Assembly: GCA_902784805.1 (NCBI GenBank)
Contig: CACZWD010000017.1
Coordinates: 1-55,747, forward strand
Length of the DNA stretch: 55,747 nt
Direction of reading: 5' to 3'
From: an uncultured Ruminococcus sp.
Lineage (GTDB): Bacteria > Bacillota > Clostridia > RUG12999
Position numbers and translations under genes: made by a program. The notes beneath the pieces were generated by a model. That model searched no databases and was not told the origin of the DNA. It saw only the letters and a list, made by a program, of their open reading frames with translations. The stretch's first letter is position 1. Each line of letters starts with the position of its first letter. Positions 1 to 55,747 of this stretch are shown piece by piece.

Positions 1-117
1 AAGGTTGGTAGGCAACCAAGCGACAGCGAGTGCGCTTGCAAGCGAGCCGAGTGACTTGCCGTGACCTTTTTCGGAAAAGGAGGAGCAAGGAAGCGGGCGT
101 ATGTTTTTCTTGTAAAA

Positions 118-147
118 GAAAAACGGAGCAAAGCGTACTTTGCTCCG
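118..147 (-). terminator. Intrinsic terminator-like hairpin after the tRNA
   Basis: On the minus strand: CGGAGCAAAG-TACG-CTTTGCTCCG followed by TTTTTC, 3 nt after the CCA end. Confidence 0.6.
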
Positions 148-150
148 ACG

Positions 151-225
151 TGGCATCCCGAACAGGAATCGAACCCGCATCAGCTGAACCGGAATCAGCC
201 GTCTTATCCATTAGACGATCGGGAC
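151..225 (-). tRNA. tRNA-Arg(CCG)
   Basis: Reverse complement GTCCCGA-TC-GTCTAATGGATAAGAC-G-GCTGA-TTCCGGT-TCAGC-TGAT-GCGGG-TTCGATT-CCTGT-TCGGGAT-G-CCA folds as a cloverleaf with anticodon CCG and an encoded CCA. Confidence 0.96.
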
Positions 226-241
226 ATACCATCACACGTAT

Positions 242-270
242 ATTTTACCACACAATGAGAAAAAAAGCAA
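242..270 (-). promoter_or_regulatory. Sigma-A promoter for tRNA-Arg
   Basis: TTGCTT (270-265), 17 nt spacer, TAAAAT (247-242) with an extended TG. Confidence 0.6.
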
Positions 271-273
271 GCC

Positions 274-1239
274 TTAAATATATTTTAAAGGTATTATTTT
301 TTCGGCTATTTCAAGAAACGTGCTGCCTGACGAGGTTATTTCATCGACAGTAGTAATATCAGTTATACCTTTGGTGCCGAGAAAACTGTGAAATACATAG
401 TGTTTGCCGCGGTGTTTGCCGTAGTAAAGCATAATATGCCCCTTGCACATTATTATATCGGCAGGGTGACATTTTTTTAAATTGCCGTTTTTTACGGGAA
501 TAGCTTTAGAGGATATTTCGCCTATTTTTGCGGAATTTCTCGGTAAAAAAATTCCGCAAATTGAAAAAGCGGAGCAGATAAGCGACGAGCAGTCGCAGCC
601 GCCGAAGCTTTCGCCCCAGTCATAAGGCATACCTCGCATATGCAAAGAAAGCGACAAAATGTTTTTTCTTGAAAACTTCATATATCCTCTATGTACAGCG
701 GTGTTTGCGGGAACTTTTGCGTCTTTAAAAAACGCAGAGCCGCTTTTGCCGCGTATAGGAAGCTTTACTGTGTAAACCGAATTTTCAAATTTTGTAAAAA
801 TCAGGCGCGTGCCGAACGATAACGGTATTTTTGAAATTGTTTTGTCACGGTCGGGATTTGTAATAATAAATTTGTCGGTCACACATAAAAAATTCGGTGA
901 ATTTAAAATATCAAGAGCTTTTTCGCGGCTTATAAAACCGATATTTTCTTGCTTTACATAGCCGAAACTGTTTTGAGAATGAACTTTGTAAAAGCCGTTT
1001 TCAGGTTTATCCGAAAGTAAAATTACGATTTCTCCTCTGCGGCACAGGGTTTCACAGTTTGTATCAAAACCGTTTTCGGATAATTCTTTTGTTTCTCTAG
1101 GCTTTATAAATAAATTACAATCGCAAACCGCAACCGCAAACCGCATATTGGCGTATTTTTCATTTTTTAGGTCGATAACACCGAGAGAAAGCTCTTTTAT
1201 TCTTTTGTTTATGCTGTTTGGAGACGGTAAAGCACACAT
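274..1239 (-). CDS. NlpC/P60 family peptidoglycan peptidase with SH3-like domains (YkfC-like)
   Basis: C-terminal PYDWG...GCDCSSL...LPRNS...GHIMLY catalytic motifs. N-terminal SH3b-like region. No obvious signal peptide. Confidence 0.85.
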   Translation of the reverse strand: MCALPSPNSINKRIKELSLGVIDLKNEKYANMRFAVAVCDCNLFIKPRETKELSENGFDTNCETLCRRGEIVILLSDKPENGFYKVHSQNSFGYVKQENIGFISREKALDILNSPNFLCVTDKFIITNPDRDKTISKIPLSFGTRLIFTKFENSVYTVKLPIRGKSGSAFFKDAKVPANTAVHRGYMKFSRKNILSLSLHMRGMPYDWGESFGGCDCSSLICSAFSICGIFLPRNSAKIGEISSKAIPVKNGNLKKCHPADIIMCKGHIMLYYGKHRGKHYVFHSFLGTKGITDITTVDEITSSGSTFLEIAEKIIPLKYI

Positions 1240-1335
1240 ATTTTTATCCTTTCACAAAAAACACTTGATTTAACAAAAAATTAGTAGTACAATATATTAT
1301 GTAGAATCAAAAAATATTCGCGTCTGGAGGAAAAT

Positions 1336-2109
1336 ATGACTACTGTAAAGAATATAATCGAGGTTATAGAAAAAATTGCGCCAAAAGAGCTTGCTGAGGA
1401 TTGGGATAATCCGGGGCTTGAGGTCGGCAGTGGGAATAAGTCGGTTAACGCGGTGCTGACCGCGCTTGATTGCGATATGGAAACCGTACTTGAAGCGGAA
1501 AAACTTGGGTGCGAGATGATTGTTACGCATCATCCGCTTATTTTTCATCCTCTTCATTTTGTAACCGATGAAACAGAAACGGGTAGAGTTATTCTTGCTC
1601 TCGCGAAAAGGGATATGGCTCTTTACAGCGCGCATACAAATCTTGACTGCGCCGTCGGAGGTATAAATGATTATCTTTGCAAAAAAATAGGGCTTGAAAG
1701 TGTAAAGGTACAAGACGATATAGGAAATGGAAGCCTTATACGAATTGGTAAAATTACGCCTCGGAGCTTTGAGGATTTTGCACGCGGACTTGCTGAAATA
1801 TTCGGTAAAAAATATATCAGATGCGTGGGAACCCCCGATAAAATCATTGAAACAGTCGGCATTTGCAGCGGCGGCGGGGGAGATTATATTTCCGAAATGG
1901 CGGGAAAGTGCGATGTATATATCACGGGTGATGTAAAATATCATATGGCAAGGAGCGCGAATGAAGCGGGGCTTTGCGTCGCTGTCTTAGAGCATTATGA
2001 AAGTGAAATCTGCGCGGAAGAAATTTTTGAAAACGCTTTAAAGGATACGGGGGTTAAGGTTTTTAAATCCAAAAGCAACAAGGACATAGTATTTGATATT
2101 TTCAGGTGA
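1336..2109 (+). CDS. Nif3-like dinuclear metal center hexameric protein
   Basis: AEDWDNPGL, THHPLIF, YSAHTNLD, GSGGG-like, YITGDVKYH and HYESE motifs. GGAGG RBS. Promoter TTGATT-17-TACAAT at 1265-1293. Confidence 0.95.
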   Translation: MTTVKNIIEVIEKIAPKELAEDWDNPGLEVGSGNKSVNAVLTALDCDMETVLEAEKLGCEMIVTHHPLIFHPLHFVTDETETGRVILALAKRDMALYSAHTNLDCAVGGINDYLCKKIGLESVKVQDDIGNGSLIRIGKITPRSFEDFARGLAEIFGKKYIRCVGTPDKIIETVGICSGGGGDYISEMAGKCDVYITGDVKYHMARSANEAGLCVAVLEHYESEICAEEIFENALKDTGVKVFKSKSNKDIVFDIFR

Positions 2110-2750
2110 ACGAAATGACAGAAATTTTATATTTTGATAAAGATATTGTTGTTTGCGTTAAACCTGCGGGCGCGGATTCAGAGAAGGATATGCCGGAGCT
2201 GATAAGAGCCGGATTTAAGGAAAAAGGAATAAAAAAGGAAAAGATTTTTCCGTTGCACAGGCTTGATAAACCGGTGGGCGGTATAATGGTTTATGCTCTT
2301 AACGAGGCTTCCGCTGCCGGAATATCGGAAAAAATCGCAAAGGGGACAATAAAAAAAGAATATTTAGCAGTCATACAGGGGATACCTGATGAAGAAAGCG
2401 GTATTTTTGAGGATTTACTTTTTAAGGATTCGCGGCAAAATAAGAGTTACGTTGTTAAGAGAGAGCGAAAGGGCGTAAAAAAAGCAAGTCTTTTTTATGA
2501 AGTTATTGAAAAAACCGAAAATTTCTCACTTGTTAGAGTGAAGCTTAATACGGGCAGGAGTCATCAGATACGTGTTCAATTCGCGAGCCGGAAAATGCCT
2601 CTTGCGGGCGACGGCAAATACGGCAGTAAAATTAATGGCTGTGATATAGCGCTTTTTTCTTGTAAAATAACCTTTGAAAACGGCAAAATGTTTGAAGCAC
2701 TGCCGCCCGCGGAGAAATATCCGTGGAATATGTTTAAATATAATAAATGA
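2106..2750 (+). CDS. RluA family pseudouridine synthase
   Basis: VCVKPAG, HRLDKPVGG and TGRSHQIRVQ motifs. Confidence 0.95.
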   Translation: MNEMTEILYFDKDIVVCVKPAGADSEKDMPELIRAGFKEKGIKKEKIFPLHRLDKPVGGIMVYALNEASAAGISEKIAKGTIKKEYLAVIQGIPDEESGIFEDLLFKDSRQNKSYVVKRERKGVKKASLFYEVIEKTENFSLVRVKLNTGRSHQIRVQFASRKMPLAGDGKYGSKINGCDIALFSCKITFENGKMFEALPPAEKYPWNMFKYNK

Positions 2751-2753
2751 AAG

Positions 2754-2777
2754 AAGCATCGCGTTTTTGCGATGCTT
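2754..2777. terminator. Hairpin between convergent rluA and rpmE
   Basis: AAGCATCGC-GTTTTT-GCGATGCTT. Confidence 0.7.
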
Positions 2778-2810
2778 TAAACTTCATAATTAAGAGAGAA
2801 AGCGTTTTGC

Positions 2811-3017
2811 TTACTTCTCCTGCATGCCGTATTTCTTTCTGAATTTTTCAACTCGTCCGCCTGTATCAACAAGCTTTTGCTTACCTGTAAAGAAGGGGTG
2901 GCATTTTGAACAAATTTCAACACGAATGTTTTCCTTTGTTGAACGTGTTTCGATAACTTCGCCACAAGCACAGGTTATTGTTGTTGGTTTGTAATCAGGA
3001 TGGATACCTGCCTTCAT
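2811..3017 (-). CDS. rpmE: 50S ribosomal protein L31 (Zn-binding type)
   Basis: MKAGIHPDY...CACG...[24 protein letters not shown]. Start set at ATG 3017 behind GAGGTG. Confidence 0.98.
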
Positions 3018-3173
3018 CTCTTTCACCTCTTTTTCTTATAGCCATATTGCAAAACCATATTTTCCGAAAAGGCGGCAAATTCCGGATTTTGCGTTCTTTT
3101 TCGGTGGGCAGCTTTCGCTGTTTAATCCCGATGATTTTGTATATTGCTACTTATTGCGCAATACGTATTTATA

Positions 3174-3202
3174 ATTATACCATATTTTTTTAAAAAAATC
3201 AA
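3174..3202 (-). promoter_or_regulatory. Sigma-A promoter for rpmE, giving a leader of about 150 nt
   Basis: TTGATT (3202-3197), 17 nt spacer, TATAAT (3179-3174) with an extended TG. Confidence 0.75.
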
Positions 3203-3234
3203 GTATTTTTTTAAATTTTTCCCTAAAAAAGATT

Positions 3235-4383
3235 TTATTTAACAAAAAATTCATCCGGCGCGGATGCGGTAAGACCAAACGAATAGCGAAGCGCCTGTAC
3301 GATTCTCTCGCTTGCCTTTCCATCACCGTATGGATTTACGGCGTGAGCCATTTTGTTATACGCGTTTTCGTCGGTAAGCAGAGTACGTGCTGATTTATAT
3401 ATATTATCATATTCACAGCCTGCCATTTTAACAGTGCCGGCGTTTACCGCCTCCGGTCTTTCCGTTTCTGTACGAAGTACCAGAACAGGCTTTCCGAGAG
3501 AAGGCGCTTCCTCCTGCAGACCTCCCGAATCCGTCATAATCATAAAGCAGCGGCTCATAAGATTATGAAGCTCGTCAACATCAAGCGGGTCTATCAGATG
3601 AATACGCTTATGAGAGCCCAAAATATCAAAAACGGTATTTCTTACTTTGGGATTAAGATGTACGGGATAAACTGCCTGAATATCGGGCGTATCGTTTACA
3701 ACGTCAAGAATTGCCCTGCATATATTTTCAAGCGGCTTGCCGAGGTTTTCACGGCGGTGCGCCGTAATAAGAATCGTTCTTTTTGAAAAGTCAAGCTTTT
3801 GCAAGGCGGGATCACGAAAAACGTAACCTGGCTTTACGGTATATTTTATCGCGTCAATTACGGTATTGCCCGTAATAAAAATATTACCCTGTTTCTGCTC
3901 TTTTAATAGATTGTTTTTGTTGTTCACGGTCGGCGCGAAATGGTACTGCGCTATCGTTCCCGTAAGGCAGCGGTTTATTTCTTCGGGAAACGGAGAATAT
4001 TTGTCGTAAGTACGAAGCCCCGCTTCAACGTGACCTACGGGGATATGATTATAAAACGCCGCAAGGCTGCCGCAAAAAGTTGTTGTCGTATCTCCATGCA
4101 CAAGCACAACGTCGGGACGCGCTTTTTCAAAAACAGCCGATAAGCCGTCAATAGCCCGTGTTGTTATTCCCGTAAGAGTTTGATTTGCCTGCATAATATT
4201 AAGGTCAAAGTCCGCTTTTATTTTAAAAAGCTCCATAACCATATCGAGCATTTCGCGGTGCTGCGCGGTTATGCATACAAGGCTTTCAATATCCTTTGAT
4301 TTCTGAAGCTCTAAAACAAGCGGCGCCATTTTAATAGCTTCGGGTCTTGTGCCGAAAACAGTCATAACTTTCAGTTTATTCAT
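3235..4383 (-). CDS. wecB: UDP-N-acetylglucosamine 2-epimerase (non-hydrolysing)
   Basis: VFGTRPEAIKMAP, HGDTTT, HVEAGLRT, TDSGGLQEEAP and NPYGDG motifs. Start at ATG 4383. Confidence 0.97.
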   Translation of the reverse strand: MNKLKVMTVFGTRPEAIKMAPLVLELQKSKDIESLVCITAQHREMLDMVMELFKIKADFDLNIMQANQTLTGITTRAIDGLSAVFEKARPDVVLVHGDTTTTFCGSLAAFYNHIPVGHVEAGLRTYDKYSPFPEEINRCLTGTIAQYHFAPTVNNKNNLLKEQKQGNIFITGNTVIDAIKYTVKPGYVFRDPALQKLDFSKRTILITAHRRENLGKPLENICRAILDVVNDTPDIQAVYPVHLNPKVRNTVFDILGSHKRIHLIDPLDVDELHNLMSRCFMIMTDSGGLQEEAPSLGKPVLVLRTETERPEAVNAGTVKMAGCEYDNIYKSARTLLTDENAYNKMAHAVNPYGDGKASERIVQALRYSFGLTASAPDEFFVK

Positions 4384-5449
4384 TGTTTTTTTCTCCTTCT
4401 TTGGGTTCAATTATGTCGCCGGGTTTTGGATTTCCCGTAAAAATAACGGCAAGAGCTACAAAGATTATTACCGAAAGCAAAAGCAGAACACCTGTTATTT
4501 CATCATAACCTTCCATAATGATAGCGCTGAGTCCGAGAAGCGCGCTTATGGTATAAAGCACGGCAACAGTTTGCTTTTGGTTAAAGCCCATATCAATGAG
4601 CCTATGGTGAAGATGTCCTCTGTCCGCCTGCATAATAGGTTTATGATGAGCCATACGCCTTATTATAGCGAAAGACGTATCAAAAATCGGAAGCCCCAGA
4701 ATAAGCACAGGCACGATAAAGGTTATAACGGTATAGCTTTTAAAAAGTCCTTGTACGGACATAACAGCCATAATATAACCTAAAAAGGTCGCTCCCGTAT
4801 CGCCCATAAAAATTTTTGCGGGATTAAGATTATAAGGCAAAAATCCAAGACAAGCTCCTACAAGAATTATGGATATGGTTGTTACAAAAACGTTTCCGTT
4901 TAAAAGAGCAATAAAAAAAATTGAAGCGGAGGCTATGGTTGAAATCCCTGCCGCCAGACCATCAAGCCCGTCAATAAGATTAACGGCGTTTGTCACGCCG
5001 ACAATCCATAAAATAGAAATACCGTAGGATATTATATCGTTAAAAACAATGTTAGGCATAACGCTTTGATTAAAAGGAAGCGACAAAAAATTAATTCTTG
5101 AGCCCATAAACACCGGAACGGCGGCAGCTATGAGCTGCACAAAAAATTTCGGGTGAGCTTTAAGAGTTTTTATATCGTCAACCACGCCGAGAATTACAAT
5201 TATAAGAGAACCTAAAATAATGCCCCAAAGCTGCCTGTCAAGTGTTCCGAAGCAAAGAAGGCTCACTATAAAGCCGTAATAAATCGAAAGTCCGCCGAGA
5301 CGCGGTATTGGTTTTTTATGCATTCGCCTGCCGTCTTTCGGATAATCAATCGCGCCGGCTTTTATGGCAATATTTTTAATAAACGGAACCGATAAAAAGC
5401 TCGTCAAAAACGCAACCGCAAGAGCAAGCAATATGTTAAGTGTACTCAT
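4376..5449 (-). CDS. tagO: Undecaprenyl-phosphate GlcNAc-1-phosphate transferase (TagO/WecA, MraY family)
   Basis: PRLGGL, GVVDD, NAVNLIDGLDGLA, AKIFMGDTG and HLHHRL motifs. Multiple TM segments. Confidence 0.93.
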   Translation of the reverse strand: MSTLNILLALAVAFLTSFLSVPFIKNIAIKAGAIDYPKDGRRMHKKPIPRLGGLSIYYGFIVSLLCFGTLDRQLWGIILGSLIIVILGVVDDIKTLKAHPKFFVQLIAAAVPVFMGSRINFLSLPFNQSVMPNIVFNDIISYGISILWIVGVTNAVNLIDGLDGLAAGISTIASASIFFIALLNGNVFVTTISIILVGACLGFLPYNLNPAKIFMGDTGATFLGYIMAVMSVQGLFKSYTVITFIVPVLILGLPIFDTSFAIIRRMAHHKPIMQADRGHLHHRLIDMGFNQKQTVAVLYTISALLGLSAIIMEGYDEITGVLLLLSVIIFVALAVIFTGNPKPGDIIEPKEGEKNNE

Positions 5450-5469
5450 TTGTTTTCCTGCCTTTCAAT

Positions 5470-6471
5470 TTACGGCTTCTGTAAAAAACCTACTTTTTTA
5501 TAAACCTTACGCAGAGTTGATTCCGCAATTTTGCTTGCGATTTCCGCGCTTTTTGTATATACGGAAACAATATAGTCTTTATTTTTCATATAATCATTAT
5601 ATTTTTCCTGAATAGGCTTAAGATGTGCGGCAACTGCCTCGCCCACAGCCGGTTTAAATTCACCGTAGCCTTTGCCTTCAAACTCTTTGACAGCTTCTTC
5701 CACGGTTTTGCCGGTGACGGCGGAGTAAATATTTAAAAGGTTGTTTATGCCGTCTTTTCCTTCACGGTATTCTATAACGGTTTCGCTGTCGGTAACGGCA
5801 CGCCTGAATTTACGCATAATAACGTCTTTACTGTCGGTAAGAGCAATAAAACCGTTTGTGTTTTCGTCCGATTTAGACATTTTTGAGGTCGGATTCTGAA
5901 GGCTCATAACTCGTCCGCCCGATTTTACGATATATGGTTCGGGCACAACGAAGGTTTCGGAATATGTATTGTTAAACCTGTTCGCTATATCTCTCGAAAG
6001 CTCAAGATGCTGCTTCTGGTCCTCACCGACAGGAACAATGTCCGCCTTATAAAGAAGAATATCGGCAGCCATAAGCGTGGGGTAGATGAAAAGCCCCGCG
6101 TTTATATTGTTTGCGTGCTTTGCGGATTTATCTTTAAACTGTGTCATTCTCGAAAGCTCGCCCATTTGAGTATAGCAGTTAAGTACCCACGCAAGCTCAG
6201 CGTGCTGATGAACGTGCGACTGACAAAAAAGAAGACTTTTTTCGGGGTTAATTCCTGCCGCAAGCAGCATTGCGAGAAGCTCTATACTGTGACTGCGAAG
6301 AAGCGCGGGCTCCTGACGCACGGTTATTGTATGTAAATCCGCAATCGCGAAGATACAGTCAAATTCGTCCTGAAGCTTTACCCAATTTCTGATTGCTCCG
6401 AGATAATTGCCGAGAGTTATTGTACCCGACGGCTGAATGGCGCTAAAGCTGCGCTTTATTGTGTTTTCCAT
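5470..6471 (-). CDS. trpS: Tryptophan--tRNA ligase
   Basis: IQPSG-TITLGNYLGAI, YPTLMAADIL, VPVGEDQKQHLE and KMSKS motifs. Confidence 0.98.
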   Translation of the reverse strand: MENTIKRSFSAIQPSGTITLGNYLGAIRNWVKLQDEFDCIFAIADLHTITVRQEPALLRSHSIELLAMLLAAGINPEKSLLFCQSHVHQHAELAWVLNCYTQMGELSRMTQFKDKSAKHANNINAGLFIYPTLMAADILLYKADIVPVGEDQKQHLELSRDIANRFNNTYSETFVVPEPYIVKSGGRVMSLQNPTSKMSKSDENTNGFIALTDSKDVIMRKFRRAVTDSETVIEYREGKDGINNLLNIYSAVTGKTVEEAVKEFEGKGYGEFKPAVGEAVAAHLKPIQEKYNDYMKNKDYIVSVYTKSAEIASKIAESTLRKVYKKVGFLQKP

Positions 6472-6558
6472 AATTATCGTCAAATCCTTTATGTTTTTTC
6501 TATCTTATTATATCAGATAATATGTGAAAAATCAACCTTTTTTAAAAAGTTTAGTTGT

Positions 6559-6948
6559 TTATTTAAGTTTTTTGTACTTATGATATTTGTTTGCGGTCCA
6601 AATAACAGTAAACGAAAGAAAAAGCCATATGGCGGAATAAGGAAGGCAGATTTGTCCCATAAGATTAAACGGTACGGAAGAATAATCCCATACATTAAGA
6701 GAAAGAACCCTGTTAAGAATGATACCGCAAAAAAATTCGGTTGCCGTAATTGCCAGACAACCGATAGCCGCTTTAATTAAAAGCGGCATATTAAGCTTTG
6801 AAATATCAAGTAAAATCAAGAAACAAAACCCACCCGCCGCAAACATTGACGGGTGGCTCTGTCCCCGCCATAAAATTTCAAGCAGGCAGTAAAACGTGCC
6901 TCCCGTCAAAAAAAAGAAGATATTTTTTAAAAATACTTTCATAGTCAA
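6559..6948 (-). CDS. Small membrane protein (putative ABC-transporter type IV/CmpB-like family)
   Basis: GG.FY..LE..WRG.SH.SM...GG and WDYS..PFN..GQICL motifs. About 4 TM helices. Confidence 0.75.
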   Translation of the reverse strand: MTMKVFLKNIFFFLTGGTFYCLLEILWRGQSHPSMFAAGGFCFLILLDISKLNMPLLIKAAIGCLAITATEFFCGIILNRVLSLNVWDYSSVPFNLMGQICLPYSAIWLFLSFTVIWTANKYHKYKKLK

Positions 6949-7079
6949 TCAACCCGTTTTTTGTTTATTCTTTGTAAAAACGAAGTTTATATTCATTTTT
7001 TAAAAAAAGAAAACTATTGACTTAAATAATAATTTAATATATAATAATAGATGTAAAATTGTGAAAGGAAAAAACAGTT

Positions 7080-7658
7080 ATGACTGACAGTTTGTTAAAA
7101 AGTTACGATAAAATAATAGATTACAGTTTTGATGTTTTTGAAAAGAAGCAGAAGGATTACGGTCCGACATGGATATTAAACCGCTATTCGTCGCTTATTG
7201 ATGAGATATGGCGTAAAGCAAAGCGCATACGCACTCTTGAAGAAAACGGTGAAAATAACTCTCTTATAAAAGAGGGCAGAGATGTCGAATATATCGCGAT
7301 AATAAATTATTGTATAATGTGTCTTATAAGGCTCGGAGATTACGGCTTGCCGAAAGACAGCGATGTTCTTGAGGACCTTTCAAGACTCGAAAGTGTTTCT
7401 GACGAAAAGCTTTTTGCGGCTTATAAAGACGTCGCGGCAAAAATCAGAGAACTTCTCCGCCGTAAAAATACCGATTACGGTGACGCGTGGAAAAGTATGG
7501 GGATTTATTCTATGACAGACCAGGTAATAATCAGGGTTTACCGCATAAAAACAATGCTCGCGAACGGCGGCAAATGTGAAATTTCGGAAGGTATTGACGC
7601 GCAGCTTCAGGATATTATAAATTATTGCGTTTTTGCTCTAATTAAGCTTGAGTTTTAG
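7080..7658 (+). CDS. Tandem DUF1599 (nucleotide modification associated domain 1) protein
   Basis: Two repeats of K..DYG.xW...S..D....K..RI and a C-terminal SEGIDA..QD.INY motif. Promoter TTGACT-17-TATAAT at 7017-7045. Confidence 0.85.
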   Translation: MTDSLLKSYDKIIDYSFDVFEKKQKDYGPTWILNRYSSLIDEIWRKAKRIRTLEENGENNSLIKEGRDVEYIAIINYCIMCLIRLGDYGLPKDSDVLEDLSRLESVSDEKLFAAYKDVAAKIRELLRRKNTDYGDAWKSMGIYSMTDQVIIRVYRIKTMLANGGKCEISEGIDAQLQDIINYCVFALIKLEF

Positions 7659-7694
7659 AAAGCAGGGCAATAATAATCCGAAAAACGAAAAAGA

Positions 7695-7728
7695 AAAACG
7701 CAGCCTTTTTAAACCGGGGCTGCGTTTT
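7695..7728. terminator. Bidirectional terminator
   Basis: AAAACGCAGCC...GGCTGCGTTTT between convergent genes. Confidence 0.75.
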
Positions 7729-7733
7729 AACGT

Positions 7734-8570
7734 TTAATACTTTTTTGAAAGAAGCGCAAGCTCGGTTTCTTTAATGGACTCAAGCGCCCGTACCGAGCGG
7801 TTATATACTACATAGAAATAAAGTGTATCTACAATTGCGAGCTGCGCGATACGTGAGTTAAGACCAAGTATATTATACTTTGTTTCATCGGAGGAAGTGG
7901 AAAGCACAATATCGCTGTGCCTGAGAATAGGAGATTTCCCGATATTTGTAACGGCAATAGTTGTGGCTCCGTGGTCTTTTGCCGTTTTTAAAGCATCGAC
8001 AATATCTTTTGACGAACCCGAATGCGAAATTGCGATGGCAATATCGCCCTCTTTAAGATGCGAAGCGGCTATAACCTGCATATGGTTATCGGAATAAGCA
8101 AAAGCGTTAAGCCCCGCGCGAAGCAGTTTGTGACTCGTGTCAAGAGCAACCGAAGCCGAATTTCCGAGACCGAAAACGACGATTTTATTTGCTGAGCAAA
8201 TTTTATCTGCCGCAATGGCAAGACTGTCGGGATTTAATGATTGTTTCGTTTTTTCAAGCGAAAGATATATGTCGTTACATACTTTTTCATATATACAAAA
8301 AGCGCTGTCTGTTGGTTTTATATGGTTGCTTACGGTGTTTCCGCCGCCTTCGGAGGCAAGAGATATTTTAAGCTCCTGATAGCCCGAAAGCCCCAGCCTT
8401 TTTGAAAAACGGACAATGGTAGCCTCGCTGCAGCCGCAAAGCTCGGCAAGCTCAACAATGGAAAGAGATATTATTTCTCCCGGATTATCGTTTATCCAAT
8501 CGGCAATTCTCTTTTCTGCTTTTCCCATTTCGGCATATTTAAGCTTAATATTTAATGATGTTTTATCCAT
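7734..8570 (-). CDS. RpiR/MurR family transcriptional regulator
   Basis: HTH ELAELCGCSEATIVRFSKRLGLSGYQELK plus SIS domain (FGLGNS, ISHSGSS). Confidence 0.95.
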   Translation of the reverse strand: MDKTSLNIKLKYAEMGKAEKRIADWINDNPGEIISLSIVELAELCGCSEATIVRFSKRLGLSGYQELKISLASEGGGNTVSNHIKPTDSAFCIYEKVCNDIYLSLEKTKQSLNPDSLAIAADKICSANKIVVFGLGNSASVALDTSHKLLRAGLNAFAYSDNHMQVIAASHLKEGDIAIAISHSGSSKDIVDALKTAKDHGATTIAVTNIGKSPILRHSDIVLSTSSDETKYNILGLNSRIAQLAIVDTLYFYVVYNRSVRALESIKETELALLSKKY

Positions 8571-8658
8571 AATAATATCCTCAAACTTTATTTTTTAACA
8601 ATAAATATTATATATCAAAAAAAAATTTTTGTCAAATCAAAAAAATTTTAAAAAACTA

Positions 8659-8727
8659 TTGAAAAAATTTTCATAATATGATATAATGTAGTTACAAAAA
8701 GAGCCGTGAAAATGAAAATTTTTTTCA
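8659..8727 (+). promoter_or_regulatory. Sigma-A promoter with two putative RpiR operator palindromes
   Basis: TTGAAA (8659-64), 17 nt, TATAAT (8682-87). TGAAAA-AA-TTTTCA (8660-8673) overlaps the -35 box and TGAAAA-TTT-TTTTCA (8713-8727) lies downstream. Confidence 0.6.
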
Positions 8728-8762
8728 AAAAGGCAAAAAATATTATAAAGAAGGAGAAAACA

Positions 8763-10187
8763 ATGAACGATTTTTTATTTGACATGATTGCAACGGAGCT
8801 TGAGGACGCAGTCGGTAAAGAAAACTGCTCCACAAGGACAATTGACAAAATCACTCACAGCGTTGACTATTTCTGGCTGTCAAGAATGTGGGCGGACCGT
8901 GGGCTCAGAATGCCCGAAGGTGATTTTATAGTAGCTCCCAAGGACGCGAAGGAAACCTCTGCGGTGCTTAAAATCGCGAATTACTATAAAATTCCCGTTA
9001 CCACCTGGGGCGGCGGCGGCGGTACGCAGGGCGGCGCCATACCGGTTTGCGGCGGTATTGTTCTTGACACAAAAAGAATGAACAAAATTTATGATTTCAA
9101 CGAAAAAGGTATGTACATAGAGTGCGGCACAGGCGCTATATATAAGCATATCGAGTGGGCGGCAAACGAAAGAGGCTATGCGACAATGCATTATCCGTCA
9201 TCGCTCACCTGTTCAACAGTCGGCGGTTTCCTTGCTCACAGAGGTATTGGCGTATCCTCCACAAAGTACGGCAAAATTGACGATATGGTGCTTCAGATGG
9301 AGGTTGTACTTCCAAACGGTGAAATTATCGAAACTTCACCTGCTCCCAAGCATGCCGCGGGTCCCGACCTTAATCAGATATTCATAGGCTCGGAGGGTAC
9401 TCTCGGTATTATGACAAAGGCGCAGATGAGAATTTACGACCAGCCCGAGTCAAGGCAGTTCAGAGGCTTCTTGTTCCATAATATGACAGACGCCTTTAAT
9501 GCAGGCAGAGAGCTTTTGCAGAAGTTTAAACCGTCTGTTATGAGGCTTTATGATGAAGCTGAAACGGCGTCACTTATCAAGAAAATTGTCGGCGTTGAGA
9601 AAAAAGGCGCGTTTATGAATATTGCCATTGAAGGCGTAAAAGAAATGGTAGAGCTTGAGAAGAAAATACTTCTTGAAACTTTCGCAAAATACGGCGCTGA
9701 AGATTTAGGCAGCGAGTACGGTGAGAAATGGTGGAAAGAGAAGATTACTTTCTTCTATCCCGGTCATATGATGGATATTCCGCAGTGCTTCGGAACAATG
9801 GATACAATTGCTCCTTACGATAAAATTGAAAATATCTATTGGAAAATGAAAGAAGCGATAGAAACCAACTTCCCGCAGGCTAAATTTATCGCGCATTTCT
9901 CGCATTGGTATGAATGGGGCTGTATGATTTACGACCGCTTTATTGTTGACGGAAAAGATGTGCCGAAGGACCCGCATGAGGCGCTTCGTCTTCATCAGTC
10001 AATCTGGAACTGCGGCGTAAGAACAGCTATCGCGAACGGCGGTGTCGTAAACGACCACCACGGTGTGGGAATCAAGCTTGGCAGACTTATGAAAGAGCAG
10101 TACGGACCGGCAATGCAGGTATTTGAAGGTATAAAGAAACAGCTTGACCCGAACGGCATACTTAATCCGTTTAAACTCGGACTTTAA
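8763..10187 (+). CDS. FAD-binding oxidoreductase, alkyl-DHAP-synthase/YgcU-like (VAO/PCMH family)
   Basis: WGGGGGTQGG, STVGG, GPDLNQIFIGSEGTLGI, HFSHWY, DHHGVG and LDPNGILNP motifs. AAGGAG RBS before ATG 8763. Confidence 0.9.
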   Translation: MNDFLFDMIATELEDAVGKENCSTRTIDKITHSVDYFWLSRMWADRGLRMPEGDFIVAPKDAKETSAVLKIANYYKIPVTTWGGGGGTQGGAIPVCGGIVLDTKRMNKIYDFNEKGMYIECGTGAIYKHIEWAANERGYATMHYPSSLTCSTVGGFLAHRGIGVSSTKYGKIDDMVLQMEVVLPNGEIIETSPAPKHAAGPDLNQIFIGSEGTLGIMTKAQMRIYDQPESRQFRGFLFHNMTDAFNAGRELLQKFKPSVMRLYDEAETASLIKKIVGVEKKGAFMNIAIEGVKEMVELEKKILLETFAKYGAEDLGSEYGEKWWKEKITFFYPGHMMDIPQCFGTMDTIAPYDKIENIYWKMKEAIETNFPQAKFIAHFSHWYEWGCMIYDRFIVDGKDVPKDPHEALRLHQSIWNCGVRTAIANGGVVNDHHGVGIKLGRLMKEQYGPAMQVFEGIKKQLDPNGILNPFKLGL

Positions 10188-10217
10188 AAATAAGCGAAAC
10201 AGAAAGGAACGATAAAA

Positions 10218-11306
10218 ATGCAATTTTCACAGAAAAGTAAAGAACATATGGACTCCTGCCGTTTTTGCTGGATGTGCCGTCACATATGCCCGATAGGCAA
10301 CGCGACAGGTCTTGAAAGGAACACCGCAAGAGCGAGAGCGCTCGGACTTTCGCTTGTGGCGAGAGATGCGGTTGAATATTCGGAGGATATTATAAATAAC
10401 GTTTATGAGTGTGCTCTTTGCGGAGCTTGCGTTAAAGAGTGCGTAACGGGATGGGACCCCGTAATGTTCGTAAAAGAGGCAAGACTCGGCGCGGCGCTTG
10501 ACGGAAAGCTTCCGGATTACATACTTAAACTTATAGAAAATTTACAGAAAAAAGGCAATATTTACGGCGCAAAACAAAATGCGAAGATTAAAAAAGCCGC
10601 AAAAGAGCTTGGCGCGGCCGATACCCTTTTGTTTTTGGGAGAGGACGCCTTATATAAAGCTCCGGAGTGCGCTTTAAAAGCCATTGAGCTTTTAAAGAAG
10701 GCAGGCATAAGCTTTACCGTGCTTGAAAACGAGCCGTCGAGCGGATATTCAATGGATTTCATGGTAGGAGCGGCAGCCGAAACAAAGTCGGTTATGGAAA
10801 AATGTGCGTCCGAAATCTCAAAATATAAAAAGGTAATCTGCTATGACCCCGCCGACGCAAAGGTTATGAAAAGAGAATATAAAGAGTGGGGCATTAAGCT
10901 TAAAGCCAAGGTTGTGACATTTACCGAATTTTTGGCAGAAAGTATAAAATCGGGTAAGATAAAAGTTAAAAAGAGCAAGCTTACGTTTACTCCGCAGGAT
11001 ACTTTCCTTTTGGCGCGTGACCTTGAGGAAACGGAGCCGATGCGCAAAGTTCTTTCCGCATGCGGAAACTTGCGCGAAATGCTGTTAAACCGCAAAGACA
11101 CCATGCTTGCGGGCAACCTTATAATGAATGAATATATGCCCGATGTTATGGAAAGAGTTGCGCAGGACAGATGGATAAACGCTGTAAATATGAACACGGA
11201 AAATCTTGTTACGGCTTGCCCGGCGGAATATGTGCTTCTTAAAAAGACAAAGCCCGAAAAGGTGAATATTTTGTCACTTGAAGAAGCTGTACTCAAATGT
11301 TTATAA
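10218..11306 (+). CDS. Fe-S oxidoreductase (GlpC/GlcF-like)
   Basis: CRFCWMCRHICP and CALCGACVKEC ferredoxin motifs. Degenerate CCG-type C-terminal domains. Confidence 0.88.
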   Translation: MQFSQKSKEHMDSCRFCWMCRHICPIGNATGLERNTARARALGLSLVARDAVEYSEDIINNVYECALCGACVKECVTGWDPVMFVKEARLGAALDGKLPDYILKLIENLQKKGNIYGAKQNAKIKKAAKELGAADTLLFLGEDALYKAPECALKAIELLKKAGISFTVLENEPSSGYSMDFMVGAAAETKSVMEKCASEISKYKKVICYDPADAKVMKREYKEWGIKLKAKVVTFTEFLAESIKSGKIKVKKSKLTFTPQDTFLLARDLEETEPMRKVLSACGNLREMLLNRKDTMLAGNLIMNEYMPDVMERVAQDRWINAVNMNTENLVTACPAEYVLLKKTKPEKVNILSLEEAVLKCL

Positions 11307-11312
11307 AAAAAT

Positions 11313-11341
11313 TTGATAAATGATATTTTTTGTGGTATAAT
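11313..11341 (+). promoter_or_regulatory. Internal sigma-A promoter for iolB-DUF4867-kinase-etf
   Basis: TTGATA, 17 nt, TATAAT with an extended TG. Confidence 0.65.
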
Positions 11342-11373
11342 TAAGCTTATATTATAAAAGGAGCGAAAAGTAA

Positions 11374-12159
11374 ATGTTTAAAAGAGCATGGAATAAAAAA
11401 TTCGGAAAATCCGAAATCTATACGTTTGCCGACAGTTATTGTCAGAAGGTTGAAATGGATATGTTAAGGCTTGCGGAGGGCGATGCAAAGTCTTACAGAG
11501 AAGAAGGAAAAGAATATGCGCTTGTAATTTTAGGAGGAAAATGCACAGTTAAAGGCGAAGGCTTTGAATTTAAAAACGCCGGAAAAAGAAAAGACGTTTT
11601 TGACGGTCCGGCAACCTGCATATATGTTCCTTGCAACAAGCCTTTCAGCATTACAGCCGAAACGGAGGTAAGTATTGCGGTTTGCAAATCTCCTTCCGAT
11701 AAGGACTATGAGCCGAAAATAATAAATCCCGAAGATGTTATAATAAAAAATCTCGGAAAGCCCGGCTGGGAGCGTGAAGCTCATTTCATACTCGATGAGA
11801 GAACGGATGCTAATATGCTCTACATAGGCGAAGCTTTTGTTAAGGGCGGTCAGTGGGCAAGCTATCCGCCGCATAAGCATGATGATGACAATATGCCGAC
11901 AGAAGCCGCAACAGAGGAAATTTACTACTATGAGTTTAAAAAGCCGCAGGGCTTCGGTATCCAGAAGGTATATACCATGGAAGGTGATATTGACGAAACC
12001 TACACCGTAAAATCGGGTGATTTTGTTGAGATTCCGAGAGGATATCACCCATTCCATGCCGCTCCGGGCTATGACAACTATTATCTTTGGATAATGGCGG
12101 GCGAGGACAGAGGCTTCTTTATGACAACCGATGAGGAGCACGCGTGGCTTAACGGCTGA
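11374..12159 (+). CDS. iolB: 5-deoxy-glucuronate isomerase (IolB/KduI family)
   Basis: W.SYPPHKHD, EEIYYY, PRGYHP and YYLWIMAG motifs. Confidence 0.9.
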   Translation: MFKRAWNKKFGKSEIYTFADSYCQKVEMDMLRLAEGDAKSYREEGKEYALVILGGKCTVKGEGFEFKNAGKRKDVFDGPATCIYVPCNKPFSITAETEVSIAVCKSPSDKDYEPKIINPEDVIIKNLGKPGWEREAHFILDERTDANMLYIGEAFVKGGQWASYPPHKHDDDNMPTEAATEEIYYYEFKKPQGFGIQKVYTMEGDIDETYTVKSGDFVEIPRGYHPFHAAPGYDNYYLWIMAGEDRGFFMTTDEEHAWLNG

Positions 12160-12190
12160 AGCGAAAATCTTACTCTGTGAAGGTGAAAAA

Positions 12191-12802
12191 ATGGTAATAT
12201 ACAAAGTAAATGATAAGGAATTTGAGCAGTTCGGCAGAGTTCTTGATATTGACACAAAAGAAATAATTGAAACGGCAGAGAAAATTGAGCTTCCTGAAGA
12301 AGGTTCGCTTTACACGGCGTCGCGGGAGGATTTTGAAAATCTTCCCGTGGCACGCACGGTACGGGAAGAATGTTTCGGAGAGCTGCCTGTTCAGCTCGGA
12401 TATTGTTACGGCCATAATGATACGCTGAACGCACTTGAGTGGCATAAGTGTTCGGAAGTTAATATTGCCGTTACGGATTTAATACTGCTTCTCGGTGATG
12501 TCCGTGATATTGAAAGCGGAAACAAATATAATTCCGAGAAAATAAAAGCCTTTAAGGTTCTTAAGGGCGAAGCAATAGAGGTATATTCCACAACGCTTCA
12601 TTTTTGTCCTCTTGAAACAGAAAAAAGCGGTTTCGGTTGTGTTGTAGGTCTTGTTAAAGGAACAAATACTCCGCTTGATTTTGAACCGTATGACAGGCTG
12701 CTTTTCCGAAAGAATAAGTGGCTGCTTGCTCACCGTGAAAACAAGGCGCTTATCGAAAAAGGCGTTGTAAGCGGAATTTACGGGACAAATATAAAATTAT
12801 AA
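12191..12802 (+). CDS. DUF4867 family cupin-like protein
   Basis: GYCYGHN..LNALEWHKCSEVN, YSTTLHFCP, GTN and KNKWLLAH motifs. Confidence 0.85.
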   Translation: MVIYKVNDKEFEQFGRVLDIDTKEIIETAEKIELPEEGSLYTASREDFENLPVARTVREECFGELPVQLGYCYGHNDTLNALEWHKCSEVNIAVTDLILLLGDVRDIESGNKYNSEKIKAFKVLKGEAIEVYSTTLHFCPLETEKSGFGCVVGLVKGTNTPLDFEPYDRLLFRKNKWLLAHRENKALIEKGVVSGIYGTNIKL

Positions 12803-12820
12803 GATTTGCGGAGGGACAGC

Positions 12821-14293
12821 ATGAAATATTTACTTGGTATTGATTTCGGCGGCGGCGCGTCAAAAGCGACTTTGCTTTCATCGGAGGGCGAAGTGTGCGC
12901 TACGCACACTACCGAATATCCGACATATTATCCGGAGCCCGGCTATGCGGAGCAGCTTCCGTCCGACTGGGTAAAGGCAACCGTGGAAAATATTTCGGGC
13001 ATATTGTCGGAAAGCGGAGTGAATCCCGAAGATATAATTGCCGTTTCACTTGATGCCGCGACTCATACAGCGGTTATTACGGACGAGAATTTTAATGTTA
13101 TTCGTCCCGCGATATATTGGACCGATACAAGAAGCACGAAGGAAGTCCGCTTTTTAAAAGAAAATTACGGTGAAATTATAGAAAAGCAGGTGCTTCATAA
13201 GCCGGATACAATCTGGTCACTGCCGGAGCTTTTGTGGATAAAAAATAACGAGCCGGAAAACTGGAGCAAGGTACGGAAAATTCTTTTTGCTAAGGATTAT
13301 GTACGCCATACGCTGACAGGCGACTATGTTACGGATTACATAGAAGCCGAAGGCAGTATGATGTTTGATATAGAGAAAATGTGTTGGAGCGAGGAGCTTT
13401 GCGGCGTGCTTGAAATAAGTACGGATATTATGCCGAAGCTTGTAAAACCTACCGATACCATCGGCAGTATAACGGCGGAAGCGGCAAAGCTTACAGGGCT
13501 TAAAGAAGGTACAAAAGTTATTTGCGGCACTACCGATACGGTTATGGAGGTCTTTGCTTCGGGAGCGGTATCAAAAGGACAGATGACAATTAAGCTTGCA
13601 ACAGCGGGAAGAATTTGCGTTATAACCGATAAGCCTTATCCCGATATTAACCTTATAAATTATTCTCATATTGAAGACGGCCTTTTTTATCCCGGTACGG
13701 CAACAAAATCCTGTGCCGCTTCATACAGATGGTTCAGGGATACCTTTGGCGGTGATTATTCGGAGCTTGACAGCGGCGCCGAAAATGTGCCGATAGGCTC
13801 TGACGGGCTTATTTTTCATCCGTATTTAAACGGTGAGCTTACGCCTTACGCAAACCCGAAGCTTTGCGCTGATTTTGTAGGAGTCCGCGCGTTTCATACA
13901 AAGGCGCATTTTACAAGAGCGGTGCTTGAGGGGGTTGTTATGTCGATGCTTGACTGCAAAACGGCGCTCGACAGCCTTAATATCGAGCATTCGGACCGTG
14001 CGGCAATTATAGGCGGCGGCGGAAAAAGCCCGCTTTGGAGGCAGATGCTTTCGGACGCTCTCGGTTTTAAGCTTGTCACGATGAAATATGCCGATTCTTC
14101 TTTTGGCAGCGCAATGCTTGCCGGTGTTGCAGCAGGCGTATTTGAAAGCCCGGAGAAGGCAGTTGAAAAATGTAATAAGGTTGTAAGCGAAACCTTGCCA
14201 AACCTTGAAAATACCGAAAAATACAAGGAGCTGTTTAAAAAATATAAAGCAGTTCAAAAAGCGCTTGAACCGATATATGAGGGTAGATACTAA
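12821..14293 (+). CDS. FGGY-family carbohydrate kinase (xylulokinase-like)
   Basis: LGIDFGG, AEQ.P.DW, PYLNGELTP, RAVLEGV and GGGGKSPLWRQ motifs. Confidence 0.93.
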   Translation: MKYLLGIDFGGGASKATLLSSEGEVCATHTTEYPTYYPEPGYAEQLPSDWVKATVENISGILSESGVNPEDIIAVSLDAATHTAVITDENFNVIRPAIYWTDTRSTKEVRFLKENYGEIIEKQVLHKPDTIWSLPELLWIKNNEPENWSKVRKILFAKDYVRHTLTGDYVTDYIEAEGSMMFDIEKMCWSEELCGVLEISTDIMPKLVKPTDTIGSITAEAAKLTGLKEGTKVICGTTDTVMEVFASGAVSKGQMTIKLATAGRICVITDKPYPDINLINYSHIEDGLFYPGTATKSCAASYRWFRDTFGGDYSELDSGAENVPIGSDGLIFHPYLNGELTPYANPKLCADFVGVRAFHTKAHFTRAVLEGVVMSMLDCKTALDSLNIEHSDRAAIIGGGGKSPLWRQMLSDALGFKLVTMKYADSSFGSAMLAGVAAGVFESPEKAVEKCNKVVSETLPNLENTEKYKELFKKYKAVQKALEPIYEGRY

Positions 14294-15646
14294 ATGAAAA
14301 TATTAGTCTGCGTTAAGGTTATAAAGGGCGAAATAAATGTGTTTGACGAATCGGCGCTTGAATGTGCGCTTAAAATGTCGGACGATGTAACAGTTATATC
14401 AATGGGTCCGAAATCCTGCGAAAACGCGCTTTTGCCGCTTACAAGGCTCGGCGCGAAGGTAAAGCTCATAAGCGACAGCGTTTTTGCCGGTTCCGATACG
14501 CTTGCGACCGCGTATGTTTTGTCCGAAGCGTTAAAGAAAGAAAGCTTTGACCTTATTTTATGCGGCAGACAGAGTACCGACGGCGACACGGCGCAGGTCG
14601 GCCCGATGCTTTCGGAAATGCTGGGCTTGCCGCTTATAACAAACGCTTTTGAAATAAAAGCAGAGAAGAAAAGCGTAACCGCGAAAACGCGTCTGGGAGA
14701 GGAAAAAGCGAAGCTTCCGGCGCTCGTAACGCTTGAACGCGGATACATTTTACGTTTTCCGAGTATTTTTTCAAAACTCACCGCGGTTGAAATTATTGAT
14801 AACAGCACGCTTTTGTGTGATACGGAAAAATGCGGGCTTAAAGGCTCGCCTACAAGAGTGCTTAAAACTTTTGAAAATGACCGCGGCAGAAGAAAATGCA
14901 AATTCATAAGCCGCGATGAGTTGATTCCTCTTATAGAGGAGCTTAAAAAGAAGGAAAGAGCGGCAGAAAGCACGAACGAAAGTGAAATTAAGCTGAAAAG
15001 CGTCTGGGCAGTTGGTGAAAAGGTGCTTGAAAAAGCAAGAGAAATAGCGGACGAAGTTGTTTTGATTGAGGAGCAAAATCCGAGAAAGATAGCACAGCGC
15101 GCCATAAGAGAAAAGCCAAGTGTGATTTTATGGAATGCCGACCTTACGGGCAGAAAAAACGCGCCGATTGCGGCAGCAATTCTTAAAACGGGGCTTTGTG
15201 CCGACTGTACGGCGCTTGAAACGGACGGTGAGCTGCTTTATATGTATCGCCCCGCGCAGGGCGGAAACATAATCGCGAAAATAAAATGCCTCAGTCTGCC
15301 TCAAATGGCGACTGTCAGAACAAAGTCGGAAAGTGCCGATATTATTGTTTCGGGAGGCAGAGGAGCCGCGGAAAGCCTCGATAAGCTGTGGGCTTTCGCG
15401 GAGAAAATCGGCGGCGAACGCGGCGCGTCGAGAGGACTTGTCGATTTGGGCAAAATGCCTTATGAAACGCAAATAGGCTTAACGGGTAAAACCGTAAGCC
15501 CAAAAATATACATTGCGGTCGGAATATCCGGCGCGGTGCATCACACCTGCGCCATAGAGGGAGCCGAAACGATTATTGCGGTCAATCCCGATAAGGACGC
15601 GCGTATTTTTGATTATGCCGATTACGGCATTACAGAAAAATGGTAA
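14294..15646 (+). CDS. Fused electron transfer flavoprotein beta-alpha subunits
   Basis: N-terminal EtfB (MKILVCVK, FAGSDTLATA, GRQSTDGDTAQVG) and C-terminal EtfA (GLCADCT, VSGGRG, QIGLTGKTV.P, GISGAVHH, IFDYADYG) in one ORF. Confidence 0.9.
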   Translation: MKILVCVKVIKGEINVFDESALECALKMSDDVTVISMGPKSCENALLPLTRLGAKVKLISDSVFAGSDTLATAYVLSEALKKESFDLILCGRQSTDGDTAQVGPMLSEMLGLPLITNAFEIKAEKKSVTAKTRLGEEKAKLPALVTLERGYILRFPSIFSKLTAVEIIDNSTLLCDTEKCGLKGSPTRVLKTFENDRGRRKCKFISRDELIPLIEELKKKERAAESTNESEIKLKSVWAVGEKVLEKAREIADEVVLIEEQNPRKIAQRAIREKPSVILWNADLTGRKNAPIAAAILKTGLCADCTALETDGELLYMYRPAQGGNIIAKIKCLSLPQMATVRTKSESADIIVSGGRGAAESLDKLWAFAEKIGGERGASRGLVDLGKMPYETQIGLTGKTVSPKIYIAVGISGAVHHTCAIEGAETIIAVNPDKDARIFDYADYGITEKW

Positions 15647-15648
15647 AA

Positions 15649-16284
15649 TTATGAATTGTGTTTTGCCTTAATGTTTTCGGCTATCATCATATCCTTAACT
15701 TTCATAAGCCTTATCTGATTTGCACGCTCGTTTTCGGACAGCTTCATAGTAATATATTTAATATCTGCCTGCGCCTGCGGAATAGTAACGTGCTCAAGCG
15801 CGTTTACACGCCGGCGCGTTTTTTCTATTTCGTCCGCCATAAGCCGGCAGGCATGTTCCTTGCCCGCAAGCTCAAGCATTTCCGGGATAATATCGCAAAG
15901 CTCGCGGGTTGCCGTATCGAGTGACGACGCCGTAAACGCGTAGCCGTAAGAAGGAACGCTGTTGTAGCTTTTCATTTTCAGAGAAGGAATGTCAACGCTC
16001 ATAATGTTTTTTATTTCAGCGTCAACGGTAAGCTCGTATTTTGGGGCAGCAAGCGCTGTACTCACCGCTTCCTCGGACATTTCCGCCTGTGCGGCGGCAA
16101 AAGCCTTTCCCGATAATTCAAGCTTTTTTTCAACTTTTTCACGAAGGCTGATACACTCGTTAATCATTTCAAGAAACTGGCGCATAAGCTCGTCTCTTTT
16201 ATCTTTTAAAAGTTTATGACCGCGCATGGCGGTAATAAGCTTCTTTTTTGTTTTGGTAAGCTCCATTCTGGTTGGAGTAATCAT
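15649..16284 (-). CDS. ntpD: V/A-type ATPase subunit D
   Basis: PTRMEL, GHKLLKDKRDELM and EIEKTRRRVNALEH motifs. Confidence 0.97.
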   Translation of the reverse strand: MITPTRMELTKTKKKLITAMRGHKLLKDKRDELMRQFLEMINECISLREKVEKKLELSGKAFAAAQAEMSEEAVSTALAAPKYELTVDAEIKNIMSVDIPSLKMKSYNSVPSYGYAFTASSLDTATRELCDIIPEMLELAGKEHACRLMADEIEKTRRRVNALEHVTIPQAQADIKYITMKLSENERANQIRLMKVKDMMIAENIKAKHNS

Positions 16285-16329
16285 TTTTGTAAGCCCGCCT
16301 TTCTGCCAAAGTTTTCGCGCGGATATAGC

Positions 16330-17700
16330 CTACGCTTCATAATACATATCAAGATATTTGTCATCAATACGTTTAAGCTCGCTTCTCGGTAACATACGAA
16401 GAAGCTTCCAGCCTGTTTCAAGTGTTTGCTCAATGCTTCTGTCAGACGAAAATCCCTGCGAAACATATTCTTTTTCAAAGGCATCGGCAAATTTAGCGTA
16501 TAATATATCAAGTTCCGAAAGGGCAGCCTCGCCGAGAATTGTCATAAGCTCTTTTGCGTCTTTGCCTCTTGCGTAAGCCGAAAAAAGCTGGTTCATGGTG
16601 TTGGAATGGTCGGCACGTGTTTTACCCTCGCCAATACCCTTATCTTTAAGCCTTGAAAGTGACGGAAGTACGTCGATAGGGGGCATAATGCCTTTTCTGT
16701 ACAGCTCACGGCTTAAAATTATCTGTCCCTCGGTAATGTAACCCGTAAGGTCGGGAATGGGGTGAGTTTTATCGTCTTCGGGCATTGTAAGCACGGGAAT
16801 CATTGTTATTGAGCCGTTTTTGCCTGTTTGTCTGCCCGCGCGCTCGTAAAGAGTCGCAAGGTCGGTGTACATATAGCCGGGATAACCCCTTCTTCCGGGG
16901 ACTTCTTTTCTCGCCGCGCTTATTTCACGAAGCGCGTCGGCGTAGTTTGTTATATCGGTTATAATAACAAGCACGTGCATGTTTTTTTCAAAAGCAAGAT
17001 ATTCTGCGGCGGTGAGCGCCATACGGGGAGTTGCTATACGCTCGACGGCAGGGTCGTTTGCAAGATTGATGAAAAGCACCGTTCTGTCAATCGCGCCTGT
17101 ATCTTTAAAGCTCTTTATAAAATAATCGGATTCCTCAAAGGTTATACCGACAGCCGCAAAAACAACGGCAAACTCATCATCGGTGCCTCTGACCTTTGCC
17201 TGCGCCGCGATTTGAGCTGCAAGCTCCGCGTGCGGAAGACCGGAAGCTGAAAAAACAGGAAGCTTCTGACCTCTTACAAGAGTATTAAGCCCGTCAATAG
17301 CGGATATACCCGTTTCTATAAACTCTGACGGATACGCTCTCGCCGCGGGGTTCATGGGAAGACCGTTTATATCAACTCTTTTATCGGGTATTATAGCGGG
17401 TTTGCCGTCAATAGGATTACCGAGACCATCAAAAATACGTCCCAGCATATCTTCAGATACACCAAGCTCCATACTGTGACCTAAAAAATGTACCGCCGAG
17501 CCCGAAAGATTTATGCCGGCTGAATTTTCAAAAAGCTGAACAAGAGCATTGCTGCCGTCAATTTCAAGGACCTTGCATCGGCGGGTTTCGCCGTTTGAAA
17601 GCTTAATTTCACCAAGCTCATCGTAGGCGATATCCTCAACGCCCGTAACAGTCATAAGCGGGCCCGCAACCTCTTTTATTGTTCTGTATTCCTTGGGCAT
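16330..17700 (-). CDS. ntpB: V/A-type ATPase subunit B
   Basis: [39 protein letters not shown] and [16 protein letters not shown] motifs. Confidence 0.98.
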
Positions 17701-19454
17701 CAGTTTTCGCCTCCTTCTTTAAGCGCCGAAATTTCTGTAATAATTTCAGCGGATATAGCTTCATAATCCTCTTTTGTTTTTTGTGTATATTTATAACGAC
17801 CGATTTTTTCTCGTACCGGCAGCTTTAAAAGCTCGTCAATTTTTACACCTTTTGAAAGAGCTTCCTCCGAATTTTTATGAAATTCAAGAATAAGCTTCAT
17901 CATATAAAGCTGTTTTTCAAGAGGAGTATAGGTATCTACCTCATGGAAGGAGTTCTGATGAAGGAAATCCTCACGCACAGAACGCGCCGTTTCCATTTTA
18001 AGCCTGTCGGAAGCGCCGAGAGCGTCCATACCGACCATTTTTACAATTTCGTCAAGCTCGGCTTCCTGCTGCAAAAGAAGCATCATTTCCTGACGAAGCT
18101 TCATCCAATCCTCAGAAACATTTTTCTTAAACCAATCCGTCAGACCTGTAAGGTAAAGTGAATAACTGTTAAGCCAGTTTATTGCCGGGAAATGACGTTT
18201 GTAAGCAAGCGCCGCGTCAAGCCCCCAGAACACTTTTACAATACGAAGGGTTGCCTGTGAAACAGGCTCGGAAATATCTCCGCCCGGAGGCGAAACCGCG
18301 CCGATAACGGAAAGCGCGCCTGTTTTTTCCTCGCTGCCGAGGACACTTACCATACCCGCGCGTTCATAAAACTGCGCAAGGCGGCTGCCAAGATACGCGG
18401 GATAGCCCTCCTCGCCGGGCATTTCCTCGAGACGGCCCGACATTTCACGCAGCGCTTCTGCCCATCGGGAGGTGGAATCCGCCATGAGAGCGACGCTGTA
18501 GCCCATGTCACGGAAATATTCCGCGATTGTAATACCTGTGTATATTGAAGCTTCTCTTGCCGCAACGGGCATATCGGAGGTGTTTGCAATTAAAACGGTT
18601 CTCTGCATAAGCGAAGCCCCTGTTTTCGGGTCTTTAAGCTCGGGAAATTCGTTTAGAACGTCCGTCATTTCGTTTCCGCGTTCTCCGCAGCCGATATACA
18701 CAACAATATCAGCCTCCGCCCATTTGGCAAGCTGATGCTGAATTACCGTTTTCCCGCTTCCGAAAGGACCGGGAACGGCTGCGACACCGCCCTTTGCAAT
18801 CGGGAAAAAAGTATCAACAACACGCTGCCCTGTAATAAGCGGAATATTAAGAGAAAGCTTTTTTTTGTAAGGACGACCTTTTCTTACAGGCCATTTTTGC
18901 ATAAGAGAAATTTCTTTCTCTCCGTTTTCCGTTTCAATTACGGCAACTGTTTCCGTAACGGTAAAATCACCGCTTTTTATGTCCTTAATCTTGCCGCTTA
19001 TTTCCGGAGGAACCATAATGCTTTGCGTTACGACTTCGGTTTCTTTGACTGTACCGAGAACATCGCCGGCCTGCACAGTATCGCCGATATTTACCTGCGG
19101 AACAAAAGACCATTTTATATTTCTGTCAAGGCTGTCAACCTCAACGCCGCGCGCAAGATTGTTGCCGCTTACCTCCATTATTTTTTTGAGAGGTCTTTGA
19201 ATACCGTCATATATACCGCCAATAAGACCGGGACCAAGCTCAACCGAAAGCGCCGCTCCTGTGGTTTCAACAGGCTCGCCCGGTTTAAGACCGGAGGTTT
19301 CCTCATATACCTGAATTGACGCGGAGCCGCCGTGCATCTCAATAATTTCGCCTATAAGATGCTCGTTGCTTACTCTTACCACGTCAAACATATTGGCATC
19401 CTGCATATCGTCCGCAATAATAAGCGGACCCGCAATTTTTCTGATTTTTCCCAT
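17700..19454 (-). CDS. ntpA: V/A-type ATPase subunit A
   Basis: Walker [18 protein letters not shown] and [12 protein letters not shown] motifs. Confidence 0.98.
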
Positions 19455-19493
19455 ATTTACATGTCCCTTTCTGATTTTTTATTGGAACGTTTT

Positions 19494-19802
19494 TTACCCT
19501 AAAATATCGGCTCCCGCCGCTTTTTCAACCATTCCGTGAAGCTCTCTTGCGCCTTTTCCAAGACTTCCCGAAGCGTCCGGTATAACAAGTACGGCAGGAA
19601 GCGGAGATGTCATAAGTGAACGGATTTCTTCATTATCCGAAAAGGTTTCTGTTATAAAAACAACGCCGTAACCACCGTTTAATACTTTTTTAAACGCCTC
19701 AAGCGCCTGCGCGGGTGTATCGGCGGCATAAATGTCAGCTCCCGCTGCCGAAAAGCCGTAAATACTGCCAAAAGGCCCGATTGCCGCGGCACTATACGTC
19801 AT
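19494..19802 (-). CDS. V/A-type ATPase subunit F
   Basis: AIG...IYGF...G and VEKAAGADIL motifs. Position in the operon. Confidence 0.9.
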   Translation of the reverse strand: MTYSAAAIGPFGSIYGFSAAGADIYAADTPAQALEAFKKVLNGGYGVVFITETFSDNEEIRSLMTSPLPAVLVIPDASGSLGKGARELHGMVEKAAGADILG

Positions 19803-20718
19803 AGCTCATAACCACCCTTCGTTTTATAAACTCATTATTCACACCGTTTGTTTTACAAACAAGAATCAGTCGTAAAAGAGATATTTCATTTTCAAGATTA
19901 ATTATATAATTTATTGTGGGCGCCGGAGAAAAAATATTATATTTTTCCGGCTTTATTGTCGTTATAATTTTTTGCTTTGCCTGGATGTCAATATTATCGG
20001 CAGTGACATCGGAATATCCGCAGCCGTTTAAAAAATCATTTAAGGTTTTTTTGTCGGAGCAGGCTTTTATAAGCGCAGCTTTCGGAATATTTGCTCCTTC
20101 GGCAAGTGCCGTATCTAAAAGCTCGGTGTCATCGCCTGCGAAACGCAGAGCAATTTTTATATTTGACACTGTTACAAATTCGCGCGCGTACTTTTTTAAA
20201 ATTTCGTGTTTTGTTTTTTCACCGAACTTTATAGCCGCATCCATACATGCGCGGTCAATAATTATATCCGAAAGCCGTCCGTCACCGGTACGAATAATCG
20301 TTTTATAAGCTTCTTTCGCCGCATCACGGCAATATTCGGGAAGAGCCTCGTATTTGCCGGCATTTATTTTTTCTTCAAACTCCTCGCCCGAAACAAGCGC
20401 TTCATCAACATAAAGCTTTCCTATTGTATGAGGAGCGTACAGCTTTTTTACAGCCGCTTTAAGATTATGAAAAGTTTTTTCGTAAAATAAAATCTCAATT
20501 TCTTTGGGATTTTCAATAAGCTCGGAAATAATTTTTTGTTTTTTCTGTTTAGCGTTTAAAATAATTTCTTCCGCGTTTTCGCCTTTATATCCAAAGGAGT
20601 TGAGCATTTTTACGCAGTCATCGGCAGATTTGCACATAGCCAGCGCTTCGGCATTCTGCCTGCTCATAAGCCCTCCCTCAAGAGCGCTTACTCTTGCCGA
20701 CGTATAGGTGTAATCCAT
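19792..20718 (-). CDS. ntpC: V/A-type ATPase subunit C (d)
   Basis: YTYTSARV..LE and FHNLKAAVK motifs. Position in the operon. Confidence 0.9.
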   Translation of the reverse strand: MDYTYTSARVSALEGGLMSRQNAEALAMCKSADDCVKMLNSFGYKGENAEEIILNAKQKKQKIISELIENPKEIEILFYEKTFHNLKAAVKKLYAPHTIGKLYVDEALVSGEEFEEKINAGKYEALPEYCRDAAKEAYKTIIRTGDGRLSDIIIDRACMDAAIKFGEKTKHEILKKYAREFVTVSNIKIALRFAGDDTELLDTALAEGANIPKAALIKACSDKKTLNDFLNGCGYSDVTADNIDIQAKQKIITTIKPEKYNIFSPAPTINYIINLENEISLLRLILVCKTNGVNNEFIKRRVVMSYDV

Positions 20719-20756
20719 TGGCAAACTCTCCTTTCTTTTTGCTGTTTTTTAAAGCC

Positions 20757-21356
20757 TTATTTAAAAAGTATATCGGCAGCTTTGTCGCAAAGTTCGAGAA
20801 AGCCTGAATCAAAAAGCCGGTCAAACGAACAGTTTTCGATTTTTTCGCCGTCGGGATAAGGATATGCCAAAGTAAAACCTTTTTTAAAGCTGTCGGAGCT
20901 TTGCCCGATTTCAAGAAGGCAGCCCGCGTCTCCGGCAATTTTTTTAAAACTGTCTAAAAAGCTTTCGGAAATATTATCTCCGCTTGAAAAATGCGCGACG
21001 CAGCGTCCGCTTTTAATATTTTTTTTAAGCAGCCCGAGAAGCAGTGTTTCGTATGCTTCACCGCTTAAATTCATAAGCTTTTCTTTTGCGGCGGAAAGCA
21101 TATTTCCGACAATTTCCTGCTTTGCCGAAAGAAGCAGCAGACGCTTTTCGGCATTTATTGTATCGGCAGTATTTTTTAAAATACGTGCCGCTTCGATTTC
21201 GGTATTTTTTAACAGCTCGGAACTTTCGGCGTCGGAGGTTTCTTTTGCCTGAAGCATAATTTTTTCCGTTTCTGCTTTCGCTTCCGCCTTTATAGCACTT
21301 ATTTCCTCGTCGGCGCTTTTCAAAATTCCGTTTACTATATCAGATAATCCGTTCAA
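20757..21356 (-). CDS. ntpE: V/A-type ATPase subunit E
   Basis: MNGLSDIVNGIL start, coiled coil, IENCSF. Position in the operon. Confidence 0.88.
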   Translation of the reverse strand: MNGLSDIVNGILKSADEEISAIKAEAKAETEKIMLQAKETSDAESSELLKNTEIEAARILKNTADTINAEKRLLLLSAKQEIVGNMLSAAKEKLMNLSGEAYETLLLGLLKKNIKSGRCVAHFSSGDNISESFLDSFKKIAGDAGCLLEIGQSSDSFKKGFTLAYPYPDGEKIENCSFDRLFDSGFLELCDKAADILFK

Positions 21357-21376
21357 GGCTGTTACCTCCTTTTGCC

Positions 21377-21889
<513 letters not shown>

Positions 21890-21916
21890 TCAATATTAAC
21901 ATATTTTGTGTTTTCT

Positions 21917-23935
21917 TTAAACGGTGAAAATTTCTTTCCGCCGCCTTCGTAAAACTTGCCGAAAAACTCGACATATTGCAGCCTGTTTGTATGTTCCGCC
22001 GCCTTCGTAAAACTTGCCGAAAAACTCGACATATTGCAGCCTGTTTGTATGGACATAAGCTCCCAGAAGGTTTATTGCAAGGTTAAACGTATGACCGAAA
22101 ATAAACACGGCTATAAACAGTATTAAGCCGAATACGCTTTTGCCTGCCATTGAGCCCATTTGGTTTATAACCGAGGCAATAACGCCTGTCGCAAGCCCCA
22201 GGGCAAGAAGCCTCGAATACGAAAGCAAATCGCTGAGCCAGCTTGTTATATCATAAAGCCCGTATGCCCCTTTGGCGAGCCGTTTGCCTATATTTTTGGA
22301 AGGTCTGCCGGCAGTTAAAAGAATGATTACAGCGCCGACTGCCGCCATAATTTCCGCAATCAGACTTCCAATCTTTCCGAGAGGCAGAGCCGAGCCCGAC
22401 AGAGAGGCGTATATTGAGCTTTTTAAAAGCATCAAAAGAAGCCCTGCAAGCAGTAAAAACCATGAAACAACGTCAAAGAAAAAGGCTTTGTAATCCTTTT
22501 GTTTAATCAGCGTAAAGCCTTTTATGCCAAGCCCGGTGAAAAGATGAATAAGTCCAAACAGCATGGAATACAAAAGCAGCTTCATAGGGTTGTTAATCGG
22601 CACAAACCAAAGCGCGGGAATAACAGGCTTATTTGCTGTCCTTCCAAGAAACACGCGGGAAATCACATCGGGAGCGTCTCCGAAATATCCTCCAAATAAA
22701 ATCCCCCAGAAAAGTGTTGACAAACCGCAGTACATAAACATACGCACGGATTTTTTCATTGATTCTTCCATTGCGGGAAATTTCTTCAGCATAAAGAAGC
22801 ACGCAAGAGATATTATCAGACCGTACGCGGCGTCAGACAGCATAAGTCCAAACAGGAAAATGTAAAATACAGACATTATAGCCGTAGGGTCAATCTCACC
22901 TTTTTTGGGAAGCCCGAAAGATTCGAGCACTCCTTCAAAAGAGGAAGGTATTTTACTGTTTTTAAGCAGTACGGGGGCATCGCTTGCAGCTTCCTCCTCA
23001 ACCACCGCTCCATACTTTTCCGACATAACGGAGCAAACCTTTGCCGTCTCATACGCGGGAATATATCCGCTTAAAAAGAAGGTTTTTTCGGATTGCGGAA
23101 CGTTGTCTAAAACACGGTATTTTTCAGCTCTTATTCTGTAATAATCCGAAAGTATGCAAAAGGCGTTTCTTCTTCCCGCATAGGTTGCGATTTCCGCGTT
23201 TTTGCTTTCAATTTCATTATTTAGAGATTGTATTTCGTTTTCAAGCTCGTTTTTATATTCGGAAGGAAGCCCTTTAAAGCTCAGCGGCGGCAAAGCAAAG
23301 CCGATTTTTCTTAAATTATCCTTGACCTTTGCCGCTGTTGCCATATCGGAAATTACACCTATATAGCGGTTGTTTTTATCCTTTGAAATTTCTTTAAAAT
23401 CCGCTTTTAAATCAGTCAGTGCGGAGAAAATGATTTCATCTGTTTCGGCGGCAGGTAAGCTGCCGAAAAAAACCGCGGTTGTTTTTGTACCTTTTATATT
23501 AAAAGGAACGTCGAGAAGCAGCCACGGAGACAGCGCTTCAATATCGCTCTCAAGCTTTAAAATTTTCCCACGGCAGGCGCTTATTTCATTTTTGAGAGAT
23601 ATAACGGCGGAACATTCGTTTACAAGCTGCTTCCTGTCCGCAATTATTTTTTCATATTCTTTACGTGTTATAAATTTCTTGCCTGCAAGTGAGGAAAATG
23701 CAGGTTTTTTTATATCGCAAAATTCGTCAAGCGTTTCGATTGCGAGGTCGGCGTTTAACGCGTTTCTCTCAAAGATAGCGTGTCTTCCCGCAGTATCCTT
23801 TTTTTTGAGGTCTTCGTCCTCAAAAGGCGTAAAATCAAGCTCTGCCGCACCGCTGCTTTGCAAAAACTCAAGAATTTGCTTTCTGCTACTTTGCGGCGCA
23901 CAAAGATTTATACGCTTCATTTCGGTTACAGCCAC
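21917..23935 (-). CDS. ntpI: V/A-type ATPase subunit I (a), C-terminus frameshifted by a tandem duplication
   Basis: [20 protein letters not shown] and [16 protein letters not shown] motifs. The native tail [19 protein letters not shown] (stop at 21877-21879) is out of frame. Confidence 0.93.
21936..22051. repeat. Exact 58-bp tandem duplication
   Basis: TTCCGCCGCCTTCGTAAAACTTGCCGAAAAACTCGACATATTGCAGCCTGTTTGTATG at 21936-21993 and again at 21994-22051. Confidence 0.97.
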
Positions 23936-23969
23936 GTTTGCTCCTTCCTTTCGGTATATTTTTAAAATA

Positions 23970-24278
23970 TCAGAATAAAGTATTCATAACAAGGGCGTCA
24001 ATATCAGCCTGTTTTTCGGACGCTGCCGCCTTTAATTTTTCAGCTTCCGCATTTGCCTGCGTAAGCGCTTCGGATATAGCTTTTTCACGCTCTTTTTCGG
24101 CGGATTTAAGGCGATTTTCGGCGGCTTCTTTTGCCTTGACGCGGGCACTGTTTATATAATTTTCTGCTTCTTCGGCAGCTTTTTCAAGATTTGCCGAAGC
24201 TTCAAGCTTTGCCTGTTTTATTTTTTCTTCCGCGTCAGATTCGGCTTTTTTTACCTCGTCAATCATTTCTTTAAGCAT
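23970..24278 (-). CDS. V/A-type ATPase subunit G/H (peripheral stalk)
   Basis: Ala/Glu/Lys-rich coiled coil of 102 aa heading the operon. Promoter TTGACT-17-TATAAT at 24360-24332. Confidence 0.85.
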   Translation of the reverse strand: MLKEMIDEVKKAESDAEEKIKQAKLEASANLEKAAEEAENYINSARVKAKEAAENRLKSAEKEREKAISEALTQANAEAEKLKAAASEKQADIDALVMNTLF

Positions 24279-24472
24279 TATTTTTCGCCTCCGTTACTTC
24301 TTTATGGTATCTGTTTCCGTAAATTGCTTATATTATAGCATATTGTTAAAAAAAAGTCAATGGTCAAACAAAAATTTTTTGTGTGGTTTTGGAAGTTTCA
24401 CAGCATTTTGCTATATTTAATATAATATATTAATAAAACATATTTTTTATCCGCAAAAATGAGGTGTTTTCT

Positions 24473-25375
24473 ATGCGTATGTGCGACGCGCATTGTGATA
24501 CGATTATGAAAATAGATATAGGTGAAAAATTTGATTTTTCATTTGAAAAAGCGGCTTCCTGCGGCGGTTTTTTGCAAATTTTCGCCTGCTTTACCGAGGA
24601 CGGAGAAAAAGACGCGTATTTTACAGCTATAAGAAAAATTAAAAGGTTTAACGATTTTTTAAAAACAAAGGAAAATTGTTTTCTTGCATATACACCGTGC
24701 GCCGCGAAAAAAATAACGGATTTGGGTGGTCTTGCCGCGGTATTATCACTTGAAAACTGCGCGTGTCTCGGAGATGAACCCGAAAATCTTTATAAATTTT
24801 ACAATCTCGGTGTAAGAGTCATTACATTAACGTGGAACGAAGCAAACAGCTTTGCGAGCGGGTGCAACGAAAAAGGCGGTCTGACAAAAAGAGGCAGGGA
24901 GCTTCTAAGGATTGCGGGCAAGCTCGGCATTTTGGTTGATGTGTCGCATCTTAATGAGCAGGGATTTTATGAAGTCTTATCGGAGGGCGGCTGCAAAATT
25001 TTTGCTTCGCACAGCAGCTGCGCCGCATTGGAGGATAATCCCCGTAATCTGACCGACCTGCAGATACTCAAAATATATTCGCGCGGCGGAATTGTCTGTG
25101 CTTGTCCCAACCCGCCTTTTTTAAACGGAAAAAATGAAGCCGAAAAAAGCGATTTTGCAAGGCATTTGCGCCATATTTTAAAGCTTACGGACGGAATGGG
25201 AGGTATCGGCTCGGATTGTGACGGAACGGCTTTTTGCTGCAACGGACTTAAAACCACGGGTGATTATATAGATTTCAGTAATTTTTTAAAAGAAAAGGAT
25301 TTTAAAAATTATGAAATTCAAAACATTTTTTCTTGCAATTTCGAGCGTTTTTTTAATATTTTTGACAAAAAATGA
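24473..25375 (+). CDS. Membrane dipeptidase (peptidase M19 family)
   Basis: DAHCDT, LSLEN, TLTWN, VDVSH, ASHS, RNLTD and IGSD.DG motifs. Confidence 0.9.
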   Translation: MRMCDAHCDTIMKIDIGEKFDFSFEKAASCGGFLQIFACFTEDGEKDAYFTAIRKIKRFNDFLKTKENCFLAYTPCAAKKITDLGGLAAVLSLENCACLGDEPENLYKFYNLGVRVITLTWNEANSFASGCNEKGGLTKRGRELLRIAGKLGILVDVSHLNEQGFYEVLSEGGCKIFASHSSCAALEDNPRNLTDLQILKIYSRGGIVCACPNPPFLNGKNEAEKSDFARHLRHILKLTDGMGGIGSDCDGTAFCCNGLKTTGDYIDFSNFLKEKDFKNYEIQNIFSCNFERFFNIFDKK

Positions 25376-25487
25376 AATTTTTTAAATTTCCTATTGCATT
25401 TTTGCGAAATTTGTGGTATTATATATATAGTGGATAGTATCCGCTTATTATTTTTTTGTAAAAGACTGTTTTAAATAAAATGAAGAG

Positions 25488-26690
25488 GTGAATTTTTTTT
25501 TTATTTCAAAAAAAGCGTTGGCGGTGAGTCCGTCATCAACGCTTGCAATCAATTCCAAATTCAAAGCGTTAAAGGCACAGGGGCTTGATGCCGTAGGCTT
25601 CGGCACGGGTGAGCCTGATTTTGACACTCCGGAAAATATAAAAAATGCCGCCAAAGCGGCTCTTGATAACGGTTTTACCAAATATACGCCGGCTTCGGGT
25701 ACGCCGGAGCTTAAAAAAGCCGTTTGTTATAAGCTTAAACGTGATAACGGGCTTGATTATGAGCCTTCACAGATTGTAATTTCAAACGGCGCGAAGCATT
25801 CTTTAATGAACGTGTTTACCGCTATATGCGACCCCGGTGATGAGGTTATTATTCCCTCTCCCTATTGGGTGAGCTATACGGAGCTTGTTCGTCTTGCGGA
25901 CGGCGTGCCGGTTATTGTACATACTACGGAAGAATCGGGCTTTAAGCTAAACCCCGACGATTTTGAAAAGGCGATAACACCCAAAACAAGGGCAATTATA
26001 GTAAACAGTCCCAGCAACCCAAACGGTATGGTATATTCCGCGGAGGATTTAAAAGCCATTGCCGACGTCGCGCTCAGACACGGGCTGTATATTGTTTCGG
26101 ACGAGGTTTACGAGCATATTGTGTATGACGGTCATAAGCACGTAAGCATAGCTTCCTTCGGACCGGAATATAAAGAAGCTACCATTGTTGTAAACGCCGT
26201 TTCAAAAACCTACGCTATGACAGGCTGGAGAATAGGCTATACCGCTTGCGGCGCGCCGCTCGCGAAGGCAATGGCAAGTATTCAGAGCCATTCGACTTCA
26301 AACCCGAACTCAATTGCGCAGGCGGCGGCAACAGCGGCGCTTATGGGCGACCTCAGCGCGGTTGCGGAAATGAGAAAGGCTTTTATCGAAAGACGTAATT
26401 ATATGTATAAACGTATAAACGCTATGGAGGGTGTGTCCTGTACTCTTCCCGAAGGCGCGTTTTACATTATGATGAACATATCAAAGCTGAAAGGCAAAAC
26501 CTTTTACGGTAAAAAAATAGAAACAAGTGACGATTTCGCGGATATTTTTCTTGAAAAAGCGCTTGTTGCCGTTGTGCCGTGCAGCGGCTTCGGCAATGAT
26601 GATTTTATACGCTGGTCGTACGCGACATCAATGGAATCAATAGTAAAAGGTATGGATAGGCTTGAAAAGTTTTTAAAAGGCGAGCTTTAA
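25488..26690 (+). CDS. PLP-dependent class I aminotransferase (aspartate aminotransferase-like), start uncertain
   Basis: GEPDFDTP, NGAKHSL, NSPSNPNG, SDEVY and SKTYAMTGWRIGY motifs. Confidence 0.93.
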   Translation: MNFFFISKKALAVSPSSTLAINSKFKALKAQGLDAVGFGTGEPDFDTPENIKNAAKAALDNGFTKYTPASGTPELKKAVCYKLKRDNGLDYEPSQIVISNGAKHSLMNVFTAICDPGDEVIIPSPYWVSYTELVRLADGVPVIVHTTEESGFKLNPDDFEKAITPKTRAIIVNSPSNPNGMVYSAEDLKAIADVALRHGLYIVSDEVYEHIVYDGHKHVSIASFGPEYKEATIVVNAVSKTYAMTGWRIGYTACGAPLAKAMASIQSHSTSNPNSIAQAAATAALMGDLSAVAEMRKAFIERRNYMYKRINAMEGVSCTLPEGAFYIMMNISKLKGKTFYGKKIETSDDFADIFLEKALVAVVPCSGFGNDDFIRWSYATSMESIVKGMDRLEKFLKGEL

Positions 26691-26724
26691 ATTAAACTTT
26701 TTTAAATAAATATTTGTACTCGCG

Positions 26725-26787
26725 GGGAACGCTACAAGAGCAGAAGTGGCTGCAATCCTTATGCGGTTTATTGAAAACGCCAAATAA
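26725..26787 (+). pseudogene. Orphan 3' remnant of an SLH-domain gene
   Basis: Translates as GNATRAEVAAILMRFIENAK*, the typical TRAE end of an SLH repeat. No start codon or upstream coding sequence. Confidence 0.7.
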
Positions 26788-26811
26788 TTTATAAAAACTA
26801 TCTAAATAAAG

Positions 26812-26845
26812 ATGGCGAGGAGTAATCCTCGCCGTTTTTTTGTTT
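26812..26845 (+). terminator. Intrinsic terminator
   Basis: GGCGAGGA-GTAA-TCCTCGCC followed by a T-run. Confidence 0.85.
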
Positions 26846-27672
26846 TATTTAATAATAAATGAACTTGGCGGAAATCCCGTATATTTTTTAAAATACATAG
26901 AAAAATGACTTATGTTGTTCCAGCCTGTTTTTGCGGCAATTTCCGTAATACTGTGATTTCCAGAATTTAACATATTGATTGCGGCATCAATCCGGCAGCC
27001 GACAAGATATTTGTGCAGCGATTGCCCGGTATGTTTTACAAAAAGCCTGCCTATGTAGTTCGGATGATAATGGAAAAGTTTGCCGATAGAGTTGTTTGTA
27101 AGCGGTTCCGCATAGTGCAGATTAACATAACTTATTATTTCCGAAATCATATTATCGGGTTTGGTGTTTATAATATGTTTAAATATTTGTGATAGCGCAA
27201 GCGAAAAATACGCGTTTAGTTCGTTTCGGAAATAAAGGGGTTTTTCGGCATAAAGCTTTGACATATTTAAAAAGAAAGGCTCAAGCCCCGAAACGTTAGT
27301 TTTGAATGGCACGTTAAGCTGTGGTAAATCGGCAAAATGTATAATGTAGGGAAGTTTTTTTTCTACCGAAAAAAGCAAAGGAATTGCAAATTCCGGTCTT
27401 TCGGAGTTATTCAAATAATCAAAATTTATAAGATAAAAGGAGCTGTTTTTTTTGCTTTCCATTCTATAAGGAAACATCGGCGGAATTATCAGGACATCAT
27501 TTTTTTCAAGCGTTGTGAGGTTACCGTTTACGGTTAAAACAAGCTGCCCTTCCTTTATATAAAACAAACGGCAGTCCTGCGCATAAGAGGTTTTTTTATA
27601 TAGGCAGGGATCACCGTTACGATAAGCCGCAAACCTTACAAAAGGGTTTATTTTTGTTGAAAAAATTTCCAT
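26845..27672 (-). CDS. AraC family transcriptional regulator
   Basis: N-terminal cupin domain. C-terminal HPNYIGRLF...SITEIAAKTGWNNISHFSMYFKKYTGFPP. Confidence 0.93.
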   Translation of the reverse strand: MEIFSTKINPFVRFAAYRNGDPCLYKKTSYAQDCRLFYIKEGQLVLTVNGNLTTLEKNDVLIIPPMFPYRMESKKNSSFYLINFDYLNNSERPEFAIPLLFSVEKKLPYIIHFADLPQLNVPFKTNVSGLEPFFLNMSKLYAEKPLYFRNELNAYFSLALSQIFKHIINTKPDNMISEIISYVNLHYAEPLTNNSIGKLFHYHPNYIGRLFVKHTGQSLHKYLVGCRIDAAINMLNSGNHSITEIAAKTGWNNISHFSMYFKKYTGFPPSSFIIK

Positions 27673-27792
27673 ACAAATCACCTTAAAAAGTTTATTTTTT
27701 ATAAAATATTATTTATATTCTGTATAGATTATATCAGATTTTTATGATAAAATCAATAGCGAATAGAAATAATAAAAGGGAGAGTGGCAGTA

Positions 27793-29478
27793 ATGAAAGC
27801 CCGATTTATTTATTTTGACGGCAGCGAAAGAACCGTCGATGTGCAGTGTAAAACGGAAAATGGTATAACGAAAGCGTTTTTGCCAAAAGAAGCGGCAGAT
27901 GAGAGTGTACAGTATATTGATTTTTTATATGATTATTTTACCGCTAACGTTGGCGATGAAGGTTATTTTGTGACAAATCAGGCGGCGGACGGAACATTTA
28001 TAACAAGGTTTATGGAGCGTGAGGACTGCGCTTTTTCAAAAGACCACAGTTTTATTGCCTGTTACGGTATAAACAAAGGAAAGGGCGGTACGCTTGCCAT
28101 AGTTACCGGTATGAGATATGATTTCGGTATGGAAATAATGCTGAAAAATGGTATTTACAGCCTATATCCGCGGTTTTATATTGACGGAGATGAAATGTAT
28201 GAGGATATATGTGTGGAATTTTATGAGCTTAAAGACGGCTCGTATTCCGCAATGGCGAGAAAATACAGGGAATTTCAGCTTACAAGAGGCGGATGCGTAC
28301 CTTTAAAAGAACGTGCAGAAAAAGACGCGCGGCTTATGAAAGCGACAAAAGGCATTGAAGTGCGTATTCGTCAAGGCTGGAAGCCTGCGCCGAGTCCCGT
28401 TGAAAATCAGACGCCCGAAACAGAGCCGCCAATGCATGTAGCCTGCACCTTTGAGCGCGTAGGAGATATAGCGGATGAATTTAAAAAACGAGGTATTAAT
28501 AACGCTGAATTTTGCCTTGTGGGATGGAACAGCGGCGGTCATGACGGCAGGTTTCCGCAGCTTCTTCCCGTTGAGCCAAAGCTCGGCGGCGAAAAAAAGA
28601 TGACAGAACTTGTAAAGAAGCTGCAGAATATGGGCTTTGTCGTTGTTTGTCACGATGACGCGACAGCGGCATATACAATAGCGGACTGTTTTGATGAGGA
28701 ATATCTGCTTAAAAATAAGGATTTAAGCCTTCACAAAAGACCATATTGCTGGTCAGGTGGCAGACCGCATAAAATTTGTCCCAAAAGGCAATATGAGCGT
28801 TTTGAGATAAGCAACCAGGAGCTTATAAAAAGATTTGGTTTTGAAGGCGTACATTATATTGATGTTATAACAATTTTGCCGCTTTTAAAATGCTATGACA
28901 AAAATCACCCGTTAAATCGCCGTGACAGTGCCGAATGGTACAGAAAAATAATGCGCCTCGCGCGTAAAAATTTTGGCGGTTTTGCGTCGGAGTCGGGATA
29001 TGATTTTGGGGCAGCGGACACCGACTATGTTATGTATCCCGTCTATAAAACGGAGCCTGACGAAAACAATCCGCTGTGCGATAAATATGTGCCGTTTTGG
29101 CATATTGTATATCACGGAATTTTGATGTATAATCCTTGTACATTTACACTGAATTATACAGCGAAGGGTGTAAAAAACAGGCTTAAGTATTTTGAATGGG
29201 GCGGCAGACCGCTTGTTTGTTATTATGCGAATTTTGCTGTCGGAAACAACTGGATGGGACTTGAGGATTTTTTGACAGATACGGATGAGCAACTTAAAGA
29301 CAGCGTGCGGAAAATCAAACAAATGGCGGAGGATTATGAGGAAATGAAACCAGAACGCTTTGAGTTTATCGAAAGTCACGAGGAAATCTCAGACGGAGTT
29401 TACAAGACGGTTTATTCAAACGGAACAGAGGTTGTGGTTGATTATAATAAGGAAACTTACAAAATAGAAAGAATGTAA
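27793..29478 (+). CDS. Putative glycoside hydrolase (DUF5696/GH101/GH129-like barrel)
   Basis: YSAMARKYR, GWNSGGHDGRFP...EPKLGG, HYIDV, VPFWHIVYHG and TVYSNGT.V.V.YN motifs. Divergent from AraC. No signal peptide. Confidence 0.7.
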   Translation: MKARFIYFDGSERTVDVQCKTENGITKAFLPKEAADESVQYIDFLYDYFTANVGDEGYFVTNQAADGTFITRFMEREDCAFSKDHSFIACYGINKGKGGTLAIVTGMRYDFGMEIMLKNGIYSLYPRFYIDGDEMYEDICVEFYELKDGSYSAMARKYREFQLTRGGCVPLKERAEKDARLMKATKGIEVRIRQGWKPAPSPVENQTPETEPPMHVACTFERVGDIADEFKKRGINNAEFCLVGWNSGGHDGRFPQLLPVEPKLGGEKKMTELVKKLQNMGFVVVCHDDATAAYTIADCFDEEYLLKNKDLSLHKRPYCWSGGRPHKICPKRQYERFEISNQELIKRFGFEGVHYIDVITILPLLKCYDKNHPLNRRDSAEWYRKIMRLARKNFGGFASESGYDFGAADTDYVMYPVYKTEPDENNPLCDKYVPFWHIVYHGILMYNPCTFTLNYTAKGVKNRLKYFEWGGRPLVCYYANFAVGNNWMGLEDFLTDTDEQLKDSVRKIKQMAEDYEEMKPERFEFIESHEEISDGVYKTVYSNGTEVVVDYNKETYKIERM

Positions 29479-29495
29479 TAAAAATCAGTATTTTT

Positions 29496-29541
29496 GCACC
29501 GTTAATTCATGCGAAATTTGTAGAATTAACGGTGTTTTTTT
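29496..29541 (+). terminator. Intrinsic terminator
   Basis: GCACCGTTAATTC...GAATTAACGGTGT followed by a T-run. Confidence 0.8.
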
Positions 29542-29628
29542 ATGTTACTGATAATTATGATATTGACTAATCAAAATAATTATAGTATAATTAAATTATA
29601 TAGGTTTGTCTATTACTAAAAAAGGAAG

Positions 29629-30816
29629 GTGAATTTATTGAAAAAATTTGCATTTTTTATGTTAATTATTTTAACCTTTTGTTGTATGATGTCATTTGCG
29701 GACGCTGATTTTATCTCGCCCGAAGGCGCGGTTGATGAGGACGGAACGCTTATAGCATATGAAGTCGGTGTTGACGGCGTGCTTTCGATACCTGCCGTTA
29801 TAAACGATGTTCAGGTTAAGAAGATTGCTGCTGACGTCTTTAAAGGGGCAAGTGTAGGCAGTGTGTATATCGGAGAAGGAATAGAAGAAATAGGAAACAG
29901 CGCTTTCTCGGCAAGTACGGCTGATTATGTCGATATTCCCGTAAGCGTTAAAAAAATCGGGGATTACGCTTTCAAAGATTGCGGTAATCTGACTTCTTTT
30001 TCCATATATTCGGACGATATTGTTTTCGGTAAGGAAGCTTTTTACGGGACAGGATATCTTCATATCGGAGTTCCCTGCACGGCAGACCTTTTAAGTCTTC
30101 ACGATAACATTATTGACGCTAAGGGTGATGAAGATTTTACATTTGATATTATGCATACCGCGCTTGTTCCGAGTATGGTAGAAAAAGATATGTTCGGGCA
30201 CAGTATGATTATCTGTAATGATTGCGGCTTTAAAGGAAGCGTTTATCTTGACAATGTTGTTTTACCGTTTGAAGATGTTTCAAACGATGCCTGGTATTAT
30301 CCTTATGTGTCAACAGCTTATGAATTTGGCATTTTAAAAGGTAAAAGCGAAACGGTTTTTGACCCGAACGCTAATATGACGCTTGCGGAAGCTGCGAAAA
30401 TAGCGGCTTGCATACATATGTATTTTACAGATGATGCTTATAATTTTGAGGCAGAAAGCGAAAAATGGTATGAGCCTTATGTGCAATATTGCTATGATAA
30501 TAAAATTGTTGATGTTCATGTTAGCTTTGACTGGGAAAAGACAGCAACAAGAAGCGAGATGGCTTATTTGTTTTCAAGAGCGGATACGGGCGAATATGAA
30601 CCGAATCCCGATGTACCGCTTACGGATATACCGGATGTAGATGATAAAACTTCGTTTGCCGAGAATATTCTCGCGCTTTACAGAAGGGGCATAGCAACAG
30701 GCAGCGACGAATATTATGCCTTTTGTCCGGACGCTTATGTTAAACGCTCGGAGGCAGCAGCTTTTATATCAAGAATTATCTGCTATGATATGAGAGTGGA
30801 TTTGCCGAAGGGTTAA
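29629..30816 (+). CDS. Secreted BspA-type leucine-rich repeat protein with three SLH domains
   Basis: Signal peptide. IGNSAF and IGDYAFKDC LRR_5 repeats. SLH motifs FEDV..DAWY, FDPNANMTLAEAA, ATRSEMA and VKRSEAAA. Confidence 0.88.
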   Translation: MNLLKKFAFFMLIILTFCCMMSFADADFISPEGAVDEDGTLIAYEVGVDGVLSIPAVINDVQVKKIAADVFKGASVGSVYIGEGIEEIGNSAFSASTADYVDIPVSVKKIGDYAFKDCGNLTSFSIYSDDIVFGKEAFYGTGYLHIGVPCTADLLSLHDNIIDAKGDEDFTFDIMHTALVPSMVEKDMFGHSMIICNDCGFKGSVYLDNVVLPFEDVSNDAWYYPYVSTAYEFGILKGKSETVFDPNANMTLAEAAKIAACIHMYFTDDAYNFEAESEKWYEPYVQYCYDNKIVDVHVSFDWEKTATRSEMAYLFSRADTGEYEPNPDVPLTDIPDVDDKTSFAENILALYRRGIATGSDEYYAFCPDAYVKRSEAAAFISRIICYDMRVDLPKG

Positions 30817-30849
30817 ATTATAATAAAAATAAAAAGAGGAGGATATTTT

Positions 30850-31731
30850 ATGGGTTTAGGAGATTTTTTTAAAAAAAAGTTTGGTAAGCAGATTTGTACG
30901 CTTTGCGGGAGTGAATGTGGAGTAATGCATCGCTCGAAAATTAAGGGCGGCGAATATGTTTGCAATATCTGTGAAAGGCAGTGCAGTAAATTTGTAAGAC
31001 TTTCGGAGCTTACAAAGCCGGAAGTAAGCGGTCATATCGAGTATATGAAGCGCCAAGAGAAGCTGTATAACGAATGTTTTGTGAATGCGAAAAGGGATAC
31101 ATATCCATCGGCATTTCATAATCAGGCAATATCGTTTGCCGATGAAATCGGAATGTTTGAGATTATGGACAGAAATACTTCACAGAACAAGGTTAATCAT
31201 GAGCTTTTCCGGTACGACCAGGTTTTGGGCTATGAGAGATATGTAGAAAAGGAAAAACCTACCGAGCCGGGCAAGCCTGAAATCTTTAAGGAAGCCGGTG
31301 TTAAAATACGTCTTGTTGGTATGCAGGACCATATCGAAAACGATATGGAAAAAGCAAATATGGGACTTCGTTCGCACCCTTACGTTAAAAGAGAAATTAA
31401 GGTTGTTTTCCATACAAAAGAGGGCGAAACGGATTATACTGATAACGCGGTTGCGCATTTTGACCATATTTTCGGTGTTCATGATAATGAAAGCGGCTTG
31501 TTCAGTCTTGGCATGAACAAAAAAGAAAAACGTGACCTTATGGCGGGTGTTGCGGCAGTCAAAACCGCAATGGCAGCCGTAAAGGTTGCAAAAGAGGGTG
31601 AAGAATCTCTTACAGAGGAAAAGAAAGCCGAAATTCAGAAGAATATGGAAGCTATGGAGGACGCCAAGACGGGCGGACTTGCAGAATATACAAGGCGTGC
31701 CGACGCGGCTGAAGAAAAAGCGTGGAATTAA
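30850..31731 (+). CDS. DUF4428-type Zn-ribbon protein
   Basis: N-terminal CTLCG...KIKGGEYVCNIC. GAGGAGG RBS. Confidence 0.75.
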   Translation: MGLGDFFKKKFGKQICTLCGSECGVMHRSKIKGGEYVCNICERQCSKFVRLSELTKPEVSGHIEYMKRQEKLYNECFVNAKRDTYPSAFHNQAISFADEIGMFEIMDRNTSQNKVNHELFRYDQVLGYERYVEKEKPTEPGKPEIFKEAGVKIRLVGMQDHIENDMEKANMGLRSHPYVKREIKVVFHTKEGETDYTDNAVAHFDHIFGVHDNESGLFSLGMNKKEKRDLMAGVAAVKTAMAAVKVAKEGEESLTEEKKAEIQKNMEAMEDAKTGGLAEYTRRADAAEEKAWN

Positions 31732-31751
31732 CAAAAAGGAGAAAAAGAAAA

Positions 31752-32360
31752 ATGAAAAAATTATTGGCACTTTTATTGTTGGGCGTGATGATATTTTCAC
31801 TTGCGGCATGCGGCGAAAAAACAGATGTTTCAAATGACGGACCGAACAGCACTGTAAGCGAAGACGACGAAGATGTTGTAAAGGAAATCAAGATGGTTTA
31901 CGGCGACGATGAAACACCGATTACACTTCATAAGCCGAAAAACGCGTCGTTTACATTAGGCGCCGACAATCCCGAAGACGCCGGAGACCTTGTTGGACTT
32001 TCAGCCGACGACTATTCCTGGGACGCAGAAGTTATGGGATATAAAAACTATGGCGATATCGGAAGCAACGAGCCTTTTGTTGAATATTATTTCCTTGGCA
32101 AAGTTGTATCTGAGGATTACGAATCATATAATGAAGAAGCTGTCGAGCTTGGTATAAGCTACGAGGGTAAACCCGTAAAAGCTATCAGATACACATATAA
32201 AACAACCGATGATGACGAGGAATATTCGGAGTGTTTTGTAGGTTTTGAGTATGAAGGCAGTGATGACAGCGGTCTTATGGGAATTAAAATAGGCGATTTT
32301 GACGAGGACCTTTCGGACAGTGAGCTTAAAGAATTGTTCAGTGAGCTTTTTGGACTTTAA
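31752..32360 (+). CDS. Acidic lipoprotein of unknown function
   Basis: MKKLLALLLLGVMIFSLAAC lipobox. Asp/Glu-rich mature region. Confidence 0.85.
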   Translation: MKKLLALLLLGVMIFSLAACGEKTDVSNDGPNSTVSEDDEDVVKEIKMVYGDDETPITLHKPKNASFTLGADNPEDAGDLVGLSADDYSWDAEVMGYKNYGDIGSNEPFVEYYFLGKVVSEDYESYNEEAVELGISYEGKPVKAIRYTYKTTDDDEEYSECFVGFEYEGSDDSGLMGIKIGDFDEDLSDSELKELFSELFGL

Positions 32361-32428
32361 AATTAATAATAATACGGGAAAAGAAAATTTATGAAAAAAT
32401 ATCCCGAATAAACGAATAAAATTAAAGG

Positions 32429-32464
32429 CGGGCGGCACAGTTTTCTTTGAAACCGTGCCGCCCG
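32429..32464. terminator. Hairpin between convergent genes
   Basis: CGGGCGGCAC...GTGCCGCCCG. Confidence 0.7.
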
Positions 32465-32481
32465 ATTATATATACCGAAAG

Positions 32482-32886
32482 TTACATAAGTATTCCGGCT
32501 TTTTTTAACACATCAAGCGCAAGATTGTTGTTTTCAACACGAAGAACAATGCAGGCACTGCCTTTTTCACGGGAGAAGAAGGCGTAAGAGTATTTAATGC
32601 TTATGTTATTTTCGGCAAGCACGGAAAGAATATTCGTAAGACTTCCCGGCGTATCGGGTACGGTCACCGAAAGAACGGTGATAAGCTTGCAGGGAAAATT
32701 GTTTGCCTGCAAAAGCATTGCTGTATCGTCCGGTCGGTCAACAATTATACGGAGTATGCCGTAATCCTGTGTTTCGGCAATAGAAAGTGCCTGAATATCA
32801 ATGTTTTCATCAGCGAGAAGTTTGATAAACTCGGCAAGCTTTCCTGATTTGTTTTCAAGAAATACGGATATCTGGTTTATAAACAT
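32482..32886 (-). CDS. Double ACT-domain protein
   Basis: QISVFLENKSGKL...DYGILRIIVD and VPDTPGSL motifs. Typical partner of paaK. Confidence 0.92.
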   Translation of the reverse strand: MFINQISVFLENKSGKLAEFIKLLADENIDIQALSIAETQDYGILRIIVDRPDDTAMLLQANNFPCKLITVLSVTVPDTPGSLTNILSVLAENNISIKYSYAFFSREKGSACIVLRVENNNLALDVLKKAGILM

Positions 32887-32903
32887 AATTTTTCCTCCTT
32901 TTT

Positions 32904-34205
32904 TTAATAAAGCTTACGGTTATCGATTACACGTACCGCTTTTCCTTCGCTTCTTGTAATGGATTTGGGTGAAACAAGATGAACCTTCGCTGTAATGCCG
33001 AGCATCGCACGAAGAGCCTCAACAAGCTTTTTTTCCATGGCGGAAATATCCGAAAGACTGTCGGTGAAAAGTCCTGTCGGCATTTCAACGTTAATGTCAA
33101 GAGTATCGGTGTTGTTTACACGGTCAACAACAATCTGATAGTTTGCGCTCATTCCGTTGTTTAAAAGGACGGTTTCAATCTGTGACGGGAACACATTTAC
33201 CCCTCTTATAATGAGCATATCATCAGAACGTCCCATCGGTTTTGACATACGTACATGTGTACGTCCGCAGGAACAGGGTGCGTCATTTAAAACGCATATG
33301 TCACGGGTGCGGTAACGAATCATCGGGAAAGCTTCTTTTGTTATAGCCGTAAACACAAGCTCGCCCTTTTGTCCGTGCGGTAAAACTTCTTCGGTTACGG
33401 GGTCAATAATTTCGGCAATGAAATGGTCTTCGTTTATATGCATACCTTTTTGCTCTTCACACTCAAAAGCAACGCCGGGACCGGAAAGCTCTGTTAAGCC
33501 GTATATATCGTACGCTTTAATGCCGAGCTTGTCCTCAATATCGTGACGCATTTCCTCCGTCCATGCTTCAGCGCCGAATATACCGGCTTTAAGCTTTATT
33601 TTATCACGGGCGCCAGTTTCTGCCGCGCTTTCGGCAAGATAAGCCGCGTAGGATGGAGTGCAGCAAAGAATAGTTGCTCCAAGGTCTGTCATAAATTGGA
33701 GCTGGCGCTCCGTATTACCCGAAGACATAGGAAGCGTAAGACTGCCGACTTTTTGTGAGCCGCCGTTAAGACCGAAGCCGCCCGTGAACAGCCCGTAACC
33801 GTAAGCAACCTGCACAACATCTTCGTTGCTTCCGCCCGCGGCGGTAATGGCTCTTGCGCAGCAATCGTCCCAAAGGTCAATATCGTTTTGAGTATAAAAA
33901 GCGACAACACGCTTGCCTGTTGTTCCCGATGTTGAGTGAATCCTTACACATTCCGACAAAGGCTTTGCCAGAAGTCCGTAGGGATAAGCTTCACGCAAAT
34001 CGCTTTTGCTTAAAAAAGGGAGCTTATGTAAATCCTCTACGCCACGAATATCATCGGGAGTAACTCCTTTTTCCTTCATTTTTTCACGGTAGTAAGGCAC
34101 ATTGTCATATACACGACGTATCTGCTTTACAAGCCGTTCGCTTTGAAGAGCATTAAGCTCATCGCGGCTCATTGTTTCAATTTCCGGTTGGTAATAACGT
34201 TTCAA
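32904..34205 (-). CDS. paaK: Phenylacetate--CoA ligase
   Basis: HSTSGTTGK, YGLFTGGFG, DIYGLTE, RYRTRD and GRSDDMLIIRGVNVFPSQIE motifs. TTG start. Confidence 0.95.
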   Translation of the reverse strand: MKRYYQPEIETMSRDELNALQSERLVKQIRRVYDNVPYYREKMKEKGVTPDDIRGVEDLHKLPFLSKSDLREAYPYGLLAKPLSECVRIHSTSGTTGKRVVAFYTQNDIDLWDDCCARAITAAGGSNEDVVQVAYGYGLFTGGFGLNGGSQKVGSLTLPMSSGNTERQLQFMTDLGATILCCTPSYAAYLAESAAETGARDKIKLKAGIFGAEAWTEEMRHDIEDKLGIKAYDIYGLTELSGPGVAFECEEQKGMHINEDHFIAEIIDPVTEEVLPHGQKGELVFTAITKEAFPMIRYRTRDICVLNDAPCSCGRTHVRMSKPMGRSDDMLIIRGVNVFPSQIETVLLNNGMSANYQIVVDRVNNTDTLDINVEMPTGLFTDSLSDISAMEKKLVEALRAMLGITAKVHLVSPKSITRSEGKAVRVIDNRKLY

Positions 34206-34234
34206 TTTTCGTCACCGCTTTCAAAAAAATTAAT

Positions 34235-34286
34235 AAAAAAAACATCCACTTCTGATTTTTCCTCACGAAAAACAGCGGTGGATGTT
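34235..34286 (-). terminator. Attenuator terminator in the paaK leader
   Basis: Minus strand AACATCCAC-(CG-CTG-TTTTTC-GTGAG-GAAAAA-T-CAG-AA)-GTGGATGTT then a T-run, ending 30 nt before the paaK start. Confidence 0.8.
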
Positions 34287-34297
34287 GATTTACCGTT

Positions 34298-34381
34298 TTA
34301 AGCCCGTTTTGGAACAAGGCGGTAAAGCATACGATCCATCGCAACCGTAAAGACAAAATAAAAAGAAAATATTCGTTTCAC
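34298..34381 (-). CDS. Putative Phe-rich leader peptide MKRIFSFYFVFTVAMDRMLYRLVPKRA
   Basis: GTG start after GGAAAGGCAGGAAAG. Four TTT (Phe) codons and one Tyr codon within codons 5-11. Lies between the promoter and the terminator. Confidence 0.65.
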   Translation of the reverse strand: MKRIFSFYFVFTVAMDRMLYRLVPKRA

Positions 34382-34420
34382 TTAAGCTTTCCTGCCTTTC
34401 CAAAAAAAATTATATGTTTA

Positions 34421-34449
34421 ATTATACATTATTGTGCATAAAAAGTCAA
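34421..34449 (-). promoter_or_regulatory. Sigma-A promoter for leader-paaK-ACT
   Basis: TTGACT (34449-34444), 17 nt, TATAAT (34426-34421). Confidence 0.85.
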
Positions 34450-34574
34450 GAGTTTTTACAAATTTTTTTAAATTTTTAGAAAAATTTATATTATCAGCGA
34501 TTACGAATTTCCGAAGGAAACAAAAGCAAAATATCCAAATACAATATTTGAATATGTCACCGATAACTAAATAT

Positions 34575-35108
34575 TTATCCTCCAAAAAATAATCCCGAAA
34601 ATAATATGGCGCAAATAACGCCCGTTATATTCGCGAGAAGCGCGCCCAAAACGGTTTTGCCGTTGTCCTTTATTCCTGCCGCTCCGAAAAAAAGCGCAAT
34701 CGTGTAAAAAGTTGTTTCGGTAGCCCCCATAATAACCGAGGCAAGCCTTCCCGCATAACTGTCCGGACCAAAGGCGTTTAAAATATCTGCGGTTATTCCG
34801 AGTGAAGCGCTGCCCGAAATGGGGCGAAGCAAAACAAGAGGCAGAATTTCCGCCGGAAGCCCCAGAAATTTTAAAAGCGGCGCCGCAAAATTTCCTATAA
34901 GCTCAAAGCTGCCGCAGGCGCGCATCATATTAACCGCCATCATAAGTCCTATTATGGAAGGAAGGATTTTCAGCGTTATTTTTATACCTTCTTCGGCACC
35001 CGCAGAAAAAAGTTCGTAAACTTCCTCCTTAGAGCAAAGTCCCGCAACAAGTACAGCGGTTATTACAAACGGAATAATATAATCCGAAATATTTTGTAAA
35101 ACAGTCAT
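34575..35108 (-). CDS. spmB: Spore maturation protein B
   Basis: LVLLRPISGSAS, GPDSYAG and GATETTFYT motifs. Confidence 0.95.
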   Translation of the reverse strand: MTVLQNISDYIIPFVITAVLVAGLCSKEEVYELFSAGAEEGIKITLKILPSIIGLMMAVNMMRACGSFELIGNFAAPLLKFLGLPAEILPLVLLRPISGSASLGITADILNAFGPDSYAGRLASVIMGATETTFYTIALFFGAAGIKDNGKTVLGALLANITGVICAILFSGLFFGG

Positions 35109-35123
35109 AATTACACACTTTCT

Positions 35124-35699
35124 TTAAATTCTATTGCTTTTTTTGAAAGAAATTTTTGAGTATATTACGGCAACAGTAAGTGAACAGAGTGAAGCGCACC
35201 AAATGGGCAATATTATTTCAGCCGCGTTTTCGGAACCCGCAGCGGAACGCATAGCGATAACCGTTGAGGGGATCAGCTGAACAGAAACAGTATTTATAAG
35301 AGTAAAAGTAAAAATATCATTTTCAAGCCGTCCGTCCGATTCTTTCCGGAGTTTGTTTATCGCAGTAAGCGCCGCCGGTGTTGCGGCGTTTCCCATACCG
35401 AGAAGATTCGCGCTTATATTCATAATTATTGCTTTTCCCGCCTCGCTGTCAGGTTTAACATTTTTAAACAGAAAACGCGTTACAGGCTTTAAAAAGTATG
35501 AAACAGCGGCTATTACGCCGCTCTTTTCGGCAATTTTCATTATTCCGTTCCACATACAAATAACACCCAGCAGGCTTATACACATTGTCACAGCGTCCGA
35601 AGCTCCCTCAAGAGCGCTCTGTGCGGTTATGGAAAGTCTGTCCGTAAAAACAGATATGATAAATGAAAAAATTATCATATAACTCCAAAGCTTTGACAT
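35124..35699 (-). CDS. spmA: Spore maturation protein A
   Basis: WNGIMKIAE, ANLLGMGNAATP and SVQLIPSTVIA motifs. Confidence 0.95.
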   Translation of the reverse strand: MSKLWSYMIIFSFIISVFTDRLSITAQSALEGASDAVTMCISLLGVICMWNGIMKIAEKSGVIAAVSYFLKPVTRFLFKNVKPDSEAGKAIIMNISANLLGMGNAATPAALTAINKLRKESDGRLENDIFTFTLINTVSVQLIPSTVIAMRSAAGSENAAEIILPIWCASLCSLTVAVIYSKISFKKSNRI

Positions 35700-35829
35700 T
35701 TTTTTCTCCCCTTTAAACTAAATATAATTGACATTTTTATTTATATGTGCTATAATAAAGCGGTAGAATATTATTTTTCAGGTAAATTTTTATTGTGCCG
35801 TTTGTTTTTGGCGGCGGATTGGAGTTCGT

Positions 35830-36231
35830 ATGACATTTACCGGTATAGTACGTCGGGTAGATAGGCTCGGCAGGATAGTTTTGCCAAAAAAATTAAGGTT
35901 GGCGCTCGGGCTTAAAGAACTTACCGACCCGATAGAAATTTATTTAAACGGCAATGATATTGTCCTTAAAAAATTTACGGAAAACATGTCGGTTTTGGGC
36001 GATTTACGCTGCCTTGACAGCTTTGGCAGAATTGTAATTCCCATTGCTGTCAGAGAATTTTTGGGGATTGAATCACAGAGAGATTCTCTTGAAATTTACT
36101 GCGAAGAAAATAATATTATCTTGAGAAAATTTGAGCCTGTATGTATTTTTTGCGGTGAAAGCGAACATCTTACAAGCTTTAAAGGCAAAAAAATATGCAG
36201 CACATGTTTGAACGAGCTTAAACGAGCTTAA
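35830..36231 (+). CDS. AbrB family regulator with two tandem AbrB domains and a C-terminal CxxC...CxxC
   Basis: GIVRRVDRLGRIVLP and RCLDSFGRIVIP repeats, then CIFC...CSTC. Consensus promoter TTGACA-17-TATAAT at 35728-35756. Confidence 0.88.
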   Translation: MTFTGIVRRVDRLGRIVLPKKLRLALGLKELTDPIEIYLNGNDIVLKKFTENMSVLGDLRCLDSFGRIVIPIAVREFLGIESQRDSLEIYCEENNIILRKFEPVCIFCGESEHLTSFKGKKICSTCLNELKRA

Positions 36232-36309
36232 AAGATAATTTTGGTATTTTTTCCTTTTGTTCCGGATATAATATAGTATAAATTTCCGCACGAAAGGAAG
36301 TAAACCGAA

Positions 36310-36576
36310 ATGACAAAAATGTTTTCTCAAACAAAAAAACTTTTTACGGGTGAGCTTAAAGGTGAGATAAGTGATGAAAAGCAGCTTACGGAGCTTATGC
36401 GGCTTACACGTGAGGAGCTTTTGAGAATTGAACGCAACTATAAAGAGGTTACAGATGAGGATTTGCTTGACTATTTTATGTATTGCCGCCTTGCGGCACA
36501 GCAAAAATATAATTACCTCATAAAGCAATATAGGGCGCATGGTCTGAAAGTTGACGAGCAAAAGGAATGTGTCTGA
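36310..36576 (+). CDS. YaaL/DUF2508 family protein
   Basis: VTDEDLLDYFMY...AAQQKYNYLIK motif. Confidence 0.85.
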   Translation: MTKMFSQTKKLFTGELKGEISDEKQLTELMRLTREELLRIERNYKEVTDEDLLDYFMYCRLAAQQKYNYLIKQYRAHGLKVDEQKECV

Positions 36577-36621
36577 AGCATCTGTCGGTTTTTTATAAGG
36601 TTTGCGGGCGTAATGCCCGCT

Positions 36622-36860
36622 CAGCATGATGACAAAGTCATCATGCTGAGCAGAGGCTGAAAAACGAAGGTATATTTTGTCCTTTAAATCTCGTCGGCGT
36701 ACATAGGTACGGTAGAGGTTTAAAGGGCGGAAAGCAAGCGGCGGCGAAATTTTCTGTAAAACCGTGCCGTTTATATACAGCTAAGCGAAAAATCAATAGA
36801 ATTTTTTATTCTCCAAAATAATAAATATGCTTGCGTTAGACCGAGTTTGTCAGCACTCTG
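36622..36860. mobile_element. MITE-like element copy 1 (239 bp)
   Basis: Ends CAGCATGATGACAAAG...GTTTGTCAGCACTCTG. Flanked by a 19-bp direct repeat TGCGGGCGTAATGCCCGCT (36603-36621, 36861-36879). Homologous to copies 2 and 3 in the opposite orientation. Confidence 0.85.
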
Positions 36861-36913
36861 TGCGGGCGTAATGCCCGCTTTTTTATACATAAGATGAAAA
36901 GGAGGTAAGCGAA

Positions 36914-37939
36914 TTGAACAAATATATATTTGACGAGCCGGAAGATTATATTAAGCTTTCATCACGGTTTATTGAAAAATATTTGCCGCAGGCAGACGGA
37001 ACCTTTGTAAAAATATATCTGCTCGGCATAAAACAATGCGGCGAAAATACAGCGCTTACCTTTTCGGGTATTGCCGCGGCGCTGGGCGTGCTTGAATCAG
37101 ATGTTTTAAGAGCGTGGAAATATTGGGAATCAAAAGGCGTTATAAAGCTGGAAGGCGCCGCGGACGGCGATTTTACCGTAACTTTTCTTTCTCCCGACGA
37201 ACCGCTTAACAGAACATTTCCCGTCATTACGCCGCAAAAACCGAGTTATTCCGCATCGGAAATATCAAAATACGCGAGTGACCATGAGGAAATGAGAGAC
37301 CTTTTAAGACATTGCGAAAAAACTCTCGGAAAAACTCTCAGCTCCAACGACCAGTCAACCGTTTTCAGCTTTCATGATTGGCTGGGGCTTCCGGTTGACG
37401 TCATAACCGTACTGATTACATATTGCGCCTCCGTAAACAAAAAAAGTATGCGTTCTATTGAGCTTATGGCAATAAATTGGAGCGAAATGGAAATAAATTC
37501 ACTTGAAAAAGCGGAACAGTACCTTACCGTTTTGCAGGAAAACAACTCAAAAATAAACAGCTATAAAAGGGCAATCGGTATTTTTGGCAGAGTGCTTACG
37601 AAAGCCGAGCTCGACTATCTTTCCGCCTGGGCATATAAGCTTGCTTCGCCTACCGAGCTTGTTAAGCTTGCGGCAGAAATAACAGCTTTGAACACGGGTA
37701 AAACTTCGCTTCCTTATATGAACACAATGCTTACCGAATGGCACGGTAAAGGCATAAAAACAGCCGCCGAAGCAAGAAAAATGCGAAATGAGTTTAAAAA
37801 CAAAACGGTAAGCGCCGCAAAAACTTCTTCCGCGAAAAACAAATTTTCCGATTATTCACTCAAAACAACCTATGACTACGACGCTATTGAGCAGGCGGCG
37901 TTGAATTTTACAAAGGACAAGCCGGGAGATAATAAATAA
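36914..37939 (+). CDS. DnaD/DnaB-like replication protein
   Basis: FIEKYLPQADGTFVKIYL, DVLRAWKYW and two DnaB_2-like C-terminal domains (YMNTMLTEW). Confidence 0.88.
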   Translation: MNKYIFDEPEDYIKLSSRFIEKYLPQADGTFVKIYLLGIKQCGENTALTFSGIAAALGVLESDVLRAWKYWESKGVIKLEGAADGDFTVTFLSPDEPLNRTFPVITPQKPSYSASEISKYASDHEEMRDLLRHCEKTLGKTLSSNDQSTVFSFHDWLGLPVDVITVLITYCASVNKKSMRSIELMAINWSEMEINSLEKAEQYLTVLQENNSKINSYKRAIGIFGRVLTKAELDYLSAWAYKLASPTELVKLAAEITALNTGKTSLPYMNTMLTEWHGKGIKTAAEARKMRNEFKNKTVSAAKTSSAKNKFSDYSLKTTYDYDAIEQAALNFTKDKPGDNK

Positions 37940-37960
37940 AATCTTTTTTAAAAGAAAGGT

Positions 37961-38938
37961 ATGGTTGTAAAAATGAGTTTTTCAAAACAGGCTTACGAAT
38001 ATTCCGAAAACATATTATCCGAATATCGCAGACAAGCAGCGGAGCTTGCCGTAAAGCGAACGGAGGAAATTTATACCGAAATACCCGAAATAAAAGAAAT
38101 TGACGACCGCATGGCAGAGCTTGGCGCAGAAATGGCGAGGACGGCAATTAAAGGCGACCCCGAAAAAATAATTGAGAAAAATTCCGCTAAGCTTGCGGAG
38201 CTTAAAAGTAAAAAAGATGAGGTTCTTAAAAATCACGGTTTCCCTTCGGATTATATGACAAACGTTCACCGCTGCGGGCTTTGCGGCGATACGGGTTATG
38301 TGGACGGTGTTCTTTGTGACTGCCGCAAAAAAATAATGTCCGTTTATGACCTTGCGGAGCTTAATCTCCCTGATAATTGCGGTTTTGATAATTTCAGGCT
38401 TGATTTATACAGCGATGAATATGATGAGCATTATAAATGCTCGCCGCGCAGCCATATGAAGCACATATTTGAATATTGCAAAAGCTATGCGGAGGATTTT
38501 TCGGAAAATTCCGAAAATATACTTATGTACGGCAAAGTCGGGCTCGGAAAAACCTTTCTTTGCGGCTGTATAGCGTCAGAACTCGCGAAAAAAGGTTTTA
38601 GTGTCGTGTTTAAATCGGCATATGATATTTTTGAAATAATATCAAAAAACAAATTCAACTATAAGACCGATTATTCGGAGGATATAGACAGGCTTTACAG
38701 CTGCGACCTTCTCATAATGGACGACCTCGGAACGGAATTTTTGACGGAATATACTCATACGGCGCTTTTTGATATAATAGAGCGCAGGCTTGTGTCGAAA
38801 AGACCGACTGTAATCAATTTTAATCTTGCGCCGAAAGACGTTGAAACAAGATATTCCGACAGAATAATGTCGAGGCTTCTGACGTTCAGACATTTGCTTT
38901 TTCTTGGGGACGATATAAGAGCGAGAACGCTCAGGTAA
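37961..38938 (+). CDS. DnaC/DnaI-like helicase-loader ATPase
   Basis: CxxC.DTGY...C.C Zn motif, Walker A GKVGLGKT, Walker B LLIMDDLGTE and YSDRIMSRL. Confidence 0.9.
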   Translation: MVVKMSFSKQAYEYSENILSEYRRQAAELAVKRTEEIYTEIPEIKEIDDRMAELGAEMARTAIKGDPEKIIEKNSAKLAELKSKKDEVLKNHGFPSDYMTNVHRCGLCGDTGYVDGVLCDCRKKIMSVYDLAELNLPDNCGFDNFRLDLYSDEYDEHYKCSPRSHMKHIFEYCKSYAEDFSENSENILMYGKVGLGKTFLCGCIASELAKKGFSVVFKSAYDIFEIISKNKFNYKTDYSEDIDRLYSCDLLIMDDLGTEFLTEYTHTALFDIIERRLVSKRPTVINFNLAPKDVETRYSDRIMSRLLTFRHLLFLGDDIRARTLR

Positions 38939-38982
38939 AAAAAGGCAGTATCAAAACGAAATCGTTTTGATACTGCCTTTTT

Positions 38983-38984
<2 letters not shown>
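38937..38984. terminator. Bidirectional terminator
   Basis: AAAAAAAGGCAGTATCAAAACG-AAAT-CGTTTTGATACTGCCTTTTTTT, a perfect inverted repeat. Confidence 0.9.
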
Positions 38985-41001
<2,017 letters not shown>

Positions 41002-41175
41002 TTATATATTTTATACCGCTTTATATATTTTACACCTTTTTTATAGTTTATGTCAAATTTTTCTTAAAATTAAATATTTTGTAAGAAAAAGACGAACGAT
41101 TTTATTTCCATTTTTTTCTGTTTTGTGGTAAAATGGTAATAAATGGAAATGTTACAAAAGAAAGGAAATTGCAAA

Positions 41176-41973
41176 ATGTTTAAGTTTAAGAAAAAAAAGC
41201 TGCCGTTACTTACCGAGATTTTAATTTCCGATATACTTCCGCCGCCGCAAAAGCCGAGGCGTTATTTTGAAATAACAAAGCTGGACGAGCTTTCACGCTC
41301 AATAAGGCGTTACGGCGTTTTACAGCCCATTTTGGTAAGACCGCTGGGCAAAAAATATGAAATTATCGCGGGTGAAAGGCGGCTTCGGGCGGCTTCTCTT
41401 GCGGGACTCAGGCGTATTCCGTCCATTGTTATGAATATGTCCGACAGCGACGCGGCGGCAGCGGCGCTGATTGAAAATATGCAGCGGGAAAACCTGTCTT
41501 TTCTTGATGAAAGCGGCGGTATGCGGAGTCTTGCCGAAAACGACTGTATGAGCGTTTCAAATCTTGCTTATATGCTGTCTGTAACCGATGAAACGGTAGA
41601 ACAAAAGCTTCGGTTTGAAAAATTGCCCGTGAGCGTTAAAAAAGCAATTTTGTATAATAAAATAACGGAGGAGCAGGCAAAACAAATCATGCGGCTTGAT
41701 GATGAGGAAACAATGCTTAAAGTGGCAAAAAAAATCGTTCAAAACGGTTATGATACCTCACAGACACGTGAGCTGGTCGAAAAAATTCTTTTGAGTGAAA
41801 TGCCGGTTTTACAGCCCAACAAAAAATATAAAGGCGGCGATTTAAGGCTTATACGCAACACCCTTAATAAAACCGTTGATATAATGAAGCGCAGCGGTAT
41901 GAGGGCAAAAGCCTCCGAGCGTGACGAGGACGGCTGTTATGAATACACGATTAAGGTTGAAAAGGCAAACTGA
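41176..41973 (+). CDS. ParB/Spo0J/Noc-like protein
   Basis: PRRYF, GVLQPILVR, IIAGERRLRA and LIENMQRENL motifs. C-terminal DLRLIRNTL of the Noc type. Confidence 0.88.
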   Translation: MFKFKKKKLPLLTEILISDILPPPQKPRRYFEITKLDELSRSIRRYGVLQPILVRPLGKKYEIIAGERRLRAASLAGLRRIPSIVMNMSDSDAAAAALIENMQRENLSFLDESGGMRSLAENDCMSVSNLAYMLSVTDETVEQKLRFEKLPVSVKKAILYNKITEEQAKQIMRLDDEETMLKVAKKIVQNGYDTSQTRELVEKILLSEMPVLQPNKKYKGGDLRLIRNTLNKTVDIMKRSGMRAKASERDEDGCYEYTIKVEKAN

Positions 41974-41995
41974 AAATTCCGGAGCTGCCGGAAAG

Positions 41996-42457
41996 CTAAT
42001 TTTCTTCCGCAAGATTAAAAACTTTTATGTGTTTCTTTCTTTCGGCATAGCGGAGGGTTTCGGCAGCTCCGCCCCAGGAATGATTTATGTGGCATATTAA
42101 AAAATCCGATTTGTCAACCATATATCTGTTTGCCCCGGCAATATGGTATCTTGCAGGCGTTGAAGCGGGTATGTCAGCCATTACAATACAGTCGTAGTTT
42201 TCGTAATACATTTCTTTGTAATCGTTCATACTTTTGGTAACATACGGAATTATCAGGTCAAGCGTTATGTCCCTGTATGTTTTTTTCAGTTCTCTGATTG
42301 CGGCGGCGGAGCAGCCGTCAAAGCCGCCGTAATTCCCGACAAGAAATTTTTTTACGTTTTCATTTTTTATAAGCATTTCAGCCGTTTTTTTAATTTTATT
42401 TTTAATATCGTCACCGTAAACCATGTTGTGTCCCGCAAAACAGCAAATTTTATCCAT
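41996..42457 (-). CDS. SLOG superfamily (DUF1273/YspA-like) protein
   Basis: CCFAGH, FLVGNYGGFD, NRYMVDKSD and GGAAETLRYA motifs. Confidence 0.78.
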   Translation of the reverse strand: MDKICCFAGHNMVYGDDIKNKIKKTAEMLIKNENVKKFLVGNYGGFDGCSAAAIRELKKTYRDITLDLIIPYVTKSMNDYKEMYYENYDCIVMADIPASTPARYHIAGANRYMVDKSDFLICHINHSWGGAAETLRYAERKKHIKVFNLAEEN

Positions 42458-42623
42458 TACTTTTATCACCTTTACCGCTTATTTTTTCTCAAATGCAATC
42501 TGATTGGTTACATTTTATCACATTTTTGTAAAAAATGCAAACAAATTATTCTTTTTTAAGAAAGTATTGATTGTCGATAAAAACAAACTTCCCGCATATA
42601 ATAATATATGAGGTGAGGCAACG

Positions 42624-42851
42624 ATGAAAAATAAAAACTTTGATATTTGGCTCGGCATTGGTCTGAATATTTTACATTACAGAAAAGAGCAAGGTTTAAC
42701 GCAAATACAATTAGCCGAAAAATGTAATATAAGCAGAACATATATGCAAAAAATCGAAACCGCCGCCTGTTCTTGTACACTTGACACGCTTATTGATATT
42801 GCAGAGGCGCTTAATATTCCGCTTAAAAAGTTATTTGAATTCAGAGATTAA
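42624..42851 (+). CDS. XRE-family HTH regulator
   Basis: RKEQGLTQIQLAEKCNISRTYMQKIE motif. Confidence 0.92.
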   Translation: MKNKNFDIWLGIGLNILHYRKEQGLTQIQLAEKCNISRTYMQKIETAACSCTLDTLIDIAEALNIPLKKLFEFRD

Positions 42852-42878
42852 GAAAGGACGGCGTAAAAACCGTCCTTT

Positions 42879-43014
42879 CAGAGCGCTGACAAACTCGGTC
42901 TAACGCAAGCAACTTTATTATTTTAAAACCCGTAACATTTTTTTAATTTTTTTTCTTTGTTTTATGTGAGCGGCGCCAGCCTCTGTTCAGCTTAATGACT
43001 TTGTCATTAAGCTG
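42879..43014. mobile_element. MITE-like element copy 2 (136 bp, 92-bp internal deletion relative to copy 3)
   Basis: CAGAGCGCTGACAAAC...CTTTGTCATTAAGCTG. Flanked by a 26-bp direct repeat AAAGGACGG(C/T)GTAAAAACCGTCCTTT (42853-42878, 43015-43040). Confidence 0.85.
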
Positions 43015-43099
43015 AAAGGACGGTGTAAAAACCGTCCTTTTTTAATGTATTCTTTTCGGGCGGATATTATCCGACCGAAAATTACCTCTCAAGGCTAAT

Positions 43100-44272
43100 T
43101 TATATCCTTGCCGAGCCGCTTTCGCGAGCCGCTTTCGCGACAGCCGCGGCAACGGTTTTTCCCACTCTTTCGTCAAACGCTTTCGGAATTATGTATTCGG
43201 GGCTTAACTCCTCATCTGAAATAAGCCCCGCAAGAGCGTAAGCCGCTGCCATTTTCATTTCAATATTGATTTCCTTCGCTCTTACGTCAAGCGCGCCGCG
43301 GAACAGACCGGGGAACACAAGCACGTTGTTTATCTGATTCGCGAAATCACTTCTGCCCGTACCGACAATTTCAGCTCCCGCTTTAAGCGCCTCGTCGGGC
43401 ATTATTTCGGGTACAGGGTTTGCCATCGGGAACATTATGCTGTTTTCCGCCATTGAAGCCACCATTTCGGCATTTACGCAGCCCGGACCGGAAACGCCCA
43501 CAAAAACGTCCGCGCCGCGCATCGCGTCCGCAAGCTTACCCTTCATTTTACCGCGGTTTGTCACCTTTGCCATTTCAGCCTGAGCCGGGTTAAGCCAATC
43601 CTCGCCTTCACAAATAATGCCGTTTTTATCACACATAATAAGCTCGCCAAGCCCTGCGCCGAGCATAAGCTTACCTATCGCGATACCGGCGGAGCCCGCG
43701 CCGTTAATAACGGCACGGACATTTTTAATATCTTTGCCTACGCATTTAAGAGCGTTCAGAACCGCCGCGAGCACAACAACGGCAGTGCCGTGCTGGTCAT
43801 CATGGAAAACGGGAATATCACAGCATTTTTTTAATTTATCCTCAATTTCAAAGCATCTCGGAGCGGCAATATCTTCAAGATTAATACCCCCGAAGCTCCC
43901 GGCAAGAAGGCTTACCGTTTTTACAATTTCGTCCGTATCCTTACTGCGTATGCAAAGAGGAATCGCGTCAACGCCGCCAAACTCTTTAAACAGCACGCAT
44001 TTTCCCTCCATAACGGGCATACCCGCTTCGGGACCGATATCTCCAAGCCCTAAAACCGCTGTGCCGTCCGTTACAACGGCAACGGTATTCCAGCGCCTTG
44101 TCAGCTCATAGGAAAGGTCATTGTTCTTTTCAATTTCAAGACAGGCTTCGGCTACGCCCGGAGTATAGGCAAGCGCAAGGTCGTGGCTTGATTTAACCTG
44201 AACTCTGCTTTTCATTTCTATTTTTCCTTTGAGGTCGTAGTGAAGCTTTAGGCTTTCTTCTTTTATTGTCAT
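43100..44272 (-). CDS. NAD(P)-dependent malic enzyme
   Basis: AYTPGVA, TDGTAVLGLGDIG, VFHDDQHGTA and NQINNVLVFPG motifs. Confidence 0.96.
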   Translation of the reverse strand: MTIKEESLKLHYDLKGKIEMKSRVQVKSSHDLALAYTPGVAEACLEIEKNNDLSYELTRRWNTVAVVTDGTAVLGLGDIGPEAGMPVMEGKCVLFKEFGGVDAIPLCIRSKDTDEIVKTVSLLAGSFGGINLEDIAAPRCFEIEDKLKKCCDIPVFHDDQHGTAVVVLAAVLNALKCVGKDIKNVRAVINGAGSAGIAIGKLMLGAGLGELIMCDKNGIICEGEDWLNPAQAEMAKVTNRGKMKGKLADAMRGADVFVGVSGPGCVNAEMVASMAENSIMFPMANPVPEIMPDEALKAGAEIVGTGRSDFANQINNVLVFPGLFRGALDVRAKEINIEMKMAAAYALAGLISDEELSPEYIIPKAFDERVGKTVAAAVAKAARESGSARI

Positions 44273-44408
44273 TCTTTGAGCATTCCTTTCAAAAATTTTT
44301 TATCATAATAATTATATCACTAAAAAATAACAAAGTAAAGTAAAATGTTGCAAATAAATAAAAAATGTGTTACAATATATAAAAAGAAAAAAATTGGCGG
44401 TAGATAAA

Positions 44409-44684
44409 ATGTCGGTTGTAATATTAAATTTTGCAAAATGCCGTTCGGCTGAGGAAATTCATAAGGCTGTAAAAAAAGCGTTTGCCTTTCCCGGGTATTA
44501 CGGGGAAAACCTTGACGCTTTCCATGACTGCCTGTGTGAGCTTCAGTTGCAGCGTATCAATATACATATACGTGGGCTGTATAATCTGACGGGTCCGGCA
44601 AAGGAATGTGGCTTCGGTATTTTAAATGTCATTAAAGATGTTCACCGCGAGAGCCGGAACATAAAGTATAAAATTATATCATAA
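44409..44684 (+). CDS. Barstar family protein
   Basis: FAFPGYYGENLDAFHDCL motif. Confidence 0.85.
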   Translation: MSVVILNFAKCRSAEEIHKAVKKAFAFPGYYGENLDAFHDCLCELQLQRINIHIRGLYNLTGPAKECGFGILNVIKDVHRESRNIKYKIIS

Positions 44685-44709
44685 AATTTTTAGTGGAGGG
44701 TGTTTTAAA

Positions 44710-45327
44710 ATGAAAGTTTTAATTATTAACGGAAGTCCCCGGAAAAACGGCAACACCGCTATGGCAATAAACGAAATGCAAACAGTGTTTGATTTTGGCG
44801 GTGTCGAAACAAAAGTAATTCAGATAGGCGGAAACGCCATACGGGGTTGCTCTGCCTGCGGCGGCTGCGCCGCGACCGGAAAATGCGTTTATGACGACGG
44901 CGTAAACGAGGCGGCTGAAATTTTTGAGGAAAGTGACGGACTTGTTGTCGCAAGTCCCGTATATTACGCGTCAGCGAACGGCAGCTTAATATCCTTCCTT
45001 GACAGACTTTTTTACAGCAGTCCGTTTGACAAAACAATGAAAGTCGGAGCGGCGATTGTTGTCGCGAGGCGGGGCGGATGCAGCGCGACCTTTGACGAGC
45101 TGAACAAATATTTTACCATTTGCGGTATGCCCGTAGCTTCAAGCAACTATTGGAACAGCGTTCACGGCAGAATACCCGGTCAGGCGCAGCTTGACGAGGA
45201 AGGTATGCAGGTTATGCGTATTCTTGCCGAAAATATGACTTTTCTTATGAAAAGCATAGCGCTCGGTAAAGAAAAATACGGTCTGCCTAAAAAAGAAAAG
45301 AAAATTTTTACGAGCTTTATAAAATAA
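44710..45327 (+). CDS. Iron-sulfur flavoprotein / flavodoxin family
   Basis: INGSPRKNGNT, CxxCxxC..TGKC, ASPVYY and SNYWNSVHG motifs. Confidence 0.93.
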   Translation: MKVLIINGSPRKNGNTAMAINEMQTVFDFGGVETKVIQIGGNAIRGCSACGGCAATGKCVYDDGVNEAAEIFEESDGLVVASPVYYASANGSLISFLDRLFYSSPFDKTMKVGAAIVVARRGGCSATFDELNKYFTICGMPVASSNYWNSVHGRIPGQAQLDEEGMQVMRILAENMTFLMKSIALGKEKYGLPKKEKKIFTSFIK

Positions 45328-45352
45328 AATGGGGGCGGATAATATCCGCCCG

Positions 45353-45580
45353 CAGAGCGCTGACAAACTCGGTCTAACGCAAGCAACTTTATTATTTTAA
45401 AACCCGTAATATTTTTTTAATTTTTTTTCTTTGTTTTATGTGAGCGGCGCGGTTTTCTCTGAAACCGCGCCGCTGCTTGCTTTTCGCCCTTTAAACCTCT
45501 ACCGTACACGAGATTTAAAGAACGAAATATACCTTCGTTTTTCAGCCTCTGTTCAGCTTAATGACTTTGTCATTAAGCTG
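45353..45580. mobile_element. MITE-like element copy 3 (228 bp)
   Basis: Same ends as copy 2. Flanked by a 21-bp direct repeat GGGG(C/A)GGATAATATCCGCCCG (45332-45352, 45581-45601). Confidence 0.87.
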
Positions 45581-45610
45581 GGGGAGGATAATATCCGCCC
45601 GTTAAAATTT

Positions 45611-46453
45611 TTAAACTATTTTAAGCAATTCCAGCAGTTTTTTGATACAAAGCTCAAAATTCACGCCATAATGGCTTCTGCCCGATGTTTTTATTGTCTG
45701 TTTTATACATTCGCATACAAAATCAACAGCCACCCTTGCCGCATCTTCAGATGAAAAATCCCGGAGCAAAGCCGCAAGCAGAGCGGAAGCGAAAACATCT
45801 CCCGTACCGTGATAAACTATATCAAGCTTATCCGAAAAAACATATTCGGTCTTACCGTTAAAGCATACCGCCGCGCCCATTTTTTCCGCGTCAAACGAAA
45901 CGCCAGTAATAACAACCGTTCCGCCGCAGATTGCGCACAGCTTTTCACAAAGCGTTTCAATATCTTTTTTATTTTGAATTTCACCGAGATACGGCGTATC
46001 GGTTAAAAAACACGCCTCCGTTATATTCGGAACAAGTACATCGGCTTTTTCGCAGAGAGCTTTCATACCCTTTACAAAGTTCATATCAAATCCCGCGTAA
46101 AGCCTGCCGTGGTCTGCCATAACGGGGTCAACAAGCGTAAGCGCGTTTTTTCCGAAATCGTCTATAAAGCTCTCTGTAAATTCGAGCTGTTTATATGAGC
46201 CGAGGTATCCCGAATAAACCGCGTCAAAAGAAGCGCCGAAGCTTTTCCAGTGGTTTGCTATGGGCGAAAGCTGCGCGGTTAAATCCATAAATGTATAGCC
46301 TTTAAAATCACCTGTATGCGTGGAGAGAAGCGCTGTCGGAAGCGGACAGACTTCAAAGCCCGCGGCGCTGAGCAAAGGCAGAGCGACGGTAAGCGAGCAT
46401 TTTCCTATACAGGAAATATCATTTATTGCTGCAATTTTTTTTTGTTTCTGCAT
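45611..46453 (-). CDS. pdxK: Pyridoxal/pyridoxamine kinase
   Basis: INDISCIGKCSLT, LSTHTG, VDPVMADHG, PNITEA and HGTGDVFAS motifs. Confidence 0.92.
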   Translation of the reverse strand: MQKQKKIAAINDISCIGKCSLTVALPLLSAAGFEVCPLPTALLSTHTGDFKGYTFMDLTAQLSPIANHWKSFGASFDAVYSGYLGSYKQLEFTESFIDDFGKNALTLVDPVMADHGRLYAGFDMNFVKGMKALCEKADVLVPNITEACFLTDTPYLGEIQNKKDIETLCEKLCAICGGTVVITGVSFDAEKMGAAVCFNGKTEYVFSDKLDIVYHGTGDVFASALLAALLRDFSSEDAARVAVDFVCECIKQTIKTSGRSHYGVNFELCIKKLLELLKIV

Positions 46454-46631
46454 GGCTTTTCCTTTCGTCAGATTATTCTGTAATATGTTAAAAATCTTCA
46501 TTATTTATTTTAATATAAAAGGGGTATAATAGTCAATAGCAAAAACAACAAAATTGTTTACAATTTGTTCATATTTTTTTAAAAAAAGAGGGTTATAATT
46601 AAATCAGAACAAAAAGAAAGGGTTGATTTAT

Positions 46632-48080
46632 ATGACAGATTTTGAAAACAACATAAATTCGGATAATATTCCCGAAAACATTGAGGAAACCTCCTCAAAC
46701 CTTGAACAGGCAGCGGAAACGGTATCGGAAAATACAGGAGATACGGCGCAGGGCTTTGAGCAGGCGGAAGTAAATGCTTTTAATACCGCAACGGAAACTG
46801 CCGCGGCGGAAGAAACGTCCGGCTTAAATTACACGGACAGCGCGCAGAATACGGGTTACGGCTACGGCGGCGGCTCTTACGGCGGAGGGTACAATTTTTA
46901 TTCCGAAAACATAAGACCGGCAGGGAGCAAACATAAAAAATGGCACACGGTTGTCGGGGTTATAGCAGGCGTTCTCGGCGGCATAATCCTTACAACGTCT
47001 GTCGGAAGCATAGCTCTTGTAAAAAGCGGGCTTATTAAGCTGCCTTCAAATGTAATTACCGAGCAAAACACCGAGCGAAACTCAGAAAATTCCTTTGATT
47101 TCAGCAAGCTTGAGGACGGCGAGAGAGAAGCGAAATCACTTGTTGATATTGCCGCCGAGGTCGGACCGAGCGTTGTTATGGTCACAACAACCGCAACGGT
47201 AAACACTTTTTTCGGTCCTTCATCACAGCAGGGCGGCGGTTCGGGAATAGTAATCAGCGAGGACGGCTATATTATCACAAACAATCACGTCATTGAAAAC
47301 GCGCAGCTTGTCAAAGCGACGCTTTCGGACGGCTCGGAGCACGCCGCGAAGGTTATAGGCGCAGACCCGAAAACGGATATCGCGGTTATTAAAATAGATG
47401 ACGCTTCCAACCTTACGGTGGCTTCAATGGGCGATTCCGATAAGCTTCAGGTCGGTGAAATGGCGGTCGCTATAGGCAATCCGCTCGGCAAACAGCTTAC
47501 AGGTACGGTAACGCAGGGAATTATAAGCGCCGTAAACAGAACGGTGCAGGCTTCGGAAAACACCTATATCAATCTGATACAGACAGACGCCGCGATAAAC
47601 GCGGGCAATTCGGGCGGAGCGCTTGTAAACGGCTACGGCGAAGTAGTAGGAATAAACACCGTTAAATACGCGGCTTCGGGCGTTGAGGGAATAGGCTTTG
47701 CCATACCGATAAACGATGCTATGCCCATAGCGAAGGACCTTATAGACCACGGTTACGTTGCGGGCAGACCGCTTATAGGCGTTTCGCTTATTGAGGTTAC
47801 AAATCAGCTTGCGGCAATAAACAATATTCCCGTCGGTCTTTATGTAAACAATGTCGAGCCGGACAGCGCGGCATCGGAGGGCGGAATCAAGGTCGGTGAC
47901 GTTATCGTTAAAGCCGACGGCAAAGAGGTTGCGACGGTTGCGGCGCTTAACGAAATCCGTGACTCCAAAAAGGTCGGCGACCCGCTTGAATTTGAAATAT
48001 ACCGTGACGGAAAAAATATTACGCTTACGGTGCATCTCAAAGAGGATAAAACAACAGTTCAGAAAGGTATTGAAAACTGA
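46632..48080 (+). CDS. htrA: HtrA/DegP-type membrane-anchored serine protease with PDZ domain
   Basis: TNNHVI, DIAVIK and IQTDAAINAGNSGG motifs. One TM helix and a PDZ domain. Confidence 0.95.
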   Translation: MTDFENNINSDNIPENIEETSSNLEQAAETVSENTGDTAQGFEQAEVNAFNTATETAAAEETSGLNYTDSAQNTGYGYGGGSYGGGYNFYSENIRPAGSKHKKWHTVVGVIAGVLGGIILTTSVGSIALVKSGLIKLPSNVITEQNTERNSENSFDFSKLEDGEREAKSLVDIAAEVGPSVVMVTTTATVNTFFGPSSQQGGGSGIVISEDGYIITNNHVIENAQLVKATLSDGSEHAAKVIGADPKTDIAVIKIDDASNLTVASMGDSDKLQVGEMAVAIGNPLGKQLTGTVTQGIISAVNRTVQASENTYINLIQTDAAINAGNSGGALVNGYGEVVGINTVKYAASGVEGIGFAIPINDAMPIAKDLIDHGYVAGRPLIGVSLIEVTNQLAAINNIPVGLYVNNVEPDSAASEGGIKVGDVIVKADGKEVATVAALNEIRDSKKVGDPLEFEIYRDGKNITLTVHLKEDKTTVQKGIEN

Positions 48081-48100
48081 TTTTTTAATATGTTTTAATT

Positions 48101-48142
48101 GTCGGCGGTGCGGCTTATTAAAAGCGGCACTGCCGATTTTTA
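48101..48142 (+). terminator. Intrinsic terminator after htrA
   Basis: GTCGGCGGTGC...GCACTGCCGAT followed by a T-run. Confidence 0.7.
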
Positions 48143-48383
48143 TTATATTGCAGGTCTGCAATCTGCGCAATATGTCGTATTTTTTCATTTTTTGTATTAT
48201 AATTTGTACAGATTAATAAATTTTTTCATAAATTTTTAAGGTAATTTTTGTAAAAATAATGGAAAAATCGAAAAACCGCTTGACATACGCATACCGCTTT
48301 TGGTATTATAATGTATGAGAATATCGGAAGATTTTGACTAATAAAATCAATATTTGCGGGCAGAAAGGCTTTGGTGAAAGGTT

Positions 48384-49475
48384 ATGAAAGTTTTAAAATT
48401 CTTACGTTCTCACAAGCTGTTTATTGTAATGCCCGCCTTTATTGCGATATTGGCGCTGCTTTTCTGCGGGGCTGTGCTATATATTTTCTATGCCGATATG
48501 AGAGGATATGAAACGCTTGTGTTTTCGGGGCAGGCTCCCGCTGCAAGGCGCTGTGCCGCTTCCGGTGATGATTATTATTACATATCCGTCAGCAAGGTGT
48601 ATGATAAGTACGGAAACGAGCTTATATCCGAAGGAGAAACATACAGTATTGCGGTAAGCGGCGAAAGCCTTTATTATGTTAATAACGACAGGCTTTGCCG
48701 GTATAATTTAAAAACGGGCGAAAAAGCGGCTCTTGAAGCGGGACTGTTATATGAGGGGCTTGCGGCGGATAAGGGAGCGGTCTTCGCGAAAGCAAGCGGC
48801 AATATTTATCAGCATTGGTTTTACCGCGCGGATAAAGAAACAAGAATTGAGGAGGAAGCGCCTTTTTCCGAAGCGGATAGGGTGACCGTATCTGCCGTAA
48901 AGGACGGCTACCGTTTTTTTGCGAATGACGATACGCTTGAATATTCGGCGGTTATAGCTGAAAACAACCGCATAATAAGCCGTGGTACAAACGAGCGCTC
49001 ACTGCTTTATATAAGCAACGAAAAAATAATCACTTCGGATCATGAAAAGAATGCGTTCCGCATTTACGGCACTGACGGGAAATATATTAAAAGCGTAGTT
49101 TTGCCCGAAGGGTATCACTACGAAATATCAAACATTTATTCGTCCGACGGAAAAATATATTTTCTTGCCCAGAAGCAAAAGGGGAATAAGGTGAAGGGTT
49201 ATTATAACCTTCCGAATCGGTTTCATATTTCCGATGCCGTTATGAGCTTTGACGGTGAAAATTTTGAAACGCTTTACGAATCGGGAAAAAATAAAAGAAT
49301 CGTGGGTTTTGACGGAAAAAATGTTCTCTTTGCGAAAGGCAGAAGGCTTTTTACCTCGAACGGCAGAGAAATCGGCACAATGAAAAAAAGCAAAACCTAT
49401 ATCTTTGAGCATTGCGCCGGCAGAGTATTTGTCCGGAACGAAGAAAACGAAATGATAAACACGTTTGAATGGTAG
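48384..49475 (+). CDS. Membrane-anchored hypothetical protein, probably beta-propeller-like
   Basis: N-terminal TM helix. Repeated short beta motifs (GESLYY, DGKIYF, DGKNVLF). Confidence 0.65.
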   Translation: MKVLKFLRSHKLFIVMPAFIAILALLFCGAVLYIFYADMRGYETLVFSGQAPAARRCAASGDDYYYISVSKVYDKYGNELISEGETYSIAVSGESLYYVNNDRLCRYNLKTGEKAALEAGLLYEGLAADKGAVFAKASGNIYQHWFYRADKETRIEEEAPFSEADRVTVSAVKDGYRFFANDDTLEYSAVIAENNRIISRGTNERSLLYISNEKIITSDHEKNAFRIYGTDGKYIKSVVLPEGYHYEISNIYSSDGKIYFLAQKQKGNKVKGYYNLPNRFHISDAVMSFDGENFETLYESGKNKRIVGFDGKNVLFAKGRRLFTSNGREIGTMKKSKTYIFEHCAGRVFVRNEENEMINTFEW

Positions 49476-49498
49476 CTTGACGGAAGGATGACGGGGCT

Positions 49499-49837
49499 GT
49501 GAATAATAATATAAGCGGAAAAATCAATTTTATATTAACCTTTGTGTTAATTGGGTTGATTCTCGGCACAAAGGTCGGTATGTACGGACTTTCGATTGTT
49601 TTAAAGCTTTTCGGGACGGCGGACGGAAACGTAATGTTTTTTGTTCCGCCTGCCGTACTCGCGGTTATCGCCGCCGTAATTTATACGGCGGCGGTAAAGC
49701 CTGTAAAAGCTGAAAACAAACCGCTTTTCGTTTTAAAAAGTATTTTATGTATAGCCTGCGCCACCTTAATAACACTTATTTGCTTTACGGCTTGGGTGGT
49801 ATTAAGCTTTTCCGTGGGAATGGGCTTTTTCTATTAG
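49499..49837 (+). CDS. Small membrane protein
   Basis: Three hydrophobic segments. Co-directional with neighbours. Confidence 0.65.
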   Translation: MNNNISGKINFILTFVLIGLILGTKVGMYGLSIVLKLFGTADGNVMFFVPPAVLAVIAAVIYTAAVKPVKAENKPLFVLKSILCIACATLITLICFTAWVVLSFSVGMGFFY

Positions 49838-49853
49838 GCAAAAGGAGGATAAC

Positions 49854-50147
49854 GTGAAAAGGACAGAAAAAATAAATTTCTTTTTGATTTTTATAATTAT
49901 CGGAACGATGGTCGGCGATTTGTACGCCGATTTAAGCACTCCGCTCATAAGGTACGGAAAAGAAGCTTTGTTTTTCTTCGCGCTCATATCGTGCGAAGCT
50001 CTGATTGCGGCAATATACATAAAGCTGACGGAAATCGTGCCTTTTAAAATGAAATACTTTGTTAAGTACGCTCTTTTTGGAATTGCGGCGTCCTTCTCCG
50101 CGTTTATTGTTTTTAATATTGCCGGAAAAATAATTTGTAAATTATAA
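49854..50147 (+). CDS. Small membrane protein (probable paralog of the previous gene)
   Basis: AAGGAGG RBS. KINF.L.F..IG...G start shared with 49499..49837. Confidence 0.7.
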   Translation: MKRTEKINFFLIFIIIGTMVGDLYADLSTPLIRYGKEALFFFALISCEALIAAIYIKLTEIVPFKMKYFVKYALFGIAASFSAFIVFNIAGKIICKL

Positions 50148-50204
50148 AAAACGCGATAACTGTGCGATTGCGACATAAAAAAATAAAAAATTTTTAAAAA
50201 ACAC

Positions 50205-50755
50205 TTTATTATTTCCAAATTTTGTGGTATAATATATACAGACAGCATAATATAAGTATATTGTAATTATGTATATAAACAGGTTTTTTTAAAGCTGATA
50301 CGCTGAGAGCTTTATTTTTTAATGAAAGCCTGTTAAAATATAAACTAAGCGCGAGCGGATTAAAAGCGGCGTTTTTAAATTTGTTTTAAGGTGCTTATCC
50401 TTAAAACCTTTCATTCAGGCGGTTCTTGTACGGAAATAGTGAACCGGTGCAGTACGCCGTAACACTTAAAGCGTTAAAGACTTCTCCTCCGCCGGCAGGC
50501 GGTGGTGATGTACAGTCGGCTTTACCGACGTTATGAACAGTTATTTATTGCCTTCACCTCACAGTGGAAGGCACGGGAAATGTTTCTTTTATGTGTTACG
50601 GCACAGTATGAATTTTTTATGCCGCAAGGGACTGAAAATTATTGATTTTTTGTTTTATTACGCTTCTGTTTCTTAAAAACAGGGCTTATTCTTCATTTTC
50701 TTTGTCCTTTTATCCGCGATAACTTACATATCTGATTTATGAAAGGACAGAATCA
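50205..50755 (+). promoter_or_regulatory. Promoter and long structured 5' leader of rnj
   Basis: TTTATT-17-TATAAT with extended TG (50205-50233). Many helices, including a 10-bp stem 50456-65/50593-602 and an SD-sequestering stem 50701-13/50739-51. Confidence 0.6.
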
Positions 50756-52606
50756 ATGGCAATTATTTCAAAAACAAATTCAGGTAAAAGCAAAGCTCCC
50801 GTTGCAAAACGAGGCGCGAAAAATGTTTTGACCGAAAAAACGAACAGGACAGGGCAGACGCGAAAAATATCCGATAAACAGGGCGGTTCACGCTCTGTGA
50901 CAAAAGTTTCCAATGCTCATAATGTTAAAGACACGGTGAAAAAGCTTTCAAATCTTAAATTTTACGCTCTCGGAGGTCTTGATGAAATCGGAAAAAATAT
51001 GTATGTTTACGAGTATGGTGATGACATACTTGTGGTTGACAGCGGTCTTGCTTTTCCGGACGATGAAATGCCGGGTATTGACCTTGTAATTCCGGATATA
51101 TCATATCTTTTGAAAAACAAGGACAAAATTCATGGCATAATAATAACTCACGGTCATGAAGACCATATCGGAGCGCTTCCGTACGTGCTTAAAGAGCTTA
51201 ATGTTCCCGTTTATGCCACAAACCTTACTATCGGGCTTATTAAATATAAGCTTTCCGAGCATGGTATATTAAACAACTGCCGGCTTAACACAATAAAGGC
51301 AGGCAACAAATTTAAGCTGGGCGCGTTTACCGTTGAAGTAATACACTCAAACCATTCCATAGCCGACAGCGTTATGTTCGCAATCCATTCGCCCGTCGGC
51401 ACGGTTATTCATACCGGAGATTTTAAAATTGACTGTACTCCCATTGACGGCTCCATGATAGACCTTGCAAAGCTTGGAGAGCTTGGCAAAAAAGGCGTTC
51501 TTGCCCTTGTTTCGGATAGTACAAACGCCGAAAGAACAGGATATACAATGAGTGAGCGTTCTGTCGGGGCAAAATTTGACGAAATTTTTTCTACCGCAAC
51601 GGATAAACGTATTATAGTCGCGACCTTTGCTTCAAATATTCACAGAGTACAGCAGGTTATTGATTCTGCCGTTAAATATGGCAGAAAGGTTGCGGTTTCG
51701 GGCAGAAGTATGGAAAATATCCTTATTGTCGCTTCGGAGCTTGGTTATATGAAAATTCCAAAAGGAACGGTAATAAAGCTTGACGAGGTTAAACGTTACC
51801 CGCCGGGCAAGGTTGTTGTCTGCACAACAGGAAGTCAGGGCGAGCCCATGGCAGGGCTTGCGCGTATGGCAACAAACGACCATAAAATGATAGAAATAAC
51901 CGCAAATGATGTTGTTGTCATTTCAGCAAGCCCGATACCGGGCAACGAAAAAATGATTTCAAAGGTCGTTGACGAGCTTTTCAAAAAAGGCGCGGAAGTT
52001 ATATATAACGCTCTTGACGATATACACGTTTCGGGTCATGCGAAAACCGAGGAGCTTAAAATTGTTATCGGTATAACAAAACCGAAATTCTTTATTCCCG
52101 TGCATGGTGAACACCGTCACCTTATGCTTCATAAGCATCTCGCGGAGGTTATGGGCGTACCGACTAAAAACTGCTTTATTATGGGGCTTGGGCAGGTGTT
52201 TGAAACGGACGGTAAAACCGCGAAGATAAACGGCAGTGTGCCTTCGGGCAAAGTGCTTATTGATGGTCTTGGTGTCGGCGATGTGGGCAATATTGTGCTT
52301 CGTGACAGAAAGCATCTTGCACAGGACGGGCTTATTGTTATTATAATCTCAATTGATTCAGTTTCAGGAGAAGTGATTTCGGAGCCCGATATTATTTCGA
52401 GAGGCTTTGTATATGTACGGGAATCGGAAGATTTAATTGTAGAAATAAGAAAACGCACACTTGAAGCAATAGCTGATTGCTCTTACGAAAGATATCAAAA
52501 AGATTGGGGTGCGCTTAAAATTGCTGTTAGAAGTCACCTTAATACCTACCTTTACCAGAAAACAAAACGCAGTCCTATGCTGCTTCCTGTGATTGTAGAG
52601 GTGTGA
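50756..52606 (+). CDS. rnj: Ribonuclease J
   Basis: LGGLDEIGKNM, THGHEDHIG, HTGDFK, FASNIHR, TGSQGEP, HVSGH and PVHGE motifs. Basic N-terminal extension. Confidence 0.98.
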   Translation: MAIISKTNSGKSKAPVAKRGAKNVLTEKTNRTGQTRKISDKQGGSRSVTKVSNAHNVKDTVKKLSNLKFYALGGLDEIGKNMYVYEYGDDILVVDSGLAFPDDEMPGIDLVIPDISYLLKNKDKIHGIIITHGHEDHIGALPYVLKELNVPVYATNLTIGLIKYKLSEHGILNNCRLNTIKAGNKFKLGAFTVEVIHSNHSIADSVMFAIHSPVGTVIHTGDFKIDCTPIDGSMIDLAKLGELGKKGVLALVSDSTNAERTGYTMSERSVGAKFDEIFSTATDKRIIVATFASNIHRVQQVIDSAVKYGRKVAVSGRSMENILIVASELGYMKIPKGTVIKLDEVKRYPPGKVVVCTTGSQGEPMAGLARMATNDHKMIEITANDVVVISASPIPGNEKMISKVVDELFKKGAEVIYNALDDIHVSGHAKTEELKIVIGITKPKFFIPVHGEHRHLMLHKHLAEVMGVPTKNCFIMGLGQVFETDGKTAKINGSVPSGKVLIDGLGVGDVGNIVLRDRKHLAQDGLIVIIISIDSVSGEVISEPDIISRGFVYVRESEDLIVEIRKRTLEAIADCSYERYQKDWGALKIAVRSHLNTYLYQKTKRSPMLLPVIVEV

Positions 52607-52779
52607 TTTTTAATAATTTATACAAATATCAGGTATAACAAATGCATATATTTATGCAAATTGCAAATGAAAACCTTGAAAAACGCTGAAAAACATTAAA
52701 ATAAACTGATTTCACGAGATATTCGGCTCACAATATATATTATTTGTCAAATTTGAACAAATATGACACTGCTCACTAC

Positions 52780-53085
52780 TTGAAATTGTAGCAAAATGAT
52801 GGTATAATTAAGACAGAAAGAGAGGAAAGGGTGAGTCCAATGGCAAAGTAAGGGAAGTACGGGATACGGTTATAACGTACTTATAAATTTTGAAAATTTT
52901 CTTTTTATATAGATTTAAAATTTTCTTGTTGGAGGTGTTACCGCCGGAACTGCTGAATATTTAATGAAATTTAACAGTTTATCTCATTTAAAAAGAGATT
53001 TTAAAAAAGAGGTAATATGTATGGAGGGTAATCCACCTAAATAATAATTCCCCCGGTCAGAAGTAAAGCGACCGGGGGTTGTTTT
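52780..53085 (+). ncRNA. Candidate small RNA or sORF transcript
   Basis: TTGAAA-17-TATAAT with extended TG (52780-52808). Terminator hairpin at 53050-53078. No ORF of 60 aa or more in between. Confidence 0.4.
53050..53085. terminator. Terminator hairpin
   Basis: CCCCCGGTC-11 nt-GACCGGGGG followed by TTGTTTT. Confidence 0.8.
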
Positions 53086-53096
53086 ATATATGATTT

Positions 53097-54266
53097 TTAT
53101 TTTAGCTCTTTTAAAAACTCCGCTATGCGTTTAAGCGCAAGGTCAATATTTTTTATGGAATAGCAGTAAGACGCTCTTATAAAGCCTTCGCCGCTTGTTC
53201 CGAAAGCGTCACCCGGAATTACCGCGACTTTTTTGCTGTAAAGCAGTTTTTCGCAAAATTCCGCGGATGTCATACCTGTGCTTTTAATACTTGGGAACAC
53301 ATAAAACGCTCCAAGTGGCTCAAAACATTCAAGACCCATTTTCCTAAAACCGTCAACCATTACACGTCTTCTGTAATTATATTCGTTTTTCATACGCTCA
53401 ATATCTTCGTCGCAGCTTTTCAAAGCTTCAATTGCGGCGTATTGACTTGTAGTTGGCGCGGACATAATGGCAAATTGATGAATTTTAATCATCGCGTTTA
53501 TTAAGGTAGGATGACCTGCCGCGTAGCCGAGGCGCCAGCCGGTCATGGCGTAAGCCTTTGAAAAACCGTTTACAACAACCGTCCTTTCAAACATACCAGG
53601 AAGCGACGCTATCGACACGTGAGGCGCGCCGTATGTAAGCTCAGAATATATTTCGTCAGAAAGCACAATTATATTTGTATCACGTATGACCGCCGCGATT
53701 TTTTCGAGATCTTCTTTTGTCATAACAGCGCCTGTCGGGTTGTTTGGATAAGGGAGCACAAGAAGCTTTGTTTTTGGCGTAATTGCAGCTTTTAAAGCTT
53801 CCGGAGTAAGCTTAAACGCGTCTTCAGCTTTTGTGACTATCGGTATAGGAATTCCGCCGGCCAGCAAAGTGCAAGGAGTGTAACATACAAAACTCGGCTC
53901 CGGTATAAGCACTTCGTCGCCATCATTTACAAGCGCTCGTATGCAGTCATCAATAGCTTCACTGCCGCCCACTGTTACCATTATTTCATTTTTCGGATTA
54001 TATTTTAAGTTAAATCTTCGTTCAAGGTAGTTTGCTATTTCAGATCGTAAATCCGATAGTCCCCAATTTGAAGTATAATGAGTATTACCTCGTTCAAGCG
54101 AATATATACCCGCTTCTCGTATAGCCCACGGCGTTACAAAATCAGGCTCACCGACGCCGAGAGAAATAGCGTCTTTCATTTCGGCAACAATATCAAAAAA
54201 CTTTCTTATTCCCGAAGGTTTTGTTGATTTTACTTTATCGGAAAGTAACTTTTCAATATCGTTCAC
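53097..54266 (-). CDS. Class I/II aminotransferase (YugH/PatA-like)
   Basis: SGIRKFFD, SLGVGEPDF, YPNNPTG and SKAYAMTGWRLGY motifs. Confidence 0.95.
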   Translation of the reverse strand: MNDIEKLLSDKVKSTKPSGIRKFFDIVAEMKDAISLGVGEPDFVTPWAIREAGIYSLERGNTHYTSNWGLSDLRSEIANYLERRFNLKYNPKNEIMVTVGGSEAIDDCIRALVNDGDEVLIPEPSFVCYTPCTLLAGGIPIPIVTKAEDAFKLTPEALKAAITPKTKLLVLPYPNNPTGAVMTKEDLEKIAAVIRDTNIIVLSDEIYSELTYGAPHVSIASLPGMFERTVVVNGFSKAYAMTGWRLGYAAGHPTLINAMIKIHQFAIMSAPTTSQYAAIEALKSCDEDIERMKNEYNYRRRVMVDGFRKMGLECFEPLGAFYVFPSIKSTGMTSAEFCEKLLYSKKVAVIPGDAFGTSGEGFIRASYCYSIKNIDLALKRIAEFLKELK

Positions 54267-54757
54267 AGTGTAATCACCTGCCTGTCGTCAACTTCCTCAC
54301 CTACAAATATAACGCCCTGCTCTTTATATTTTTTAAGAACAAAATGCGTTGCCGTACTTATTACGGCTTCCATGGGAGCAAGTTTTTCCGCGACAAACAT
54401 TGCGACCTCTTTCATGGTTTTTCCTTTTATAATAACAGTAAGGTCAAAACCGCCCGACATAAGGTAAACTGTATCAACCTGCGGATACTTGTATATTCTG
54501 TCCGCGATTTTATCAAAGCCCTCTCCTCGCTGCGGGGTAACTTTAAGCTCAATAAGAGCCACAACGTTATCCGAAACTATTTTTTCCCAATTTATCATTG
54601 CCTTATAGCCGAGAATGATTTTATCCTCTTCAAGTTCATCTATTGCTGCTATAACAAGGCTTTCATCGGCAGCAAGCATCGTAGCGATTTCAGCCGGCGT
54701 GTGCTTGCAGTTGTCACCGATTATATTAAGGATTTTATTTTTTAAATTTTCTTTCAT
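54263..54757 (-). CDS. Lrp/AsnC family regulator (YugG-like)
   Basis: HTH domain, then YLMSGGFDL and STATHFVLKKYK. Overlaps the aminotransferase start. Confidence 0.93.
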   Translation of the reverse strand: MKENLKNKILNIIGDNCKHTPAEIATMLAADESLVIAAIDELEEDKIILGYKAMINWEKIVSDNVVALIELKVTPQRGEGFDKIADRIYKYPQVDTVYLMSGGFDLTVIIKGKTMKEVAMFVAEKLAPMEAVISTATHFVLKKYKEQGVIFVGEEVDDRQVITL

Positions 54758-54805
54758 ATTAGGTCTCCTTAATTCCATTCCGCCGCTTCGGGCGGCAAAT
54801 AACAA

Positions 54806-55450
54806 TCAATATTCCGAAATGGCGTCATCAAGCGCTTTTTTATATGCTGACATTGCAGCGATAAGATTCTGTCTTGAAACAATAATCTTGCGCTTAAAAT
54901 CCTCCGAATTTTCGACCAGCTTTTTATATTTGTTTTCCGCGGCAAGAAGCTTAGTGTCAGCAAGTCGTGACGCGTCGGCAAGAATACTGTCCGCCTTGCG
55001 GCGCGCTTCCTCAAGCACGCAATCCGCCTTTTCTTCGGCACTTATAAGCGCAGAGGGTATGTGGCTTCTTTCGTTTTCATAGACAGAAATTTTTTCTTCA
55101 AGCTTTAGTTTTTCATCTTCAAGAAGGCATGTTTTTTCTGAATATTCCGCAAGCTCTTTTTTTATTTCCTCAAACTCATCACCGATGCTTTTGACCTTTA
55201 CGAGCGCTTCGGCAAGAGCTTTTTGCAAAGCTGACTTTTCTTTGGAAAGTTCTTCTATACGGAGATCTTTTTCTTCAATTGTTTTTTCATAGGAGTCTGC
55301 TTTTTGTTCGGAATCTTTTCGTTGTGAGGCAATATTTGCTTCATACGCCGAAATTTTAGACTTCATCTCAAGGTCAAGTTCCGCAACATACGAATGAACA
55401 TCTTCTTTGTTGTATCCCATAAAGGAATTTTTCAGTTTCTTTTCAACCAC
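54806..55450 (-). CDS. DivIVA-domain-like coiled-coil protein
   Basis: SFMGYNKEDVHSYV DivIVA motif, long coiled coil, ALISAEEKA. Confidence 0.75.
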   Translation of the reverse strand: MVEKKLKNSFMGYNKEDVHSYVAELDLEMKSKISAYEANIASQRKDSEQKADSYEKTIEEKDLRIEELSKEKSALQKALAEALVKVKSIGDEFEEIKKELAEYSEKTCLLEDEKLKLEEKISVYENERSHIPSALISAEEKADCVLEEARRKADSILADASRLADTKLLAAENKYKKLVENSEDFKRKIIVSRQNLIAAMSAYKKALDDAISEY

Positions 55451-55612
55451 ATATATACCTCCTTTCGTCTATATATACCAAATCTATTACATTATACTAC
55501 AAAAAGGAAAAAATGTCAAGTTTAAAACAAGGCTTGCGTTTTATTTCAATGTTCAATTGCACTCATAATTAACAACTGAACAAATAAATTTTGAAAAAAT
55601 TTTAAAAAAGAC

Positions 55613-55747
55613 TTGAAATTGGTAAAAAAATATGTTATAATACTACAAGTATTAAAATACACACACTGTGCGCTTTTCCCAGGTGCCTTTGCTCACGGCT
55701 TTAGGAAAAATACGGCGGCGGTGGAGGAAAATTAACCGAAAGAGGTG
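55613..55747 (+). promoter_or_regulatory. Promoter and probable rpsB (S2) leader
   Basis: TTGAAA-17-TATAAT (55613-55641). ACACACAC...GGTGCC...GGTGGAGG...AACC pattern typical of Firmicute rpsB leaders, ending at an RBS (GAGGTG). The downstream gene is outside the window. Confidence 0.6.

Follow-up and report, generated by a model that had tools for sequence, protein, structure and literature searches.

What controls the PaaK-like ligase gene on the minus strand of the window (the whole 55,747-nucleotide stretch of DNA analyzed here), and does this control tell in which direction the enzyme works? The gene is preceded by a short, phenylalanine-rich open reading frame (sORF) and an intrinsic terminator. 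The reading that we favor, with a probability of roughly 87%, is a classical ribosome-mediated attenuator that senses charged tRNA-Phe, and less so tRNA-Tyr, and controls an operon of the ligase and an ACT-domain protein. We infer that the switch actually depends on phenylalanine.

The operon contains two genes. The first one (32904..34205, minus strand) has a TTG start and encodes a 433-residue protein with the Pfam domains AMP-binding_C_2 and AMP-binding. Its alignment with NCBIfam TIGR02155, the PaaK equivalog, is full-length (10-430) and scores 515.6 bits, which is under the cut-off of 646.3. As it stays below this cut-off but matches AMP-binding_C_2, the protein is filed as a putative PaaK-like arylacetate-CoA ligase. 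The second gene (32482..32886, minus strand) encodes a 134-residue protein with a pair of ACT domains (Pfam ACT_8), and the same gene also follows paaK at two other loci (L207 and L204). A strong intrinsic terminator of 15 pairs, 10 of them GC, marks the end of the operon (32429..32464, minus strand).

The leader is about 180 nt long, is translated, and lies entirely on the minus strand. It starts from a sigma-70-type promoter (34449-34421) composed of TTGACT (34449-34444), a 17-nt spacer, and TATAAT (34426-34421). This promoter matches 11 of 12 consensus positions and is the second-ranked promoter-like site in 32000-37000; comparable promoters are found at the same place in five other leaders (L203, L204, L001, L002, and L018). 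The Shine-Dalgarno (SD) motif AGGAAAG (34393-34387) is inside the 5' strand of an anti-antiterminator, UUUUGGAAAGGCAGGAAAGC (34386..34404), which pairs with 34328-34307 in the minimum free energy fold of the whole leader. The sORF (34298..34381) has a GTG start, 27 codons, and a UAA stop, and encodes the peptide MKRIFSFYFVFTVAMDRMLYRLVPKRA. The leader peptide begins MKRIFSFYFVFTVAMD. The regulatory codons (34349..34369) are Phe 5, 7, 9, and 11, all TTT, and Tyr 8 (TAT). They are followed by the 5' arm of the antiterminator, GCGAUGGAU (34334..34342), which coincides with codons Ala14-Met15-Asp16, and by segment 2, GCUUUACCGCCUUGUUCCAAAA (34307..34328). Segment 2 has alternative partners, namely the 5' strand of the anti-antiterminator and the inner antiterminator helix. 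The latter joins UUUACCG (34326-34320) to CGGUAAA (34295-34289). A shared arm, AUCCACCGC (34275..34283), serves as the 3' arm of the antiterminator and as part of the 5' arm of the terminator. GCGAUGGAU and AUCCACCGC pair at 8 of 9 positions and enclose the inner helix, and the A-C mismatch within this outer helix is invariant across leaders. In the intrinsic terminator (34235..34286), AACAUCCAC (34286-34278) pairs with GUGGAUGUU (34249-34241), and the hairpin (34286-34241) is followed by a U8 tract (34242-34235). The terminator has an energy of -21 kcal/mol (z -5.9), which none of 200 shuffles equals. The antiterminator has -22 kcal/mol with a z of -2.05, only moderately above shuffles, 6 of 200 of which equal it. 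A preliminary description had claimed the promoter, the ribosome-binding site, the 27-codon sORF with its Phe and Tyr codons, the terminator, and the antiterminator, and each of them was found in its place on the minus strand.

According to the proposed mechanism, transcription would start about 7 nt past the -10 box and a ribosome would translate the 27-codon leader. When Phe-tRNA is plentiful, the ribosome would pass the 5' arm of the antiterminator (codons 14-16, GCG-AUG-GAU) and reach the stop codon in the antiterminator loop. The shared arm AUCCACCGC would then pair with GUGGAUGU, and RNA polymerase would terminate at the U8 tract. A ribosome stalled at Phe/Tyr codons 5-9 would instead disrupt the 5' anti-antiterminator. 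The freed GCGAUGGAU and UUUACCG could then pair with AUCCACCGC and CGGUAAA, no terminator would form, and paaK-ACT would be transcribed. If the leader is not translated at all, the strand near the ribosome-binding site would pair with segment 2, again leading to termination.

Folding of the window leader under a ribosome mask, with 142-152 nt emerged and an assumed footprint of -15 to +12, reproduced this behavior in silico. Specifically, none of the eight antiterminator base pairs formed without a ribosome or with the A-site on the stop codon, and all eight formed with the A-site on F5, F7, Y8, or F9. Hence, the modeled position of the ribosome decides between the helices, and the pheL/trpL-type logic that had been proposed for this leader emerges from the model. 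The accompanying proposal that stalling on the Phe codons frees the antiterminator holds in silico at codons 5, 7, 8, and 9, but not at codon 11. A ribosome stalled there would cover part of the antiterminator arm, and the effective sensors are therefore predicted to be codons 5-9. At equilibrium, the full-length leader always favors the terminator, even with a stalled ribosome; hence the switch would have to be kinetic, as in trpL.

Homologous leaders were found at 32 genome loci and 10 metagenome loci, all from Clostridia, with GC contents of 45-70%. Each combines an F/Y-rich stretch with an SD motif and a start codon. All 16 tabulated leaders, like those from the scans of relatives, have the start codon behind an SD-like motif. 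The core GCG-AUG-GAU (Ala-Met-Asp, AMD), paired with AUCCACCGC, is kept throughout the family. Within the 5' arm of the antiterminator, GCGATGGA is identical in every examined member, and the ninth base is T everywhere except in L273, where C gives the codon GAC. The TCCACCGC part of the shared arm is likewise present in all examined members. Among the 20 aligned leaders, every one has a terminator between the sORF and the structural gene (-13 to -20 kcal/mol), an antiterminator (-18 to -31 kcal/mol), and the shared arm AUCCACCGC. The mutually exclusive antiterminator claimed for the window thus recurs across the alignment. The core helix is invariant and shows no covariation. When the helix extensions were cross-paired, arms paired with their own partners at a mean of -5.9 kcal/mol and with the arms of other leaders at -5.0 kcal/mol, a marginal difference (permutation p ~0.05).

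The same sORF, antiterminator, and terminator were also found in regions upstream of paaK that were selected by protein homology alone, namely at three of the best 80 paaK loci (L001, L002, and L018; matched leader GC 39-56%), and in two leader copies of a congener (G004). In these orthologous leaders, Phe is retained despite TTT/TTC swaps and changes in neighboring codons. The sORF and its Phe codons are thus conserved, and the TTT codons are not a mere product of AT richness, a concern that the preliminary description had raised. Two further leaders (L257 and L258) were likewise found without forcing any motif, and so were 14 loci in 13 further genomes from a scan of 41 relatives of G153 that matched 14 genomes. 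With the exact-core pattern, 14 of 21 genome matches and 10 of 10 metagenome matches were true leaders. The other seven genome matches (four in Sphingobacterium humi and one each in Flagellimonas, Chryseobacterium, and Opitutus) lack a terminator and were rejected as chance or repeat matches, and L259 was rejected as a chance covariance-model match inside an ORF. Judged from these comparative data, the window leader is very probably a real ribosome-mediated attenuator.

Among the listed genome-contig matches to the loose pattern GCGATGGAN{25,55}TCCACCGC, none of the 120 loci checked had at least three Phe before the motif, and this pattern was of no use. The distribution of the element is patchy. 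Covariance model R1 recovered, in 151 genomes, only G000 and G004, i.e., one other genome among 150 relatives. Model R2 recovered only G000 in 150 genomes sampled class-wide (none of the 149 others) and no leader in five iorAB-paaK genomes. These are weak negatives, as the number of candidates that the R1 and R2 surveys scored in each genome was small (20 to 150).

In the nine codons before the forced F-T-x of 15 lineages, the leader frame has 54 aromatic codons out of 135. The two other frames have 16 and 22 out of 135, and 17% is expected from base composition. The element is upstream of paaK at 22 loci, of pheA-aroB at four, of aroB-aroC at two, and of a TrpX-like ABC transporter at one. 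The downstream genes were assigned with Pfam as paaK-type, as CM_2-PDT (pheA) followed by aroB, as DHQ_synthase followed by chorismate synthase, and as ABC_sub_bind, the last of which is followed by a BPD_transp_2 permease gene (L224). By hand count, the paaK leaders are Phe-rich, with F73:Y13 in 21 distinct leaders, including two that are cut by a contig end and were grouped by peptide similarity (L208 and L257). The aroB leaders have F8:Y17 (n=5) and the pheA leaders F11:Y13 (n=5), so that the two groups together are Tyr-rich (F19:Y30). The transporter leader has W, Y, and F codons. Hence, the balance of regulatory codons between Phe and Tyr tracks the operon type. Two genomes have an aroB leader together with a second leader, which precedes a paaK-type gene in G153 and is cut by a contig end in G151. 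In the 16 tabulated leaders, the stop codon is 18-42 nt past GCG, always inside or at the antiterminator.

The invariant core also raises the question of whether the leader acts through its peptide. Ala-Met-Asp, often followed by the stop codon, could be an arrest or slow-termination motif that works alongside or in place of tRNA-limited stalling. AMD is in frame in every member and is preceded by a T/S/P-x spacer. In other leaders, the stop comes straight after AMD or after one more residue (G, E, or D); 12 leaders end at AMD-stop, and four have a single extra residue (AMDG in L260 and L261, AMDD in L257, AMDE in L258). However, the wobble positions are invariant as well, with GCG in every member and GAT in all but the one with GAC, which points to a constraint on the RNA rather than on the peptide. 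The distance from AMD to the stop varies from 0 to 11 codons. Moreover, a stall at AMD would mask the antiterminator arm and favor termination, and hence cannot be the inducing event. We consider action of the nascent peptide highly improbable.

A conserved RNA that binds a ligand or a protein, for example by sensing Phe directly or by being bound by the ACT protein, would make the sORF incidental. The identity of GCGATGGA and TCCACCGC (bar the ninth base in L273) across 45-70% GC and all operon types goes beyond what pairing needs, and the A-C mismatch is invariant within the helix. Such a riboregulator is nonetheless highly improbable. Aromatic enrichment is confined to one frame, the 16 tabulated leaders and those of relatives all have an SD motif and a start codon, translation always stops within or at the antiterminator, and the balance of Phe to Tyr changes with the pathway under control. 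The hairpin interior is not conserved among leaders and thus offers no candidate aptamer, and Rfam gives no match. The need to pair with two partners in itself slows the evolution of the shared arm. Phe-rich sORFs are not rare by themselves, as 21 in 1.67 Mb pass a crude genome-wide filter (at least four F in eight residues, an SD-like motif, and a nearby T-run); it is cross-genome conservation, not single-sequence statistics, that lifts the leader above chance. A chance arrangement, in which a T-rich intergenic region meets a simple 5' UTR hairpin or the usual terminator of the preceding gene and nothing is regulated, could draw on this count and on the AT-rich leader region (36% GC), but its likelihood is negligible, since the whole arrangement is kept in GC-rich relatives, is linked to paaK whatever the upstream neighbor, and recurs before pheA and aroB, and the terminator sits 3' of its own promoter rather than where the upstream spmB-like gene ends.

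The ribosome-mediated attenuator resembles pheL-pheA and trpL, the leader-peptide attenuators of Enterobacteria (Rfam Phe_leader and Trp_leader). They share a short ORF with clustered cognate codons, a terminator before a Phe-pathway gene, a four-segment logic with anti-antiterminator, antiterminator, and terminator, and a stop codon whose position lets an unhindered ribosome block the antiterminator. In contrast, the window family has no sequence or covariance-model similarity to them, its Phe codons alternate (F-x-F-x-F) or form FFF without a long run, its hosts are Clostridia, its main target is a paaK-like ligase and not pheA, and its core GCG-AUG-GAU/AUCCACCGC is nearly invariant, with one differing base. 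No Rfam leader or riboswitch family, Phe_leader included, was found at E <=10 in 33000-36000, or at E <=1 in four homologous leaders (L257, L260, L262, and L263). Leader-peptide attenuators for amino acids are uncommon in Firmicutes, where T-boxes dominate. T-boxes likewise sense tRNA charging through a terminator/antiterminator switch before aromatic amino acid genes in Firmicutes, but the window leader is short and translated and has no Stem I, specifier loop, or T-box sequence. There is no T-box here: the model RF00230 does not match, although it finds six elsewhere in the same genome. T-box-like pairing with a tRNA 3' end (UGGA in the 5' arm, CCA in the shared arm) was rejected, as there is neither a T-box match nor a specifier domain.

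The uORFC-13-1 motif is a candidate Phe-codon uORF beside an intrinsic terminator before aroF in Acholeplasma and environmental sequences (PMC8632094). Like the window family, it places a Phe uORF and a terminator ahead of a gene of the shikimate pathway, and its lineage is related to Firmicutes. It differs in that a U run supplies at least one Phe codon and in being described only for aroF, with no reported link to paaK (PMC8632094). Regular attenuators also replace the usual T-box of the phylum in the His leader before hisS/hisZ of bacilli, reported in 2010 as the first Firmicutes case (PMC2965389), and in the Leu-rich ilv-leu attenuator of S. aureus (PMC5794164), but their amino acids, genes, taxa, and sequences, as described there, are different. 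A search of the main texts of freely accessible papers found no account of an aromatic leader peptide in Clostridia or of one before paaK. The mechanism is classical, and the leader family, its taxon, and its paaK target appear to be new.

The same genome has further leaders of different kinds. Its six T-boxes include one before a TrpX-like transporter and one with specifier UAC before iorAB, whose operon consists of a symporter, an amidohydrolase, a ligase, and iorAB. A second, different F/Y-rich leader with a terminator precedes an aroG-aroB-aroA-aroC-pheA operon and is kept in two congeners. The window ligase belongs to the same family as those in the iorAB-paaK(-ACT) clusters of anaerobes, and paaK directly follows iorB in 43 of the closest 80 paaK loci. 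Unlike those clusters, the window paaK-ACT stands alone with its own attenuator, and iorAB with the second ligase is on another contig. In a tree of 97 PaaK sequences (FastTree LG, midpoint root), leader-bearing paaK falls in three separate clades interleaved with iorB-linked paaK.

What does the attenuator mean for the direction of the ligase? The sequence evidence suggests that the window paaK-like ligase is probably switched on when phenylalanine is short. It would supply phenylacetyl-CoA to an indolepyruvate/phenylpyruvate:ferredoxin oxidoreductase (IOR), which would convert it by reductive carboxylation to phenylpyruvate and thence to Phe. The biosynthetic reading gains support because the same cis-element precedes the pheA-aroB and aroB-aroC operons, in two cases alongside a paaK leader of the same genome, one of them being assigned to paaK by its peptide; this regulon logic lends real support to a biosynthetic PaaK role, though short of proof. 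More tentatively, the leaders may represent a new aromatic attenuator family of gut, rumen, and digester Clostridia with paaK-ACT as its chief target, a regulated arylacetate salvage, and a core function beyond pairing; we regard this combination as possible but doubtful. If it is true, arylacetate would be converted via aryl-acetyl-CoA and, by reductive carboxylation, arylpyruvate to Phe or Tyr upon induction by uncharged tRNA, and salvage would join the paaK-ACT attenuator with the Tyr-T-box-controlled iorAB operon of the same genome. The core formed by AMD and GCGAUGGAU:AUCCACCGC, nearly invariant and with a conserved A-C mismatch, may do more than pair; for example, it could act as a tuned kinetic trap, bind a factor, or exert an effect through the nascent peptide at AMD-stop.

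The recognizable core can help to annotate regulons for aromatic amino acids in Clostridia that have not been cultured. Whether IOR and PaaK of gut anaerobes run toward phenylacetate production or Phe synthesis is medically relevant, and the question has been raised for Bacteroides, where IOR occurs with an AMP-forming arylacetate-CoA ligase and a biosynthetic role was argued from the preference of such ligases for acyl-CoA synthesis (PMC13285125). Incorporation of phenylacetate into Phe in the rumen has long been known (cited in PMC7356843), and the paaK attenuator is consistent with it. A Phe-starvation switch on paaK, shared with pheA and aroB, would at the level of regulation speak directly for the biosynthetic direction in the carriers of the leader.

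The leader of the PaaK-like ligase gene lies on the minus strand of the window. Its promoter (TTGACT-17-TATAAT, 34449-34421) matches 11 of 12 consensus positions and ranks second among the 20 promoter-like sites in 32000-37000. An SD motif, AGGAAAG, is located 5 nt upstream of the GTG at 34381, which opens a 27-codon ORF (34381 to 34298) encoding MKRIFSFYFVFTVAMDRMLYRLVPKRA. The terminator is a long hairpin with a U8 tract at 34242-34235; its energy of -21 kcal/mol (z -5.9) was equalled by none of 200 shuffles. In the antiterminator, codons 14-16, GCGAUGGAU, pair with AUCCACCGC and enclose the inner helix UUUACCG/CGGUAAA (-22 kcal/mol, z -2.05, 6 of 200 shuffles as good). AUCCACCGC is at the same time part of the terminator 5' arm. 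When the entire leader is folded, the stretch surrounding the SD is paired with GCUUUACCGCCUUGUUCCAAAA, and the terminator is present. All the elements proposed in the preliminary description were found on this strand. A T-box, the possibility to be excluded, was absent from 33000-36000 in an Rfam search at E up to 10, as were known leader families, and only meaningless miRNA matches were returned.

The leader precedes, on the same strand, genes for a 433-aa ligase (Pfam AMP-binding and AMP-binding_C_2) and a 134-aa ACT_8 protein, and a strong terminator past the ACT gene (32464-32429). The ligase aligns over its full length with the NCBIfam PaaK equivalog at 515.6 bits, below the cut-off of 646.3, and is hence named PaaK-like. 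Upstream of the leader, two spmA/spmB-type genes (35699-34575, minus strand) encode Gate-domain proteins. Divergent from them is a gene for a 133-aa protein of AbrB/MazE fold (SpoVT-AbrB type; 35830-36231, plus strand), ahead of which is a perfect 12/12 sigma-70 consensus promoter with an extended -10 TG (35728-35756, plus strand).

We then folded the window leader with a ribosome masking an assumed footprint of -15 to +12 relative to the A-site, using 142 or 152 nt of transcript from which the terminator 3' arm has not emerged. Without a ribosome, none of the eight antiterminator pairs forms, and the SD-proximal strand holds segment 2, the strand that otherwise joins the inner helix. With the A-site on F5, F7, Y8, or F9, the antiterminator forms 8/8 pairs and the inner helix 7/7. 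With the A-site on the stop codon it forms 0/8, and likewise on F11, where the ribosome itself covers the antiterminator arm. The proposal that stalling on Phe codons frees the antiterminator thus holds in silico, under this footprint, for F5, F7, and F9 (and for Y8), and fails for F11. At equilibrium the full-length leader always prefers the terminator, so the decision must be kinetic, as is normal for attenuators; the ribosome position would set the choice between the two structures. This is the same logic as in trpL and pheL, and the attenuation mechanism itself is textbook.

Homologous leaders were sought at the 80 closest paaK loci from species genomes. Three of these loci (L001, L002, and L018; 82-85% protein identity) have one, with peptides beginning MRFFSFFAFTSAMD, MKSSAFRFYFIFPAMD, and MLFSSFIFKFTNAMD, respectively, and with GCGATGGAT, TCCACCGC, and a U-tract terminator in each. 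No leader is present at L003 and L020, whose protein identity is just as high. By regex labelling, iorB is directly ahead of paaK in 43 of the 80. A covariance model built from four leaders (R1) matched two more copies upstream of paaK in a congener, G004 (MKRIYYFYFVFTVAMD and MNRIFSFYFVFTDAMD at their starts); in the other 149 relatives, with just 20 candidates scored per genome, it gave no leader. The expected conservation of a Phe-rich sORF before paaK orthologs is therefore seen in five further copies. The elements of L001 and L002 have GC contents of 50% and 56% and encode Phe partly by TTC. The Phe codons are therefore not a by-product of AT richness, the objection raised in the preliminary description.

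The exact-core pattern TTTACNNNNGCGATGGATN{25,55}TCCACCGC occurs at 21 genome loci. Fourteen come from Clostridia MAGs and combine an F/Y-rich sORF with a terminator; the other seven (Bacteroidota, Opitutus) are chance or repeat matches. Four of the latter, L211, L219, L223, and L225 of Sphingobacterium humi, belong to a pattern-matching element, also noted at L082 of S. cellulitidis, that has no terminator and looks mobile or repetitive. It is present in at least four places in the S. humi genome, some at contig ends, with one frame reading ENTFIFTMAMDQFWRIKYSIPCC. All 10 metagenome matches are true leaders. According to Pfam, the downstream genes encode a paaK-type ligase (followed by ACT_8 in L207), a CM_2-PDT(-ACT) pheA followed by aroB (L213, L215, L247, L260, and L261), aroB followed by chorismate synthase (L209 and L246), aroB as the sole gene scanned (L221 and L251), or ABC_sub_bind (L224, with a BPD_transp_2 permease next, and L250). 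We take ABC_sub_bind to be the family of TrpX-type aromatic amino acid binding proteins. A second model from 16 leaders (R2), which does not require the exact core, revealed two further, more divergent leaders in genomes also carrying aroB leaders. L258 (G153, MMKYSAAFAFRSSAMDE) lies ahead of a paaK-type gene; at L257 (G151, MMMFSAAFAFKRSAMDD) the downstream gene is truncated by the contig end. R2 also matched in 14 of 41 relatives of G153, itself counted. The 14 new loci comprise 11 verified paaK leaders (for example MKSFAAIFFFSRSAMD-stop and MMYSAAFFFSSIAMD-stop), two pheA leaders (MRKVFGYYYFRNAMDG and MFANSYYYFYSPAMDG), and the unassigned L269. Every R2-found leader retains GCGATGGA[T/C] and TCCACCGC. 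Of 32 genome loci in total, 22 are paaK-type, four pheA, two aroB, and one ABC transporter; the remaining three, L208 and L257 (contig ends) and L269, have no assigned target. The covariance-model E-values are rough, and the apparent patchiness of the family is uncertain because few candidates were scored in each genome of the wide surveys.

An SD-like motif and a start codon are found in all 16 tabulated leaders, whose peptides have 17-27 residues. In 15 lineage representatives, the nine codons upstream of the pattern-forced F-T-x (135 in all) include 54 aromatic ones in frame, compared with 16 and 22 in the two alternative frames; the proportion predicted by base composition is 17%. The stop codon invariably falls at or within the antiterminator, 18-42 nt past the GCG, or right after Ala-Met-Asp (AMD, codons 14-16 of the window leader) or one residue on. 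The regulatory codon mix follows operon type. In a hand count of residues before AMD, with the lineages being related, 21 distinct paaK leaders have F 73, Y 13, and W 0 (L208 and L257 placed by peptide similarity), five aroB leaders F 8, Y 17, and W 0, five pheA leaders F 11, Y 13, and W 0, and two ABC transporter leaders F 4, Y 5, and W 1.

The same 8-bp helix closes the antiterminator in all 20 folded leaders (-18 to -31 kcal/mol; GC 45-70%), each of which also has a terminator (-13 to -20 kcal/mol). Being invariant, the core helix yields no covariation. The 5' extension pairs with its own 3' extension at -5.9 kcal/mol versus -5.0 kcal/mol with arms of other lineages, a marginal difference (p about 0.05). 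Terminators use differing parts of the shared arm, AACAUCCAC/GUGGAUGUU in the window and CCACCGC/GCGGUGG in others. The core may be invariant because the shared arm serves two partners while the 5' arm is also coding, and this three-way constraint may be explanation enough; Ala-Met-Asp or the invariant A-C mismatch may also have an additional role. The paaK ribosome-binding region GAAAGCGGTGA (window 34209-34221) is kept at the equivalent place in L002, L018, L203, L204, and L214. It contains GCGGUG, the complement of CACCGC in the shared arm, and a further, translational layer of control is thus conceivable. Taken as sequence evidence, these features identify the window element as a real, conserved Phe/Tyr leader-peptide attenuator.

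Other aromatic regulons were inspected in the same genome, which is 84% complete. On contig C16, a five-gene operon (DAHP synthase, aroB, aroA, aroC, and pheA) is preceded by a second F/Y-rich leader of different sequence, MRNFVFTGIYFSFAYFYGKADLCCKD (L240:165-245; C16:12964-13044), which has a promoter and a terminator (L240:286-315) of its own. The 3' end of this leader, UGCUGCAAAG, is able to pair alternatively with the terminator's 5' arm. The leader is kept in two congeners with F/Y exchanges and, like the paaK leader, contains an F-V-F-T stretch. In its 5' part, the DAHP synthase gene carries an 11-nt tandem duplication (GTGCATATGTC twice; L240 about 400-421, C16 about 13199-13220) that puts the ferredoxin-like N-terminal domain out of frame with the remainder; the congener G004 has no break, and the duplication may reflect misassembly or a genuine frameshift. 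Also on C16, a T-box (L241:804-1063), whose specifier is read from the alignment as GAA-UAC-A (Tyr), lies ahead of an operon (L241:1092-7556) whose genes encode a sodium:solute symporter, Amidohydro_2, a 550-aa AMP-binding ligase, IorA, and, last, IorB; T-box and operon together span C16:64503-71255. IorA matches TIGR03336 with 733 bits. This arrangement suggests that Tyr starvation induces arylacetate uptake and activation, then reductive carboxylation. Just upstream of this operon, a TPP riboswitch (L234:532-639) precedes a Thia_YuaJ thiamine transporter gene. On C19, a T-box with a UGG (Trp) specifier (L236:1501-1753; C19:36026-36278) is directly before a gene for a TrpX-like binding protein. 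This ABC_sub_bind homolog places the family behind a T-box here, and behind AMD-type leaders in other genomes.

The leader sequence family, its occurrence in Clostridia, and paaK as its main target were not found in Rfam 15 or in a literature search. The nearest published items are an Acholeplasma aroF uORF candidate (PMC8632094) and the His leader of bacilli (PMC2965389). With a leader on the PaaK-like ligase gene and a T-box on the iorAB operon, the arylacetate-activating and 2-oxoacid-forming enzymes are, as judged from their upstream regions, each controlled by a sensor that responds to uncharged aromatic tRNA. The ligase would supply the phenylacetyl-CoA that is reductively carboxylated to phenylpyruvate on the way to Phe. 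The earlier suggestion that PaaK works biosynthetically, from phenylacetate to Phe, is thereby supported, not proven. PMC13285125 takes the thermodynamics of AMP-forming arylacetate ligases next to IOR to indicate biosynthesis, and PMC7356843 cites rumen Phe synthesis from phenylacetate. The attenuator thus has a useful implication for the physiology of paaK.
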